Assembly (NCBI GenBank): GCA_963796685.1
Contig: CAWCMR010000008.1
Location: 352,001 to 416,000 of the forward strand
From: an uncultured delta proteobacterium
GTDB taxonomy: Bacteria; Myxococcota_A; Polyangia; Fen-1088
Reading direction: 5' to 3'
DNA length: 64,000 bases
Shown in pieces: positions 1-64,000 of this stretch. The stretch's first letter is position 1; every line of letters begins with the position of its first letter. The position numbers and the translations under genes are program-made. The notes below the pieces were generated by a model, which worked only from the letters and a program-made list of their open reading frames with translations, was not told the origin of the DNA and did not search any database.

Positions 1-567
1 CGCCACCTCGACCTCGCCGCCGACTTCGAAACAACACGGGCCGATGCAGGGCCCAAGCGCCACGTGCACATCATCCGGTCTGCATCCGAACCGTGCGACC
101 ATGGCCTCGACGCCAGCCCGCGCCATCCCCGCCACCGTGCCCCGCCACCCTGCGTGCAAGGCCGCGCAGGCTCCCGTGCGCGGGCAAGCCATCACGATCG
201 GCGTGCAGTCGGCCACATGGACGGAAAGGCCCAAGCCGGACGCGTCGGTGCATAGCCCATCCGCCTGCTCGGCGGCGACGCCGGCAGGGTCGTCGTCTCT
301 GCCAACCCGAACGATGCGAACGCCGTGGACCTGCGAGGCGCGCCACATCGACGAGGCGCCGGAAGCGACCAAGAGGCGGCGATGGTTTTCGCCCACGTGA
401 GCCGGCTCGTCACCCCATTTCCAGCCCAGATTCAACGTATCGAAGGGTGGCAGGCTCACGCCGCCCGCGCGCGTGGTGAAGCCGTGGCAAAAGCCAGCAG
501 GAATCCGTGCCGAGACCAGGAGCGGCACCCCCACGCCGTCAGCGATTGGAACGACCTGCATGTCCAT
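1..567 (-). CDS. pgeF: Peptidoglycan editing factor / YfiH-type purine nucleoside phosphorylase (C-terminus runs off the window)
   Basis: Own translation from the ATG at 567, which overlaps the rluD TGA: HGFTTRAGGVS..FDTLNLG, QVHG, ADGL, VADC, HAGWRG, GPCIGPCCFEVG. Classic rluD-pgeF gene order. Confidence 0.9.
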   Translation of the reverse strand, partial: MDMQVVPIADGVGVPLLVSARIPAGFCHGFTTRAGGVSLPPFDTLNLGWKWGDEPAHVGENHRRLLVASGASSMWRASQVHGVRIVRVGRDDDPAGVAAEQADGLCTDASGLGLSVHVADCTPIVMACPRTGACAALHAGWRGTVAGMARAGVEAMVARFGCRPDDVHVALGPCIGPCCFEVGGEVEVA

Positions 568-1556
568 CAGCGTACAAGCTGCCGCAGGGCCGCGAGCGCG
601 GCCATGAAATCTTCAGGAGGCGCGGCCTCGAATTCCATCCACTTGCCGGACTTTGGGTGATGGAAGCCGAGGACACGCGCGTGCAAGGCCTGGCGGCCGA
701 GCTGCTTTCCGATGGCGCGCAGGTTCTCGTCGCGCGGCGAGCGGCCGTAGGTCGCGTCGCCGAGCAAGGGACATCCCATGGCGGCGAAATGGACGCGCAC
801 CTGATGCGTGCGCCCGGTTTCGAGCTCCGCCTCCATGCGCGAGACCCCGCCCACGGGTTCGATCAAGCGCCAGTTGGTCACCGCGCGCTTGCCGGTCCGG
901 ACCTTGATGCTGAATTTCTTGCGGTCATGCGGATCGCGCCCGATGAGGGTGTCGATCTTCCCCGACGCTTGGGCGGGACGGCCCACCGCCAGCGCTTCGT
1001 AGACGCGCTTGATGCGATGGATTTTGAAATCGGCGCCAAGCCCCGTCATGGTCGCATCGTCCTTGGCCACCACCAGCAGACCCGAGGTGTCCTTGTCGAT
1101 GCGGTGAACGATGCCCGGCCGAAGCTCGCCGCCAATGCCGCGCAAGTCATGGCAGTGCGCCAGCAGGGCGTTGACGAGGGTGCCGTCGTCGTGCCCGGCC
1201 GCCGGGTGAACCACCAAACCGGGCGGCTTGTCCACGACCACCAGGTGCTCGTCCTCGAAGACCACGCGCAAGGGAATGTCCTCGGCGACCAGCTCGACCT
1301 CGCGCACGCGCGGAGGCGTCCACACCACCCTGTCGCCCGCGCGAACCTTCTGCGAAGGCGACGCCGCCTTGCCGTTCAGGGTGACCGCGCCCTCGCCGAT
1401 GTGGCGCGAAAGCTGCGTACGCGACACGCCCTCGACGTGTTCGGCCAGCACCACATCAAGCCGCCGGCCCGCCTCTGCGCTGCCCAGCGTGAACGTACGC
1501 GGCGGCTCGGGAGCGGCCGTCGGCGCTGCAACCCCTACCTGCCGCGCGCCCGTCAC
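567..1556 (-). CDS. rluD: RluA-family 23S rRNA pseudouridine synthase with S4 domain
   Basis: RLDVVL S4 domain, VDKPPGLVVHP, GIVHRIDKDTSGLL, LETGRTHQVRVH, RQALHA. Confidence 0.92.
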   Translation of the reverse strand: MTGARQVGVAAPTAAPEPPRTFTLGSAEAGRRLDVVLAEHVEGVSRTQLSRHIGEGAVTLNGKAASPSQKVRAGDRVVWTPPRVREVELVAEDIPLRVVFEDEHLVVVDKPPGLVVHPAAGHDDGTLVNALLAHCHDLRGIGGELRPGIVHRIDKDTSGLLVVAKDDATMTGLGADFKIHRIKRVYEALAVGRPAQASGKIDTLIGRDPHDRKKFSIKVRTGKRAVTNWRLIEPVGGVSRMEAELETGRTHQVRVHFAAMGCPLLGDATYGRSPRDENLRAIGKQLGRQALHARVLGFHHPKSGKWMEFEAAPPEDFMAALAALRQLVR

Positions 1557-1822
1557 CAGATCTTGGACTTGATGTTCTGTCCGCGCTGCTTGAGCAGGAT
1601 ATCCACCAGGGCGCGATCGAAAAGGTTGGTGGCCGCGATTTCGGTCGTCACGCGGGACCTGAAGTGCTGACGGCCTTCCTCGATCTCTTCCTTCATCGAA
1701 TCGAACAAGGTGTCGTTCTGAATGCCCTGAACCAGCTTGGCTTCGTTGTACATGGCCAGGTCCGAAGCGATCGCGCGGGCGAACTGACGCGCCCTTTCCG
1801 GCTTGTCGATCAACGGTGGCAT
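1553..1822 (-). CDS. Small conserved hypothetical protein
   Basis: 89 aa ORF with protein-like composition (ARAIASDLAMYN..EEIEEGR); GTGA overlap with rluD. Confidence 0.75.
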   Translation of the reverse strand: MPPLIDKPERARQFARAIASDLAMYNEAKLVQGIQNDTLFDSMKEEIEEGRQHFRSRVTTEIAATNLFDRALVDILLKQRGQNIKSKIW

Positions 1823-1905
1823 GATGCTAAAGTACCCGATTCCGGGACAACGTGCGAATGAGTTTGCAGGTTGGCGCCCTCGTTTCTAGACTGGGAAACA
1901 AGCCC

Positions 1906-2379
1906 ATGAGCAAAATTGCCCTCCCCACCGCCATTGCCCTGACGCTGTGCCTGGCCGGTTCGACCCGCGCCCTCTGCGCCAACGACGACAGCTACGAGGT
2001 CAGCAAGACCGACGCCAGTCTGACCGCAGGAGGCAAGGGCCAGGCCAGCGTGACCATCTCGGCCAAGAAGGGCTGGCATCTCAACGCCGAAGCCCCCCTC
2101 ACCCTCAAGCTCGTGCCCCCAGCGGGCGTGGAAGTGGACAAGGCGAAGCTCGGGCGCGGCGATCTGGCCATGTCTAACGACAAGTCGGCGCGCTTCGAGG
2201 TGGGCGTGACCGCCAGCGAACCGGGCAAGAAGGTCGTCGAGGCCGAGGCCGGATTCGTACTGTGTCAAGAAGACTCGTGCCGCCCGGTCAAGCAGAAGAT
2301 CGCACTGGCCGTGGACGTGGAGGCGCCCAAGTCAACCAGAGGCAAACAGCCGGCCAAGCGGCCAACCAAGAAGAGATAG
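1906..2379 (+). CDS. Secreted protein with DsbD N-terminal-like domain
   Basis: Signal peptide, GWHLN motif and C-x4-C (LCQEDSC); start placed at ATG 1906. Confidence 0.6.
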   Translation: MSKIALPTAIALTLCLAGSTRALCANDDSYEVSKTDASLTAGGKGQASVTISAKKGWHLNAEAPLTLKLVPPAGVEVDKAKLGRGDLAMSNDKSARFEVGVTASEPGKKVVEAEAGFVLCQEDSCRPVKQKIALAVDVEAPKSTRGKQPAKRPTKKR

Positions 2380-2380
2380 T

Positions 2381-3721
2381 TCAGCCGAAGGCGCGAATGA
2401 TTGCCTCGGTCTTGCGCGCGAGCGCGGGCGTAAAGGTACCCACGATGGTTGCCACCAGCCGTTCTGGACGCAGGATTTCCTGGGCCACAGCTTGTACCTC
2501 GGCCGCGTCGACTCTGGCCATCCGGCGATAGCGCTCGGCTGGGCTGCGCAGCGGGCGGCCGAAGAGCATGCTGTCGCCAAACCAGGCGCACAGTCCCTCG
2601 ACATCGTCGAACCCGGCCTCGAGGTCGCGCGCGTATCGGCGCTTGGCTTTGTCGAGCTCGGCGGTGGAGGCGGTCGTGTCGCGCAACTCGGAGAGAATGG
2701 CCAAGACCTCTCGGACCAACTCGGGAAGCTTTGCCGCCCCGCAGGCGGCGGAGATTTCGACGAGAGACGTGTCCCCGAGCGGGTCCAGCCCGGCATTGAC
2801 CTGGTAGGCCAGGCCCTTGCGATCGCACACACGGTAGTGCAGCGGCGTCGACATGCCGTCGTCGAGCAGGCGCAGCAGTGCGACCAACGCCGGGTAGCGC
2901 GCATGATGGTCGGCAAGAGCGCGAAACAGGAGCTGAACCTCCACCTGCGCAGAGTCGGTACGGACGCCGTGAAACAGGAGGCCGGGCAGCTTCTTCGGCG
3001 CGGGACGAGAAGCTTCACGCTGCCCCGCGGGCAACCCGCCAAAGGCGCGCCCGGCCATGGCCATGACCTGGCCGTGCTCGACAGGCCCCGCCACGGCCAG
3101 CACCAAGTTGCGTGCGCCGTGGAAGCGGTGGAAGTGCGCGATCACGTCGTCGCGGGTGAAGCGCCGGATGTTCTCCTCGGGGCCGGTGATGGGAAAGCCG
3201 AGGGGATGACCGCCCCAAGCGTAGCTGCGACCGACGTCATCGAGGTTCACGCGCTGGCCCCGCTCGTCGAAGTCCTCGAGGATCTCCTCGAGCACCATGG
3301 CGCGTTCGAGCTCGATATCCGAGAAGAGGGGTGCGGTGAAGAGATCGCCGAGGATGCGCAGAACCTCGCCAAGCTCGCGCGGATGGAGCTGCACCTGGTA
3401 GAGCGAATAGTCTCGGCCGGTTTCTCCGCACAGCATTCCGCAGCGCTCTTCGATGGCGCGGTTGAGCGCGAAGGAAGAAGGGAACCCCGCCGAGCCGCGA
3501 AAGAGCATGTGCTCGACGAAGTGGGACAGCCCGTTCGTCCGCGCGGTCTCGTAGCGTGAACCGGTGCGCACATAGAGCCCGACCGCGGCGGCGTGCAGGT
3601 GCGGGGTCTCGATGTCCACCACGCAGAGGCCGTTGCGCAGACGCCCCTTCGACACCTGGGCGGGAAAGGGAATCAAATCCGCGGGCGTAAGCTCGCGACG
3701 GGCGTGGGCGTGGAACGGCAT
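2381..3721 (-). CDS. M16 (pitrilysin) family Zn peptidase
   Basis: GSRYE..GLSHFVEHMLFRG inverted HXXEH motif; start uncertain (3721 or 3784). Confidence 0.88.
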   Translation of the reverse strand: MPFHAHARRELTPADLIPFPAQVSKGRLRNGLCVVDIETPHLHAAAVGLYVRTGSRYETARTNGLSHFVEHMLFRGSAGFPSSFALNRAIEERCGMLCGETGRDYSLYQVQLHPRELGEVLRILGDLFTAPLFSDIELERAMVLEEILEDFDERGQRVNLDDVGRSYAWGGHPLGFPITGPEENIRRFTRDDVIAHFHRFHGARNLVLAVAGPVEHGQVMAMAGRAFGGLPAGQREASRPAPKKLPGLLFHGVRTDSAQVEVQLLFRALADHHARYPALVALLRLLDDGMSTPLHYRVCDRKGLAYQVNAGLDPLGDTSLVEISAACGAAKLPELVREVLAILSELRDTTASTAELDKAKRRYARDLEAGFDDVEGLCAWFGDSMLFGRPLRSPAERYRRMARVDAAEVQAVAQEILRPERLVATIVGTFTPALARKTEAIIRAFG

Positions 3722-3831
3722 GGTTTGCAGGCAGTCTACACGCTGGTACGGTCGAACGCCGGGGGGAGTGTTTTCTCGCCGCACGAGCGGATGGAGAGGG
3801 TCCGCTGTCTCCTCCGTCCCCTCGCTCAGCT

Positions 3832-4683
3832 GTGCTAGAAAGCGCCGTGGATTCGAGCAGCGCCAGCATCCGTCTCGTGGTCAACGCCGATGGCTTCGGG
3901 CTGTCGGCCGCGCGGACGCGCGGGATCCTCGCTGCCCACCGAAGCGGGATCGTGACCAGCACCTCGGTGCTCGGCATCGCCGGCGATCTCGAAGCCATCA
4001 AGGCCGAGCTGGGCGAAAGCCCCACCCTTGGCGTCGGCGTCCTGCTGACACTGGAGGATGGCGAGCCGGTGTCCAAGCCCGCGGCGGTGGCGTCCCTGCT
4101 CGATGAACATGGCCGGTTCCCCTCGCGAGAACGCGACCTCCTCCTCAACTGGGCCAAGGTCGCCATGCAACCCGCGCACGTCGAGCAGGAATTCGACGCC
4201 CAGGTGGCGCGCTTGCGCGATCTCGGGTTGGTCATCGACCACCTGTGCGCACGGGGCAGCGTCGGGTTTCTGCCCATGGTCGCGCAGGCCATGGAGAAGG
4301 TGGCGCGCCGCCACGCCATCGCGGGCCTGCGCACGACGGTCGAGCGGCCAACCCTGGCGTGGACCGCCGATCTGCCGCGTGGCCTGGCCACGGCCGCGCT
4401 GGGCGCGCTGGCCTGGTACGGCCGTCGCCAGCTCGGGGCGCGCCGCCATGGTCCGCAAAGCTGGGGCTACTTCGAGCGCGGTCGCCTCGACGAGATCCGC
4501 ATTCTGGAAATCCTTGGCCGCCTGAGTCCGGGCAGCCACGAGCTCATCTGCCAACCCGATCTCGATCCGTCAGGACAAGAGCCGCCACGACGCGGCGAGG
4601 TCGATGCCCTCGGCGCCTCCCGCGTGCGCGAAGCCCTGGCCAGCCGCCATATCGAGCTGTGCCGTTGGGCGGATCTCTTCTGA
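3832..4683 (+). CDS. ChbG/HpnK/YdjC-family carbohydrate deacetylase-like protein with degenerate active site
   Basis: LVVNADGFG..GIVTSTSV, EFDAQV, ELICQP follow the YdjC motif order; start may be GTG 3847. Confidence 0.75.
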   Translation: MLESAVDSSSASIRLVVNADGFGLSAARTRGILAAHRSGIVTSTSVLGIAGDLEAIKAELGESPTLGVGVLLTLEDGEPVSKPAAVASLLDEHGRFPSRERDLLLNWAKVAMQPAHVEQEFDAQVARLRDLGLVIDHLCARGSVGFLPMVAQAMEKVARRHAIAGLRTTVERPTLAWTADLPRGLATAALGALAWYGRRQLGARRHGPQSWGYFERGRLDEIRILEILGRLSPGSHELICQPDLDPSGQEPPRRGEVDALGASRVREALASRHIELCRWADLF

Positions 4684-4738
4684 GCTGGCGAAAGACTCTC
4701 GCGTCTTTGCGGCGCTGACCGCATAATCAGGTCAGGAT

Positions 4739-5473
4739 ATGGAGCAGCAGGACGATCTCCGCTCGACGCAGAGCTACTACGACCGCTTTTCGCCCAGCTA
4801 TGAGCGGGAACGCCACCACGGCTACCACCGCCTCATCGACGAGCTCGAGCTGGAATGGGTCAGGCGATACGGCAGCGGACGGGATATTCTGGAGGCCGGC
4901 TGCGGAACGGGGTTGCTGCTGGCCGAGGCCGCCCGCATCGGGCGTTCGGCCATCGGGCTCGACCTTTCGCGCGGTATGCTGACGCACGCCAAAGACCGCG
5001 GCTTGCGCGTGGTCCAGGGATCGCTCACCGCCCTGCCGCTCCCGGATGCCTCGGTGGATCTCGTGTACAGCATGAAGGTCCTGGCACACATCCCGCCCAT
5101 CCGAGAAGCCGTCGCCGAGATGGCTCGCGTGACCCGGCCGGGCGGTCACCTCCTCCTCGAGTTCTACAATCCCCGCTCTCTGCGCTACCTGGCCAAGGCG
5201 CTGGGCGGCGCAGCTCCCATCGCCGAGGGCACGACGGATCGCGATGTCTTCACACGCTACGACACCTTGGAGAGCGCGCGCGCCTACCTGCCGCCCGACG
5301 TGGAATACGTTACCATGCGCGGCGTGCGCGTGGTTACGCCCACCTCCCGCGTGTTCGACATGCCGATGGTTTCCGGGCTCTTCGATCGCGCCGAACGCGT
5401 GGCCTGCGATTTGCCGTGGATCCGCAACTTCGGCGGCTTCCTCATCCTCGTGGCGCGCAAACGCACACCATGA
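4739..5473 (+). CDS. Class I SAM-dependent methyltransferase
   Basis: ILEAGCGTG, LDLSRGML, LPLPDASVDLV, RVTRPGG. Confidence 0.9.
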   Translation: MEQQDDLRSTQSYYDRFSPSYERERHHGYHRLIDELELEWVRRYGSGRDILEAGCGTGLLLAEAARIGRSAIGLDLSRGMLTHAKDRGLRVVQGSLTALPLPDASVDLVYSMKVLAHIPPIREAVAEMARVTRPGGHLLLEFYNPRSLRYLAKALGGAAPIAEGTTDRDVFTRYDTLESARAYLPPDVEYVTMRGVRVVTPTSRVFDMPMVSGLFDRAERVACDLPWIRNFGGFLILVARKRTP

Positions 5474-6903
5474 CCAACCACACCGGGGATATCCTCATCG
5501 TCGACGACGAGCGCTCGATGCGCGAGTTCCTGGGCATCTACTTGCGTCGCGAGGGCTATCGCATCGAAGCAGCTTCGGGCGGGAACGAGGCCATCGCGTC
5601 CCTCAAGGCCCGCGCCTTCGATGTGATCATCACCGATCTGCGCATGCCGGATGTGGATGGACTGACCATCCTGGCCGAAGCCAAGCGCACCCGGCCCGAT
5701 ACCGAGGTCATCGTCGTGACGGCCTTCTCCACGACCGAGACCGCCATCGCCGCCATGAAGGCCGGCGCGCATGACTACCTGACCAAGCCTTTCAAGATCG
5801 ACGAGGTTGGATTGGTCGTCGACCGTGCCATGGAGAAGCGCCGCCTGTCGCGCGAGAACGTGGCTCTGCGCGACGAGATCAAGGGGCGCTACAAGCTCGA
5901 CCGGCTGCTGGGAAAATCGCCCGCCATGCAGCGGGTCTTCGACATCCTACGCAAGGTCGCGTCGACGAGAACCAGCGTGCTGCTCATCGGCGAATCCGGC
6001 ACGGGCAAGGAGCTGGCCGCGCACGCTTTGCACGAGCTCTCTCCGCGCACGGATCAGCCCTTCGTGGCCGTCAACTGCGGCGCCATCCCGGAAACCCTGC
6101 TCGAATCGGAGTTTTTCGGGCACGTCCGTGGCTCGTTCACCGGTGCCAACGCGGACAAGCAAGGGTTGTTCGAGGCGGCCCACGGCGGAACCTTGCTGCT
6201 CGACGAGATCGCCGAGTTGCCGGTCGCCATGCAGGTCAAGCTCCTACGCGTCCTGCAGGAGCGCAAGGTGAAGCCGGTCGGCGGGGTCAGCGAGCGCGAG
6301 GTGGATGTCCGCATCGTGGCCGCTACCAACCGCGACCTGGAAGCCGAGGTGGAGAAATCCACTTTCCGCCAGGATCTCTACTACCGCCTGAACGTCATCC
6401 AGCTGCGCTTGCCTCCGCTGCGCGAGCGACGCGAGGATTTGCCCCTGCTCGTCGATCACTTCATCCGCAAGTTCTCCGCCGAGCACGGACGCAACGTGGT
6501 CGGAGCCGCGCCCGAAGTCATGTCCGCGCTCATGCTGTACCACTTCCCGGGAAACGTGCGCGAGCTGGAAAACATGATCGAGCGCGCGGTCACCCTGTCC
6601 GCCACGGATTGGCTCGCCATCGACGCATTTCCCAACCTCGCGGGGCTGCAGGGCGAACAGCAGAGCCAGAGCACGGTCGGTCATCTGCCCGAGAGTGGCC
6701 TCGATCTGGAACACCACCTCGAGGAATACGAACGATCCATCCTCATCAAGGCCCTGGAACGAACGGGAGGCAACCGTACCGAGGCCGCGCGCCTGCTCGG
6801 TGTTTCGTTCCGCTCCATGCGCTATCGGTTGTCCAAGCTCGGCGTGACCGGGGTCGATACCGGCGTCGAGCTCACCGAGCCGCCACCCGCGCCCGATCCC
6901 TGA
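5470..6903 (+). CDS. Sigma-54-dependent response regulator (REC-AAA+-Fis HTH), PilR/NtrC-like
   Basis: ILIVDDE, DLRMP, GESGTGKE, GSFTGA, LLDEI, FRQDLYYRL, PGNVRELEN, C-terminal HTH; ATGA overlap with the upstream MTase stop. Confidence 0.92.
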   Translation: MTNHTGDILIVDDERSMREFLGIYLRREGYRIEAASGGNEAIASLKARAFDVIITDLRMPDVDGLTILAEAKRTRPDTEVIVVTAFSTTETAIAAMKAGAHDYLTKPFKIDEVGLVVDRAMEKRRLSRENVALRDEIKGRYKLDRLLGKSPAMQRVFDILRKVASTRTSVLLIGESGTGKELAAHALHELSPRTDQPFVAVNCGAIPETLLESEFFGHVRGSFTGANADKQGLFEAAHGGTLLLDEIAELPVAMQVKLLRVLQERKVKPVGGVSEREVDVRIVAATNRDLEAEVEKSTFRQDLYYRLNVIQLRLPPLRERREDLPLLVDHFIRKFSAEHGRNVVGAAPEVMSALMLYHFPGNVRELENMIERAVTLSATDWLAIDAFPNLAGLQGEQQSQSTVGHLPESGLDLEHHLEEYERSILIKALERTGGNRTEAARLLGVSFRSMRYRLSKLGVTGVDTGVELTEPPPAPDP

Positions 6904-6907
6904 CGTC

Positions 6908-7816
6908 ATGGATGTGCCGCCCCAGAAGAAAAATCGCGGCTCTGGCGCAATCCTGGTCGTCGGAGTGCTCGCCGGACTGGCCGGCCTTGGCGCCCTCGCC
7001 TTCGGCTGCCTCGAACGCACGACGCGCCTGCGAGCGACCTGGCCGCCCGAGGCCGACACCTTCTACCTGCCCCCTTCCTCCGCCTTGCGCGTCGTCGGTC
7101 TTCGGCACAACGAGCTGCTGGCGGATCTGATCCATGCCCGCGCCAACGTGTACTTCGGCACGCAACTGCACGCCCGGGTGCCGACGAAGTGGCTGGCGCA
7201 ATACCTGGACACCGCCATCGATCTGGACCCGAAGTTCCAGCGCCTCTACCTCGCGGGGGCGGCCATGCTGATCTACAACGGTCAGAAGATATCGCCCGAG
7301 ATGGTGCTGGCGGCCATCCACGTGCTCGCGCGAGGACACAAGGCGTTTCCCTTCGAGTGGGAATTTCCCTTCCAGATGGGTTTCAACTACCTCTTCGAGC
7401 TGCCTCAAGATGCAGGCGAAGACGATCCCCGGGTGCCGGGCTGGCGCCAGCAAGGTGTGGAGATGCTGAGACAGGCGGCGCTGTACGAAGGCATCCCCTA
7501 TTACATCCCCAATCTGGTCGCACGCATGCTGACCAAGAGCGGCGCCGACGATTTGGCCATCCGCCAACTCGAACAATCCTACGCCGTGGCCACCAACCCG
7601 GAGGCGCGCGACCAAATCAAGAACAAGCTGTTCGCTCTTCGCGGCAAGCTCTTCTCGGCGCAGCTGGAGGAGAATCTGCGCAACTTCAACCGCATGATCG
7701 AGCGACGCTTCCCCGAGGCGCCCGAAGCCTTCTCGCTGGTCGTGGGACCGCGCACCACCGCCCTCGGCATCCTCTCGCCGCCTGCCCCCCCTGCGCGGTC
7801 GAGAGACGCGCGATGA
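6908..7816 (+). CDS. Membrane-anchored helical (TPR-like) protein resembling deltaproteobacterial pilus-cluster PilG/XapA-type proteins
   Basis: N-terminal TM segment, LADLIH, LDPKF..Y and FQMGFNY motifs; family assignment from recall only. Confidence 0.5.
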   Translation: MDVPPQKKNRGSGAILVVGVLAGLAGLGALAFGCLERTTRLRATWPPEADTFYLPPSSALRVVGLRHNELLADLIHARANVYFGTQLHARVPTKWLAQYLDTAIDLDPKFQRLYLAGAAMLIYNGQKISPEMVLAAIHVLARGHKAFPFEWEFPFQMGFNYLFELPQDAGEDDPRVPGWRQQGVEMLRQAALYEGIPYYIPNLVARMLTKSGADDLAIRQLEQSYAVATNPEARDQIKNKLFALRGKLFSAQLEENLRNFNRMIERRFPEAPEAFSLVVGPRTTALGILSPPAPPARSRDAR

Positions 7817-8448
7817 AGCTCATCCTTCCGCCGGCTGGCACCCTCAGCGCGAACGATGAGCACGATCCCCTTCCCTATTACTATCGGCCATGCGTGGGCT
7901 GGCTCTATCGCAAGCGGCTGCGCATGGGGCTCGACCTTGTTCCCCACGATGGCACGAGGGTTCTCGAGGTCGGCGTGGGCAGCGGCATCCTGATCCCAAC
8001 CCTGTCCTCGCACTTTCCCCGCTACACCGGCACCGATTTGATTCTCGGCGACAGGCTCGAACGCCTCGTCGCGCCTTCCTGCCAGGCCAACTTCGTGCAG
8101 GCCGATCTGCTGCGAGAATCGAGCCTGCCGGAGGCGAGCTACGACGTGGTCATTTGCCTGTCCGTCCTCGAACACATTGCGGACGCGGACGGCGCCGCGT
8201 CTGCCCTGGCGCGAACCCTGGTCAAGGGCGGTACGCTCGTCGCAGGCTATCCCATGGTGAACGGGCTGATGGCCGGCCTTTTCCGGGCCATCGGCTTCCA
8301 CAATATCGAAGATCACCACGTCACCGCGCCCGCCGCCATCGATAGGGCACTCCGGCGTGTCCTGCGCCCTGGTCGACGCCACGCCATGCCCGCCTTCGCT
8401 CCCGTTGCGATGGCGCTCTACCAGTGCGCGGCCTGGGTCAAGGTCTAG
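7813..8448 (+). CDS. Class I SAM-dependent methyltransferase
   Basis: VLEVGVGSG, YDVVICLSVLEH; ATG 7813 overlaps the upstream TGA. Confidence 0.85.
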   Translation: MKLILPPAGTLSANDEHDPLPYYYRPCVGWLYRKRLRMGLDLVPHDGTRVLEVGVGSGILIPTLSSHFPRYTGTDLILGDRLERLVAPSCQANFVQADLLRESSLPEASYDVVICLSVLEHIADADGAASALARTLVKGGTLVAGYPMVNGLMAGLFRAIGFHNIEDHHVTAPAAIDRALRRVLRPGRRHAMPAFAPVAMALYQCAAWVKV

Positions 8449-9238
8449 CAGCCCGACGCTCGACGACGACGAGGACGCGGAAACCAAATCCGTGAAAGAG
8501 AGAGCCCGGCAGCAGGTTCTCGAAGGCAAACCAAGCGCGCCACAGAGAAACGGGCAGAAACGGGGGGTGGGAAAAGCCGCCGGTCGCAGGATAGGCCAGA
8601 CCAGCCATTCGTTCGACGCGAACCACGTCGAGCAAGGGAAACATACGTGCGAAGACTCGGCCGTGGTCGCGAGCGAAGATGAGTGTCGGGATTGCCTGGT
8701 TGGAGGCGAAGGGATCCCTGGCGGCCTCGGGGGTGTGTACCGCCGCGACCAAGGGATCGACCGACATATCCACCGGTTCGGGGTGAAAACGGCCATACAC
8801 CCAGCGGGACACCGGGCTGATGTAAGGTTCGCACAGCACGATGCGGCCTCCCGGCCGCAAAACGCGGACCGCCTCGTGAAAGAAGCGCGCGGGGGCTGCC
8901 ACGTGGTGGAGGACGTCGAACAGCACCAGAGCCCCCACGCTGCCGTCATCGAGGTCAAGCGCCTCGGCGGACATCTGGCGCGCGTGCCACGGCGCCTTGA
9001 CCACGTCGGTCAATTCCAATTCGGGAATGAACTCGCGCGCAAAGCCGGGACCCGATCCAATCTCGATCCACGGCCCAAGCTCGCGCGGCGGCAAGGCCCG
9101 GCGTAGCCGGCCATACCAGTGACCGTAACTCGCACGCAGGGTCGGATTGGCTTGCCATACGCGACGATGTTCCTCGAAACGCACCAAGGTGCGCTCGCGC
9201 AAGGCGGCGGGAAGCTCGGACGATGCCGGGTCAGACAT
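8438..9238 (-). CDS. Class I SAM-dependent methyltransferase
   Basis: IEIGSGPG, FDVLHH, RVLRPGGRIVLCEP. Confidence 0.85.
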   Translation of the reverse strand: MSDPASSELPAALRERTLVRFEEHRRVWQANPTLRASYGHWYGRLRRALPPRELGPWIEIGSGPGFAREFIPELELTDVVKAPWHARQMSAEALDLDDGSVGALVLFDVLHHVAAPARFFHEAVRVLRPGGRIVLCEPYISPVSRWVYGRFHPEPVDMSVDPLVAAVHTPEAARDPFASNQAIPTLIFARDHGRVFARMFPLLDVVRVERMAGLAYPATGGFSHPPFLPVSLWRAWFAFENLLPGSLFHGFGFRVLVVVERRAARP

Positions 9239-10679
9239 AGCGTAGCTTGCGGGCCGCCACGCCGGACATCTTGAGCAAGAGCCACCCGTGCTTCCAGCGC
9301 GAGATGTTGGTCTCGCCGTACACGCGCTCGCGGTAGCGAACCGGTATCTCGACGATCTTCAGATTCAACCTGGCCGCCCCGAAGATGAGATCGAAGTCGC
9401 CGAAGGGATCGAAGTCGCCGAACAGATCGCGCCCGGCCGCGATGCGCTCGTAGTCGCGCCGCCACAGGACCTTGGTGCCGCACAAGGTGTCTTTGATGGG
9501 CTGGCCGAGCAGATAGGTAAAGAGCTGGGAAAAGGCGATGTTGCCCAGCTTGTTGATGAAGCGCATGGCGCCGGGATCCATGGGATACACCAGGCGCGTG
9601 CCCTGCGCGTAGTCGCCGAGACCGCTTGCCAGTACGTCGTAGAAGACGGGCAGCTCCTCGGGCGGAACGGTCAGGTCGGCATCGAGGATCATGAGAATGT
9701 CCCCGGTGGCCTTGGAGAACCCCAACCGGACAGCGTCGGCCTTGCCCGTGCCCTGCTGCCGGTAGGCGCGAAGCTCGAGCGGGCCGCGGTAGTCCTTGAT
9801 GGCCGCGGCGATGTTTTGCCAAGTTCCATCCGTCGAGCCACCTTCGACAAAGATCAGCTCGGTTCGCGAGCCAAGCATCGGCGTGCGCGCGATGGCGCCC
9901 GCCACATTGCCCGCCTCGTTGCGCGTCGGCACGATGACGCTGACGCTGGCCAGGCGTGGCTCCGGCAGCATGTCCCGCCTGCGCAAGGCGTAGATTCGAT
10001 ACATCGACATGCGCTGCCAGCCCGGAAGCTTGCCCAGGTAGCGATTGAGCAAGGGCGCCAGCCCTGGGACCTCGGCGGGAAAGAGCATGCGGTCCTCGAA
10101 ACGGACCGACTCGAGCCCGACGATCCCGAACATGTTCTCGAAGTCGCTGTGCGAGAGCCAGTTCGAGGTCGGAGAGGGAAGCTTGAGCCCCGCCACCTCC
10201 GCCAGCCGGGTCGGCACCTCCCACAGATAGTTGTAGGCAATGAGGTACAGTCGTCCGCGCTCGCTCAGGCACGCGCGCAGCTTGACCAGCAAATCGCGCA
10301 CGTCGGCCACGCTGTGGCAAAGGCGGTTACAGATGACCGCATCGAACCGGCGGTGGGCTGGAAGACTGTCGAGGTCACCGTCTTCGATGACCAGGTCGGG
10401 AAAACGGCGACGCGCCTCCACGGCCACCTCGGGCAGCTGGGCGATGCCGACGCGTTCGCGGTTCGGCAGCGCCGCCAAGATCTCGCCGGTGCCACACCCC
10501 ACGTCGAGAACCGAGGCGTCGGGGGGGATGATTCGCGCAAGGGCTTCGCGCAAATCGCGCTCGAGGAAATCGCGCGCCTGGGGATGGGTCGGATTCTCGA
10601 AGGCCGCCCTGCGAAAATACGCCCGCCACTCCTCGGTAAGCCCGCGCATCCGCGGGTCGTTGGTTGGTTCCGAGCTCAC
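9231..10679 (-). CDS. Bifunctional SAM methyltransferase / GT2 glycosyltransferase
   Basis: VLDVGCGTG N-terminal domain; SVIVPTRNE, ILDADL, DTLCGTK, FGDFDL C-terminal domain. Confidence 0.88.
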   Translation of the reverse strand: MSSEPTNDPRMRGLTEEWRAYFRRAAFENPTHPQARDFLERDLREALARIIPPDASVLDVGCGTGEILAALPNRERVGIAQLPEVAVEARRRFPDLVIEDGDLDSLPAHRRFDAVICNRLCHSVADVRDLLVKLRACLSERGRLYLIAYNYLWEVPTRLAEVAGLKLPSPTSNWLSHSDFENMFGIVGLESVRFEDRMLFPAEVPGLAPLLNRYLGKLPGWQRMSMYRIYALRRRDMLPEPRLASVSVIVPTRNEAGNVAGAIARTPMLGSRTELIFVEGGSTDGTWQNIAAAIKDYRGPLELRAYRQQGTGKADAVRLGFSKATGDILMILDADLTVPPEELPVFYDVLASGLGDYAQGTRLVYPMDPGAMRFINKLGNIAFSQLFTYLLGQPIKDTLCGTKVLWRRDYERIAAGRDLFGDFDPFGDFDLIFGAARLNLKIVEIPVRYRERVYGETNISRWKHGWLLLKMSGVAARKLRYV

Positions 10680-10688
10680 CCGGCGATT

Positions 10689-13430
<2,742 letters not shown>

Positions 13431-13555
13431 GCGGCTTCCGTACGCAGCGTCGAATCCACAGCGCTCGCCTTTCCGTTATCGACTACCCTGGTTGTCCAAG
13501 TCAAGCAAGTGAGTCCTGGCATAACATGGTTGGAACACGCGAGATTCCAGACATT

Positions 13556-13681
13556 CTCGTCTTGCTCGTCTTGCTCGTCTTGCTCGTCTTGCTCGTCTTG
13601 CTCGTCTTGCTCGTCTTGCTCGTCTTGCTCGTCTTGCTCGTCTTGCTCGTCTTGCTCGTCTTGCTCGTCTTGCTCGTCTTG
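13556..13681. repeat. Perfect tandem repeat (CTCGTCTTG)x14
   Basis: 126 bp counted directly; intergenic between the cyclophilin stop and the kinase start. Confidence 0.95.
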
Positions 13682-13703
13682 GGTCTTCTCGCCCTCCCTG
13701 CCG

Positions 13704-14180
13704 TTAGCCCTCTATCCAAACCCGCGTCATCTTGTCGCCCTTGCGGATCTTGTCCACGACCTCGATGCCGGAAATGACCTGGCCGAACACGGTGTGCTTG
13801 CGATCGAGGTGCGATTGCGGGCTGTGACAGATGAAAAACTGCGAACCGCCGGAGTCCGGCGCTGCAGTCTTCGCCATGGACAGCGATCCACGCAAGTGCA
13901 CTTGACGCTTTCCGGCAAGCTCGTCTTTGATGGTAAATCCGGGACCGCCCGAGCCATTGCCGAGCGGACAGCCACCCTGGATCATGAAATCGTCTATGAC
14001 CCGGTGGAAGGTCAGCCCGTCATAGTAGGGACGCTTCACCTTCTGGCCGCTCTTGGGATCCTTCCACTCCTTGGTTCCCTGAGCAAGGCCGACGAAATTG
14101 GCCACCGTACCTGGGGCGTCGTCCTCGAAGAGCTCGACGACGATCTCACCTGCGCTGGTTTCGAAATGTGCTTTCTTCAT
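13704..14180 (-). CDS. Cyclophilin-type peptidyl-prolyl cis-trans isomerase
   Basis: [37 protein letters not shown]. Confidence 0.95.
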
Positions 14181-14378
14181 GGTCACACCTTAACCTGGAA
14201 AAGGCTCCGGCTGTAGGGCCGGAGGCTACTTTGCACGCTGGCATTGCACCCCTGGGTCACGCAACCAAAATCGGCCGTGCTCCGATAAGAGGCAAGGGGG
14301 CAGCATGCCAACGGGTCTCGTTTCTGGATCGATGTCATCCACGGCCGCCGGCGGCTGTGCTAAGCTGGAGCGCGGTCC

Positions 14379-14759
14379 ATGAAGATTTCGCGAACTTCAC
14401 CGCTCGATCGGGCCGGCTTGCCGGGCAAGGCAGGGGTCGACGGCGCCGCCGGGAAGAGCTTCGAGGCCAAGCTCGGGGCCGCAAAGGCCGAGGGCGCATC
14501 CAAGGCGCCTGTCGCGGCCGGTAAATCCGCGCAGACGGGAAGAGCGCTTCCGGTTTCGGACATCGGGGCCGATCTCAAAGCCGGCAAGCTGACGCCCCAG
14601 GCTGCCCTCGACAAGGTGATAGAGCGCGTGCTTGACCGTCAGGTGGGTCGCAAGGCAGGGGCCGAAGTCAGGCAGAAGATCGGGACCGCGCTGCGCGAGA
14701 GCCTGGCCGACGATCCCTTCCTGGCGGCCAAAATCCGCGCCCTCGGCCAAGAAGAGTAG
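14379..14759 (+). CDS. Hypothetical protein
   Basis: 126 aa ORF with coding-like codon pattern filling the intergenic gap. Confidence 0.6.
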   Translation: MKISRTSPLDRAGLPGKAGVDGAAGKSFEAKLGAAKAEGASKAPVAAGKSAQTGRALPVSDIGADLKAGKLTPQAALDKVIERVLDRQVGRKAGAEVRQKIGTALRESLADDPFLAAKIRALGQEE

Positions 14760-14762
14760 CGA

Positions 14763-15047
14763 CTACACCAGCTTGGTCAGGGTGGCGCGACGTTGCGAGA
14801 CCATCTCGCGCACCTTGGGTGGCAGGAAGATGGCGTCCGTGTCCATGGTCGCGAGCGCATCGCACAAGATGGAGGCGCGTTCGGACGGCGCGGTTTTCTT
14901 GTCGATGATCACGCACCAGTCGCCTTTGATCTTGCACAATCCGCCGCCGCCGGTCGGGCCCGACGCGACCAGGGTCTCGTAGCGAACCTTGACGCCAAGC
15001 TGTTGGGCCGCGGTTTCCAGGATCTCGGTGAGTTGCTCTGCTTTCAT
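14763..15047 (-). CDS. Small conserved hypothetical protein
   Basis: LGVKVRYE..GGLCKIKG..IFLPPKVRE; ATGA overlap with the kinase gene. Confidence 0.7.
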   Translation of the reverse strand: MKAEQLTEILETAAQQLGVKVRYETLVASGPTGGGGLCKIKGDWCVIIDKKTAPSERASILCDALATMDTDAIFLPPKVREMVSQRRATLTKLV

Positions 15048-16186
15048 CGCGTTTGCTTCTCTGTCTTCTCGGAGCCAGTCGATGCGACGCCGCCGACATT
15101 GCCGATCTTGCCGACCCCGCCGGTGCCGAGCGGGAGCGAGACCACGAAGGTCGTGCCGCCGCCGGGTTTCGATTCGAAGGTGATGTCCCCACCGTGGGCG
15201 AGAACGATGTTCTTTACCACGGGAAGGCCCAGGCCTGTGCCTCTACCCGCTGGCTTGGTGGTGAAGAAGGGCTCGAACACCCGCCCCCGATCCTCCTCGC
15301 GGATGCCTTCGCCGTCGTCCGACACCGCCAATCCAACGCGCCCCGGTGCATCGCTGAACGTCCGCACCACGACGCATCCACCTTCGTCGGCCAGCGCTTG
15401 TGCGGCATTGCTGACCAGGTTCGTCACCACCTGCATGATGTGGTCGCGCACCACGCGAACACGTGGCAGGTCGGGCGCCAGCTCGCGCGTCAGGTTCGCC
15501 TTTGCCTCGTAAAGGACGTGCTCGCAGAAGGACATCGCGTGCTCCACGACCTCGTTCAGGTTGACTTCCTCGATTTCGCGGCCGGATGGACGTGCGTAGG
15601 TGGTGAGGTCGCGCGAAAATTTGCGGATGCGTTCGGCGCCCTCGCGGATCTTCTTCAGCCGCTCCACGTCGGTCGGCTCGTACTGGTTGGGCACCCTGCC
15701 CTCGAGCGCGAGGGTCGCTTTGCGTAGCACGGCCTCTACGCACATCTGGACCGAGGTCAGAGGGTTGTTGATTTCGTGTGCCACGCCCGCGGCAATCTGC
15801 CCGACGGTGGCCAGTTTCTCCGCGTGGAGGACCTGGCTTTGCAATGCGCGCAAGGAAGTCAGATCGTGCCCCGCCGCCATGACGGCCAGGGGAGCTCCGT
15901 CGTCGCCGTGCACGGGAAGCACGCTGAAGGCAGCCGCGGCCATCGACCCCGAGACGCCAGGCAAACGGACCTCGCAGCGAAGCGGCTCGCGTCGGATTGC
16001 GACCTGTCCCATGATGTCCGCCAAATCGCGGACTCCGAACCCGGTGAGCCACTCGGACAAGTTCCTGCCCACGCCGTCGGAGCCGGCACATCCGGTCAAC
16101 GTGTCCAGGGCGCGATTCCAAACCACGAGCCGGCCTTCGAGATCGGTCATGGCGATGAGGACGTCGGCCTCGGCCATCATCTGCAC
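15044..16186 (-). CDS. PAS-domain sensor histidine kinase
   Basis: PAS region, AHEINNP H-box, NLVSNA, DDGEG, FEPFFTTK, GTGLGL; start uncertain. Confidence 0.9.
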   Translation of the reverse strand: MQMMAEADVLIAMTDLEGRLVVWNRALDTLTGCAGSDGVGRNLSEWLTGFGVRDLADIMGQVAIRREPLRCEVRLPGVSGSMAAAAFSVLPVHGDDGAPLAVMAAGHDLTSLRALQSQVLHAEKLATVGQIAAGVAHEINNPLTSVQMCVEAVLRKATLALEGRVPNQYEPTDVERLKKIREGAERIRKFSRDLTTYARPSGREIEEVNLNEVVEHAMSFCEHVLYEAKANLTRELAPDLPRVRVVRDHIMQVVTNLVSNAAQALADEGGCVVVRTFSDAPGRVGLAVSDDGEGIREEDRGRVFEPFFTTKPAGRGTGLGLPVVKNIVLAHGGDITFESKPGGGTTFVVSLPLGTGGVGKIGNVGGVASTGSEKTEKQTR

Positions 16187-16267
16187 CAGGCCCGCCGCGA
16201 GAATCCGGGCCCGCGGCTCTGTCGCGCCCCGACTTCGTGGAGTTGGCCTTCGGCTTGTGCGCTGGCA

Positions 16268-17701
16268 TCAGGTCCGATTTCCACGCCTCGCACGGGTGCG
16301 AACCCGCGAGGGGCTCTTGCGAGCTCCCGGCTCGCCCCCAGTCGGCCGAAACCCGCCTGGGCTCGCCCGTCCCTGCAGCAGCGCCAGGGTCGCCGCACCG
16401 GCCTCGTCAACGACCCTTCGCACCGCCACCTTGGCGCGCAGGGCGAGCTTGCGACAATCCTCGAATTCCGGGGTGGCGCCCAAGATCTCGCCCGACCGCG
16501 ATGCCACCTTCACCCGCACCTCGCCAAAGGAAGTCCTGACCGAGGCCTGGGCGCGTTCGAGCACGGTTCGCTGCATGACCTGGCGGCGCAAACCGATGGT
16601 CGTGGAATTGGCGAAGAAAGCTTCCTCGATGGCGGACAAGGCTGCCCGCGCGCAAAGCGCCGACACCTCGATGGCCGGGCGCCCCTTCTTCATCTGGATG
16701 GGCGAAAGCCACGCGTCGAGCGCGCCCGCGGCAAACAGAGCGGTCATGAGCGGATCGGCGAGTTGCGGATTCATGTCGTCGATGTTGGCGGCGACCAGCA
16801 CGACCTCGCCCTCGGACGCGGGCAACGCCTGTCCCAAGGGTTCGCCCAGGATCACGCGCAGCACATTCGGCCGGTCGGCGTGCTCGCGCGTGCCCGCGCC
16901 AAAGCCCTGCGCACGGATACGCATGGGCGGCGGCGGACCGAAGGACTGCACGACGGCCGCGAGAATCGCGGCACCTGTCGGCGTGGTCAATTCGCCCGAC
17001 CCTTCGGCGAGAACCGGCAGCCCACGCAAGATCGCGACTGTCGCTGGCGCCGGCACCGGCATGACCCCGTGGGCCGTGTGGATCGTTCCCGATCCGAGGG
17101 TGGGCGGCGACGCCGTGATCGCCGACGGCGCCAGCCAGGCCAGCGCCGCCGAAGCCCCCACGATGTCGGCGATGGAGTCCCACGCCCCAACCTCGTGAAA
17201 CGCCACTTCGTCTACGGTCATTCCATGCAGCGCCGCCTCGGCCACCGCGATGCGCTCGAAGATGTCCTCCGCCAACTTCCTCGCCTTGACATCCAACCCC
17301 GCGCGCCTGAGCAAGCGTCGAATCTCGGCATAATCGCGGTGCTCATGTGCATGCTCGTGGCCGTGGTCGTGGCCGTGCTCATGCTCGTGGCCGTTGCCGT
17401 GGCCGTGGCCGTGGTCGTGGCCGTGGCCGTGGTCGTGGCCGTGGCCGTGGCCGTGGTCGTGCCCGTGCCCAACCACCCTCCCAGGGAAATCCACATCGAA
17501 CCCCAACCCGACAAAAGCGCCCCTCTTCCTCCGCTCGAGCCCGACCTTCAGCCCCTTCAATCCCACCGCGCGGACGGCATCCAGCACGACGTTCTCAGGC
17601 ACCCCGGCGTCGACCAACGCCGCCACGGTCATGTCGCCCGCCACGCCCGAGCATGGATCGAAGTGAAGGTGCAGCCCTTGGACGATTGGCGCGGCCGTCA
17701 C
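16268..17701 (-). CDS. larC: Nickel pincer cofactor nickel insertase LarC
   Basis: FDPCSGVAGDM, His-rich insert, FHEVGAWDSIADIVG, PVPAPAT, ELTTPTGAA, PEFEDC; GTG 17701 overlaps the larB stop. Confidence 0.93.
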   Translation of the reverse strand: MTAAPIVQGLHLHFDPCSGVAGDMTVAALVDAGVPENVVLDAVRAVGLKGLKVGLERRKRGAFVGLGFDVDFPGRVVGHGHDHGHGHGHDHGHGHDHGHGHGNGHEHEHGHDHGHEHAHEHRDYAEIRRLLRRAGLDVKARKLAEDIFERIAVAEAALHGMTVDEVAFHEVGAWDSIADIVGASAALAWLAPSAITASPPTLGSGTIHTAHGVMPVPAPATVAILRGLPVLAEGSGELTTPTGAAILAAVVQSFGPPPPMRIRAQGFGAGTREHADRPNVLRVILGEPLGQALPASEGEVVLVAANIDDMNPQLADPLMTALFAAGALDAWLSPIQMKKGRPAIEVSALCARAALSAIEEAFFANSTTIGLRRQVMQRTVLERAQASVRTSFGEVRVKVASRSGEILGATPEFEDCRKLALRAKVAVRRVVDEAGAATLALLQGRASPGGFRPTGGEPGARKSPSRVRTRARRGNRT

Positions 17702-18453
17702 GCGCGCTCCCGGTTGAGCAGGGATGCCATGCGACCGGCACCGAAGCCATTGTCGATGTTCACCACCGCCACGCCCGTGGCGCACGAATTGAGCATGGTG
17801 AGCAGCGCCGAAATTCCACCCATCGATGCGCCGTAGCCGATGCTGGTGGGCACGGCAATCACGGGACGCGAAAACAGGCCCGCCACCACGGTGGGAAGAA
17901 CCCCATCCATGCCTGCCACGACCACCAGCACTTCCGCCTTTTCGACGGTCTCGCGATGCGCGAGCAAGCGATGCAAGCCCGACACACCGACATCGAAGAT
18001 CCGCACCACGCGGTTGCCGTCGAGCTCGGCCGTGACCGCCGCTTCCTCGGCGACGGGAATGTCCGCCGTGCCCGCCGAGAGCACGGCAATGGCGCCACGA
18101 CCCCGCGTCGGCACTGTCTCCGGCCCCAACGCCACGATGCGGGCCCCTTCCAGGTAGCGCGCCGCGGGGACCAGCGCAAGCACCTCCGCCGCGACCTCGC
18201 GGGATATCCGGGTCGCCATGACCATGGCTCCGTCCCGGCCGAGCTCGCCAAGCAGGCTGGCGATCTGGGAGGGCGTCTTGCCGGTGCCGAAGATCACCTC
18301 GGGAAATCCGGTGCGCAAATGGCGATGGGTATCCGCGTGGGCGAAACCGAGCGAACGAAAGGGCAGATCGCGCAACTCGGCCATGGCTTGGTCCACGCCG
18401 GTTTGACCACCTTGCACGGATTCGAGCAGGGCACGTAGGTGTTCTGGATTCAC
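17698..18453 (-). CDS. larB: Nickel pincer cofactor biosynthesis carboxylase LarB
   Basis: GFPEVIFG.GKT, AGTAD, DVGVSGLHRL, PTSIGYG, VVNIDNGFGA. Confidence 0.93.
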   Translation of the reverse strand: MNPEHLRALLESVQGGQTGVDQAMAELRDLPFRSLGFAHADTHRHLRTGFPEVIFGTGKTPSQIASLLGELGRDGAMVMATRISREVAAEVLALVPAARYLEGARIVALGPETVPTRGRGAIAVLSAGTADIPVAEEAAVTAELDGNRVVRIFDVGVSGLHRLLAHRETVEKAEVLVVVAGMDGVLPTVVAGLFSRPVIAVPTSIGYGASMGGISALLTMLNSCATGVAVVNIDNGFGAGRMASLLNRERA

Positions 18454-18500
18454 GGGGTCACCTTATCAGACTTGGGGGCACCATCCATCCATCGCGGTCG

Positions 18501-20015
18501 TCAACCGCCTGCGCTCTTTCCCTCGTCGTCGAGCGCGCGGGCCTCGTAAATGACCCGCGTCCTGGCGGCGTGGTCGTGTAGAGCCTGCCGGTCGCGGTCC
18601 ACGAGGGCGAACAGGAATCCCGCCAGCCATGGAATGGCGACGATGAGATTGGGCACCAGCATGGTACGCAGAAGCGCGTTCACGCTGCGATCCCAAAGTG
18701 GCATGGGGCTCGCCCCAAGACCTCCCATCACCCGCTCCTTGACCTCCACAAGGTTGGTCACGGCCCCGATCTGTAGACTGATGATGGCCAGCGCCGCAAG
18801 AGGGCCCCAAAACTCGACGACGAAGCGCAGAAGCAGTCCGGGCACGCGCACACGCCGGGTGGTTCCCACCACGTGCAGCCCGAGCAATCGCTTGCCGAGG
18901 GTCTTGCCCCACAGGCGGTGCGTGAGGATGTAATAGCTGCCGAAGAGCGCCAGCCAGATCTGGGTGGCCGCCTGCTGCGACCACGACAGCGTCGCGGCGA
19001 TGATCTGCCCGAGCGGCGCGAAGATCATCAAATCGATGGCCAACGCCACCCCGCGCGGCAAGAGACCGCCTGCCACGCGCGGCCGGGGCCGCACCGATTC
19101 CAATCGCGTGAGGAGCGTGTCGTAGCTCTGCGGTCGCTTGTGCGGGTCGGGATCCATCATCTCGGCAATGAGCTGGCGCAAGCGCCAGGGCGCGACCTCG
19201 TCGCCTATCTCGGGCCGCGCGGCCGTGCGATGCAACTCGGACATGGCGTCGAGGTTGTCGGCCTTGAAGGGCACTTTGCCGGTCAGAAGCTCGTAGAAGG
19301 TGATGGCCAGGGTATAGATATCGCTGCGCAGGTCGGGCGCGGCGCCAGCGATTTGTTCGGGCGCCGCATAGTACGGCGTGCCCACGAATCTGCCCGCCGC
19401 CTTCTCGTCGGACGTGGCCAAGCCGAAGTCCGCGACCTTGACCTCGGCCCGCTGGGCGCCCGCGGGAATGTCGCCCAGCAAGATATTCGAGGGCTTGATG
19501 TCACGGTGGATCATCCCCCGCGCATGAGCCGTGGCCAGGGCGCGCGCGGTCTGGATTACATATTCGAGGGCATCTCCCCAATCGAGAGGACCGTGCTCCT
19601 CGAGCACCTCCGCCAGAGTCCGGCCGTGCACGTACTCCATCACGAAGTAGGAGGCGCCTTCGAAATTGCCGATATAGTAGATGGTGACGACGTTGGGGTG
19701 CTGCAGGCGCGCCTGAGCCCGGCCTTCGTCCACCAGGCGCGACATCAAGGTCGGGTTGTCGGCCAGCTCGTGGCGCAAGAGCTTGAGCGCCACCGGTCGG
19801 TTGAGCGACAAATCGTGGGCTAGGTACACGCGGCCCATGCCGCCTTCGCCCAGCAGTCCGCGCACCTCGAAGTGGTCGATATGCTTGCCGATGAGAGGGT
19901 CTTGGCCCTCATCCTTGCTGGCCACGGGCGGACGTTCGGCATCGTAGGCCGTGGCGGCAAACGCGCGCCCGGCGCTCGGCGTCTCTTGCACGGTTTTGGC
20001 CTCGGACCATGCCAT
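18501..20015 (-). CDS. Ser/Thr protein kinase with C-terminal RDD membrane domain
   Basis: GEGGMG, HRDIKPSN, DFG, GTPYY.APE; R..A..ID, GKTLGKRLLGL, RQALHDHAARTRV (RDD motifs). Confidence 0.88.
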   Translation of the reverse strand: MAWSEAKTVQETPSAGRAFAATAYDAERPPVASKDEGQDPLIGKHIDHFEVRGLLGEGGMGRVYLAHDLSLNRPVALKLLRHELADNPTLMSRLVDEGRAQARLQHPNVVTIYYIGNFEGASYFVMEYVHGRTLAEVLEEHGPLDWGDALEYVIQTARALATAHARGMIHRDIKPSNILLGDIPAGAQRAEVKVADFGLATSDEKAAGRFVGTPYYAAPEQIAGAAPDLRSDIYTLAITFYELLTGKVPFKADNLDAMSELHRTAARPEIGDEVAPWRLRQLIAEMMDPDPHKRPQSYDTLLTRLESVRPRPRVAGGLLPRGVALAIDLMIFAPLGQIIAATLSWSQQAATQIWLALFGSYYILTHRLWGKTLGKRLLGLHVVGTTRRVRVPGLLLRFVVEFWGPLAALAIISLQIGAVTNLVEVKERVMGGLGASPMPLWDRSVNALLRTMLVPNLIVAIPWLAGFLFALVDRDRQALHDHAARTRVIYEARALDDEGKSAGG

Positions 20016-20172
20016 CGGACGCCGAGCATATCCCCACCGGCCGCGCGGCGCACGTCCATCGTCAGGTCCGGGCTTTGGTCGCCGGTTCCGGCTGACAGGA
20101 CCGAGTGCACCAAGCGCGGCGGCGAATCGCGCCGGCCTTGACCGGCATCAAACTGACCTGGAGGCCCATGGA

Positions 20173-20862
20173 ATGAGGGTTCTGGTCATCGATATCGGCG
20201 GAACCCACGTGAAGGTCCTGGCCACCGGCCGCCGGCAGCGGGTCGAGTTCCCATCCGGGCCGACCATGACCCCCGCGAAGATGGTGACCGAGGTGCGAAC
20301 CGCGACCAGCGACTGGAAGTACGAGGCAGTATCGATCGGATACCCTGGGCCCGTCGTCCATGGTCGTATCTTGGCCGAGCCGCACAACCTCGGGTACGGA
20401 TGGGTCGGCTTCGACTTCAAGAAAGCCTTTGGCCAGCGGCCGACCAAAATCATCAACGACGCCGCGATGCAGGCACTGGCAAGCTACCAAGGGGGCAGGA
20501 TGCTCTTTCTCGGTTTGGGAACCGGCCTTGGCTCCGCGCTCATCGTCGACGGCGTTCTCGAGCCGATGGAGCTGGCGCACCTCCCGTACAAGAAGGGCCT
20601 GACCTACGAAGACTACGTTGGGCTGGCCGGACTCAAGCGCCTGGGAAAGAAGAAATGGCGCCACCACGTAGGCGAGGTCGTCAAGCTGCTCAGGAACGCC
20701 CTGGAGGTGGACGACATCGTGCTTGGTGGCGGCAACGCCAGGTTGCTCAAGGAGCTGCCCCCCGGTTCTCGTCTGGGCAGCAACGCCAACGCGTTTCTGG
20801 GCGGGTATCGCCTTTGGTCAAAGGCAGGTGCAGTGTCGACGAAGGAGCGCTTTGTCCACTAA
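20173..20862 (+). CDS. ppgK: ROK-family polyphosphate/ATP glucokinase-like protein
   Basis: VIDIGGTHVK, INDAAMQA, LGTGLGSA, ELAHL, LGGGN. Confidence 0.75.
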   Translation: MRVLVIDIGGTHVKVLATGRRQRVEFPSGPTMTPAKMVTEVRTATSDWKYEAVSIGYPGPVVHGRILAEPHNLGYGWVGFDFKKAFGQRPTKIINDAAMQALASYQGGRMLFLGLGTGLGSALIVDGVLEPMELAHLPYKKGLTYEDYVGLAGLKRLGKKKWRHHVGEVVKLLRNALEVDDIVLGGGNARLLKELPPGSRLGSNANAFLGGYRLWSKAGAVSTKERFVH

Positions 20863-23251
20863 CTACCCGGTCGCATTCGGAGCGCCGGGTATCGAGCCGC
20901 GCTGGACGTCGAGCGCCAAGCAAGGCCTGGGTACCGCCTACCACACGAGCTGTCGGGTATGGTTCACCCTCAGCCATGGCATCGTGAACGAGATCTACTA
21001 CCCCACCGTCGACCAACCCAACACGCGCGACCTGCAGTTTCTCATCACCGACGGGAAGACCTTTTGCCACGAAGAAAAACGGGATCTCGAGCACCAGGTC
21101 GATTACCCGGAACGCGATTGCATCTTCTATCGCATCACGAATACGGAACCGGGTGGCCGCTACCGTCTCGTCAAACACATCCTCGCCGACCCGCACCGCT
21201 CGGTGGTGCTCATACGCACGCAACTCGAGGTGGTCGACAAGTCGCTGGCTGGGAAATTGCGTCTTTACGCCCTGCTGGCCCCGCACCTGGCGCGTGCCGG
21301 CGCGGGCAACTTTGGTTGGTGTTCCGAAATAAGCGGCAACAACCTTCTCCACGCGCAGCGCAAGAACGTTCATCTGGTGATGGGGTGCAGCGGAAGCTTC
21401 GCGCGGCGATCCGTCGGCTATGTCGGCGCCAGCGACGGCTGGCAGGATCTGATGAAGGGCTTCGAGATGGACTGGGAATTCCGTGCGGCAGGGCCAGGCA
21501 ACCTCGCGCTGACGGGCGAAATCGTCGTGCGAGATGGGCAGCCCTTTACCGTCGCGATCGCCCTTGGAAATAGCTGTCAGAGCACGGTGACCAAGTTGCT
21601 GCACTCCCTGGCAGAGCCGTTCGAGGCGCACCATGCAGCCTACATTCGTCAATGGCAGCGCACGGTGGCCAAGTCGGAGTTCGACTTCAGCGCGCACACG
21701 ACGGACGGCGGACACCTGTATCGGCTCAGCCGCTGCATCCTGCTCGCTCACGAGGACAAGACTTTCCAAGGCGCCCTGGTGGCGTCCATGAGCATCCCAT
21801 GGGGCGAGACGAAGAGCGACGACGACCTCGGCGGCTATCACCTGGTATGGATCCGCGATCTGGTGCAAAGCGCGACCGCGCTCCTGGCGGGCGGGCAGAC
21901 CGGGACGGCGCTCGGCGCCTTGGTCTGGCTGGCCGCCATTCAGGGCGAAGACGGCGCGTTCCCACAAAACAGTTGGATCGATGGCAACGCGTACTGGCCG
22001 GGCGTTCAGCTCGATGAAATCGCCGCGCCTGTCCTGCTGGCGTGGCGCTTGCGCCGCGAAGGCGTCTCACTGGGCAGCTTCGATCCTTGGGTCATGATCC
22101 TGCGTGCGGCAGGCTACCTCATTCGACAGGGCCCGGTGACCTCCCAGGAGCGCTGGGAGGAGAATGCCGGCTTTTCGCCATCGACGCTGGCCACGGTCAT
22201 TGCCGGGCTGGTTTGTGCCGCGGAGCTCGCCAAGGAACGCCATGAAGCGACCATCGCCGCGTTTCTCCTGCAGCATGCGGACTGGCTGGCAGCCCACGTG
22301 GAAGAGTGGACGGTCACGACCAAAGGGGAGATGGTCGAGGGTTTTCCGCGCCACTACATCCGCATCAACCCCACCGATTCGAAGAGCCCCGATCCGCATG
22401 CCGACCCGAACCTCACCATGCTCTCGGTCCTCAACGGCGGGGGCAGCCATCCGGCCAGAAACGTCGTGGGCGGTGATTTCCTTCACCTTGTGCGGCTTGG
22501 CATTCGCGCGGCGGACGATCCTACCGTGTGTGATTCCATCGTGGTCGCAGATCGCTTGCTCAAGGTCGAGCTGCCGCAAGGCCCGTGCTGGCGCCGCTAC
22601 AATCACGATGGCTACGGACAGAAAGAGGATGGCGGTGCCTTCGACGGTACGGGCACCGGCCGCTGCTGGCCGATCCTGACGGGAGAACGTGGCCACTACG
22701 AGCTCGCCGCCGGGCGCGATGCCAAGCCCTTCATTGCCGCCATGGAGAGCTTCGCCAATGAAGGGGGCATGCTCAGCGAGCAGGTGTGGGACGGCGCGGA
22801 CTTGCCGGAGAAGGGGATGAAGCGCGGGCGGCCCACCGGCGCGGCCATGCCGCTTTGCTGGTCGCATGCGGAATATGTCTCGCTCGTGCGCAGTGCCCAC
22901 GATGGCGTGTGTTTCGATCGCGTCGAGCCGGCCTTCCAGCGCTACGTCACCCAGCGCACCACCCATTCGCACGAGATGTGGAGCGCTCGCCATCCCATTC
23001 GCCGCATGGCATGTGGCCGAATTCTGCGCCTCATCGTTGTGGAAGACGCGGACATCGTGTGGACTGCCAACAACTGGGCCAGCATGAACACGACGAAGAC
23101 GACGGCGATGGAAGAGCTCGGCCTGTGGTTCGCCGATCTTCCCACCGAGAGCTGCCCGGAAGGCTCCTCCATCGAATTCACGCTCTTTTGGAAAGAGGTC
23201 GGGCGCTGGGAGGGCAGAAACTATACCGTCGCTGTCGGCAAAGCGACATGA
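20852..23251 (+). CDS. Glucoamylase / glucodextranase (GH15) with C-terminal extension
   Basis: AAGGAG then TTG 20852; FTLSHGIVNEIYYP, YHLVW.RD, ERWEE, RYNHDGYG, PLCWSHAEY. Confidence 0.88.
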   Translation: MSTNYPVAFGAPGIEPRWTSSAKQGLGTAYHTSCRVWFTLSHGIVNEIYYPTVDQPNTRDLQFLITDGKTFCHEEKRDLEHQVDYPERDCIFYRITNTEPGGRYRLVKHILADPHRSVVLIRTQLEVVDKSLAGKLRLYALLAPHLARAGAGNFGWCSEISGNNLLHAQRKNVHLVMGCSGSFARRSVGYVGASDGWQDLMKGFEMDWEFRAAGPGNLALTGEIVVRDGQPFTVAIALGNSCQSTVTKLLHSLAEPFEAHHAAYIRQWQRTVAKSEFDFSAHTTDGGHLYRLSRCILLAHEDKTFQGALVASMSIPWGETKSDDDLGGYHLVWIRDLVQSATALLAGGQTGTALGALVWLAAIQGEDGAFPQNSWIDGNAYWPGVQLDEIAAPVLLAWRLRREGVSLGSFDPWVMILRAAGYLIRQGPVTSQERWEENAGFSPSTLATVIAGLVCAAELAKERHEATIAAFLLQHADWLAAHVEEWTVTTKGEMVEGFPRHYIRINPTDSKSPDPHADPNLTMLSVLNGGGSHPARNVVGGDFLHLVRLGIRAADDPTVCDSIVVADRLLKVELPQGPCWRRYNHDGYGQKEDGGAFDGTGTGRCWPILTGERGHYELAAGRDAKPFIAAMESFANEGGMLSEQVWDGADLPEKGMKRGRPTGAAMPLCWSHAEYVSLVRSAHDGVCFDRVEPAFQRYVTQRTTHSHEMWSARHPIRRMACGRILRLIVVEDADIVWTANNWASMNTTKTTAMEELGLWFADLPTESCPEGSSIEFTLFWKEVGRWEGRNYTVAVGKAT

Positions 23252-23261
23252 CGCCTACGGC

Positions 23262-24206
23262 TCAGGTCGCTCCGAAATGCTCCGCGGCCTTGGCAAGCGT
23301 CATGAAGGTCGCGCCGGCATTGCGCGCCTCGGTCAGAGTGGCCTCCAGCGCCGCGAGCTTGCGCTCGAGCGACACGCGCAGATCCGGCTGTCGCGCTACC
23401 AGCGCGGGCGAGAGCCCGTCCGCGGACGCGTCGCAAAGGTCGATGCCGTGCAGTTCCAGATTGAAGTGCCGGGTGGTCAGGGCCGCCGCCACCAACCGGC
23501 GGCGCAACCACTCGGGCGAGATGACGAGGGTCGTGCCGATGACGTGCAGACGAAGCCAGGGCGTCACGGTGACCGGCAGCTCGATGATGGGCAGGCTCCC
23601 CCGGCGGTAGGGCGCCCCGGCGGCCGGTCGATACGGCGCGCACGGGGCAACGAGAACACGCGGACTGCCGAGGATGCTGCCCGACCTGCGCCCGGCCAAG
23701 CGCAAGCCTGCCATGACGGCGGCCTTGGCCAGATAGTAAGGAATGGCGGGGAACGCCGACGAGTCGTAGCGGTAGCCGCGCTGGCAAAGCACATCGACCA
23801 GCTCCGCGGATATCTCGTACCCGGGCGCGCGGAAACCCACAGGGGCAACGCCGCTCGTGTTCCCGATGGCAGCGTGGGCTCGCTCGATCTCGGCGGCGAT
23901 CTTGTCCCGTCCCAGGCGAACGAGGTCGTAGGGGTGGGAGTAGGAATGGCTGGCGATCTCGTGTCCCGCCCTGGCCAGGCCCGCGACGATGCTCCTGCCC
24001 TCCGAATCTTCCTCCAAATCGCGTCCCACCGTGAACAAGGTCGCGGCGATGCCGTGGCGGGCAAACAGCTCGCCGAGCCGCGGCAGCGCCCGCCGCAGGA
24101 TCGCGAAGCGTGCCTCGCCCGACGGTCCGTCCCCCAGAGCGTGAATACGGTGGTAGCACTCGACCGCGTCGAGGTCGACGGAAACCGAAACCAGCGAAGA
24201 CGTCAC
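23262..24206 (-). CDS. Polysaccharide deacetylase family protein
   Basis: SVDLD, ATLF, HEIASHSYSH, GFRAPG, YDSS; start placed at GTG 24206. Confidence 0.85.
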   Translation of the reverse strand: MTSSLVSVSVDLDAVECYHRIHALGDGPSGEARFAILRRALPRLGELFARHGIAATLFTVGRDLEEDSEGRSIVAGLARAGHEIASHSYSHPYDLVRLGRDKIAAEIERAHAAIGNTSGVAPVGFRAPGYEISAELVDVLCQRGYRYDSSAFPAIPYYLAKAAVMAGLRLAGRRSGSILGSPRVLVAPCAPYRPAAGAPYRRGSLPIIELPVTVTPWLRLHVIGTTLVISPEWLRRRLVAAALTTRHFNLELHGIDLCDASADGLSPALVARQPDLRVSLERKLAALEATLTEARNAGATFMTLAKAAEHFGAT

Positions 24207-24237
24207 GCCCGAATCGTAGACGGCGGCCGGGCAAAGC

Positions 24238-25734
24238 TCAAGGCATGGAAATCCCGATGTCCGCCGCAGAGGCCTTCGCCGCCGGCAGCAGAATCGTGAA
24301 CGTGGTGCCGTCCCCGGGTGGGCAGTCGACCTCGATGCGCCCGCCGTGCTCGTTGACAATCTGTTGAACCAGCGCCAGCCCAAGACCGGTGCCCTTCGCC
24401 TTGGTGGAAAAGAACGGCTCGAAGATGTTGGCCAGGTTTTCGGGCGGGATGCCGGGACCGCTGTCAGCGAGAGCCAAGCGTACCTGCCCGTCCGTGGCCT
24501 TGCCCACCTCGAGGCGAATGCGGCCGCCTCCCGGCATCGCCTCCTTGGCGTTGCGCACGAGGTTCAGCAACGCCTGCCGAAGCTGGCTCTCGTCCACCAC
24601 CACCTCGGGCAAGTCGGGCTCGACGTCGACGGTCCAGGTGATTCCTGCCAGGGCGAGCTCGCCGCCGGCGAACTCCAACACCGACGTCGCGATGGCGCCC
24701 AGGTCCTCGCGTTCGAGCTTGGGCTTGGGCAGGCGAACGAAGCGCAGGTAGGTTTCCGTGATCTCGCTCAACCGGTCTACCTCCTTGCCGATGGATGTGA
24801 CCAGCTTGTGTGCCTCCTGATTGTCGGCCCCGACCTCGTCGCCCAGCAGCTCGACGTTGAGCCCGAGCGAGGCCAACGGATTGCGAATCTCGTGCGTGAT
24901 GTGCGCCGCCATGCGGCCGACGGTGGCCAGGCGCTCGGAGCGGATCAGCCGGTGCTCGCGTTCCTCGATGGCCGCGGCCATCGCATCGAATTCGCGCGCC
25001 AGATCGCCGATCTCGTCGCGCGAGGAGATCCCGGTGCGCCGGACGTAGTCGCCGCCGCCAATCTGTCTCGTATGTTCGCGCAGCACGCTCAAGGGGCGCA
25101 AAGTTCGCACCATTACCAAAGCCGCCCCCACGGCGACGAGCAAGCCGAGCCCGCTCAGCGCGAAGGCAATCTCCACCGCCCGACGCTCGCTGTCCGAGAG
25201 CTGCTCGGCGACGTGCTTGCCCTGGCCGCGCAGATTGTTCTTGAGCCCGTGAAACCGGCTGAGCAGGTTGGCCAGGCTGCGGTCGGCTTCCGCGCTGTCG
25301 CCCGCAGCGATCTCGCTGCTGCCAAGCGCCGCCGCGGCACCCACCACGCGCGCATCGAGATCGGCGATGTCGCGTTTGTAGCCGGCAAACTCGTCGCGAC
25401 GGGAGGGGTTGGCCTCCTCCTTGAAGTAGCGGTCGATGGCGTCGAGCGCGTCCTTCAGATTTTGCCGCGCCGACGCGATGCCGTTCTGCGCGGCCACGCG
25501 ACTGGTCAGTCCCAGCGTCGAGCCCGTTCCCTCCGCGGCGCGCATCTTGGCAAAGTCCTCGAGGGATCGTAGCGAGGCATCGACCGCCACCTGAACCTCC
25601 AATCGACGTTGATTGGCCGCGAGCTCCTGCCGCCCTCTGCGGAGATAGAGCAGCGTGAACAGGCTGCTCGCCGCAAGCATTCCGAGGAGAACGGCATACG
25701 CAATGAGGATTTTGGCAGACACGCCGAGGCGCAT
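24238..25734 (-). CDS. Membrane HAMP-domain sensor histidine kinase
   Basis: Two TM helices, DEIGDLAREFD HAMP, HEIRNP, NLVRNA, DSGPG, GTGLGL. Confidence 0.92.
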   Translation of the reverse strand: MRLGVSAKILIAYAVLLGMLAASSLFTLLYLRRGRQELAANQRRLEVQVAVDASLRSLEDFAKMRAAEGTGSTLGLTSRVAAQNGIASARQNLKDALDAIDRYFKEEANPSRRDEFAGYKRDIADLDARVVGAAAALGSSEIAAGDSAEADRSLANLLSRFHGLKNNLRGQGKHVAEQLSDSERRAVEIAFALSGLGLLVAVGAALVMVRTLRPLSVLREHTRQIGGGDYVRRTGISSRDEIGDLAREFDAMAAAIEEREHRLIRSERLATVGRMAAHITHEIRNPLASLGLNVELLGDEVGADNQEAHKLVTSIGKEVDRLSEITETYLRFVRLPKPKLEREDLGAIATSVLEFAGGELALAGITWTVDVEPDLPEVVVDESQLRQALLNLVRNAKEAMPGGGRIRLEVGKATDGQVRLALADSGPGIPPENLANIFEPFFSTKAKGTGLGLALVQQIVNEHGGRIEVDCPPGDGTTFTILLPAAKASAADIGISMP

Positions 25735-25844
25735 GGAGCGGATACGCTAACACAGGCACAGCGCGCCAGGCGGCGCGAGCTACGCAAACAAGATCGTGCC
25801 TACATTGACATTACCCAAGGGGTGGGAAAACATCGTCGGAAGTC

Positions 25845-27086
25845 ATGGAACACACTGCTCACCGGGTATCCTCATTGTCGGCACTGGGTCTGTTTGCCGG
25901 CTTGCTCCTCATGAGCCCAGCGGTCCTGGCTGGCGACGTGACCCTTTCGGTCCTCGGGTTGGAGCCCGCGGCGGGTGCGCCCGAGGCGGTTGCGACCGCG
26001 GTGACGGAAGCCCTGCGACAGCGCGTGGCCGGGGCGCCCGGCTATCGACTGGTCCCGGGCAAGGATCTGGTCGAGGTGAAGCTCGTGTTCAGCTGCGCCG
26101 ACGAGGCGCCGGCCTGCATGACCCAGGCAGCGCAGAGTATCGGCTCGGCCAAGATCATCTTTGGCAACGTGCAGCCGGTAGGCACGGACGCCTATCTGGT
26201 CACGCTCAAGCTTCTCGACGCCGCGCGCGGCGTGGTCGAGTCGTGGACGTCCGAGCAAATCACCAAGGCACAGGCGACGCCCATAGGGCTGCGGGCGCCG
26301 GTGCAAAAGTGGTTCGCCGCGCTCACCGGACAGGCTCAGCCAGGGACGATCAAGGTGGTGGGCGGCGTGATCGGCGGGTCGGTTTGGCTCGATGGAGCGC
26401 AGGCAGGTCTGCTCGGCACCGACGGCCTGACCTTGGCCGGCGTCGGCGCCGGACCGCACCAAATCACCGTCAGCAAGAGCGGCTACGAGAAGTGGGAACG
26501 GACCGTGAACCTGGCCTCGGGCGCGACCGAAAAGGTGCAGGTGCAGCTCAAGGCCATCGAGGGAGCCACGGGCGCGTCGCCCGCAGCCGAGGTCGTGGCC
26601 GCCCCCGCCGCCCCCGTCGAGAGCGAGCCCGTGGCCACGGTCGAACCCTTCAACCAGGGCTCGCGCATCGGCGCCTGGGCGACCATGGGTCTGGGGCTCG
26701 TCGCCGTGGGCCTGGGTGGCTATTCGAGCTACAAGGTGACCAGCATCAACAGCAATCTCGACAAATTTCGCCGCTATCCGTGCGCAAGTGGCGGCGCCCC
26801 GAACTGCGCGGCGGACGGCAAGACCGGCCTGCAGCCGTTGGACCAGATACCGGGAGCCACCGAGTACGTGAGCAGCCAGAAAAGCACGGGCGATACCTAC
26901 ACCAAGCTGCAGTGGGTGGGTTACGGCGTGGGCGGCGCACTGCTGGTTACCTCGGGCGTGCTCATCTATCGTGGCTATTTCGCCCAGCCGACAACCGTGG
27001 CCTCGCGCAAGAGCCGCAGCACCTTCGTCGTGCTCCCTGCCGTCGCGCCGGGCAACATCGGTGCCCTCGCGTACGTGTCATTTTGA
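25845..27086 (+). CDS. Secreted PEGA-domain protein
   Basis: Signal peptide, VWLDG..GPHQITVSKSGY PEGA motif, hydrophobic C-terminal segments ending in F; the TGA lies in the first array unit. Confidence 0.8.
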   Translation: MEHTAHRVSSLSALGLFAGLLLMSPAVLAGDVTLSVLGLEPAAGAPEAVATAVTEALRQRVAGAPGYRLVPGKDLVEVKLVFSCADEAPACMTQAAQSIGSAKIIFGNVQPVGTDAYLVTLKLLDAARGVVESWTSEQITKAQATPIGLRAPVQKWFAALTGQAQPGTIKVVGGVIGGSVWLDGAQAGLLGTDGLTLAGVGAGPHQITVSKSGYEKWERTVNLASGATEKVQVQLKAIEGATGASPAAEVVAAPAAPVESEPVATVEPFNQGSRIGAWATMGLGLVAVGLGGYSSYKVTSINSNLDKFRRYPCASGGAPNCAADGKTGLQPLDQIPGATEYVSSQKSTGDTYTKLQWVGYGVGGALLVTSGVLIYRGYFAQPTTVASRKSRSTFVVLPAVAPGNIGALAYVSF

Positions 27087-27443
27087 AAAGGACCCTCGGA
27101 GGGTCCTTTAAATCCCCCGCGAAGAGCTCCGTCGGGCTTAGCCCGACTGCGCTCACGCGTTTTGAAAAGAACCCTCGGAGGGTCCTTTAAATCCCCCGCG
27201 AAGAGCTCCGTCGGGCTTAGCCCGACTGCGCTCACGCGTTTTGAAAAGAACCCTCGGAGGGTCCTTTAGATCCCCCGCGAAGAGCCTCCGTCGGGCTTAG
27301 CCCGACTGCGCTCACGCGTTTTGAAAAGAACCCTCGGAGGGTCCTTTAGATCCCCCGCGAAGAGCTCCGTCGGGCTTAGCCCGACTGCGCTCACGCGTTT
27401 TGAAAAGAACCCTCGGAGGGTCCTTTAGATCCCCCGCGAAGAG

Positions 27444-29518
27444 GTCGAGTAGCCAGGGGAGGTTACCCTCCCCCAGCTCTCACAGAACCGGACTTGTGGG
27501 CCTCACATCCGGCTCTTCGGGACGCTGGCGTTCGGGAGCGACCCGTAGTCCAGCGCCGGCATTGCTGCCCGCAGCTATCCTGGCTCCAGGGCCGGGTCCA
27601 TGAAGTCCAAGGCGTGATGGTCCTTCCACCGCTCGGCCAGGCTGACAAGCCCGCGTTCGGCAAAATATGCGTTGCGCAGTCCTCGTTCAACTACCGATGT
27701 GTGGCTCAGCGCCCACCAGGAGCGATGCCCCTTGTAGACCCCTTGCCACGCGGTTTTCGGTCTCACCCCCAGGCTGATGAGGTGTCGTGCGATGAAGCGT
27801 CTGCGTTTCCAGTGCCGTAGCACTATCGCTCGCAGCCGCCGCCTGATGTGTGCGTCGAGTGCCTGCAGCGTCCGCTCTTCCGCGGCCGTGCAGATACAGA
27901 AGAAGCCGATCCATCCGAGCAAATACGCGTTGACCTGTTTGATGCAGCCCTTGAGGGACTGCCCAAGGTTTCGCGGCGTCAGCTCTCGGACCTTCTCGTC
28001 AATGCGGCTTTTGCTCCGCGCCGACAGCAGCACCTCCGCTTCCCCCGTCAGCGGCTCGCGCCGCAGCCGGAATCCCAGAAAGTGCCGCTCTTCCGGTCGG
28101 GCCACCGCGCTCTTGGCCAAGTTCACCTTCAACCGCATCCGGCCTTCGATGAACTTGACCACGCTGGCCATCACACGCTGACCCGAGCGCTCGCTTCCGA
28201 CGTAGATGTTGCAGTCGTCCGCATAGCGCACGAAGCGGTGACCGCGTTGGGCAAGCTCGCGGTCGAGCTCGTCCAGCACGATATTGCTCAGTAACGGCGA
28301 AAGCGGACCACCTTGTGGCACTCCTTCTTCCGTCGCCACCACCACTCCGTCGGGCATCACCACCTTGGCTTTCAGCATCTGCCAGATGAGCTCGATGAGC
28401 CGCCGGTCCTTAACCCTCTGTTCTAGCCGCGCCACCAGCCGTTGCCAGTGGACCCGGTCAAAGAACTTTTCCAGGTCGAGGTCGACCACCCATTCGTACC
28501 CTTCCTCCAGATACTGCTTGGCCTCGGCGATGGCCGTGTGACAGCTGCGCCCAGGTCGGAAACCGTGGCTCGACGGGTGAAACGTCGGCTCATAATGCGG
28601 ACCGAGCACTTGGTGCACGGCCTGCTGAACCACGCGGTCCACCACGTTCGGTATGCCAAGGCCCCGCCGCCCGCCACCGCTCTTCGGTATCCATACCCGC
28701 CGGATGTCTCCGACTCGGTATGTCCCGTCGAGCAGCGACCGCGACAGCGCCGGTATCAGCGTCCCCAACCCCTTCGCCACTTCCCCCACGCTTTGCCGGT
28801 CCGGTCCAGGTGCGCCTTTGTTGGCCTTCACTTGCTCGAACGCTCTTTTCAGGTTTCCTTCGCTCGCTACCTCCTCCATCGTCATGGGCGGCAAGGTCCT
28901 CTCTTCCTCGTTCCCCGACTTCGGCACCTCGCTCCGCGCAGGCACGGGTTGGCCCGGATCCGCTTGGGCGGTGGTCCCTTTCGGGTTGTCGGCTGTCTCG
29001 GGAAACAGTCCGAGCTGCCTTGCCTCTTTGCTGGCCGTGGTCGCCTTCCCTCCCCGCCTTCTGGCGGTTGGAACCGGCTTTCGCCGGCCTTCCGGTATTA
29101 CGCGACCATCCGACTCCTCTTGTCCCTTCTTCATCTCGTCCTTTCGTTCTCGATGAATTCCGCTTGCGATTCCTCGCCGCGGAGGCCAAGAGGTCTCTCC
29201 GGGTAAGAACGCAGAACTTCGCACCGACTCCGTCGCCACTACGCGGGCCGCCCGACGAATATTGGGCTTTGCCGCCGAAGGCCAGCTTGCCCAGCGGTAC
29301 CCACGCCTTACGGCGCTTCACTTTCGTTCGGTTCGGCGCTGCACCATAGACTTCCACCAGACACCTCCTCGCGGGAGACGGGCCTTGCGGCCCGTCTGGC
29401 CTGGTGCTCCAGACCGGCGCCCTTGTCTCGTAGGTGGGAGGTTCCCTCCGTCAGGGTCCCCAGAGGACTTGGCTATTTCATGGCTTCACCTCTTGTTCTG
29501 CGTCCATGCCGGACGCAC
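27444..29518 (-). mobile_element. Group II intron, class IIC, copy 1 (2075 nt)
   Basis: 5' end GTGCGTCCGGCATGG, IIC-like GCGTTCTTACCCGGAGAG, domain V GAGCCGGATGTGAGGCCCACAAGTCCGGTTC, domain VI ending CTACTCGAC; removing it restores an intact 79-bp unit. Confidence 0.93.
27575..28885 (-). CDS. ltrA: Group II intron reverse transcriptase/maturase without endonuclease domain (copy 1)
   Basis: NKGAPG.D, RGLGIP..DR, GFRPGRS, DLEKFFD, PQGGPLSPLLSN, RYADD, maturase X domain, class C-like tail; frame is open to 29239, likely start MTMEEV. Confidence 0.93.
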   Translation of the reverse strand: MTMEEVASEGNLKRAFEQVKANKGAPGPDRQSVGEVAKGLGTLIPALSRSLLDGTYRVGDIRRVWIPKSGGGRRGLGIPNVVDRVVQQAVHQVLGPHYEPTFHPSSHGFRPGRSCHTAIAEAKQYLEEGYEWVVDLDLEKFFDRVHWQRLVARLEQRVKDRRLIELIWQMLKAKVVMPDGVVVATEEGVPQGGPLSPLLSNIVLDELDRELAQRGHRFVRYADDCNIYVGSERSGQRVMASVVKFIEGRMRLKVNLAKSAVARPEERHFLGFRLRREPLTGEAEVLLSARSKSRIDEKVRELTPRNLGQSLKGCIKQVNAYLLGWIGFFCICTAAEERTLQALDAHIRRRLRAIVLRHWKRRRFIARHLISLGVRPKTAWQGVYKGHRSWWALSHTSVVERGLRNAYFAERGLVSLAERWKDHHALDFMDPALEPG

Positions 29519-29597
29519 CTCCGTCGGGCTTAGCCCGACTGCGCTCACGCGTTTTGAAAAGAACCCTCGGAGGGTCCTTTAAATCCCCCGCGAAGAG

Positions 29598-31672
29598 GTC
29601 GAGTAGCCAGGGGAGGTTACCCTCCCCCAGCTCTCACAGAACCGGACTTGTGGGCCTCACATCCGGCTCTTCGGGACGCTGGCGTTCGGGAGCGACCCGT
29701 AGTCCAGCGCCGGCATTGCTGCCCGCAGCTATCCTGGCTCCAGGGCCGGGTCCATGAAGTCCAAGGCGTGATGGTCCTTCCACCGCTCGGCCAGGCTGAC
29801 AAGCCCGCGTTCGGCAAAATATGCGTTGCGCAGTCCTCGTTCAACTACCGATGTGTGGCTCAGCGCCCACCAGGAGCGATGCCCCTTGTAGACCCCTTGC
29901 CACGCGGTTTTCGGTCTCACCCCCAGGCTGATGAGGTGTCGTGCGATGAAGCGTCTGCGTTTCCAGTGCCGTAGCACTATCGCTCGCAGCCGCCGCCTGA
30001 TGTGTGCGTCGAGTGCCTGCAGCGTCCGCTCTTCCGCGGCCGTGCAGATACAGAAGAAGCCGATCCATCCGAGCAAATACGCGTTGACCTGTTTGATGCA
30101 GCCCTTGAGGGACTGCCCAAGGTTTCGCGGCGTCAGCTCTCGGACCTTCTCGTCAATGCGGCTTTTGCTCCGCGCCGACAGCAGCACCTCCGCTTCCCCC
30201 GTCAGCGGCTCGCGCCGCAGCCGGAATCCCAGAAAGTGCCGCTCTTCCGGTCGGGCCACCGCGCTCTTGGCCAAGTTCACCTTCAACCGCATCCGGCCTT
30301 CGATGAACTTGACCACGCTGGCCATCACACGCTGACCCGAGCGCTCGCTTCCGACGTAGATGTTGCAGTCGTCCGCATAGCGCACGAAGCGGTGACCGCG
30401 TTGGGCAAGCTCGCGGTCGAGCTCGTCCAGCACGATATTGCTCAGTAACGGCGAAAGCGGACCACCTTGTGGCACTCCTTCTTCCGTCGCCACCACCACT
30501 CCGTCGGGCATCACCACCTTGGCTTTCAGCATCTGCCAGATGAGCTCGATGAGCCGCCGGTCCTTAACCCTCTGTTCTAGCCGCGCCACCAGCCGTTGCC
30601 AGTGGACCCGGTCAAAGAACTTTTCCAGGTCGAGGTCGACCACCCATTCGTACCCTTCCTCCAGATACTGCTTGGCCTCGGCGATGGCCGTGTGACAGCT
30701 GCGCCCAGGTCGGAAACCGTGGCTCGACGGGTGAAACGTCGGCTCATAATGCGGACCGAGCACTTGGTGCACGGCCTGCTGAACCACGCGGTCCACCACG
30801 TTCGGTATGCCAAGGCCCCGCCGCCCGCCACCGCTCTTCGGTATCCATACCCGCCGGATGTCTCCGACTCGGTATGTCCCGTCGAGCAGCGACCGCGACA
30901 GCGCCGGTATCAGCGTCCCCAACCCCTTCGCCACTTCCCCCACGCTTTGCCGGTCCGGTCCAGGTGCGCCTTTGTTGGCCTTCACTTGCTCGAACGCTCT
31001 TTTCAGGTTTCCTTCGCTCGCTACCTCCTCCATCGTCATGGGCGGCAAGGTCCTCTCTTCCTCGTTCCCCGACTTCGGCACCTCGCTCCGCGCAGGCACG
31101 GGTTGGCCCGGATCCGCTTGGGCGGTGGTCCCTTTCGGGTTGTCGGCTGTCTCGGGAAACAGTCCGAGCTGCCTTGCCTCTTTGCTGGCCGTGGTCGCCT
31201 TCCCTCCCCGCCTTCTGGCGGTTGGAACCGGCTTTCGCCGGCCTTCCGGTATTACGCGACCATCCGACTCCTCTTGTCCCTTCTTCATCTCGTCCTTTCG
31301 TTCTCGATGAATTCCGCTTGCGATTCCTCGCCGCGGAGGCCAAGAGGTCTCTCCGGGTAAGAACGCAGAACTTCGCACCGACTCCGTCGCCACTACGCGG
31401 GCCGCCCGACGAATATTGGGCTTTGCCGCCGAAGGCCAGCTTGCCCAGCGGTACCCACGCCTTACGGCGCTTCACTTTCGTTCGGTTCGGCGCTGCACCA
31501 TAGACTTCCACCAGACACCTCCTCGCGGGAGACGGGCCTTGCGGCCCGTCTGGCCTGGTGCTCCAGACCGGCGCCCTTGTCTCGTAGGTGGGAGGTTCCC
31601 TCCGTCAGGGTCCCCAGAGGACTTGGCTATTTCATGGCTTCACCTCTTGTTCTGCGTCCATGCCGGACGCAC
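29598..31672 (-). mobile_element. Group II intron, class IIC, copy 2 (2075 nt), apparently identical to copy 1
   Basis: Same ends and identical ORF translations; offset 2154 = 2075 + 79. Confidence 0.93.
29729..31039 (-). CDS. ltrA: Group II intron reverse transcriptase/maturase (copy 2)
   Basis: Translation identical to copy 1 (YADD); frame open to 31393. Confidence 0.93.
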   Translation of the reverse strand: MTMEEVASEGNLKRAFEQVKANKGAPGPDRQSVGEVAKGLGTLIPALSRSLLDGTYRVGDIRRVWIPKSGGGRRGLGIPNVVDRVVQQAVHQVLGPHYEPTFHPSSHGFRPGRSCHTAIAEAKQYLEEGYEWVVDLDLEKFFDRVHWQRLVARLEQRVKDRRLIELIWQMLKAKVVMPDGVVVATEEGVPQGGPLSPLLSNIVLDELDRELAQRGHRFVRYADDCNIYVGSERSGQRVMASVVKFIEGRMRLKVNLAKSAVARPEERHFLGFRLRREPLTGEAEVLLSARSKSRIDEKVRELTPRNLGQSLKGCIKQVNAYLLGWIGFFCICTAAEERTLQALDAHIRRRLRAIVLRHWKRRRFIARHLISLGVRPKTAWQGVYKGHRSWWALSHTSVVERGLRNAYFAERGLVSLAERWKDHHALDFMDPALEPG

Positions 31673-31912
31673 CTCCGTCGGGCTTAGCCCGACTGCGCTC
31701 ACGCGTTTTGAAAAGAACCCTCGGAGGGTCCTTTAAATCCCCCGCGAAGAGCTCCGTCGGGCTTAGCCCGACTGCGCTCACGCGTTTTGAAAAGAACCCT
31801 CGGAGGGTCCTTTAAATCCCCCGCGAAGAGCTTCCGTCGGGCTTAGCCCGACTGCGCCCACGCGTTTTGAAAAGAACCCTCGGAGGGTCCTTTAGATCCG
31901 GGGTCCTTTGGG

Positions 31913-32272
31913 TCACCGCTTCATGAGGATGCGAACGAGCACGGTCGCCAAGATGCCCCACGCAACGGTGGCGATGGGCCAGTAGGGCGCGGCCCGGCGG
32001 CGAACGCGCGAGAAGGTTCGCAGCCCAAGCCCCACGTTCACCGTGGAAAGAACGAGCAGAAAGGCCATCCAGGTGCGGCTCATGTCGCTGTGTCGCTGGG
32101 GTGACAGGGCGTAGGCCAGGGCGCCTACGAGAAAGATCGACCCCATCGCCGATTTCCCGATAGCCCAGCGAAGCGCACGCGCACGCAATTGGGCAGCACG
32201 CACCTGGCGCAAGGACCGCGGATTCCCGGACGAGGGAGGACCTGTCGGCTTGTCGAAGAGATCCTGGCTCAT
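31913..32272 (-). CDS. Small membrane protein (about 3 TM helices)
   Basis: Three hydrophobic segments; converges on the array. Confidence 0.6.
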   Translation of the reverse strand: MSQDLFDKPTGPPSSGNPRSLRQVRAAQLRARALRWAIGKSAMGSIFLVGALAYALSPQRHSDMSRTWMAFLLVLSTVNVGLGLRTFSRVRRRAAPYWPIATVAWGILATVLVRILMKR

Positions 32273-32337
32273 GCGCCTTGCCAAACACTAGCCTTTGTTG
32301 GCGCCACGTGCACGGACATACCGGTTTTCGCGCTAGA

Positions 32338-33069
32338 ATGCCCTCGCCCATGACCACCACGACGCACCTCGTGCTCGACATCGAAACCATACCCGACGCC
32401 GACCTGTATGCGCCCGCGCAACCGAGCCCGGGAACCGAGCGAACATTCCCACCCATCTTCGCGTGCAAGCCGGTCGTCATCGGCGTGATGTGGCTGGACG
32501 AGAACCTGGTTTGCAAGAAGACCGGCACCATCGGCGAAGGCAAGGACGAAGGCGGAATGCTGGCCGATTTCGCCGAGTTTATGGCCAAGTGGAAACCCAC
32601 CATCGTGAGCTGGAACGGCCGCGGTTTCGACCTGCCCGTGCTCATGCTGCGCAGCCTGCGCTACGGCGTCTCGGCGCCCTGGTACTATCAAAATCGCGAC
32701 TACCGCTACCGCTACAGCAACGAGGGCCACCTCGACCTGTGCGACGTGCTCGCCGATCACGGAGCTACCCGCATGACCTCCCTGCACGGCGCGGCACGGC
32801 TGATCGGCTTGCCAGGCAAGGACGGCGTCGATGGCAGCCAAGTCGAAGCCATGTATCGCACCGGCCAGATCGAGGCCCTGCGCGGCTACTGCCTGTCCGA
32901 CGTGGCACAAACCGCGTTCCTCTTCTTGCGCTACCGTCTGCTCTCCGGCCTGCTCGATCGGCCCGCCTACACCGTCGCCGCGACCAACTTGCTGGCCGCC
33001 GTTTCCGCGGATCCGCGCCTGGCCTCGCTGGTGGCACGGATCGAGCGAGACAGGCTATTGCTCGAGTAG
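32338..33069 (+). CDS. DEDD 3'-5' exonuclease, PolB-like exo2 family
   Basis: VLDIET, SWNGRGFDLPVL, HLDL, YCLSDV. Confidence 0.85.
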   Translation: MPSPMTTTTHLVLDIETIPDADLYAPAQPSPGTERTFPPIFACKPVVIGVMWLDENLVCKKTGTIGEGKDEGGMLADFAEFMAKWKPTIVSWNGRGFDLPVLMLRSLRYGVSAPWYYQNRDYRYRYSNEGHLDLCDVLADHGATRMTSLHGAARLIGLPGKDGVDGSQVEAMYRTGQIEALRGYCLSDVAQTAFLFLRYRLLSGLLDRPAYTVAATNLLAAVSADPRLASLVARIERDRLLLE

Positions 33070-33159
33070 GTGCGTGGGAATCCTCCCAGGGTTCCTCACA
33101 GGGTTCCCCTAGCATCCGGTGCGGCGTCCGTCGCGAAGGCGCGCTAGCATCCGCCTTCG

Positions 33160-35010
33160 ATGCGCGTCCTGCTCGTCACACCGCCCATGGTCCAATTCAA
33201 CACGGCCTACCCCGCCGTGCCGGCGCTCGTGGCGTTTCTGCGCGACAAGGGACACGAGGTCGCGCAGGAGGATCTGTCGCTGGCCCTGGCGCTGCGCCTG
33301 TTCTCTCCAACCGGCGTCTCGGCGATCGCGCGCGCCTTGCGCGGAAAATTCGCAGGCAAGCGCCGCCCTGCTTCGGTCCGGCATTTTCTGGCTCACACGG
33401 CTCGCATTCGCGCCGCCGTGGCGGATGCCGTGCTGCTCCTGCAGGGTCGCGCTCCGGATCTGGCGGCGCACCTGGCGTCCCCCGCGAGCCTGCCCGAGGG
33501 ACCGCGCTTCGCCGCTTTGCGCGGGCTCGTCGACGGCGAGGAGGTCGAGGTCGTCGCGCGTCACCGGGCCAGCATCTTTCTCGACGAGATCGCGGACGCC
33601 GTGCGCGAGGGCGTCGACGATCGCTTCGAGCTGGCCCGCTACGCCGAGCACCTGGCCGCCGACGCCGCCGGCTTCGATCCGCTGGCCCACGCGCTCGATC
33701 GACAGCCGACGCTTCTGGATCGCTGGATCGATGAGTTGGCCGAGCAAGCCTTCACGGCGCATCGACCCCGACTGGTGGGACTGACCGTGCCCTTCCCCGG
33801 CGCCTTCTACGGCGCATTCCGCATCGCCAGGCGCATGAAGGCGCTCGACCCCACCCTCGCGACCGTGCTCGGCGGCGGCTACGTCAACACCGAGCTGCGC
33901 GAGTTGGGCGAGCCGCGCGTGTTCGACACCTTCGACTACGTCACCTTCGACGACGGCGAGATCCCGCTCTCGAGAATCGTCGAATCGATCGCCGAGCCGA
34001 CGAGCCGAGCCGCGCTGGTGCGCACGCGGATTCGCCAACAAGGGCGCGTGGTCCTGTGTAACGACGCGACGGCTCCGCACTTGCGCCACCGCGAGCGCCC
34101 GGCCCCGGCCTTCTCCTCGCTGGCCACGGCAGGCTACATCGCCATGGCCGAGAGCCCCAATCCCATGCACCGCCTGTGGACCGAGCGACCGTGGATCAAG
34201 CTGACGCTCGCACACGGCTGCTATTGGCACCGCTGCGCCTTTTGCGACACCTCGCTCGACTACATTCGCAGCTACGATCCGGCGGACGCGGCGACCATCG
34301 TGGGTTGGATGGAGCGCACGATGGCGGACACCGGCCTTGCCGGGTTCCACTTCGTCGACGAGGCCGCGCCGCCGGCGCTGCTCGGTCATTTGTCGCGCCT
34401 GATCCTGGAGCGCGGCTTGCGCGTCGAGTGGTGGGCCAACATCCGCTTCGAAAGGAAGTTCGACCGCGAGCTCGCCGAGCTCATGGCACGCTCGGGCTGT
34501 CTGGCCATGAGCGGAGGTCTCGAGTGCGCGCACGATCGATTGCTGGAGCTCATGGACAAGGGCATCACCACGGCCCAGTCCGCGCAAGCCATGCATGCCC
34601 TCTCGGAGGCCGGTATCCTGGTTCACGCCTATCTCATGTATGGCTATCCCACGCAAACCGCACAGGAGACGGTGGACGCCCTCGATTTCGTGCGTGGCCT
34701 ATTCGCGCGAGGCAGTTTGCACTCGGCCTATTGGCATCGCTTCGCCTTGACCGCCCACAGCCCGGCATTCCGCGATCGAACCAAGCTGCGCCTGCGCATC
34801 CTCGATGCCCGCGAGGGTACGTTTTCCCGCAACGAGATCCCCTTCGACGAGCCAGGACGCCCCGATTCCGCGGCGTTCGGCGAGGGTCTGCGGCGCGCGA
34901 TCTACAACTTCATGCACGGGGTGGGGCTGGACAGCGACGTGCGGTCCTGGTTCGACTTTCCCGTTCCCCGCCCCAGCCGCCTTGGCAAGAGCCGCGCAAC
35001 GGGGGCCTAG
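33160..35010 (+). CDS. B12-binding-domain radical SAM protein
   Basis: PPMVQFNTAYPA N-terminus, GCYWHRCAFC (CxxxCxxC), FVDEAAPP, HAYLMYGYP. Confidence 0.87.
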   Translation: MRVLLVTPPMVQFNTAYPAVPALVAFLRDKGHEVAQEDLSLALALRLFSPTGVSAIARALRGKFAGKRRPASVRHFLAHTARIRAAVADAVLLLQGRAPDLAAHLASPASLPEGPRFAALRGLVDGEEVEVVARHRASIFLDEIADAVREGVDDRFELARYAEHLAADAAGFDPLAHALDRQPTLLDRWIDELAEQAFTAHRPRLVGLTVPFPGAFYGAFRIARRMKALDPTLATVLGGGYVNTELRELGEPRVFDTFDYVTFDDGEIPLSRIVESIAEPTSRAALVRTRIRQQGRVVLCNDATAPHLRHRERPAPAFSSLATAGYIAMAESPNPMHRLWTERPWIKLTLAHGCYWHRCAFCDTSLDYIRSYDPADAATIVGWMERTMADTGLAGFHFVDEAAPPALLGHLSRLILERGLRVEWWANIRFERKFDRELAELMARSGCLAMSGGLECAHDRLLELMDKGITTAQSAQAMHALSEAGILVHAYLMYGYPTQTAQETVDALDFVRGLFARGSLHSAYWHRFALTAHSPAFRDRTKLRLRILDAREGTFSRNEIPFDEPGRPDSAAFGEGLRRAIYNFMHGVGLDSDVRSWFDFPVPRPSRLGKSRATGA

Positions 35011-35170
35011 GAGACTGGTGTTAAATGGCGGACCGAGTCCTGGCGGAGCGAGGAGCCCCGGCCGCGAGGCGCGAGGAGGGCGAATACTGGACGTATTCAA
35101 CCGACGAGCAACGAAGCGGGCGGGGCCCGCAGCCCGCCAAGCGACGGGAGCCGTTTGACACCAGCCTCCT
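35009..35170. mobile_element. MITE-like non-autonomous element (162 bp)
   Basis: Terminal inverted repeats AGGAGACTGGTGTTAAATGGC (35009-35029) and GCCGTTTGACACCAGCCTCCT (35150-35170), 18/21 match; internal GAATAC-TGGAC-GTATTC palindrome. Confidence 0.65.
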
Positions 35171-35237
35171 GGTCTCGTCGCTGACCGGCGGTACTAGCCG
35201 GCTCGCATGTTCCAGGGTAACGTTCGTCCTTCAAACC

Positions 35238-37856
35238 ATGCCAAGACCTTTCGTCGCTCCAGGCACCCTGTCCCATTTCGCCCCTGATTGTCCCGCTTCC
35301 GTCACGCACCTGCGGCTCGAATTGACGCCCGATCTTCAGGCGCGAACCCTGCGCGGGAGGGTGACGCTGACCTTGCAAAGCCGCAAGGACGGTCTTCAAG
35401 CGATGGAGCTGGATGCCGTGGACATGACCTTCGCCTCCGTTCGTGTCGACGAGGCTCCCGCCAAAGCTACCCACTACGACGGCAAACGCCTGCGCGTCGA
35501 GCTCGACAAGACGCGCCGCCGCGGCGACGCCTTCGCCATTACCATCGACTACCAGTGTGCGCCCACGCGCGGGCTCTACTTCGTGGGACCGGACGAGGCG
35601 CACCCGAACCGCCCGCGCGAGTGCTGGACGCAGGGACAGGACGAGGACTCGCGCTTCTACTTTCCCTGCGTCGATGCGCCCCTCCTCAAGTCCACCAGCG
35701 AGGTACTGTGCACGGCCCCTTCGGGTCTCTTCGTCCTGTCGAACGGGGACTTGCGCGAACGCCGCGAGCTCGACAACGGCCTGACCGAGTGGCACTACGC
35801 CTTGGATTTTCCCCATTCGCCCTACCTGGTAACCCTGGTCTGCGGGGAGTTCGCCGAGATCAAGGATCGCGCCAAGGAGACCGGCGTCGACGTGTACTAC
35901 TACGGACCCAAGGGCCGCGAGGCCGATATGCGGCGTAGCTTGGCCGCCACGCCGGACCTCATCGACTTTTTCTCGAAGACCATCGGCGTGCCCTATCCGT
36001 TCGGGCGCTACAGCCAGATCTTCGTCTCGGACTTCATCTTCGGCGGCATGGAGAACACGTCCGCCACCACGCTCACCGCCGAGGCCATGCTCGACGAGCG
36101 CGCCGCCCTCGATCAGGACATGGACTACCTGGTCGCGCACGAGCTGGCCCACCAGTGGTGGGGCGACCTCGTCACCTGCCGCGAGTGGCCCGAGGCCTGG
36201 CTGAACGAGGGCTTCGCCACCTATTTCGAGTACATCTGGCGCACCCATTCGCGTGGCCGCGACGAGGCCGACATCGATCTGCTAGGCGATCTCGACGGCT
36301 ACCTCGACGAGGCCGGCGAATACCAACGCCCCATCGTGTGCCGCCAGTTCGAAGAGCCCATCGACCTTTTCGACCGCCATCTCTACGAAAAGGGCGGTCG
36401 CGTCCTGCACATGCTCCGCCACGAGATCGGCGACGCGGATTTCTTTCGTACCCTGCGCCTGTACGCCGAACGCCATGCTCGCGGTTCGGTGGAGACCCGC
36501 GATCTGGCCCGCGCGGCCGAAGAGGCATCGGGGCGCAACCTCGATCGATTCTTCCATCAATGGATCGACCACGCCGGACATCCCGAGATCGAGTGCTCCT
36601 GGCAGTGGGACGCAGACAAGCAAGTCGGCTCGCTACATGTCGAACAGAAACAGGAGGGCGACAAGACCTACGACCTGCACACCTTGGTGCGGTTCGAGCT
36701 CGCCGGACACGAACGGGACGAAGCGATTCACCTCCACGAGCGTTCGCACACCTTCGAGCTCAAGCTCGACCACGCGCCCGACCAGATCGTCTTCGACCCC
36801 GGCGACGTCCTGCTCAAGACGGTCAAGTTCGACAAACCCCGTCCGCTGTGGGTGCGACAGCTCTCGAGCGCCAGCCTGGCCGTGGACCGCGTGCTCGCGG
36901 CTCGGGCTCTCGCGGACAAGCCCGACAGCACGACGGTGGTCGCGCTGCGCGCCGCCCTCGAGACCGACCCCTTTTGGGCCGTCCAAGCCGCCGCGGCCAC
37001 GGCCCTGGGCAAGACCCGACGCCAGGACGCCCTCGACGCCCTGCTGGCGGCGCGCGAGCACAAGCTGCCCAAGGTCAGGCGCGCGATCGCGGCGGCGCTG
37101 GGCGAGTTCCGCGTCGATTTCGATCCCGGCAACACCCGAGCCGCCGAAACCTTGGAGCGCTGGGTGCGTGAGGGAGATCCCAGCCTCTTCGTCGAGGCCA
37201 ATGCGGCCCTGGCTCTCGGACGGGTACGCTCGCCGCGCGCGGTGGAGATCCTGACGTCCGCGCTCGACCGGCGGGTCTACATGGACGCCATCCGCGCCCG
37301 CGCGCTGGAGGGTTTGGGCGCGACTTCGGACGAAGCGGCCTATCCGGTAGTCGAAGCGGCGATCACCCTCAAAGCCTCGTTTCAGTCGCGTCGGGCCGCG
37401 GTCACGGCCCTTGGCCGTCTGGCAGAAGGCACCGCCCATGCTCGCCGCGCCCGCGAGCGCCTGGAGGCTTGCCTCGCCGACCCGGACTTCCGCGTCCGCA
37501 TGGATGCCGGGCTCGCGCTCGCCGAAATCGGCGATGCGCGCTCCATCTCCGCCATCGAGCGCGCACGCAGCGCCGAGCTCGACGGTCGGGTCAAGCGCCG
37601 CTATCGCAACGCAATCGCGCAGCTGCGCGAAAAGGGATCGCCCGGAGACAAGCTTCGCAAGCTCGGCGAAGAGGTCGAGCGTCTGCGCGGCGAAGCCACG
37701 CAGTTGCGTGAGCGTGTCGAGAAGCTCGAAGCGCGTCCCGAGGTCGCCAAGCCGCCCACGCCGACGGGGCACGGCCCGACACCGGCCGCGGCCAAGCGCC
37801 CGCGCCCGGGCGGCCATCGCGCCGGCCGCAAGACCATCGCGCCGCGCCGGAGGTAG
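35238..37856 (+). CDS. pepN: M1 family aminopeptidase with C-terminal HEAT repeats
   Basis: GGMEN, HELAHQW..LNEGFA, YEKG; HEAT-like repeats and coiled-coil tail. Confidence 0.88.
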   Translation: MPRPFVAPGTLSHFAPDCPASVTHLRLELTPDLQARTLRGRVTLTLQSRKDGLQAMELDAVDMTFASVRVDEAPAKATHYDGKRLRVELDKTRRRGDAFAITIDYQCAPTRGLYFVGPDEAHPNRPRECWTQGQDEDSRFYFPCVDAPLLKSTSEVLCTAPSGLFVLSNGDLRERRELDNGLTEWHYALDFPHSPYLVTLVCGEFAEIKDRAKETGVDVYYYGPKGREADMRRSLAATPDLIDFFSKTIGVPYPFGRYSQIFVSDFIFGGMENTSATTLTAEAMLDERAALDQDMDYLVAHELAHQWWGDLVTCREWPEAWLNEGFATYFEYIWRTHSRGRDEADIDLLGDLDGYLDEAGEYQRPIVCRQFEEPIDLFDRHLYEKGGRVLHMLRHEIGDADFFRTLRLYAERHARGSVETRDLARAAEEASGRNLDRFFHQWIDHAGHPEIECSWQWDADKQVGSLHVEQKQEGDKTYDLHTLVRFELAGHERDEAIHLHERSHTFELKLDHAPDQIVFDPGDVLLKTVKFDKPRPLWVRQLSSASLAVDRVLAARALADKPDSTTVVALRAALETDPFWAVQAAAATALGKTRRQDALDALLAAREHKLPKVRRAIAAALGEFRVDFDPGNTRAAETLERWVREGDPSLFVEANAALALGRVRSPRAVEILTSALDRRVYMDAIRARALEGLGATSDEAAYPVVEAAITLKASFQSRRAAVTALGRLAEGTAHARRARERLEACLADPDFRVRMDAGLALAEIGDARSISAIERARSAELDGRVKRRYRNAIAQLREKGSPGDKLRKLGEEVERLRGEATQLRERVEKLEARPEVAKPPTPTGHGPTPAAAKRPRPGGHRAGRKTIAPRRR

Positions 37857-37883
37857 GGGCGGGTTTCAGATCCGCCCCATGGG

Positions 37884-40301
<2,418 letters not shown>

Positions 40302-40392
40302 TGCACAAATCGTAGTACGCACCGAGCCCGGCTGCGACAAGTATTCGCAGCGAAAAAGTGACTATTCTCGGTGGAGGTCCGGTTCTGCCATT

Positions 40393-41583
<1,191 letters not shown>

Positions 41584-41596
41584 GTCTTCTCCTGCG

Positions 41597-43057
41597 TTAC
41601 ATGAAATATCGGCGGGCCATGTCGAGCGCGTGGTACGCAGCCGCCCTGCGAATGCGCTCGCGGTCGCCGGAAAAAAGCTTACTGGAGGACTTGGTTGGAC
41701 GCGGTCCCGCGATGGCAAAGCACACCGATCCCACCGGCTTGTCGCCGGCGGATCCGCCGGCCGGGACGCCAGGACGGCCGTCCATCTTGCTGCCGGCGAC
41801 GCCAGTGATGGACACCGCGATGGTGGCGCCCGTCAGATTCCGCGCCCCCTCCGCCATGGCACGTGCGCAAGGCTCGCTGACCGCCCCGTGCTCGCTGAGC
41901 ATCTCGGCAGGAACGCCGAGCACCTTGGTCTTGACGTCGTTGGCGTAGGCCATCACGCCTCCCAAGAAGAAATCGCTGGCCCCAGGTTCCGAGGTGAGGA
42001 GCTGGCCCGCGTAGCCTGCCGTGCACGACTCGGCCAGGGCCAAGGTGGCACCCGCCTCGCGCAGGGTCTTGCCCACCACCATGGGGAAGGTTTCCCCGTC
42101 GGTGCCATAGACCCCCTGGCCGATGCGCTTGCGCAGCTCGTGGTCGATTTGCTCCAGCACGGTCTGACTCTTGGCGAAGTCGCCCGAGCGCACCACGATC
42201 TTCACGTGGTTCTCGGGCGAGGCGGTGCGAAAGTGGACGGTCACGTCCGGGATGTTCCCGACCAGACCGACCAGACGGTGGTCGATGTGCGATTCGCCCA
42301 TCCCATAGACGTGAAAGGTCCGAACCGCGGCCCGCGGCACCCCGTGCTCGGTCATGCGCTGGACCAGGCGAGGCATGCACTGCGAGAGAAAGATGCTTTC
42401 CATCTCGCGCGGGATCCCCGGCAGAAAATACGCCTCGGCCTGTCCGACGCGGAGGCAGAAACCCGGCGCGATCCCGGCGGCGTTGGCAAAGGCAGTTGCC
42501 CCCTCGGGAACACGCACCTGGCGCATGTTGTTGGGGGTCAAGGCGAAGCCGTGGGCCGAGAACCGCTGCTTCATGGCATCGAGCGAAGGCGCGTGCTCGG
42601 TTGCTGCCACGCCAAGCAGGTCGGAAACCACATCCACCGTCCGATCGTCATCGGTCGGGCCAAGCCCGCCGGTGGCCACGATCACGGCGACCTCGCCGGC
42701 CAGACTCTCGATGGCGGCGCGGATGTCGGCCGGCGCGTCGGAAACCACGCGGTGAGCCCGAACGTCGTAACCGGCGTCGAACAGCCTATCGGACAGGAAT
42801 GCGGCGTTGGAATTCGCGATTTCCCCACGCAGCACCTCGTCACCGATGGCCAGAACCGCTGCCGTCCCGGGGGGCGGGGGCGCCTTGGTCGCCGTGACCT
42901 CGGGGTCTTTCAGCGCCGCGGGCTTGGCCCCGACCACACGCGCCTCGCTGACGGGCTTCGCCACCTTGCGGCTGGCGGCTCCCGCCTTGCGCGAGCCACC
43001 GGTGGCCGGCGCTCGTTTGACGGCTTGCTTGCTCGGTTTGCGCGCTTCGCTGGCCAT
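41597..43057 (-). CDS. cinA: Competence/damage-inducible protein CinA (MoCF-binding domain plus NMN deamidase)
   Basis: [41 protein letters not shown]; start 43057 or 43078. Confidence 0.92.
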
Positions 43058-43070
43058 GCTCCGGCGGAAC

Positions 43071-43086
43071 TTAGACATTTGTTCAG
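43071..43086. promoter_or_regulatory. Putative LexA (SOS) box, Myxococcus type
   Basis: TTAGACATTTGTTCAG compared with the M. xanthus consensus CTRHAMRYBYGTTCAGS; directly upstream of cinA-recA. Confidence 0.5.
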
Positions 43087-43196
43087 TACCTTAGCGAGCG
43101 ACCTTGCGCCAGTCAACAACCACCGACAGAATCTCGGGAATCGTTCAACAAGGTTGACAAGGGGCCACCTCCGACGGTCAACTGTTGGGGCTCCCC

Positions 43197-43961
43197 ATGC
43201 GAATCCGCTACGCAGCCAAGACGGATCAAGGACTCAAGCGTAACCACAACGAGGATTACTTCTGCCTCATCGAGGAGGAGCAGCTTTTTCTCGTGGCGGA
43301 CGGCATGGGCGGACACGCCTGCGGCGAGGTCGCTTCCAAGATGGCCGCCGACGTGGTCCGCGAGTTCTTCGCTCGGACGCGCGACGAGGACGTCACCTGG
43401 CCGTACAAGATGGACCACACCTTGTCGGTGCTGGAAAATCGGCTGAACGTCGGCATCCGCCTGGCCAACAAGAAGATTCACGAGTCGGCGTCCAAGGACG
43501 TACGCCTGAGCGGGATGGGGACTACCGTCGTCATCGGCCAGATCGCCGACGACCGCTTCTACGTGGCGCACGTGGGGGATTCGCGCTGCTACCGTGTGCG
43601 CGAAGGACAGGTCAAACAGCTGACCCGCGACCACTCCCTGCTCGAAGACTACAAGGAAGCGCGCCCCGGCATGAGCGACGAGGAGCAGCGCAAATTCCCG
43701 CACAAGAACGTGATCACGCGCGCTCTCGGGATGCGCGACACCGTCCAAGTGGACATCACGTCCGAGGAGATCCAGGACGGCGACATCTTCCTGCTGTGCT
43801 CGGATGGACTGTCCGGCATGGTTCAGGATACGACCCTTCCCGAGCATCTGAAGGTGGGCGGAGATCTGGACGCAGCCGTGAACAAGCTGGTCGCGGCCGC
43901 CAATGCCGCGGGCGGCACCGATAACATCACGGTGCTGGTGCTGGAGTGCCGCCAGAGCTAG
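43197..43961 (+). CDS. PP2C-type Ser/Thr phosphatase (Stp1/PrpC-like)
   Basis: [37 protein letters not shown]. Confidence 0.93.
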
Positions 43962-44083
43962 CCAGCCAGCCCGCGTGATTCGTCAGGATCGGATCGCGGA
44001 GGGGCACGCCCCGACAGTCATCGACGGGCTCCGCAAATCGACTGGACGGCCAAGCGGTGTCGCGGCTCGCATTCGCGCGCAGC

Positions 44084-46645
44084 TCACTGCTGGCAAGACT
44101 TGACCTCGACGGCCTCGCTGCCGCGAGGGCCGAAGCGTTTGAGCACGCTCCAGTGGGCTTTGCCGCCGAGCTTTTGCACGAGCGGCAGCACGCTTTCCGC
44201 CAACACCTCGGGTTCGGCGCCGCGAATGACGATGTCCGGGCGGCCTTCGAAGACCTGCTCGAGCTCGACGCGTACGCGCCCCCCCATGGCCTGGGCAATG
44301 TCGTGCAATCCGGTCACCAGCGCTGCCTCGGCCACGTCGGCCGTCTGGCCGGCCCTTCCACAGTCGCGCAGGACCAGGCCGCGGTCGAGATAGGACGCCT
44401 CGTGGGGATGAATGCTCTCCCACGCGGGAAGTGCCGCGGGTGGATCAGGGGGACGCTGGAACCACCCCGGCGGAATGGTCAGGAAGATGGCACCACGGTC
44501 CTCGAGGCCGATCACCAGCCGGCCGTCCGGCGCCTCCGCCAGCGCGAGCACGCGCGTGTCGGCCAGCATGGGGATCGCCGGGTGCACCTGGTCCACGTGC
44601 TCCTTGTCGCGCAACACCCACAGGCCGCGCCCACCCAGCCACAGCCGCTTGGTGCCGTCGCGCATGAACAAGCTGACCTCGTCGTCGAGCCCTTCGGGCC
44701 TGAGCAGCTCGCAACTGCCCCACTTGATGTTGAAGACGCAGAGCCCGTGATCCGTGGCCAGCAGCAGCTCCTCTTTTTGGTTTCCCCAGAGGGTCAGGTC
44801 GCGGATGAGCAACCTGTGGCCATCGAGCTTGACCGGAACTTCATCGATGAGCGGCACACCGCCGGCTTCATTGCTGTCGAGCCGGACCAGCGCCCAGCTC
44901 GACTCCCCAGTGGGCAGGCCGTAGAACGGCGAGGTGTAGGCTTCGGCGAAGTGTAGCGGGTCGCCAATGGGGGTATTGGGGTGGCCGTGGCCGTGGCCTG
45001 CTGTCGCGACACGCGCGCCGGCTCCGCTCCCCGCATTCGCCGGTCCCGCGCGCATCACCATGCGCCAATGACCGCCCGCGAAGCTCCATAGACCTTGATC
45101 GTCCACATTCCAAAGCTGCCTGTCGGGCGTCGCGAAGGTGTCGTCGGGCTCGATGGGCAATTCCTCGCGGCCGAGCACGGTCAGGACCTTGCCATCCCAG
45201 CGCGCGGTCAGGAACACGTCGCGCAGGCCGTGAATATGGCCGACGTAGTTGCGGGGCGGCCCGGCCTTGGCGATGACGTAGCTGACCTCCCCCTCGATGG
45301 GGATCGTGGTCATGGCCGCCCACAGGCGCTCTTTCTCGCCGGGCCTGGGAAAGCCCATGAGCTCGGCCGGGGGCATGATGGGGTCCGGGAGGGGATGCCA
45401 GCCGCCGCCTTTGTAGAAGAGCGGCCCGCCCTCGCCGTAGAACGACATGCCGTTCGTCAAACGCACGATGGTAGAGGGTCTGGAAACGGAATCCTGCCCC
45501 TCGAGAAAATGACGGCGGGTGAGCTCGGACGTGAACTCCATGAAACCGCCACGCGCCAACGTGACCAAGACGCGGTGGCCGGCGAGATGGGCTTGGCCCA
45601 CGGCCACCACCGCGTCGTTTTCGCGATGTCCGGCGGCCAGGGCATCCAGCGGTTGCCAGCCGGAGAGGTTCGCGTCGCTGACGGAGACACCGTCGTGGGA
45701 GACCACGAGAACGCGCTCGGCATCGCGCTCTTCGAGCACCTGCGTGATCGGCGTCGAGGGCGCGGCCTGGGCTGCGCGCTTTCCGCCTGCCCCGTGCAGA
45801 AGAACCGGCTTCGTCCCGGGCAGCAGGCGAACCACGTAGCTCGGCGACTCGCCCGATCGATCCGAGCCGCCAAAGGCCCAGATTTGACCGTCGGACAGCT
45901 CGACGAAGCCGCGCAGCCCGGGCCAACCGGCCTTCCACGCCATATCCTTGCGGGCACCCGTCACGAGATCGAGAACATGCACGAGACCGCCGCTGGCGAA
46001 CCAAAGTCGATCCTCGCTGTCGAGAAATAGGCGAGAGCCGCTGCCCACGGAATAGGTGCGGCCCTGCCCATCGTCCTTGACCAGCAAACGTTCATCCGAC
46101 TCCGATCCGGCCGGCGGACGGTAGGCGATCACCAGCGCGCCGTCTTTCGCCCGCTTGCCAACCCACTGGGGCTGTCCTGGGACATCGGTGACCTCCTCGA
46201 TACCGAGGTCGCTCGCGGTCACGCGGACGATGGAGCCGTTGGCAATGCCGACGAGCACATGGGTCTTGTCGGCTGGGCCGAGGCAGGTGGCGCGGCGGCG
46301 CAAGACCTTCTCCTGGCGCAACTTGAACGTCTCGGCATCGAAGGTGACCAGGTTTCCCGACGCCGCCAGGCCGAAGATTTGTCCGTCGAGCAGGCGGCTG
46401 TCCACGATGGCGTTGCGATCGAAGTGATACTCGATACCCAGCTTGAGCTGCTCGGGCTTGTGCTTGACGTGGAATACGACCCGTCTTGGGCGCCCGCCTT
46501 CCCCTTCGTCGTCCAGCCCCGACGGCGGCGAAAAGACGAAGCTGACCGTGGCAATGACGACCGCGCCCGCAAGCGCGAGGATGAGCCAGCGTTTGCTTCG
46601 CCCACGAGTCTTGACAGGTTGGTCTGGTGGGGCGTCGTCACTCAT
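44084..46645 (-). CDS. Large membrane-anchored hypothetical protein, probable beta-propeller repeats
   Basis: N-terminal TM helix; recurring D.xGRLW/IW-type blades (DSEDRLW, DGQIW, DRQLW, DGTKRLW, DGRLV). Confidence 0.6.
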   Translation of the reverse strand: MSDDAPPDQPVKTRGRSKRWLILALAGAVVIATVSFVFSPPSGLDDEGEGGRPRRVVFHVKHKPEQLKLGIEYHFDRNAIVDSRLLDGQIFGLAASGNLVTFDAETFKLRQEKVLRRRATCLGPADKTHVLVGIANGSIVRVTASDLGIEEVTDVPGQPQWVGKRAKDGALVIAYRPPAGSESDERLLVKDDGQGRTYSVGSGSRLFLDSEDRLWFASGGLVHVLDLVTGARKDMAWKAGWPGLRGFVELSDGQIWAFGGSDRSGESPSYVVRLLPGTKPVLLHGAGGKRAAQAAPSTPITQVLEERDAERVLVVSHDGVSVSDANLSGWQPLDALAAGHRENDAVVAVGQAHLAGHRVLVTLARGGFMEFTSELTRRHFLEGQDSVSRPSTIVRLTNGMSFYGEGGPLFYKGGGWHPLPDPIMPPAELMGFPRPGEKERLWAAMTTIPIEGEVSYVIAKAGPPRNYVGHIHGLRDVFLTARWDGKVLTVLGREELPIEPDDTFATPDRQLWNVDDQGLWSFAGGHWRMVMRAGPANAGSGAGARVATAGHGHGHPNTPIGDPLHFAEAYTSPFYGLPTGESSWALVRLDSNEAGGVPLIDEVPVKLDGHRLLIRDLTLWGNQKEELLLATDHGLCVFNIKWGSCELLRPEGLDDEVSLFMRDGTKRLWLGGRGLWVLRDKEHVDQVHPAIPMLADTRVLALAEAPDGRLVIGLEDRGAIFLTIPPGWFQRPPDPPAALPAWESIHPHEASYLDRGLVLRDCGRAGQTADVAEAALVTGLHDIAQAMGGRVRVELEQVFEGRPDIVIRGAEPEVLAESVLPLVQKLGGKAHWSVLKRFGPRGSEAVEVKSCQQ

Positions 46646-46677
46646 GCGGAGGTCGGCCTAGGATACACGAGCCGCAA

Positions 46678-47235
46678 CTATAGGAAACGGGGGACGCGCG
46701 CCTGCTTTCGTGGCCTCAAGACTTTGAGAAATTCCTCCGATCCCCAGGCCAGGCAGTCGAGCGCGTTATCGTTGATCTCACCGTCCTCGCGCAAGACGCC
46801 GTGTTGGGCATGAACCTTCACGATTTCGGCGACGAAGAGATCGTGACTGCCGAGCGGCAAGGTATGCCGGACCTGGCACTCGAGGTTGATCGGGCACTCG
46901 GCGATGAGGGGCGCCGTGACGACCGAGGGGGGGTGCTTGGCCAACCCCAAGGCCGCAAATTTGTCGCTGTCCCGCCCGGAGGTCGTGCCACACAGCTCGA
47001 CCGCATGGATCTGTCTGGAAGTCGGGATATTCACGACGAACTCGTTGGTAGCGAGGATGGTGCCGTGGCTGTGGCGCGATTTGCGTAGCGACACGGTGAC
47101 CATGGGTGGCGTCGTGCACGCCACGCCGGCCCAGCTGATGGTCAAGATATTGTCTCTGCCTTGGTGGTCGCGCGTCGTCACCAGCAGCACCGGTCGAGGG
47201 AAGAACCAGGGTCGGGGAACGATCTTTTTCTTCAT
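46678..47235 (-). CDS. Flavin reductase-like family protein
   Basis: P.PVLLVT, NILTISWAG, CGTTSGRD.DKF, ECPINLEC, GSHDLF. Confidence 0.88.
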   Translation of the reverse strand: MKKKIVPRPWFFPRPVLLVTTRDHQGRDNILTISWAGVACTTPPMVTVSLRKSRHSHGTILATNEFVVNIPTSRQIHAVELCGTTSGRDSDKFAALGLAKHPPSVVTAPLIAECPINLECQVRHTLPLGSHDLFVAEIVKVHAQHGVLREDGEINDNALDCLAWGSEEFLKVLRPRKQARVPRFL

Positions 47236-47366
47236 GAGATTGCAAGGCTCGGCAAGGTGAACGAGGTTACCAGTCGAAGCGATGAGATTCCAATGCTCAC
47301 GGCCGATCGTTGCACAGCCGAAACCCTCTCCCCAAGCCACGAAAACCGCGTCCTCGCGGATACCGG

Positions 47367-48653
47367 CTAAGGGGCCGAGGGCCGCGCCGTCCGTCCCTGC
47401 ACGACATAGGCGATGGCGCCAACACCCAGGGTTGCGAGCCCGATGAGTCCTTCGACGGGTCGCTGCACCACGGTGAAGATCGTCGCGCCCACGACGAAGG
47501 AAAGAAACAAGCCGGGCACCCATGGCCAGCCCGGTACGGGCAAGGCCCGCCCCTCCTTGAGACGCAGTCGGCACAACCCGATGATGGTGGCGACCGTGCT
47601 GATGCCCAGGGTGAAACCGACGTAGGTAAGAATGTGCTCGAAGGTTGCCGTCCATAGCGCCAGGAGGCCGAGCGCGAGCTGCGCGAGCAGTGCCAGGCGC
47701 GGCGGACGCCCGGCCGAGGCGGCGAAGACGCGGGGAAGCAGCCCGTCGCGCGCCATGCGCGCGGCCACCTGCGGACCGGTCATGGTCAGCGCGGACACGC
47801 AAAGGGCCAAGGCCAGCGCCACCAGGGCCGATACGGCAGCGGCCAGGCGCGGTCCCCCGACGGCGGCGGCCGCCACGTGCGCCACATCGATGCGACCCGC
47901 CAGCAACGACGGTGGTGCCGCAAACACGAAGAAGGCGTTCAGGGCCATGTATAGGATCGTGACGATCGAGGTGCCAAGGATGAGCGAGCGGGGCAGATTG
48001 CGTTTGGGATTCTTGACCTCGCCACCGATGTAGACGGCGGCGTTCCAGCCGAGGTAGCTGAAGGACACCAAGACCAAGGCCAGTCCCAACCTCCCGACAT
48101 GCCCCGTCTCCCCCGTGGCGTGGAAACCGTTCGGGTAGAGCCGCCCGAGACCGAAGGAGGCGAAGAGGGTAATGAGCACCACCTCGGCCACGACGATCGC
48201 GGCCTGGATGCGCGCGCCGAGGGACACCGAACCGAAGTGCAGGAGGGACGCCCCGATCATTAGGACTGTCGCGGCCAGACGTGGGCTCAGCCCGGCGGGC
48301 AGCCAGGGTCGCATGTACTCGGCGAAGGCGAAGGCCAGGGCGCCCAGCGGGACCGCGAAGCCGACGATGAGCGAAAGCCAGCCCGCCACATAGGCCACCG
48401 CCGGGTGCAGCGTGCGCGACAGGAAGACGTACTCGCCCCCCGATTCGGGAATTCGCTGGGCCAAGGCGCCGTAGCAAAGCGCCCCCAAGAGCGCGACGAC
48501 GCCTCCGAGCAGCCAAGTGACAAGCACCAGCCACGGCGAACCGAGGATATCCATCAGAATGCCGCTGGTGGTGAACACACCGGTTCCCACCATGTTGGCC
48601 ACCACCAGCGCGGTGGCGGCCCCTGGACCGAGTCGTCTCTCTCCGTCGCACAT
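47367..48653 (-). CDS. APC-family amino acid permease
   Basis: NMVGTGVF, GGEYVFL, FSYLGWN, GEVKNPKRNLP; multiple TM helices. Confidence 0.9.
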   Translation of the reverse strand: MCDGERRLGPGAATALVVANMVGTGVFTTSGILMDILGSPWLVLVTWLLGGVVALLGALCYGALAQRIPESGGEYVFLSRTLHPAVAYVAGWLSLIVGFAVPLGALAFAFAEYMRPWLPAGLSPRLAATVLMIGASLLHFGSVSLGARIQAAIVVAEVVLITLFASFGLGRLYPNGFHATGETGHVGRLGLALVLVSFSYLGWNAAVYIGGEVKNPKRNLPRSLILGTSIVTILYMALNAFFVFAAPPSLLAGRIDVAHVAAAAVGGPRLAAAVSALVALALALCVSALTMTGPQVAARMARDGLLPRVFAASAGRPPRLALLAQLALGLLALWTATFEHILTYVGFTLGISTVATIIGLCRLRLKEGRALPVPGWPWVPGLFLSFVVGATIFTVVQRPVEGLIGLATLGVGAIAYVVQGRTARPSAP

Positions 48654-48736
48654 GCGCTGCCAGTACAGCACAGCCGAGCACGCACGGCGACAACCTTCTA
48701 CGCGCGAGCGGGAGAGACGCGAGACGCGAAGCTGGC

Positions 48737-49381
48737 CTACTTGCGTTCCTGATGCTGAAGGCGCCCCACGAATGCCAGCCAGCGCGCCCGTTCGCTGTCG
48801 CCGGCATTCACGATTTCGACGCCCACGCCGAACTGGGCCTGCGTGTCGTCCGCGCTTTCCTGAACCCGGGTCACGCGCCCGTGCACCACCGCGCTCTCCG
48901 CGCCGGCTGAGACCGCCAGGCGCAAGACGTCGCCCACCGCCAGCAACAGCGACGTGGCGAGCAGCACCCCGTTCGCGCTCAGGTTCTCGGTCCATCCGGG
49001 CATGTCCTCTTGCCCAAGGGACAAGGTCACCGACGAGGTCACCACGCATACCGACACCGGCAACCGTGCCGCGATTCGGACGGGATTGCGCCTGGGATCC
49101 GCGCCGAGCGGCGACAGGCGCTTGAAGGTCACCGTGACCGGCGGGCCTGCGGCCACGCGCAGAACCTGGCCGACGGCGGTGAACTGTCCCGACGGGGTCC
49201 GGTAGCGCACGGTCGCCTGGGCCTCGGACTCCAGACCCTGGGGCGGCGCCAGCAAGTCGGGAAAGGTGAGCAGGACCTCGCTCGGGCGCATGCTCAGCAC
49301 GAATCCGCTCAGGAGGACCGGGTTTTGAAGGTCTTCCATCGAAACCTCCACCCACTGTCCTGCGGCGAGCTGACTCTCCAT
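48737..49381 (-). CDS. PilZ-domain (c-di-GMP receptor-like) protein
   Basis: RRNPVR RxxxR-like motif, NLSANG, GVEI; YcgR-like two-barrel size. Confidence 0.7.
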   Translation of the reverse strand: MESQLAAGQWVEVSMEDLQNPVLLSGFVLSMRPSEVLLTFPDLLAPPQGLESEAQATVRYRTPSGQFTAVGQVLRVAAGPPVTVTFKRLSPLGADPRRNPVRIAARLPVSVCVVTSSVTLSLGQEDMPGWTENLSANGVLLATSLLLAVGDVLRLAVSAGAESAVVHGRVTRVQESADDTQAQFGVGVEIVNAGDSERARWLAFVGRLQHQERK

Positions 49382-49649
49382 ATTTCCTTTTCGATTCGGG
49401 TGGCCGTCCGCACGGCTGACGGCTGTCGCACCGTCGGCGATTCGCGCTCCCTTTGAGCATCGGCGTCCGGCTCGAAACCTTGACCCACAAATACGCGGAA
49501 TTCATGAGCAAGGCACACTGACGCATTGATTCCACGGGCATGGGTGGGGCCTATCACTGCCGAACCCGTGATTCCTCGCACTTGCTCTATTTTGCCAGGC
49601 AGTGCAGTTTACCGCCTTTGATTCATCCCCAGGCAAAGGAACCAAGCGC

Positions 49650-50309
49650 GTGCAAGCACTCATGGACCTGTTCCACCAAGTCTACAATGTTCGAGGAATC
49701 ATCGAATGGGGCGGCATGGCCGCGCTGGTCGCGGTCATCTTCTCCGAGACCGGCCTCTTGGTGGGCTTCTTTCTGCCGGGCGATTCCCTGTTGGTGACCG
49801 CGGGCGTGTTCTGCACCTCGGCCAACCCGACGGGAAAGCCGCTGCTCAACATCCTGTGGCTCAACCTCGCGGTGGGCATTGCCGCTGTCCTGGGCGATCA
49901 GGTGGGGTTCTATATCGGGCGAAAGACCGGGCCCAAGCTCTTCAAGAGGGAAAACTCCCTGCTCTTCAACAAGAAGCACCTCGTGCGCACGCACGAATTC
50001 TACGAGCGCCACGGTGGCAAAACCATCATCATCGCGCGTTTCATGCCCATCATCCGCACCTTCGCGCCCGTCGTCGCCGGCGTGGGCGACATGAACTACC
50101 GCCGCTTCGTCAGCTACAACGTCTTCGGCGGCATCGGCTGGGTGATGAGCATGACCGGGATCGGCTACGGACTGGCCTCGGTGTGGCCGGACGTGACCAA
50201 ACACATCGAGAAGCTTATCATCCTGGTCATCTTCCTATCGCTGCTGCCTGGTATGATCGCTTACCTGCGCAACCACTTGGCCAAACGGAATGAAAAACCG
50301 GCAACCTGA
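49650..50309 (+). CDS. DedA/VTT-family membrane protein
   Basis: FSETGL..FLPGDSLL, GDQVGF, ARFMPIIRTFAP; start 49650 or 49662. Confidence 0.92.
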   Translation: MQALMDLFHQVYNVRGIIEWGGMAALVAVIFSETGLLVGFFLPGDSLLVTAGVFCTSANPTGKPLLNILWLNLAVGIAAVLGDQVGFYIGRKTGPKLFKRENSLLFNKKHLVRTHEFYERHGGKTIIIARFMPIIRTFAPVVAGVGDMNYRRFVSYNVFGGIGWVMSMTGIGYGLASVWPDVTKHIEKLIILVIFLSLLPGMIAYLRNHLAKRNEKPAT

Positions 50310-50796
50310 AAAGAAACGCCACACCGCACCCGCCAGCACCAAGACGAGCCCACCGGTTGCCACGAAGCCGCCCAAGGTCGCCTTTCCCAAGAAGAACCAA
50401 CCGCCCACCGCTGCTGCCTTCGCGGCTCGCCTGCCGCTGACCCTCGGCAAGCGCTTCGAGATGGCGCGTTCCTTTCTCTTGCGGCAGGAAAAGGTACGCG
50501 AAGACGTCTATTTCTACGGCCCGAAGACTGGCTGGGCTTTGCGCTACCTCGTCGGCGAGAAGCCCCTGTGCTCGCTGCTCCTGCACGAAGACTCGCCCGT
50601 GGGGATCGTCGCGCTCTCGGCGTCCGCCACGGCGGCGGTGGACTGGAGAAGTCTGTCGCTGGTCGGCCAACTCGCGCGCAAGCACGCCCACGGCAGCCCA
50701 TCCATGCTGTGGCTGGACGTTCCCTTGGCGGGGCAAGGAGCCGCGGATTTCAAGTCCATCCTTCGCGTCAAGTTGGCGACACTGGCGAGCGACTAA
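50290..50796 (+). CDS. DUF3788-like hypothetical protein
   Basis: FYGPKTGWALRY..KPLC motif; family from recall. Confidence 0.5.
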   Translation: MKNRQPEKKRHTAPASTKTSPPVATKPPKVAFPKKNQPPTAAAFAARLPLTLGKRFEMARSFLLRQEKVREDVYFYGPKTGWALRYLVGEKPLCSLLLHEDSPVGIVALSASATAAVDWRSLSLVGQLARKHAHGSPSMLWLDVPLAGQGAADFKSILRVKLATLASD

Positions 50797-52367
50797 TTTC
50801 GTTCGTAGAGGACGATGAAGTTGTCGGCCACCGGCTGCCAATGCCATTCCCAATAGCGCTCGACGGGATGGTAGGAGGCCGCGAGCTCGGGTCGCGCGAT
50901 CAGCGCGGTTTCCCCCTGCCAATAGCCCGGATGGTACCAGACGCCCGCCGTGCCCGGCCGCGTGCGCGTGTTGAGAACCACGACCCGAGGTTTGCGGTCA
51001 AGGATGTAGGCCGCATCGAACTTCTGGTGGAGCCCGCCTTCGACCTCCTGGGCGATGTGCCGATCGCAAAGTCCGGTCATGTCGAGGGCGGGGTTGGGCA
51101 AGGCGTAGGGCAAGGCGCCGGCATGATTGACGGCCACCAACGCGTCCGCCGGATACCTGGCGGCGATGAACTTCGCGGCGCCAAGGGCCGCCTGAACCAT
51201 CGTTCCCTCCTGGTAGGCAATGGCCGGCAACCGTTTGCCCGCGAACGCATCTGCCAGAAGCGAGGCGGGTGGCAGGAAACCCGAGCCCGCGAGCGCGCAG
51301 GCCAGGCCCAGAGCCAAGCGGCGGTTGGCCCGCTCGCGCCCGACGGCCGTAGCGGCGAGCGCCACCAGGGACGGAACCACGGGCAAGAGCATGCGTCCGT
51401 GCCACATCCAATCCCCGCCCGCCCCGACCACGGCAACGAGGGCCAGGGTCAAGAAGGCCAGCACGCATCGGATCCTCCGACCCGCGATCCCCGCCAACCA
51501 GAGCGCCAGCGTGGTCGCCGCGAGCAATGCAAGCGCCGGCGAGGCATAGAGGATCCCTGATTCCAGCCTGAAGAGAAGCTGGCCCGTGGCCTTCGCATAG
51601 TACGTGTTGGGCAACCACGCGCCGTAGTAGGCGCGTCGAAACATGAACCAGGCCGCGGCCGGGCCGAGACCAAGGGTGAGGAAGCTCGGCCGAACCGCCG
51701 CCGGCCCGTGGGCCAGCCGGGCGAGCACGGCCAAGGCGCAGGCGAGGAGCGGCCCTTCCGGTCGCGCCAATCCCAAGAGTGCCGCCGCCAGCGACCACCG
51801 CCACGGCGAAGAAGCCACCAGGGTCCATGCCCCGAACGTGACGAGCGCGGCGAACAGAGCCGTTTCGAGGCCAGCCGGCGCCCAGAAGTAAAGCGGGTAC
51901 ACCAGCGAGGTCGCGGCGCAAGCGGCGGCGGCAACCACGCGGCTCTGCGCGCTCTCGAGGGCGAACCGATGCACCAGCACCAGGCACAGGGCCGAGCAGG
52001 CGACACCAAGAGCTCCCGCGAAGGTGGTCAGCTCGGCCCCGAACGCCTTCCCTAGCACCAGGAGCCCCAGCCACAGCGGCGAGGAATAGCCCTCGACGTG
52101 CTCGCCTCGATTCCACACCGGCCCGAGCCCGGCCACGAGGTTGTCGGCGTAGCGAAATGCGATGAACGCGTCGTCGCAAATTTGCTGCCAGTGCTGGCGG
52201 GTCAGCGCGACGAAGCACAGAATCGCCGCCCCGAGCAGGGCCCGCTCGGCCAGCCCCAAAACACCTCGCCCCGCGCAGCGGGGAGAGGTCGCCGAGCGCA
52301 GCGAGGCGGGTGAGGGGCTGTCCGAAGGATCCGGGCCTTCGGCCCGGCGGCGGGACCGGCGTGACAA
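50793..52367 (-). CDS. GT-C-type polytopic membrane glycosyltransferase (arabinofuranosyltransferase-like)
   Basis: DDAFIAFRYA.N..G.G.VWN.GE.VEGYSS, GLET, RPEG, PNTYYAK; start uncertain. Confidence 0.7.
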   Translation of the reverse strand: MSRRSRRRAEGPDPSDSPSPASLRSATSPRCAGRGVLGLAERALLGAAILCFVALTRQHWQQICDDAFIAFRYADNLVAGLGPVWNRGEHVEGYSSPLWLGLLVLGKAFGAELTTFAGALGVACSALCLVLVHRFALESAQSRVVAAAACAATSLVYPLYFWAPAGLETALFAALVTFGAWTLVASSPWRWSLAAALLGLARPEGPLLACALAVLARLAHGPAAVRPSFLTLGLGPAAAWFMFRRAYYGAWLPNTYYAKATGQLLFRLESGILYASPALALLAATTLALWLAGIAGRRIRCVLAFLTLALVAVVGAGGDWMWHGRMLLPVVPSLVALAATAVGRERANRRLALGLACALAGSGFLPPASLLADAFAGKRLPAIAYQEGTMVQAALGAAKFIAARYPADALVAVNHAGALPYALPNPALDMTGLCDRHIAQEVEGGLHQKFDAAYILDRKPRVVVLNTRTRPGTAGVWYHPGYWQGETALIARPELAASYHPVERYWEWHWQPVADNFIVLYERN

Positions 52368-52371
52368 GGCA

Positions 52372-53397
52372 CTATTCCCTCGCCTCCTTCGTCTTGGCCT
52401 TGGGCAGCGGGCGGGTGCGCGGGTGGCGCACGCTGAACGCGGGCTTCTGGTTGGGGTCGCAATGGGGACCGAACCCATCCGCTTTGAAATCGTAGCCCAG
52501 TCGGCCGCGCATCCCCCCCTTGACGGCCTCGATCTCCACATTGTGCTGGCCGGCCCGCGCTGGCGAGCAGTACGAGAGCAGATAGTAGCGACGTGAATAG
52601 CCCTCGATGCGCGTGCCGATCTCGTCAAAGCCGCGCCGGATATCGGCCGGATTCTTCGAGGTGAAGGTTCCGTTGCGCCCGATGGCGCGGATCTCCTGTT
52701 CGTTGACCTCCGACCCCACCGCGATGGCGTAGACCTCGACATCGACGTCGTTCAGGGCCTCGTGCAGGGCGTCCCGCGAAACGCGGGCGGCGTGGTCGGT
52801 GCCATCGGTGAAAACCACCAGCGTGCCGAAGCGCAGGGGGACCGACGACTGGCTCATCTGGTGGTCGAGGGTCTTGATCGCCTCGATCACCGCGCCGTTG
52901 AGATTCGTCGAGGGATCCTTGGACTGGTAGCCCGCGAAGGCGCGCAAGGTGGCCTGCGGATCCCCGCCGCCGAAAGGAACGACCTGCGCGATGTGGGGAC
53001 TTCCGTCGAAGGCGTAAATGCCGAGCTTCTGGTACCGCCCGACCTGCTGCGCGAAGGAGGCCGCCCCCGCCACGACCTTGTCCAGATCCGGGGAGCCGAC
53101 CACGCTCCCGCTCATGTCAACGAGGAGCAAGGTGTAGTGCGCGGCAGCCACTTCAGGTTGCAAGATGGTTTGCTGGCTCTCGAAGATCGACACGGGTTGG
53201 CCGTCTTCGTAGATGTGGAAGTCGGCTGGCGTCAAATCCGGCACCGGAGCGCCCCGCGAGGTGTCCACGGTGAAGTAGACGGCGATGTTCGACGGCTTTT
53301 GCACGGAACGGTCGACCATCTGCAGCTTCAGGCTGGCACAGCCCGCGCCCGAGACAGCCGTGGCAAGCACAAAAACGTGAAGGAATTTCGCGTGCAT
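52372..53397 (-). CDS. VWA-domain lipoprotein
   Basis: Lipobox-like GAGC, MIDAS DMSGS, STNL, FTDG. Confidence 0.8.
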   Translation of the reverse strand: MHAKFLHVFVLATAVSGAGCASLKLQMVDRSVQKPSNIAVYFTVDTSRGAPVPDLTPADFHIYEDGQPVSIFESQQTILQPEVAAAHYTLLLVDMSGSVVGSPDLDKVVAGAASFAQQVGRYQKLGIYAFDGSPHIAQVVPFGGGDPQATLRAFAGYQSKDPSTNLNGAVIEAIKTLDHQMSQSSVPLRFGTLVVFTDGTDHAARVSRDALHEALNDVDVEVYAIAVGSEVNEQEIRAIGRNGTFTSKNPADIRRGFDEIGTRIEGYSRRYYLLSYCSPARAGQHNVEIEAVKGGMRGRLGYDFKADGFGPHCDPNQKPAFSVRHPRTRPLPKAKTKEARE

Positions 53398-53516
53398 GGC
53401 GCGAAGTATAGACCTGGCGCGGGCAGGAAAAACAAGGCATCTTTCGAGACGAAGTTCCTCCTGTCCGACATTCCTCGGATGAGGGCCTACCGAAAAATTC
53501 AAGCGTCGGAGCTGCC

Positions 53517-55691
53517 ATGGCTGCATTTGGAAACCTAACGCTTTTAGTCTCTTTTGTAGTTGCCGCACTGGCCGGTGTCACCTCGTTCGTGGGAATCCGC
53601 CGCGGCTCGGAGCGGCTCATGCGTGCCGGCCGCGCAGCGGTCTACCTACTCGCCACCACCCTCGCCATGTCCATCGCGGCCATGGCGCACGCCTTCACGT
53701 CGAGTGATTTCTCCATCAAGTACGTCCAGCACTACTCCGAGGCGGGGCAACCCTTCGCCTACAAGCTGACCGCGGTGTGGGGCGGCCTCGACGGGTCAAT
53801 CCTGTTTTGGGTGTTCTTGCTCGCCATTTGCTCGGCCATCGCGGTCAGGACGCTGTGGCGACGCGAGCCCGCCATCACCGCCTACGCCATCACCGTGCTG
53901 ATGGGCGCATGCGACTTCTTCATCTACCTCGTGGTCTACGAGAAGAACCCGTTCGACACCTTCCTGGTGTCCCAACCGGCCACCGGCCAGGGCATGAATC
54001 CCCTGTTGCAGAATCCCTACATGGTCGCGCACCCGCCGTCGCTCTACGCGGGCTTCGTCGGGCTGACCATTCCCTACGCCTTTGCCATGGGCGCGCTCAT
54101 GGCGGGCAAGTTCGGCAACGTGTGGTACCCGCTGATCAAGCGCTGGCTGCTCTCGGCCTGGTTCGTGCTGTCGCTGGGACTGACCCTCGGCATGATCTGG
54201 GCCTACGAGGTCTTGGGTTGGGGCGGTTTCTGGGCCTGGGATCCGGTCGAGAACGCCGGCCTTCTGCCCTGGCTCATGGCCACGGCCCTCATCCACTCGG
54301 CCAAGGTGCAAGAGCGCCGCGGGCTCTACGTACGCTGGAACTTCACGCTGGTCATCTTCGCCTTCTTCCTGACCATCGTCGGCACCTTCATGACCCGGTC
54401 GGGAATCGTGCAGTCGGTTCACGCCTTCGGCAAGGACATCCACCTGGCCTACGTCTTCGGCGCCTTCATGGCGGTCATCCTGATCTTCAGCTTCGGGTTG
54501 ATGTACTGGCGGCGGCGGGAGCTGCGCCCCTCGGAGGCCATCGGTTCGATCCTCTCGCGCGAATCCATGCTCGGCATCGGCAATTGGTGCTTCGTCCTTG
54601 CGACGGCCATCGTGCTGGTTGCCACCCTCTTCCCGACCATTTCCGAATCCATCATGCACGAACGCGTGAACGTGACGTCCGCCTTCTTCAATCGCACCAT
54701 GGTGCCGGTCGGCATCGTGTTGCTGCTTCTGACCGGCACCGGCTCGCTCTTTCCCTGGCGGGGCATGGAGAAGACCGTGGCCCGAAGGCGCGCCCTGCTG
54801 CCCGTCGGAGCCGGAGCGGTCATGCTGGTGGTGAGCGGCATCATGGGTGGACGTCAGTCTCCGGCCGCCGTGATCTGCTTCGCGGTTTGTGCCTTCGTCG
54901 CCACCGTCATCGTCCAGGAGCTCGTGCGCGGCGCGCGCAGTCGGCAAAAGACCAGCGGCGATTCCTTCCCCGTGGCCATGGGCGGCGTGATCTTCAAGGC
55001 TCGTCAGCCGTACGCCGGCTACATCGTGCACATGGGCCTGGTGCTGATGTTCGTGGGCTTCGCGGGCCAGGCCTTCCAACACGAAGAAACCGCGGTGATC
55101 GGGGTGGGCGAGAGCAAGGACTTCGGTTCCTACAAACTGCGTTTCGACGGCATGACCCAAGGACGCGACCTCATCAAGGAAAGCTATCGCGCCGACATCG
55201 CGGTCTCGTCCGACGGCAAGAGCCTGGGCCACCTGAAGCCGGGACGCGACTTCTACGATCAGCGCCCGAACGAGCCCGTCAGCCAGGTGGCCATCAGGCG
55301 CGGTGTCGCCGAGGATCTCTATATTACCCTCGGCAGCTACGATGAGGCCCGGCGCGCGGTGGCGCTCAAGCTGGTGCGCAATCCCCTGGTGGACTGGCTG
55401 TGGCTGGGATTCCTGGTCATGGCTTTCGGCGCCCTCCTCATCCTGGTACCCGCGCGCGCCCAGGAAGCCGAGGCCGGCCACCGCTCGCTGTGGGTCACCC
55501 TCGCCGCCGGGCTGGGCATGGCTGCACTCGCGGCCCTGGCGGGCAAGGCGATCCTGCACATGCCCGTCTCGGCCCAACTAGGAACCCTGGCCTTGTGCGG
55601 CCTCACGGTCGGACTGGCCGGGCTGGCCTGCTACAGCTTGCTGCAGTCGCTGATGGTGCCTGGCGAGGATTCGGGCACCAAGGCGCGGTAG
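53517..55691 (+). CDS. ccmF: Cytochrome c heme lyase subunit CcmF/NrfE
   Basis: GMNPLLQ..HPP, WAYEVLGWGGFWAWDPVEN (WWD domain), RSG..SVHAF. Confidence 0.92.
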   Translation: MAAFGNLTLLVSFVVAALAGVTSFVGIRRGSERLMRAGRAAVYLLATTLAMSIAAMAHAFTSSDFSIKYVQHYSEAGQPFAYKLTAVWGGLDGSILFWVFLLAICSAIAVRTLWRREPAITAYAITVLMGACDFFIYLVVYEKNPFDTFLVSQPATGQGMNPLLQNPYMVAHPPSLYAGFVGLTIPYAFAMGALMAGKFGNVWYPLIKRWLLSAWFVLSLGLTLGMIWAYEVLGWGGFWAWDPVENAGLLPWLMATALIHSAKVQERRGLYVRWNFTLVIFAFFLTIVGTFMTRSGIVQSVHAFGKDIHLAYVFGAFMAVILIFSFGLMYWRRRELRPSEAIGSILSRESMLGIGNWCFVLATAIVLVATLFPTISESIMHERVNVTSAFFNRTMVPVGIVLLLLTGTGSLFPWRGMEKTVARRRALLPVGAGAVMLVVSGIMGGRQSPAAVICFAVCAFVATVIVQELVRGARSRQKTSGDSFPVAMGGVIFKARQPYAGYIVHMGLVLMFVGFAGQAFQHEETAVIGVGESKDFGSYKLRFDGMTQGRDLIKESYRADIAVSSDGKSLGHLKPGRDFYDQRPNEPVSQVAIRRGVAEDLYITLGSYDEARRAVALKLVRNPLVDWLWLGFLVMAFGALLILVPARAQEAEAGHRSLWVTLAAGLGMAALAALAGKAILHMPVSAQLGTLALCGLTVGLAGLACYSLLQSLMVPGEDSGTKAR

Positions 55692-55758
55692 GGCTGGCGA
55701 GCCTCTGGCGAGGCCGTCCAACCGTTCAGCGACGTCAAGAAGCTGCTAGACTTGCGCC

Positions 55759-56343
55759 ATGCCTTCGGCCACGGCGAAGTCTCGACCCGCCACCTACGAG
55801 GACATCCTGCGTCTTCCTGACCACGTCGTCGGCGAGATCATCGACGGCGACTTGATCGTCTCACCCCGCCCAGCCGCCCGTCACGCGCGCGCCAGCTCCT
55901 CGCTTGGCATCGAGATCGGAGGGCCGTTCGATCATGGCCGCGGCGCGCCTGGCGGGTGGATCATCCTTGACGAACCCGAGCTGCATCTCGGCAAGCAAGT
56001 GCTGGTGCCCGACCTGGCGGGTTGGCGGCGCGAGCGTATGCCCGCCTGTCCCGACGTCGCCTGGTTCTCGCTTGCGCCCGACTGGGCGTGCGAGGTGATC
56101 TCCCCCTCCACCGCCCTGCTCGACCGGACCCGCAAGCAGGACATCTACCGCGAGCACGGCGTGGCTAGGTTGTGGTTTGTCGATCCGGCCACACGCACCA
56201 TCGAGGTTGTCCGTGCCGGCGAGCCAGGCTGGCTGGTCAGCGGCACCTTCGGCGAGGCCGGCGAGGCTCGCATTCCACCCTTCGATGCGGTGGCACTGAA
56301 CCTCGGTGCGCTATGGGACATCGGACCCGCCCCAACGCCGTGA
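55759..56343 (+). CDS. Uma2/DUF820 family putative endonuclease
   Basis: EIIDG.L..SPRP..H, PDLAGW, PDWACEVISPST..D..K. Confidence 0.9.
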   Translation: MPSATAKSRPATYEDILRLPDHVVGEIIDGDLIVSPRPAARHARASSSLGIEIGGPFDHGRGAPGGWIILDEPELHLGKQVLVPDLAGWRRERMPACPDVAWFSLAPDWACEVISPSTALLDRTRKQDIYREHGVARLWFVDPATRTIEVVRAGEPGWLVSGTFGEAGEARIPPFDAVALNLGALWDIGPAPTP

Positions 56344-56935
56344 TGTGCAATAACTACGCTCCGCACAATCAAGGCTGGTGTCGACACAAAAGTAGCCTTG
56401 CCAAGAGTCACATTTTATCTCAGGATTCGCCGCTATGAGCCATAGTGCTAGCTCCATATTCCGCCGCAATAAAGTCCTTCAAGCAGTCGTTGCCAGCACC
56501 CTCTGGCTGTGCGCGGCCACGCCGGTCCTTGCTGCGAGCAAGCAGGCACGGGAACGCACCGCGAGAACGGCATGCCTTAACGGCAACTACACGACGGGCG
56601 TGTCCATCCTTTCGGACCTATTCGTCGACACCAAAGATGCAACCTACATCTTCAACCAAGGCCGTTGCTTTGAACAGAACCAGCGGTACGAAGATGCGAT
56701 TGGCCGTTTCGAGGAGTATATGCGGGCAGCCGAAGCATCGCGCTCCGGCCTCGCTCCGGAGGACAAAGCCGCCGCCGACAAACACATCGCGAAGTGCAAA
56801 GAGCTGCTCGCCGAGCAACTCGGCAAGTCGGCCACGCCAACAGCACCACAGACTTTCTCGCCGCCAGCGCCTGCGCCCGCCGCGGCACCCGCACCGGCAC
56901 CGCGACCAGAAGCAACGCCAGTACCGCTCATTTCC

Positions 56936-58259
56936 GGCTCCTCGCTATTTGGAATGGATTGAATTGGGAAATGCACAGGGAAGTCTGAAGTCCAGTTTTG
57001 ACAGCAGCAGATAAATCACAGTCTTCATTTTGCGCGCGGAGCGAAAGCCACGCGCCCGCGCCTTGGCCGCCTGGATGAGGCTGTTGAGTCCTTCCAAGAG
57101 ACCATTCGTCAGGCCTGACATGAACCATCTCATCACGCCTGCCTGGTGCGCCTTGAGGGTCTTGGCGGCCCTGATGACGGGTTCCAATCGGCTATGGGTG
57201 GCCCAGAAATACCAGCGCTGAAACCACGCCTCCGCTTCATCCGCACTCAGGCTATACAACTCCTGTAGCATGAGCTTGATGTGGTAGGCCCGCGCAGTGG
57301 CCAATTTGGAGGAGCGCAAGACCGCGAAGTGCTCCCTGTTCTCGGATTTGATGTTGGCCTCGTTCCTCAGCCAGTCGTGGCGCGTGCCCTTCAACTCCGG
57401 AGAGGACTTCTGCTCCTGCCTTCGCACCTCATCGATTGCGTCGTTCATGAGTTGGATGACATGGAACCTGTCGAAGGTTAGGTGCGCCGCCGGAAACGTC
57501 TCCAAGATGCCCTTGATGAATGCCTGCGACATGTCGAGACTGAAGTCCGTCACCTTCTTCACGTCTCCACCGTGAGCGAGCAGATCGTCCTTGAAACAAG
57601 CCACCGTGCCGTGATCTTTCCCCTCCGTGACGAACAAGACTTTCGCCGCAACCATGTCGGCAAAGACCGTGACATAGACGTGGTTCTTCTGCCGCGAAGT
57701 CTCGTCGACGCCAACCTCGGCGACCTGGCTGTAGTCGGCTCGCTCACGGGCCTCGTCCACGTAGTGTTCCAGGATGCGCCACAGGAGCGTGTCATGCTCG
57801 CCGACGATGCGACCGACCGCCGCCACCGTGAGGCCGTTGCGTGCCAGTTCCACCACCATCGCCTCGAAGAGAAGGGTGAAGTTCGACCCGCCACGAGCCC
57901 ATGGCACATCGACCGTCAAGACGCCGTGCTTGTCACACTTGGTTCGAGGTTGTCTTGCCTCGACATAGGTGAGGTACTGGAAGAAGTTCAGGTGTCGCCA
58001 TGTCTGCGGCGAGGCATCGTGTACCTTGCAAGCATCGCCACACGTAGGGCAAGGGAAGGTGCTCCCCGGCTTGAAGTCGACTTTGATGTCGAGGCGCTTC
58101 TTCTCGGCGTCAAGGTTCAGCTCTACGACCTCCCATGGATTGACCATGCCGAGAGCCACTGTAAAAAGCGCATTGACGTCAAGACCAGAACTTGGATTTT
58201 GCACCACGGAAGATTAGCGGAACAACCAACCTCGCGTCCATTTTAGACAGCGAGGAGCC
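56936..58259 (-). mobile_element. ISL3-family insertion sequence (1324 bp)
   Basis: IRs GGCTCCTCGCTATTTGGAATGGA / GGCTCCTCGCTGTCTAAAATGGA; 8-bp TSD TCATTTCC at 56928-56935 and 58260-58267. Confidence 0.95.
56945..58207 (-). CDS. ISL3 transposase
   Basis: CPTC zinc finger, GVDET, DMS, DRFH, TNG..EGLN. Confidence 0.95.
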   Translation of the reverse strand: MVQNPSSGLDVNALFTVALGMVNPWEVVELNLDAEKKRLDIKVDFKPGSTFPCPTCGDACKVHDASPQTWRHLNFFQYLTYVEARQPRTKCDKHGVLTVDVPWARGGSNFTLLFEAMVVELARNGLTVAAVGRIVGEHDTLLWRILEHYVDEARERADYSQVAEVGVDETSRQKNHVYVTVFADMVAAKVLFVTEGKDHGTVACFKDDLLAHGGDVKKVTDFSLDMSQAFIKGILETFPAAHLTFDRFHVIQLMNDAIDEVRRQEQKSSPELKGTRHDWLRNEANIKSENREHFAVLRSSKLATARAYHIKLMLQELYSLSADEAEAWFQRWYFWATHSRLEPVIRAAKTLKAHQAGVMRWFMSGLTNGLLEGLNSLIQAAKARARGFRSARKMKTVIYLLLSKLDFRLPCAFPNSIHSK

Positions 58260-58632
58260 TCATTTCCGCGCCGCCCGAGTCGCATCCGTCATCCGCCGGC
58301 ACCGGCTCGGGACTGCGAACGGCCGGCGTCATCACAGCCTCTGTCGGTGTCGCAGCCGTGGTCGTTGGGATCGTTTTCAATGTGAAGTCGAACAGCATCA
58401 TCAGCAACTTTGAAACGAAGCCCGGCAGCTACACGCCCAGCCAGGACTCTAGCCGTAAGACTTACCAAAGCCTCGCCTGGGTGAGCTACGGCGTAGGAGC
58501 GGCGTGCGTCGCGACTGGCGCGGTGCTCTTCGGGATCGGATTCAACGCGGGCAGGACCTCCTCGACAAGCGTGGCTCTGTTTCCCACAGTAGGAGACGGC
58601 CAGGCTGGCGTCTTGCTGACTGGAGGTTTCTG

Positions 58633-60699
58633 ATGAAAACGCGTCGCCGTACCCCAGCGTTCTGGGCCGTCTCCCTGGCTTGCCTCAATTCTCTAGCCTG
58701 CTTTAGCAGTTTCGACCCTTCGAAGATCGAGTGCGTGAGCGACCCAACCTGCCCGAGCGGCTACGTCTGCTCCCGGACGCCTGGCCAAGACCATGGCACC
58801 TGCGTTTCCAAAGGGCAAAACGGAGGCACGAGCGACGGTCCCCTCGCATCGCCGGTCGACGGCAGCAGCGCCCCAGACCGAGCTACGTACGACAGTAGCC
58901 AGGGTGACAGCGGATGGTTTGTCGACGGCCCGATTGGCGCCGAAGGGACCGCTGAGACTGGAACCTCGACTCCTCCGAAGGACGGACCCAGTGCTGACGC
59001 GGCAGATGTGCCGACCAACGCCGGCCCTGAAGCCGGCACATCGACTGACGCGACGGACGCGCCCGCTGGCTCCGGTCCTGAGGTTTCTAGTAGCGACGTC
59101 TCGACGACCCTTCCAAACGGCTCAGCTTGCACAGTCGACCTGCAATGTACAAACGCCCATTGTGTCGACGGCATCTGCTGCAACACCCAGTGTGATGGCC
59201 AGTGTGAGTCGTGTGCCGAAAGTGGCTCCACAGGAACTTGCAAGGTCCGCACGGGAGCCCCAATCGCTACGCGCACTGCCTGCAGCGGCTCAGGAACGTG
59301 CAAGGGTCAGTGCGACGGCAGCACCAAGTCGTGCGTCTACGCTGGGAGCTCCACAGTTTGCACGCAGGCAAGTTGTGTAAATGGCAGTGCTTCGCCAGCG
59401 TCGAACTGCGATGGCGCGGGCAACTGCCCAGCGGTAACGGCGAGTCAATGCGCAGGCGATTTGTGCGCAAGCGATGGCAGCGGCAAATGCGCCGCAAGTT
59501 GTACGGCAACATCCTGTTCGGCGGGCACCTACTGCAGTGCGGCGGGTGCATGCGCTCCCAAGAAGACCCCGGGGACGGCTTGCTCGTCGACAGCCGAATG
59601 TACGACCGGGATCTGCGTGGACGGAGTGTGTTGCAACACGGCCTGCACCGGTCAGTGCCAGGTATGTAACACCACTGGCACTTGCGTTAACAACTCCTCG
59701 GGGGCGCCCGTCGGCGGTCGCGGTGCCTGCACGGGTGCGGGTACCGCCTGTGGCGGAACCTGCGATGGCACCACGGACGGATGTGTCTACCCAGGTGTGA
59801 GCAAGAGCTGCGGAACCGCTACCTGCTCTTCCGACTTGACGATGTTCAATTGGACGGCATGCAACGGGCTAGGTGCCTGCTCATCGCCGCAGACGACAAG
59901 CTGCGGCACAGCAGACTACTGCAGTGGCGGTGCGTGTACGACCAAGCTAACCTCCGGGGCTTGCCAAAGCAACACCCAATGCCAAAGCGGAAACTGCTCG
60001 ATTTACTCGGTTACGGGCACGAGCATTTGTTGCCAGTCCGGCTACTCAAACTGCGGGAGTTGCTCATACCTACAAACTGACCCTGCCAACTGCGGATCGT
60101 GCGGGAACAAGTGCGGGCCGAATCGTACGTGCTCGAACGGATCCTGCTCCTGCGCGGGCTATGCCTTCACCTGCGGAGGTTGTGGAAGCTGGAACTTCGA
60201 ATCGGGCACGACGGAAAGTTGGGCGATCGGCTATGATGCCTGGGCTACGGATAATTACATGCACAACGGGGTCGTGAACGCCCTGCCGACCAGCAGCGTA
60301 GTCCATGGCGGAAGCAGCCATGCGCTGGCGGCCACGCTTAGCATGGATGGCACAAGTATCATCTGGGCCGCAATTGCGGTTCCACTTTGTCAGACCAACG
60401 GGGTGAACTTGGCCGGCTTCACGCTGTCTTTTTATGTATACTTTGCTGGCCCAGCGTTTAGCGCCCCAATGGCAAATAGTATCAGCGCCGACGCCTGGAA
60501 CGCCTCTCAGAATTCAGTTGACACTTCAACTGGTGTGAATGGTCTGTACCAAACTGCAACCAATACGTGGGTGCCAATACTGCTTAATTTCCCCACTGTC
60601 ATGACCCAGCCGATGGATCACTTGGACATCCGTTTCGCGTCAGGAGTGCCATGGAACGGCACGATGTACCTTGATGACATCCAACTGTCGCCGCCGTAG
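58633..60699 (+). CDS. Cys-rich repeat lipoprotein with STIG1-like motif and C-terminal carbohydrate-binding-like domain
   Basis: TGATG coupling to the upstream gene; lipobox LAC; repeated CVDG.CCN..C.GQC; LQTDPANCGSCGNKC; FESGT..W ... YLDDI.L tail. Confidence 0.75.
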   Translation: MKTRRRTPAFWAVSLACLNSLACFSSFDPSKIECVSDPTCPSGYVCSRTPGQDHGTCVSKGQNGGTSDGPLASPVDGSSAPDRATYDSSQGDSGWFVDGPIGAEGTAETGTSTPPKDGPSADAADVPTNAGPEAGTSTDATDAPAGSGPEVSSSDVSTTLPNGSACTVDLQCTNAHCVDGICCNTQCDGQCESCAESGSTGTCKVRTGAPIATRTACSGSGTCKGQCDGSTKSCVYAGSSTVCTQASCVNGSASPASNCDGAGNCPAVTASQCAGDLCASDGSGKCAASCTATSCSAGTYCSAAGACAPKKTPGTACSSTAECTTGICVDGVCCNTACTGQCQVCNTTGTCVNNSSGAPVGGRGACTGAGTACGGTCDGTTDGCVYPGVSKSCGTATCSSDLTMFNWTACNGLGACSSPQTTSCGTADYCSGGACTTKLTSGACQSNTQCQSGNCSIYSVTGTSICCQSGYSNCGSCSYLQTDPANCGSCGNKCGPNRTCSNGSCSCAGYAFTCGGCGSWNFESGTTESWAIGYDAWATDNYMHNGVVNALPTSSVVHGGSSHALAATLSMDGTSIIWAAIAVPLCQTNGVNLAGFTLSFYVYFAGPAFSAPMANSISADAWNASQNSVDTSTGVNGLYQTATNTWVPILLNFPTVMTQPMDHLDIRFASGVPWNGTMYLDDIQLSPP

Positions 60700-60910
60700 A
60701 GTTCATATGCGGACATGCCGCGCAATCCAGCTCCGATTTGCTCTGTCCCGCATATCAGCTTTCACGAAGATATCCCCCATACCCAGACAATCCAAAGACG
60801 GTCGCGAAAACAGTAGCTCGACGGATCTTCTGTGGTAGGAATTTACACAGTCAGGGTGAGCGAGCCGTTATCAATTTCCACCAGGGCCCGGTGCAACGCA
60901 GGCAGGTGCG

Positions 60911-61729
60911 ATGTCTAGCGGCTCGGGCAAGTGGGCGAGCAGCAGCCTTCGGCTACTGAAGGAACCCACGGTTCACTTCTTCATCATCGGGGCCTTGCTC
61001 TTCCTTGCCCACCGGATGATCGTGGGCGACCCGAGAGTCATCGTCGTCAGCCCTGGTCTCAAGGCCGAATTGAAGCGGCGATTCGCCGACGAGTATGGTC
61101 GTCAGCCTAGCCCCGCGGATTTCGAGGCGGCCCTCGATAAGTGGAAGGGGGACGAGGCCCTCTATCGTGAAGCGCTCCGGGAAAGGCTTGACCGGAACGA
61201 CGCGACGGTTCGGACCGTCTTGGTCGACAAGGTACGTCTGCGCGCCGTGCAAGAAATGCCGAAACGAAAGCCGACCGACGCAGATCTCAATGACTGGCTG
61301 GCCTCACACCGCGACGCCTACGAGATCCCGGTGAAATACGACTTCGAGTCCGTGGCCTTTCCGAAAGCCGACGCGTCGGCGGAAAAGCTCCGCTCGAGCT
61401 ACGCGGGCGCGCTCGCGGAAGGAGCGAATCAGGCAAAATTGGGGCGTCCGATTCTGAGCGGCAACCTGACGCGCGATCAGCTGAAGGAGAAATTCGGTCC
61501 CATCCTTTCGGCAAGCATATGCGCTCTGCCCGTCGGAAAATGGCAGGCGCTCGAAAGCGACGAAAGCCTGCTGCTCGTTCGCCTGAACGGCACCAGCGGT
61601 GGGCTTCCAAGCCGGGACGTTCTCAGGCCGCGCTTGACCTACGATTGGCTCGCCTCGAAACAGCAGCAAGCTGTCGCGCGTGCGATTAAGGAAATCAGCG
61701 GTCGTTATCGCTTCGAGGAGTCTCGGTGA
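60911..61729 (+). CDS. Parvulin-like (Rotamase_2) peptidyl-prolyl isomerase-like protein
   Basis: LKEP.VHF..IG, EALYREA....LDRND; typical partner of HupE/UreJ_2 genes. Confidence 0.7.
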   Translation: MSSGSGKWASSSLRLLKEPTVHFFIIGALLFLAHRMIVGDPRVIVVSPGLKAELKRRFADEYGRQPSPADFEAALDKWKGDEALYREALRERLDRNDATVRTVLVDKVRLRAVQEMPKRKPTDADLNDWLASHRDAYEIPVKYDFESVAFPKADASAEKLRSSYAGALAEGANQAKLGRPILSGNLTRDQLKEKFGPILSASICALPVGKWQALESDESLLLVRLNGTSGGLPSRDVLRPRLTYDWLASKQQQAVARAIKEISGRYRFEESR

Positions 61730-62706
61730 CTCGGGGCCAGGCGATCAAGCTTGCTTTCCTGGGCGCCGCTGCCGGCCTGTTTGGCGCCACGGGCGAGGCC
61801 CATGGACACGATCTCAATTCTGCCTCGCTTTCCCTGACCGAGGTGAGCGACGGCCGCTTTCTGATGCGCTGGCAGGCGAGCTCCTTCGCACTCGAGAGGG
61901 AATTCTCAACCCCGGCCATATTTCCAACGCCATGTCGAGTGCAGTTGCCATACGTCGACTGCGGCGCTTTCGGCCTGGTCGGCGCCCTGGAATTCCCCTG
62001 GCTCAAGGGAACCGAAACCAACTTGATGGTCGACATCGAATGGCGCAGCGGCGCTAGGCTCCTTCGCGTGCTGACCGCCAGCTCGCCGCGCATGCCGGTC
62101 TACGGCATCCCCGCTTCCGCCGGCCTTCGCTTCTTGAAGCCGATCGCGCTCGACTATACGCGACTGGGAATCGAGCACATCTTGACCGGTTTCGATCATC
62201 TGCTGTTCGTTATCGCCCTCACGCTTCTCGTGCGCAGAAGAAAGATGCTACTTGCCAGCATCACGGCCTTCACGGTTGCCCACAGCCTGACGTTGGCTTG
62301 TGCCGTGCTCGGGTTGCTGAGACTGCCCTCTCCACCCGTCGAGGCCTCGATAGCACTTTCCATCGTCCTCGTGTGCGGAGAGTGCTTACGGCCCGCGGAC
62401 TCGCTTGCTCACCAAGCGCCCTGGGCGGTGACCTTCGCGTTCGGCCTGTTACACGGTCTCGGCTTTGCATCCGCGCTGCTCGCGGTCGGTCTGCCCGAAG
62501 AGCACGTACCTGCGGCGCTCTTCTTCTTCAATGTTGGCGTCGAGATCGGGCAGCTCGGGGTGATCGCCTTGGTGCTCGCGCTGCGCTGGCTCATGTCCCG
62601 CCTTCGCTTGCAAAGGCCCGCCCTTGGGCGTGGCCTGGTCTATGTGCTGGGGTCCACCGCCGCCTATTGGTCCGTCGAACGGGTCCTTGCTGTCTTCACA
62701 GGTTAG
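61726..62706 (+). CDS. HupE/UreJ-family membrane protein
   Basis: LGIEHILTGFDHLLF, AFTVAHSLTL, FGLLHGLGFA, FNVGVEIGQL. Confidence 0.9.
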   Translation: MTRGQAIKLAFLGAAAGLFGATGEAHGHDLNSASLSLTEVSDGRFLMRWQASSFALEREFSTPAIFPTPCRVQLPYVDCGAFGLVGALEFPWLKGTETNLMVDIEWRSGARLLRVLTASSPRMPVYGIPASAGLRFLKPIALDYTRLGIEHILTGFDHLLFVIALTLLVRRRKMLLASITAFTVAHSLTLACAVLGLLRLPSPPVEASIALSIVLVCGECLRPADSLAHQAPWAVTFAFGLLHGLGFASALLAVGLPEEHVPAALFFFNVGVEIGQLGVIALVLALRWLMSRLRLQRPALGRGLVYVLGSTAAYWSVERVLAVFTG

Positions 62707-62834
62707 CCTGACGGACCTTATCACCCCATGCTGCCCCGGCGGACACTCCGGAGGTGGACCAGCATCTGGATAGGAAGTCAGAGGGCGATCCTAAGCATGT
62801 TGGCTGGGAACGCCGCGTGGACACGATGAGGCTG

Positions 62835-64000
62835 CTACTTCGCCAGGCGCATGATCTGGCTCACGCCGGTGCCGGTAATTGATTCCACGCGGCCCCAGTA
62901 GAGAGCGGTGTCGTCCTGGTACAACGTGGATACTATGGATTCGCCCTGTGACTGCGTGGGTTGATCCGTGGCGAGAAGGGTCCTGGATGCGGCACAGTTG
63001 GCCGGGCTGCAGCGATAGAGTGAATACGAGCTGTCGATGAAGTACATACCGTTCGCGTCCTCTACGGCATTGAATGTTCCGACACTCATGGCGAACTGAG
63101 CTCGACTGGTCGAGCTCAAGGCCGGAAGAGGGATTCGATAGACATCACCAGGCCCCGTGGCGATCAGTACGGATCGCAGGTTGACGTCGATGATGTTGCC
63201 GACATCCGCCAAGGCGCTGGCTATCTGAATGGGCGTGGTATTGGAGACGCTCGCCGTGAAGACATCCGTTTCCAGCGGATTGTTTGCTGAGTCCGAGAGA
63301 CCTCGTAGCCAGTAGACGGAGTCACCGCCTGCATACGCTGATGTATAGAAACTCGGAGAATCGCCCGATGGTACACCTGCCGTCTCGCTTTGCGAGGCGC
63401 GGATGATGAGGCCGTTGCTGAGATTGAACCAGCTAACGCTGAATGTCGAGGCGCTTGCGTCGTCACTGGTTTCGGCGTAGTAGCGAGGCGCGACACTGCT
63501 CCAGAGAACCGGCCAGCTCGTAACATTGGGATTCGCGATGGCGGCGGGCGTGAAGCCCCCACCACTCCCAACGGTCTTAAACGCAAAACTTCCGCCCAGA
63601 CCACGCTCGAAAATCGTCGAGCCGATGACGCCAGCGAAACCAGAGAAGGAATCGCTCGTAGCCACCAATGAGCCATCTTGGCCTACCGCCGACTTCGCGA
63701 CCCTGTATGCATCGGCCGCAAGGCTGGTGGACGCGCTCGGGACCTGGTAGTAGACATACTGACTGTCCACGCCGATGACTGACGGCCCAGAAGACAGGAC
63801 GCCGGTCACCGCCACGGGCTGGCAGGCCCCCGAGGAGCAAGTACCCCCCAGACAGCTATGACCACAGGTCCCGCAGTTGTTGCCATCGGTCAGGAGGTTC
63901 GAACACGAAGTCGTGCAATTGCTGAAGCCGGCACCCGTGCAGGTGCACGAGCCACCCGAGCAGGTGAAGCCGTTCGTGCATACGCTCTGCGGCTGGTTGA
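62835..64000 (-). CDS. Cys-rich STIG1-like protein with C-terminal beta-propeller-like domain (5' end off the window)
   Basis: Frame stays open to the window edge: ..CSNLLTDGNNCGTCGHSCLGGTCSSGACQPV..; then VDSQYVYY / DSVYW / DDTALYW blades. Confidence 0.75.
   Translation of the reverse strand, partial: NQPQSVCTNGFTCSGGSCTCTGAGFSNCTTSCSNLLTDGNNCGTCGHSCLGGTCSSGACQPVAVTGVLSSGPSVIGVDSQYVYYQVPSASTSLAADAYRVAKSAVGQDGSLVATSDSFSGFAGVIGSTIFERGLGGSFAFKTVGSGGGFTPAAIANPNVTSWPVLWSSVAPRYYAETSDDASASTFSVSWFNLSNGLIIRASQSETAGVPSGDSPSFYTSAYAGGDSVYWLRGLSDSANNPLETDVFTASVSNTTPIQIASALADVGNIIDVNLRSVLIATGPGDVYRIPLPALSSTSRAQFAMSVGTFNAVEDANGMYFIDSSYSLYRCSPANCAASRTLLATDQPTQSQGESIVSTLYQDDTALYWGRVESITGTGVSQIMRLAK

Follow-up and report, generated by a model that had tools for sequence, protein, structure and literature searches.

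Group II introns of class C (IIC) are placed in the available text of Toor et al. (2006) at "terminator motifs ... or other inverted repeats", and Zimmerly and Semper (2015), in the part accessible to us, review IIC-attC introns residing at integron attC sites. A link between a group II intron and repetitive extragenic palindromes has a tabulated precedent in Pseudomonas putida KT2440, where two of nine intron copies were associated with REP elements (Tobes and Pareja, 2006). According to the available passages, the REP elements of P. putida are also targets of IS110-family elements (PMC8450116, PMC12288879), and a BIME is by definition built from one and the same REP whose orientation alternates (PMC2817692).

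The locus described here lies in a 64,000-nt stretch of DNA (the window, i.e., the whole stretch analysed) and consists of a tandem hairpin array in which two neighbouring units are interrupted by introns. A preliminary description had read it as a possible new array/retroelement system. We conclude, with a probability of roughly 85%, that it represents an ordinary mobile group IIC intron inserted at generic hairpin targets, the array being one locus of an independent, older genus-wide repeat family. The main value of the analysis lies in this correction. IIC introns behind "other inverted repeats" and a group II intron with REP elements have both been published. No published description of the two-hairpin repeat family was found in the literature searched.

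The 79-bp repeat array and its two introns

The array comprises eight 79/80-bp units and a 35-bp partial ninth (Table 1), as first reported; Tandem Repeats Finder (left block 27081-27443: period 79, 4.6 copies, 98% matches, score 696; right block 31673-31899: period 79, 2.9 copies, 97%, score 431) and the unit-by-unit readout agree on this. Hairpin 1 of each unit (GAACCCTC-GGA-GGGTCC) is flanked by A/T-rich runs, while hairpin 2 (GTCGGGC-TTA-GCCCGAC) is embedded in an extended imperfect stem. Folded as single-stranded DNA, two units reach a predicted -50.3 kcal/mol (z = -7.18), with equally stable structures in 0 of 200 shuffles. Only two indels occur in the array, an extra C in U3 and an extra T in U8, both no more than 2 nt from the intron insertion point, and unit position 30 reads G in the left part of U5 (U5L) vs. 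A in that of U6 (U6L).

The array is located between convergent genes. The TGA stop of the upstream PEGA-domain gene (27084-27086) falls within the first repeat unit, and the downstream 123-aa ORF, overlapped by a 277-aa frame (31812-32645) for which a Pfam search returned no hit, reads toward the array. Because its sense equals that of the introns, transcripts reading through from it could be a source of intron RNA. In the closest relative (G002) the end of the PEGA gene and the array phase are identical, and the end of the downstream ORF adjoins the array too.

Table 1. Features of the array locus (positions of the window; strand in the sense of the forward sequence)
Feature	Position	Strand	Evidence
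Upstream gene, PEGA-domain protein	25845..27086	+	ORF list; Pfam PEGA 4.7e-08
U1-U4, uninterrupted (79, 79, 80, 79 nt), with left 46 nt of U5	27081..27443	.	TRF, unit table, ssDNA fold, family membership
U5, split (46 + 33 nt)	27398..27443 and 29519..29551		Unit table
Group IIC intron copy 1, 2075 nt, 5' GTGCG ... CTCGAC 3', between GGAG and CTC of U5 (intron sense)	27444..29518	-	Rfam RF02001 and RF00029; boundaries vs. empty units
Domains 5/6 and 3' end of copy 1 (RF00029)	27444..27517	-	46.6 bits; model end is the last intron base
Reverse transcriptase/maturase of copy 1, 436 aa + stop, without endonuclease domain	27575..28885	-	Pfam, GsI-IIC RT match, intact frame
Domain 1-4 core of copy 1 (Rfam group-II-D1D4-3, RF02001)	29208..29378	-	79.7 bits vs. 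gathering score 32
Proposed EBS1 of copy 1, intron nt 238/239-242, CUUC, then G243	29277..29281	-	Comparative alignment
Inter-intron 79 nt (right 33 nt of U5 + left 46 nt of U6)	29519..29597	.	Sequence, unit table
U6, split (46 + 33 nt)	29552..29597 and 31673..31705		Unit table
Group IIC intron copy 2, 2075 nt; protein frame 29729-31039, domain 5/6 29598-29671	29598..31672	-	Comparison with copy 1
Right part: 33 nt of U6, U7 (79 nt), U8 (80 nt), partial U9 (35 nt, 31865-31899)	31673..31899	.	TRF, unit table
Convergent downstream ORF, 123 aa	31913..32284	-	ORF list

U5 and U6 are each interrupted between GAAGAG and CTCCGTC by a minus-strand intron. The two copies agree at 2075 of 2075 positions and are spaced by exactly one period, 2154 nt. 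When the flanks of either intron were joined in silico, the resulting 120 nt matched uninterrupted units at 100%; thus, no target sequence is duplicated, and a unit would be regenerated by exact excision, just as the preliminary description had maintained.

The assignment to class IIC proved equally sound. Pfam detected RVT_1 (5.6e-43) and GIIM (2.7e-15) in the intron protein and nothing else, both copies having the same domains and no nuclease domain, and the protein matches the GsI-IIC reverse transcriptase over its full length (E = 6.3e-110, spanning GsI-IIC residues 4-415 of 428) as well as a second IIC maturase (4.4e-87). Both introns match RF02001 (79.7 bits) and RF00029 (46.6 bits) on the minus strand and retain the ribozyme features expected of group II (5' GUGYG, domain 5/6, 3' AY), starting with GTGCG and ending with GAC. 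The domain 5 loop region is three positions shorter than in the Rfam model; IIC introns typically have a shortened domain 5. The endonuclease-less RT/maturase, the group II ribozyme matches and the hairpin-linked insertion place the array intron in class C. In intron sense, the 5' exon ends in GTCGGGC-TAA-GCCCGAC-GGAG with no T run after it, i.e., the introns sit 4 nt past a DNA hairpin. No terminator-like site was called in the array. The attC core consensus is GTTRRRY / RYYYAAC, of which the 669-nt intron-free array holds no match on either strand. The target qualifies neither as a terminator made of hairpin and T run nor as an attC site, which agrees with the original reading.

Intron copies across the genome and target recognition

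We found 11 near-identical copies of the intron in the genome (at least 99.8% identity), nine of them outside the array. These nine follow GC-rich hairpins in five or more other contexts, and no T run comes after any of these hairpins. Some of the hairpins belong to other repeat families, and one is located where an IS110-family element ends. For ten of the 11 copies the 5' flank was available; in all ten (10/10) the 5' exon ends in a stable hairpin of between -15 and -25 kcal/mol, followed by a tail of 0-4 nt, and at none of these sites (0/10) does a T run follow. An intrinsic terminator is the usual, but not an obligatory, target of IIC introns, and the sites found here lack one. At least six different flank types occur among the copies, and the bases upstream of -5 are those of the hairpin stem, vary between sites and reveal no conserved IBS2. 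All ten evaluable copies are located in repeated DNA, and for each empty site that was rebuilt, unoccupied paralogues exist, with 1 to about 99 matches across the junction. A further copy, 99.4% identical, is found at CCGAAG within another two-hairpin unit on metagenome contig L102. Self-splicing and retromobility of the intron are supported indirectly: they would fit the high identity of the 11 copies, the precise junctions and the protein frames, intact in 7/11.

EBS1 was placed by aligning the intron with 13 relatives (14 introns in all) and comparing the loop after a conserved "GC" with each intron's 5'-exon tail. Contiguous loop-tail pairs averaged 4.07 in cognate combinations vs. 1.44 in 174 non-cognate ones, and 13 of the 14 introns showed at least three. 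From this comparison we propose CUUC(G) as EBS1, which would pair with the CGGAG 5'-exon tail after hairpin 2; EBS3 was not located in the intron. The contiguous pairs with EBS1 number six for the L102 site (CCGAAG), five for the array (CGGAG) and the IS110-type site (CGAAG), four for GGGGAG and GAGAGG, three for CCAGAG and CATAGG, and two for CCATAG. Among the relatives, six of 13 introns follow a hairpin with a run of at least four T and most others have T-containing tails, while their EBS1 loops are A-rich in contrast to the CUUC(G) proposed here. Thus, EBS1 as proposed would pair with purine tails (CGGAG, CGAAG) and not with the U-rich terminator tails of more distant relatives. The intron would then provide a natural example of retargeting, with EBS1 fitted to purine tails where the host is GC-rich and its hairpins have no U tracts, as suggested by covariation over the 14 introns.

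Reverse splicing into single-stranded DNA is an established route for class C introns. By analogy, the present intron would enter single-stranded DNA a few bases past a GC-rich hairpin. Since hairpin 2 is followed by CGGAG and then C, with a 5-bp EBS1 match, every unit would constitute a usable and harmless slot between convergent genes, two neighbouring ones of which are filled. A site rule requiring a perfect stem (6 bp or longer), a tail of 4 nt and CGRAG matched 253 sites in the genome, and seven array units conform to it; the part of the preliminary description that saw several equivalent intergenic slots in the array is thereby upheld. Two of the eight units are filled in this array vs. 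2/246 matched sites elsewhere, and other arrays with 8, 6, 5, and 5 matched slots are all empty. With 4/253 sites occupied, the rule does not explain site choice.

The repeat family and the origin of the second copy

The array belongs, as a single locus, to a family of about 200 two-hairpin units (201 non-redundant) distributed over 119 loci, 28 of which have at least two units and the largest 11. The units, each composed of two different hairpins, are arranged head to tail on one strand. Both hairpins are maintained by compensatory change (1440/1535 cells paired vs. 421-790 of 1325-1567 with shifted partners), and units are 98-100% alike within an array and about 70-85% between arrays. The family of these about 80-bp intergenic repeats is BIME-like in architecture, and its arrays expand, contract and homogenise unaided. 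It was matched in all 12 same-genus genomes searched, while the intron was detected in none of 30 relatives (best non-self match 82% over 197 nt). At the orthologous locus, G002 possesses 3.4 units of 77 bp, 100% alike, with about ten differences per unit from the array described here (8.4 units) and with no intron; its tail, GGAA, mismatches EBS1 at position -1. A search for the Y1 (RAYT) transposase (PF01797) gave no matches in the genome and was positive as a control in six of 14 named genomes; as the genome is 88.6% complete, absence of RAYT is unproven. The family merits attention in its own right, being genus-wide, built of tandem two-hairpin units that homogenise within arrays, with no RAYT detected, and hosting or abutting an IS110-family element.

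These data bear directly on the idea of a dedicated system, in which the array would act as a multi-slot landing pad filled serially by the intron, and amplification of intron plus unit followed by intron loss would build arrays. The excess occupancy of this array over matched sites elsewhere speaks for it, as do the indels of U3 and U8, readable as excision scars, and the location of every evaluable copy in repeated DNA. Yet, the preliminary description had itself asked whether all copies reside in this repeat and whether arrays occur in intron-free genomes, and the answers are no, with 9/11 copies behind other hairpins, and yes. Only four of about 201 family units are interrupted (accounting for 4/11 intron copies), arrays of 5-11 units are present with no intron, the family is found in 12/12 congeners vs. 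0/30 relatives for the intron, and other IIC introns of the genus show no family units in the fetched loci. Copies behind unrelated terminators, named beforehand as the finding that would undo the proposal, are in substance what we observed, though with no T runs. As the intron sits behind other hairpins and arrays exist without it, the two do not form a dedicated pair, and the intron-free orthologous array of G002 makes intron-driven growth unnecessary to explain arrays. This proposal is already largely refuted and highly improbable.

The adjacent pair of introns does need a local cause. If four insertions fall at random on the 253 matched sites, two are expected to land next to each other in 0.6% of trials and within one cluster in 1.7%, a rarity that points to a second event of retrohoming or to unequal crossing-over between units. 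We prefer the former, acting with local bias, at about even odds. The copies themselves carry no information on the matter, since they are identical and both equal the intron-family consensus at all seven variable columns. Somewhat less probable, though a serious contender for the origin of the second copy only, is a single intron entry followed by unequal crossing-over or slipped replication between 79-bp units, doubling the 2154-bp intron-plus-unit block; amplification of such a block had been raised in passing by the preliminary description. It would account for identical copies exactly one period apart, it accords with the variable copy number and homogenisation of family arrays (3.4 vs. 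8.4 units at the orthologous locus), and it gains from the improbability of an adjacent pair under random insertion, which is 2.5% if the 202 family units are taken as targets in place of the 253 matched sites. However, the blocks differ at unit position 30, so that, on our reading of the unit table, the exchange would be confined to the last 16 of 79 homologous bases; 79 bp is short homology across a 2-kb insert; and another pair of copies, 368 nt apart in the same orientation behind different hairpins and with four differing alignment columns, shows that independent insertions can cluster. The excess of neighbouring insertions (79 nt and 368 nt apart) bears more generally on local re-insertion by endonuclease-less introns vs. 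repeat recombination.

There is a very slight chance that the real chromosome has one intron and a shorter array, the 2154-bp repeat having been duplicated by the assembler. The two-intron structure is known from one assembly (26 contigs, an apparent metagenome bin, 88.6% complete, 6.5% contamination), one contig begins 1 base before one of the 11 intron copies, and public Logan contigs break at intron ends. A spurious loop, however, would not be expected to produce the G vs. A difference in the flanking half-unit and distinguishable neighbour units, and the 11 copies, at least 99.8% identical, were resolved inside contigs of up to 2.1 Mb, which suggests reads longer than the intron.

We also consider it possible, but rather unlikely, that the intron lineage is a specialist of the hairpin-repeat modules of its host genus, with EBS1 shifted from A-rich to CUUC(G) to match conserved purine tails, and with repeat families, not a single array, as homing sites. 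If so, these modules would add a third class of IIC targets to terminators and attC sites, several copies would build up locally in hairpin-dense repeat tracts (the 11 copies include two pairs), and DNA-level recombination between units could alter intron copy number independently of retromobility.

Comparison with described introns and repeats

Like the terminator-type IIC introns (B.h.I1, GsI-IIC), the present intron has an endonuclease-less RT/maturase, of which the GsI-IIC enzyme is the best solved relative, inserts a few nt past a stem-loop with short 5'-exon pairing (2-6 contiguous pairs here) and occurs in many copies at different intergenic places. In contrast to relatives at 45-51% protein identity, which follow a hairpin and a T run, it does so at 0/10 sites, and where their EBS1 loops are A-rich, its own proposed CUUC(G) suits purine tails. 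Moreover, single-copy gene terminators are targeted there, whereas all evaluable copies here lie at repeated hairpin modules. With the IIC-attC introns (S.ma.I2), as far as the accessible text describes them, it shares class C and a folded, imperfect, non-terminator inverted repeat as target, many in tandem-like order. Yet, the present array is devoid of attC core motifs (by the usual consensus) and of cassettes between units, which adjoin head to tail at 79 bp.

The repeats resemble REP/BIME elements in being abundant, intergenic and palindromic (201 units here, hundreds in REP/BIME), often in regularly spaced clusters, with hairpins kept by compensatory change. The IS110-family elements reported in the available sources to target REP of P. 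putida find a parallel in the IS110-family element that carries or abuts one intron target hairpin. They differ in that the same REP alternates in BIMEs, as these are defined in the text available, vs. two different hairpins head to tail here, in that the present genome, 88.6% complete, yielded no Y1 (RAYT) transposase, and in the likeness of 98-100% within an array against about 70-85% between arrays. A further parallel is the REP-associated intron of P. putida KT2440, likewise a group II intron linked to repetitive extragenic palindromes, the record of which consists of one table row and gives no mechanism. In comparison, 4/11 copies of the present intron interrupt one repeat family and the rest are found in other hairpin repeats, two of the copies occupying adjacent units of one array.

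Two split units in a tandem array and the introns they hold

Each 79/80-bp unit of the array carries two stem-loops, and the inserts lie, in intron sense, after the tail of hairpin 2. The preliminary description of an array with two split units proved accurate in every checkable detail: TRF, a read-out of the single units and the identity of the two inserts all agree with it (see the table). Both inserts match the Rfam group II intron models on the minus strand (D1-D4-3, 79.7 bits; domain 5/6, 46.6 bits), have GTGCG as the 5' end and GAC as the 3' end, and encode a reverse transcriptase and maturase frame that lacks a nuclease domain. End to end, the 436-aa product can be aligned with GsI-IIC reverse transcriptase, a protein of solved structure (E = 6.3e-110), and the next match is a second IIC maturase (4.4e-87); the window intron is a class C (IIC) group II intron. 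Flanks joined by script gave 120 nt with a 100% match to intact units, which indicates that the target was not duplicated.

The array contains only two indels, both at most 2 nt from the insertion point: an extra C in U3 (in intron sense an extra G, the first base of the intron) and an extra T in U8. They may have arisen by chance, by slippage or as scars left when an intron was lost imprecisely. A terminator scan of the window array called no site; hairpin 1, a candidate terminator with A/T-rich flanking runs, was rejected as its score fell under the scan threshold.

In Logan contigs assembled from public read runs, pieces end at the intron ends (e.g., 27443-28226 and 28199-29519 in run X1), and none spans any unit-intron junction of the window array. 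At the loose end at window position 29597, run X2, which comes from another study and samples a wetland metagenome, carries an intron about 1% different, whose 3' exon reads as another unit of the two-hairpin family (...CCCTCCCGCGCTATG, plus strand) and resembles the C25:483477 site.

Features of the array, the introns and the related repeats (plain numbers, window positions; C5 to C25, contigs of the genome holding the window; pairs, contiguous pairs with the proposed EBS1 loop)
Feature	Location	Strand	Description
79-bp array	27081-27443		TRF, 4.6 copies, 98% matches
79-bp array, continued	31673-31899		TRF, 2.9 copies, 97%
Units U1-U4, U7, U8	window array		unbroken
Unit U5	window array		46 + 33 nt
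Unit U6	window array		46 + 33 nt
Unit U9	window array		partial, 35 nt
Intron copy	27444-29518	-	2075 nt
Intron copy	29598-31672	-	2075 nt, every base identical to the other
Indel in U3	27285-27286		extra C
Indel in U8	31832-31833		extra T
Intron copy	C25:483846-485921		1-nt insertion, column 975
Intron copy	C25:1381851-1383927		1-nt insertion, column 975
Intron copy	C13:680090-682165		1-nt insertion, column 975
Intron copy	C12:26453-28528		1-nt insertion, column 975
Second close intron pair	C25:481403-485921		locus L021
IS110-encoding element	C11:99900-101600		example copy, locus L019
IS110-encoding element	C25:1055127-1056389		example copy
Family array	C6:15671-16555		11 units
Family array	C25:2111416-2112072		8 units
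Family array	C15:358152-358641
Family array	C5:113858-114292
Family array	L005 1500-1842		locus in another genome (G012)
Exon tail CCGAAG	another two-hairpin unit, metagenome contig L102		99.4%-identical copy; 6 pairs
Exon tail CGGAG	window array		5 pairs
Exon tail CGAAG	IS110-type site		5 pairs
Exon tail GGGGAG	other repeat hairpin		4 pairs
Exon tail GAGAGG	other repeat hairpin		4 pairs
Exon tail CCAGAG	two-hairpin family unit		3 pairs
Exon tail CATAGG	C12 hairpin		3 pairs
Exon tail CCATAG	two-hairpin family unit		2 pairs

Intron copies, insertion sites and the proposed EBS1

The genome holding the window (7.3 Mb, 26 contigs) contains 11 full-length copies of the intron with at least 99.8% identity and one 146-nt fragment. 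Variation among the 11 is confined to 7 alignment columns, and at all 7 both window copies agree with the majority. The protein frame is intact in 7 of the 11 copies. At column 975 a recurrent 1-nt insertion, three times a C and once a G, cuts the frame at residue 142; genuine decay might explain it, or else an error that recurs in sequencing.

The preliminary description asked whether all copies occupy the window repeat; they do not, as only the two window copies of the 11 lie in the 79-bp unit and the others follow differing hairpins. On C25, a related two-hairpin repeat has two of its solitary units split by intron copies; three copies are placed behind a CCCCGC...GCGGGG-type hairpin, two behind the hairpin GCCCAGC-TTT-GCTGGGC-GAAG at the end of an IS110-encoding element, and one, on C12, behind an unrelated hairpin. 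In 10/10 copies with an available 5' flank, the 5' exon ends in a stable GC-rich hairpin with a tail of 0-4 nt, and a T run after the hairpin was found in none of these ten. The rebuilt empty sites each have vacant paralogues, with 1 to about 99 junction-spanning matches. The IS110-encoding element (1.26-1.31 kb, 99.5-100% identity, at least six copies in this genome, with about 6 besides the one at locus L019) specifies an IS110-family transposase (DEDD_Tnp_IS110 and Transposase_20); its end carries or adjoins the hairpin named, and beside one copy (C25:1542009-1543311) lies a tandem tract with a 186-bp period.

The D1 core of the window intron was aligned with those of 13 relatives that had a placeable 5' end. 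In each intron, the loop downstream of the conserved 'GC' is complementary to the tail of its own exon, e.g., GACUAA to UUAGUC, AACG to CGUU and AAUA to UAUU. At least three contiguous pairs are formed in 13 of the 14 introns, and the mean number of contiguous pairs is 4.07 for cognate versus 1.44 for non-cognate combinations. The corresponding loop of the window intron (nt 239-243) reads CUUC followed by G, and on this alignment we propose it as EBS1 (exon-binding site 1). It takes the place of the first candidate, a loop reading CCUCUU (intron nt 326-331), which was discarded as being conserved in the relatives regardless of the exon tail. The more distant relatives (45-51% protein identity) are mostly found behind a hairpin with a T-rich tail, and 6 of the 13 relatives have a run of at least four T at the site. 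Given relatives at T-rich tails and a putative EBS1 directed at purine tails, the class C mechanism appears to be kept while the exon-binding site differs. Such an EBS1 would suit a host rich in GC, with hairpins devoid of U tracts.

A metagenome scan with a 34-nt exact pattern of the unit across the insertion point gave 0 matches, and a scan with the intron 5' end retrieved one contig, L102. On L102 (2185-2260), a two-hairpin repeat unit forms the 5' flank of an intron with 99.4% identity, and the 3' flank is unrelated sequence instead of the remainder of the unit. Chimerism across intron copies or recombination between them may account for the contig; its 5' junction alone entered the comparison of exon tails.

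The two-hairpin repeat family and its intron-free arrays

Iterating a unit profile with nhmmer, we found 201 non-redundant units of this intergenic repeat at 119 loci of the genome, 28 of which hold at least two units (11 in the largest). TRF run on the whole genome likewise reports many arrays with a period of 77-86 and a plan of hairpin 2, purine tail, CGCGGG.. and hairpin 1. Units are 98-100% alike inside an array and about 70-85% between arrays, and this uniformity within arrays points to concerted evolution or repeated local re-expansion. For both hairpins, 1440 of 1535 cells are paired versus 421-790 (of 1325-1567) with shifted partners, and several stem pairs switch among G-C, C-G, A-T and T-A; both hairpins are maintained by compensatory changes. 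The single-stranded DNA fold of two units has z = -7.18. Outside the window, C5:380297-387094 and C9:89584-100539 harbor two long CRISPR-like arrays of 36-37-bp repeats with a spacing of about 71-73 bp.

The question whether arrays exist in intron-free genomes, raised in the preliminary description, is answered in the affirmative: the array part of the query was matched in 12/12 genomes of the same genus, as well as in some further genera of the family, and the intron was found in 0/30 relatives (best non-self match, 82% over 197 nt). In the closest relative (G002), the orthologous locus shows 86% identity, the PEGA-domain gene likewise ends within the first unit, and at the far end the convergent ORF recurs. 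Its array consists of 3.4 units of 77 bp, mutually 100% identical, free of intron and differing from the window units at about 10 positions. This indicates that the array predates the arrival of the intron, and that copy-number change and homogenisation proceed without it. In two congeners that are more distant, the orthologous locus is free of units. Other IIC introns of same-genus genomes are located behind other hairpins, and no family units were found in their fetched loci.

Under a site rule that asks for CGRAG, a tail of 4 nt and a perfectly paired stem of 6 bp or more, the genome offers 253 sites, of which only four are occupied (two in the window, two of IS110 type), and arrays with 8 (on C25), 6 (on C15), 5 and 5 matching slots are empty. 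By this count, the window array is not special as a landing pad. Thus, of the preliminary description the observation is confirmed and the interpretation partly supported; the dedicated array/intron 'system' is not, in view of the copies at other hairpins, the empty arrays and the intron-free relatives.

Origin of the second copy and relation to known elements

Random independent insertion would yield an adjacent pair in 0.6% of cases with 253 sites or in 2.5% with 202 family units, and the adjacency observed therefore calls for a local cause. A second retrohoming event with local bias and the duplication of a 2154-bp block, by unequal crossing-over or slippage between units, stand at odds near 50:40, leaving a small remainder for an assembly error behind the two-intron structure. 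Duplication fits the exact spacing of the introns, the identity of both window copies and the evident dynamism of family arrays, but since unit position 30 is G in the left 46-nt half of U5 and A in that of U6, the exchange would have been confined to the last 16 of 79 homologous bases. Retrohoming with local bias finds a parallel in the second close pair on C25, in which two copies of the same orientation, 368 nt apart, lie in a composite repeat tract, each behind a different hairpin, and, because they differ at 4 alignment columns, represent independent insertions.

In L028, a Planctomycetota sequence of about 5.5 kb, a related IIC intron (58% protein identity) is likewise present as two copies in direct orientation, 2305 nt apart, so that the genome studied here is probably not the only one with tandem IIC copies. 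An inverted partial copy adjoins them in DNA with tandem repeats of about 355 nt, and the shared repeats run past the approximate 5' boundary of the intron.

The window element is a class C intron, with an EBS1 proposed to recognize purine tails, that resides in host hairpin repeats and fills two adjacent units of one array. Its residual interest lies in the local clustering of copies, the presumed EBS1 retargeting and the repeat family itself. We found no published account of a tandem hairpin array in which neighbouring units hold IIC copies, though comparable contexts may be listed in the supplementary tables of PMC7306698, nor a description of the repeat family, although one filed under a taxon name may have been missed.

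IIC introns have been placed after terminator motifs 'or other inverted repeats' (Toor et al., 2006), and a later review names three known specificities, i.e., homing sites, terminators and attC (Zimmerly and Semper, 2015). For the group II intron of P. putida KT2440, 2 of 9 copies are given as REP-associated (Tobes and Pareja, 2006), and IS110-family elements within REP sequences are well described. A REP/RAYT origin of the array was rejected, no Y1 transposase being found in the 88.6%-complete genome. Because its units run head-to-tail and no Y1/RAYT transposase was found, the window family is not a member of the BIMEs; its likeness to BIME arrays is one of architecture, whereas the latter are characterized by alternating orientation.
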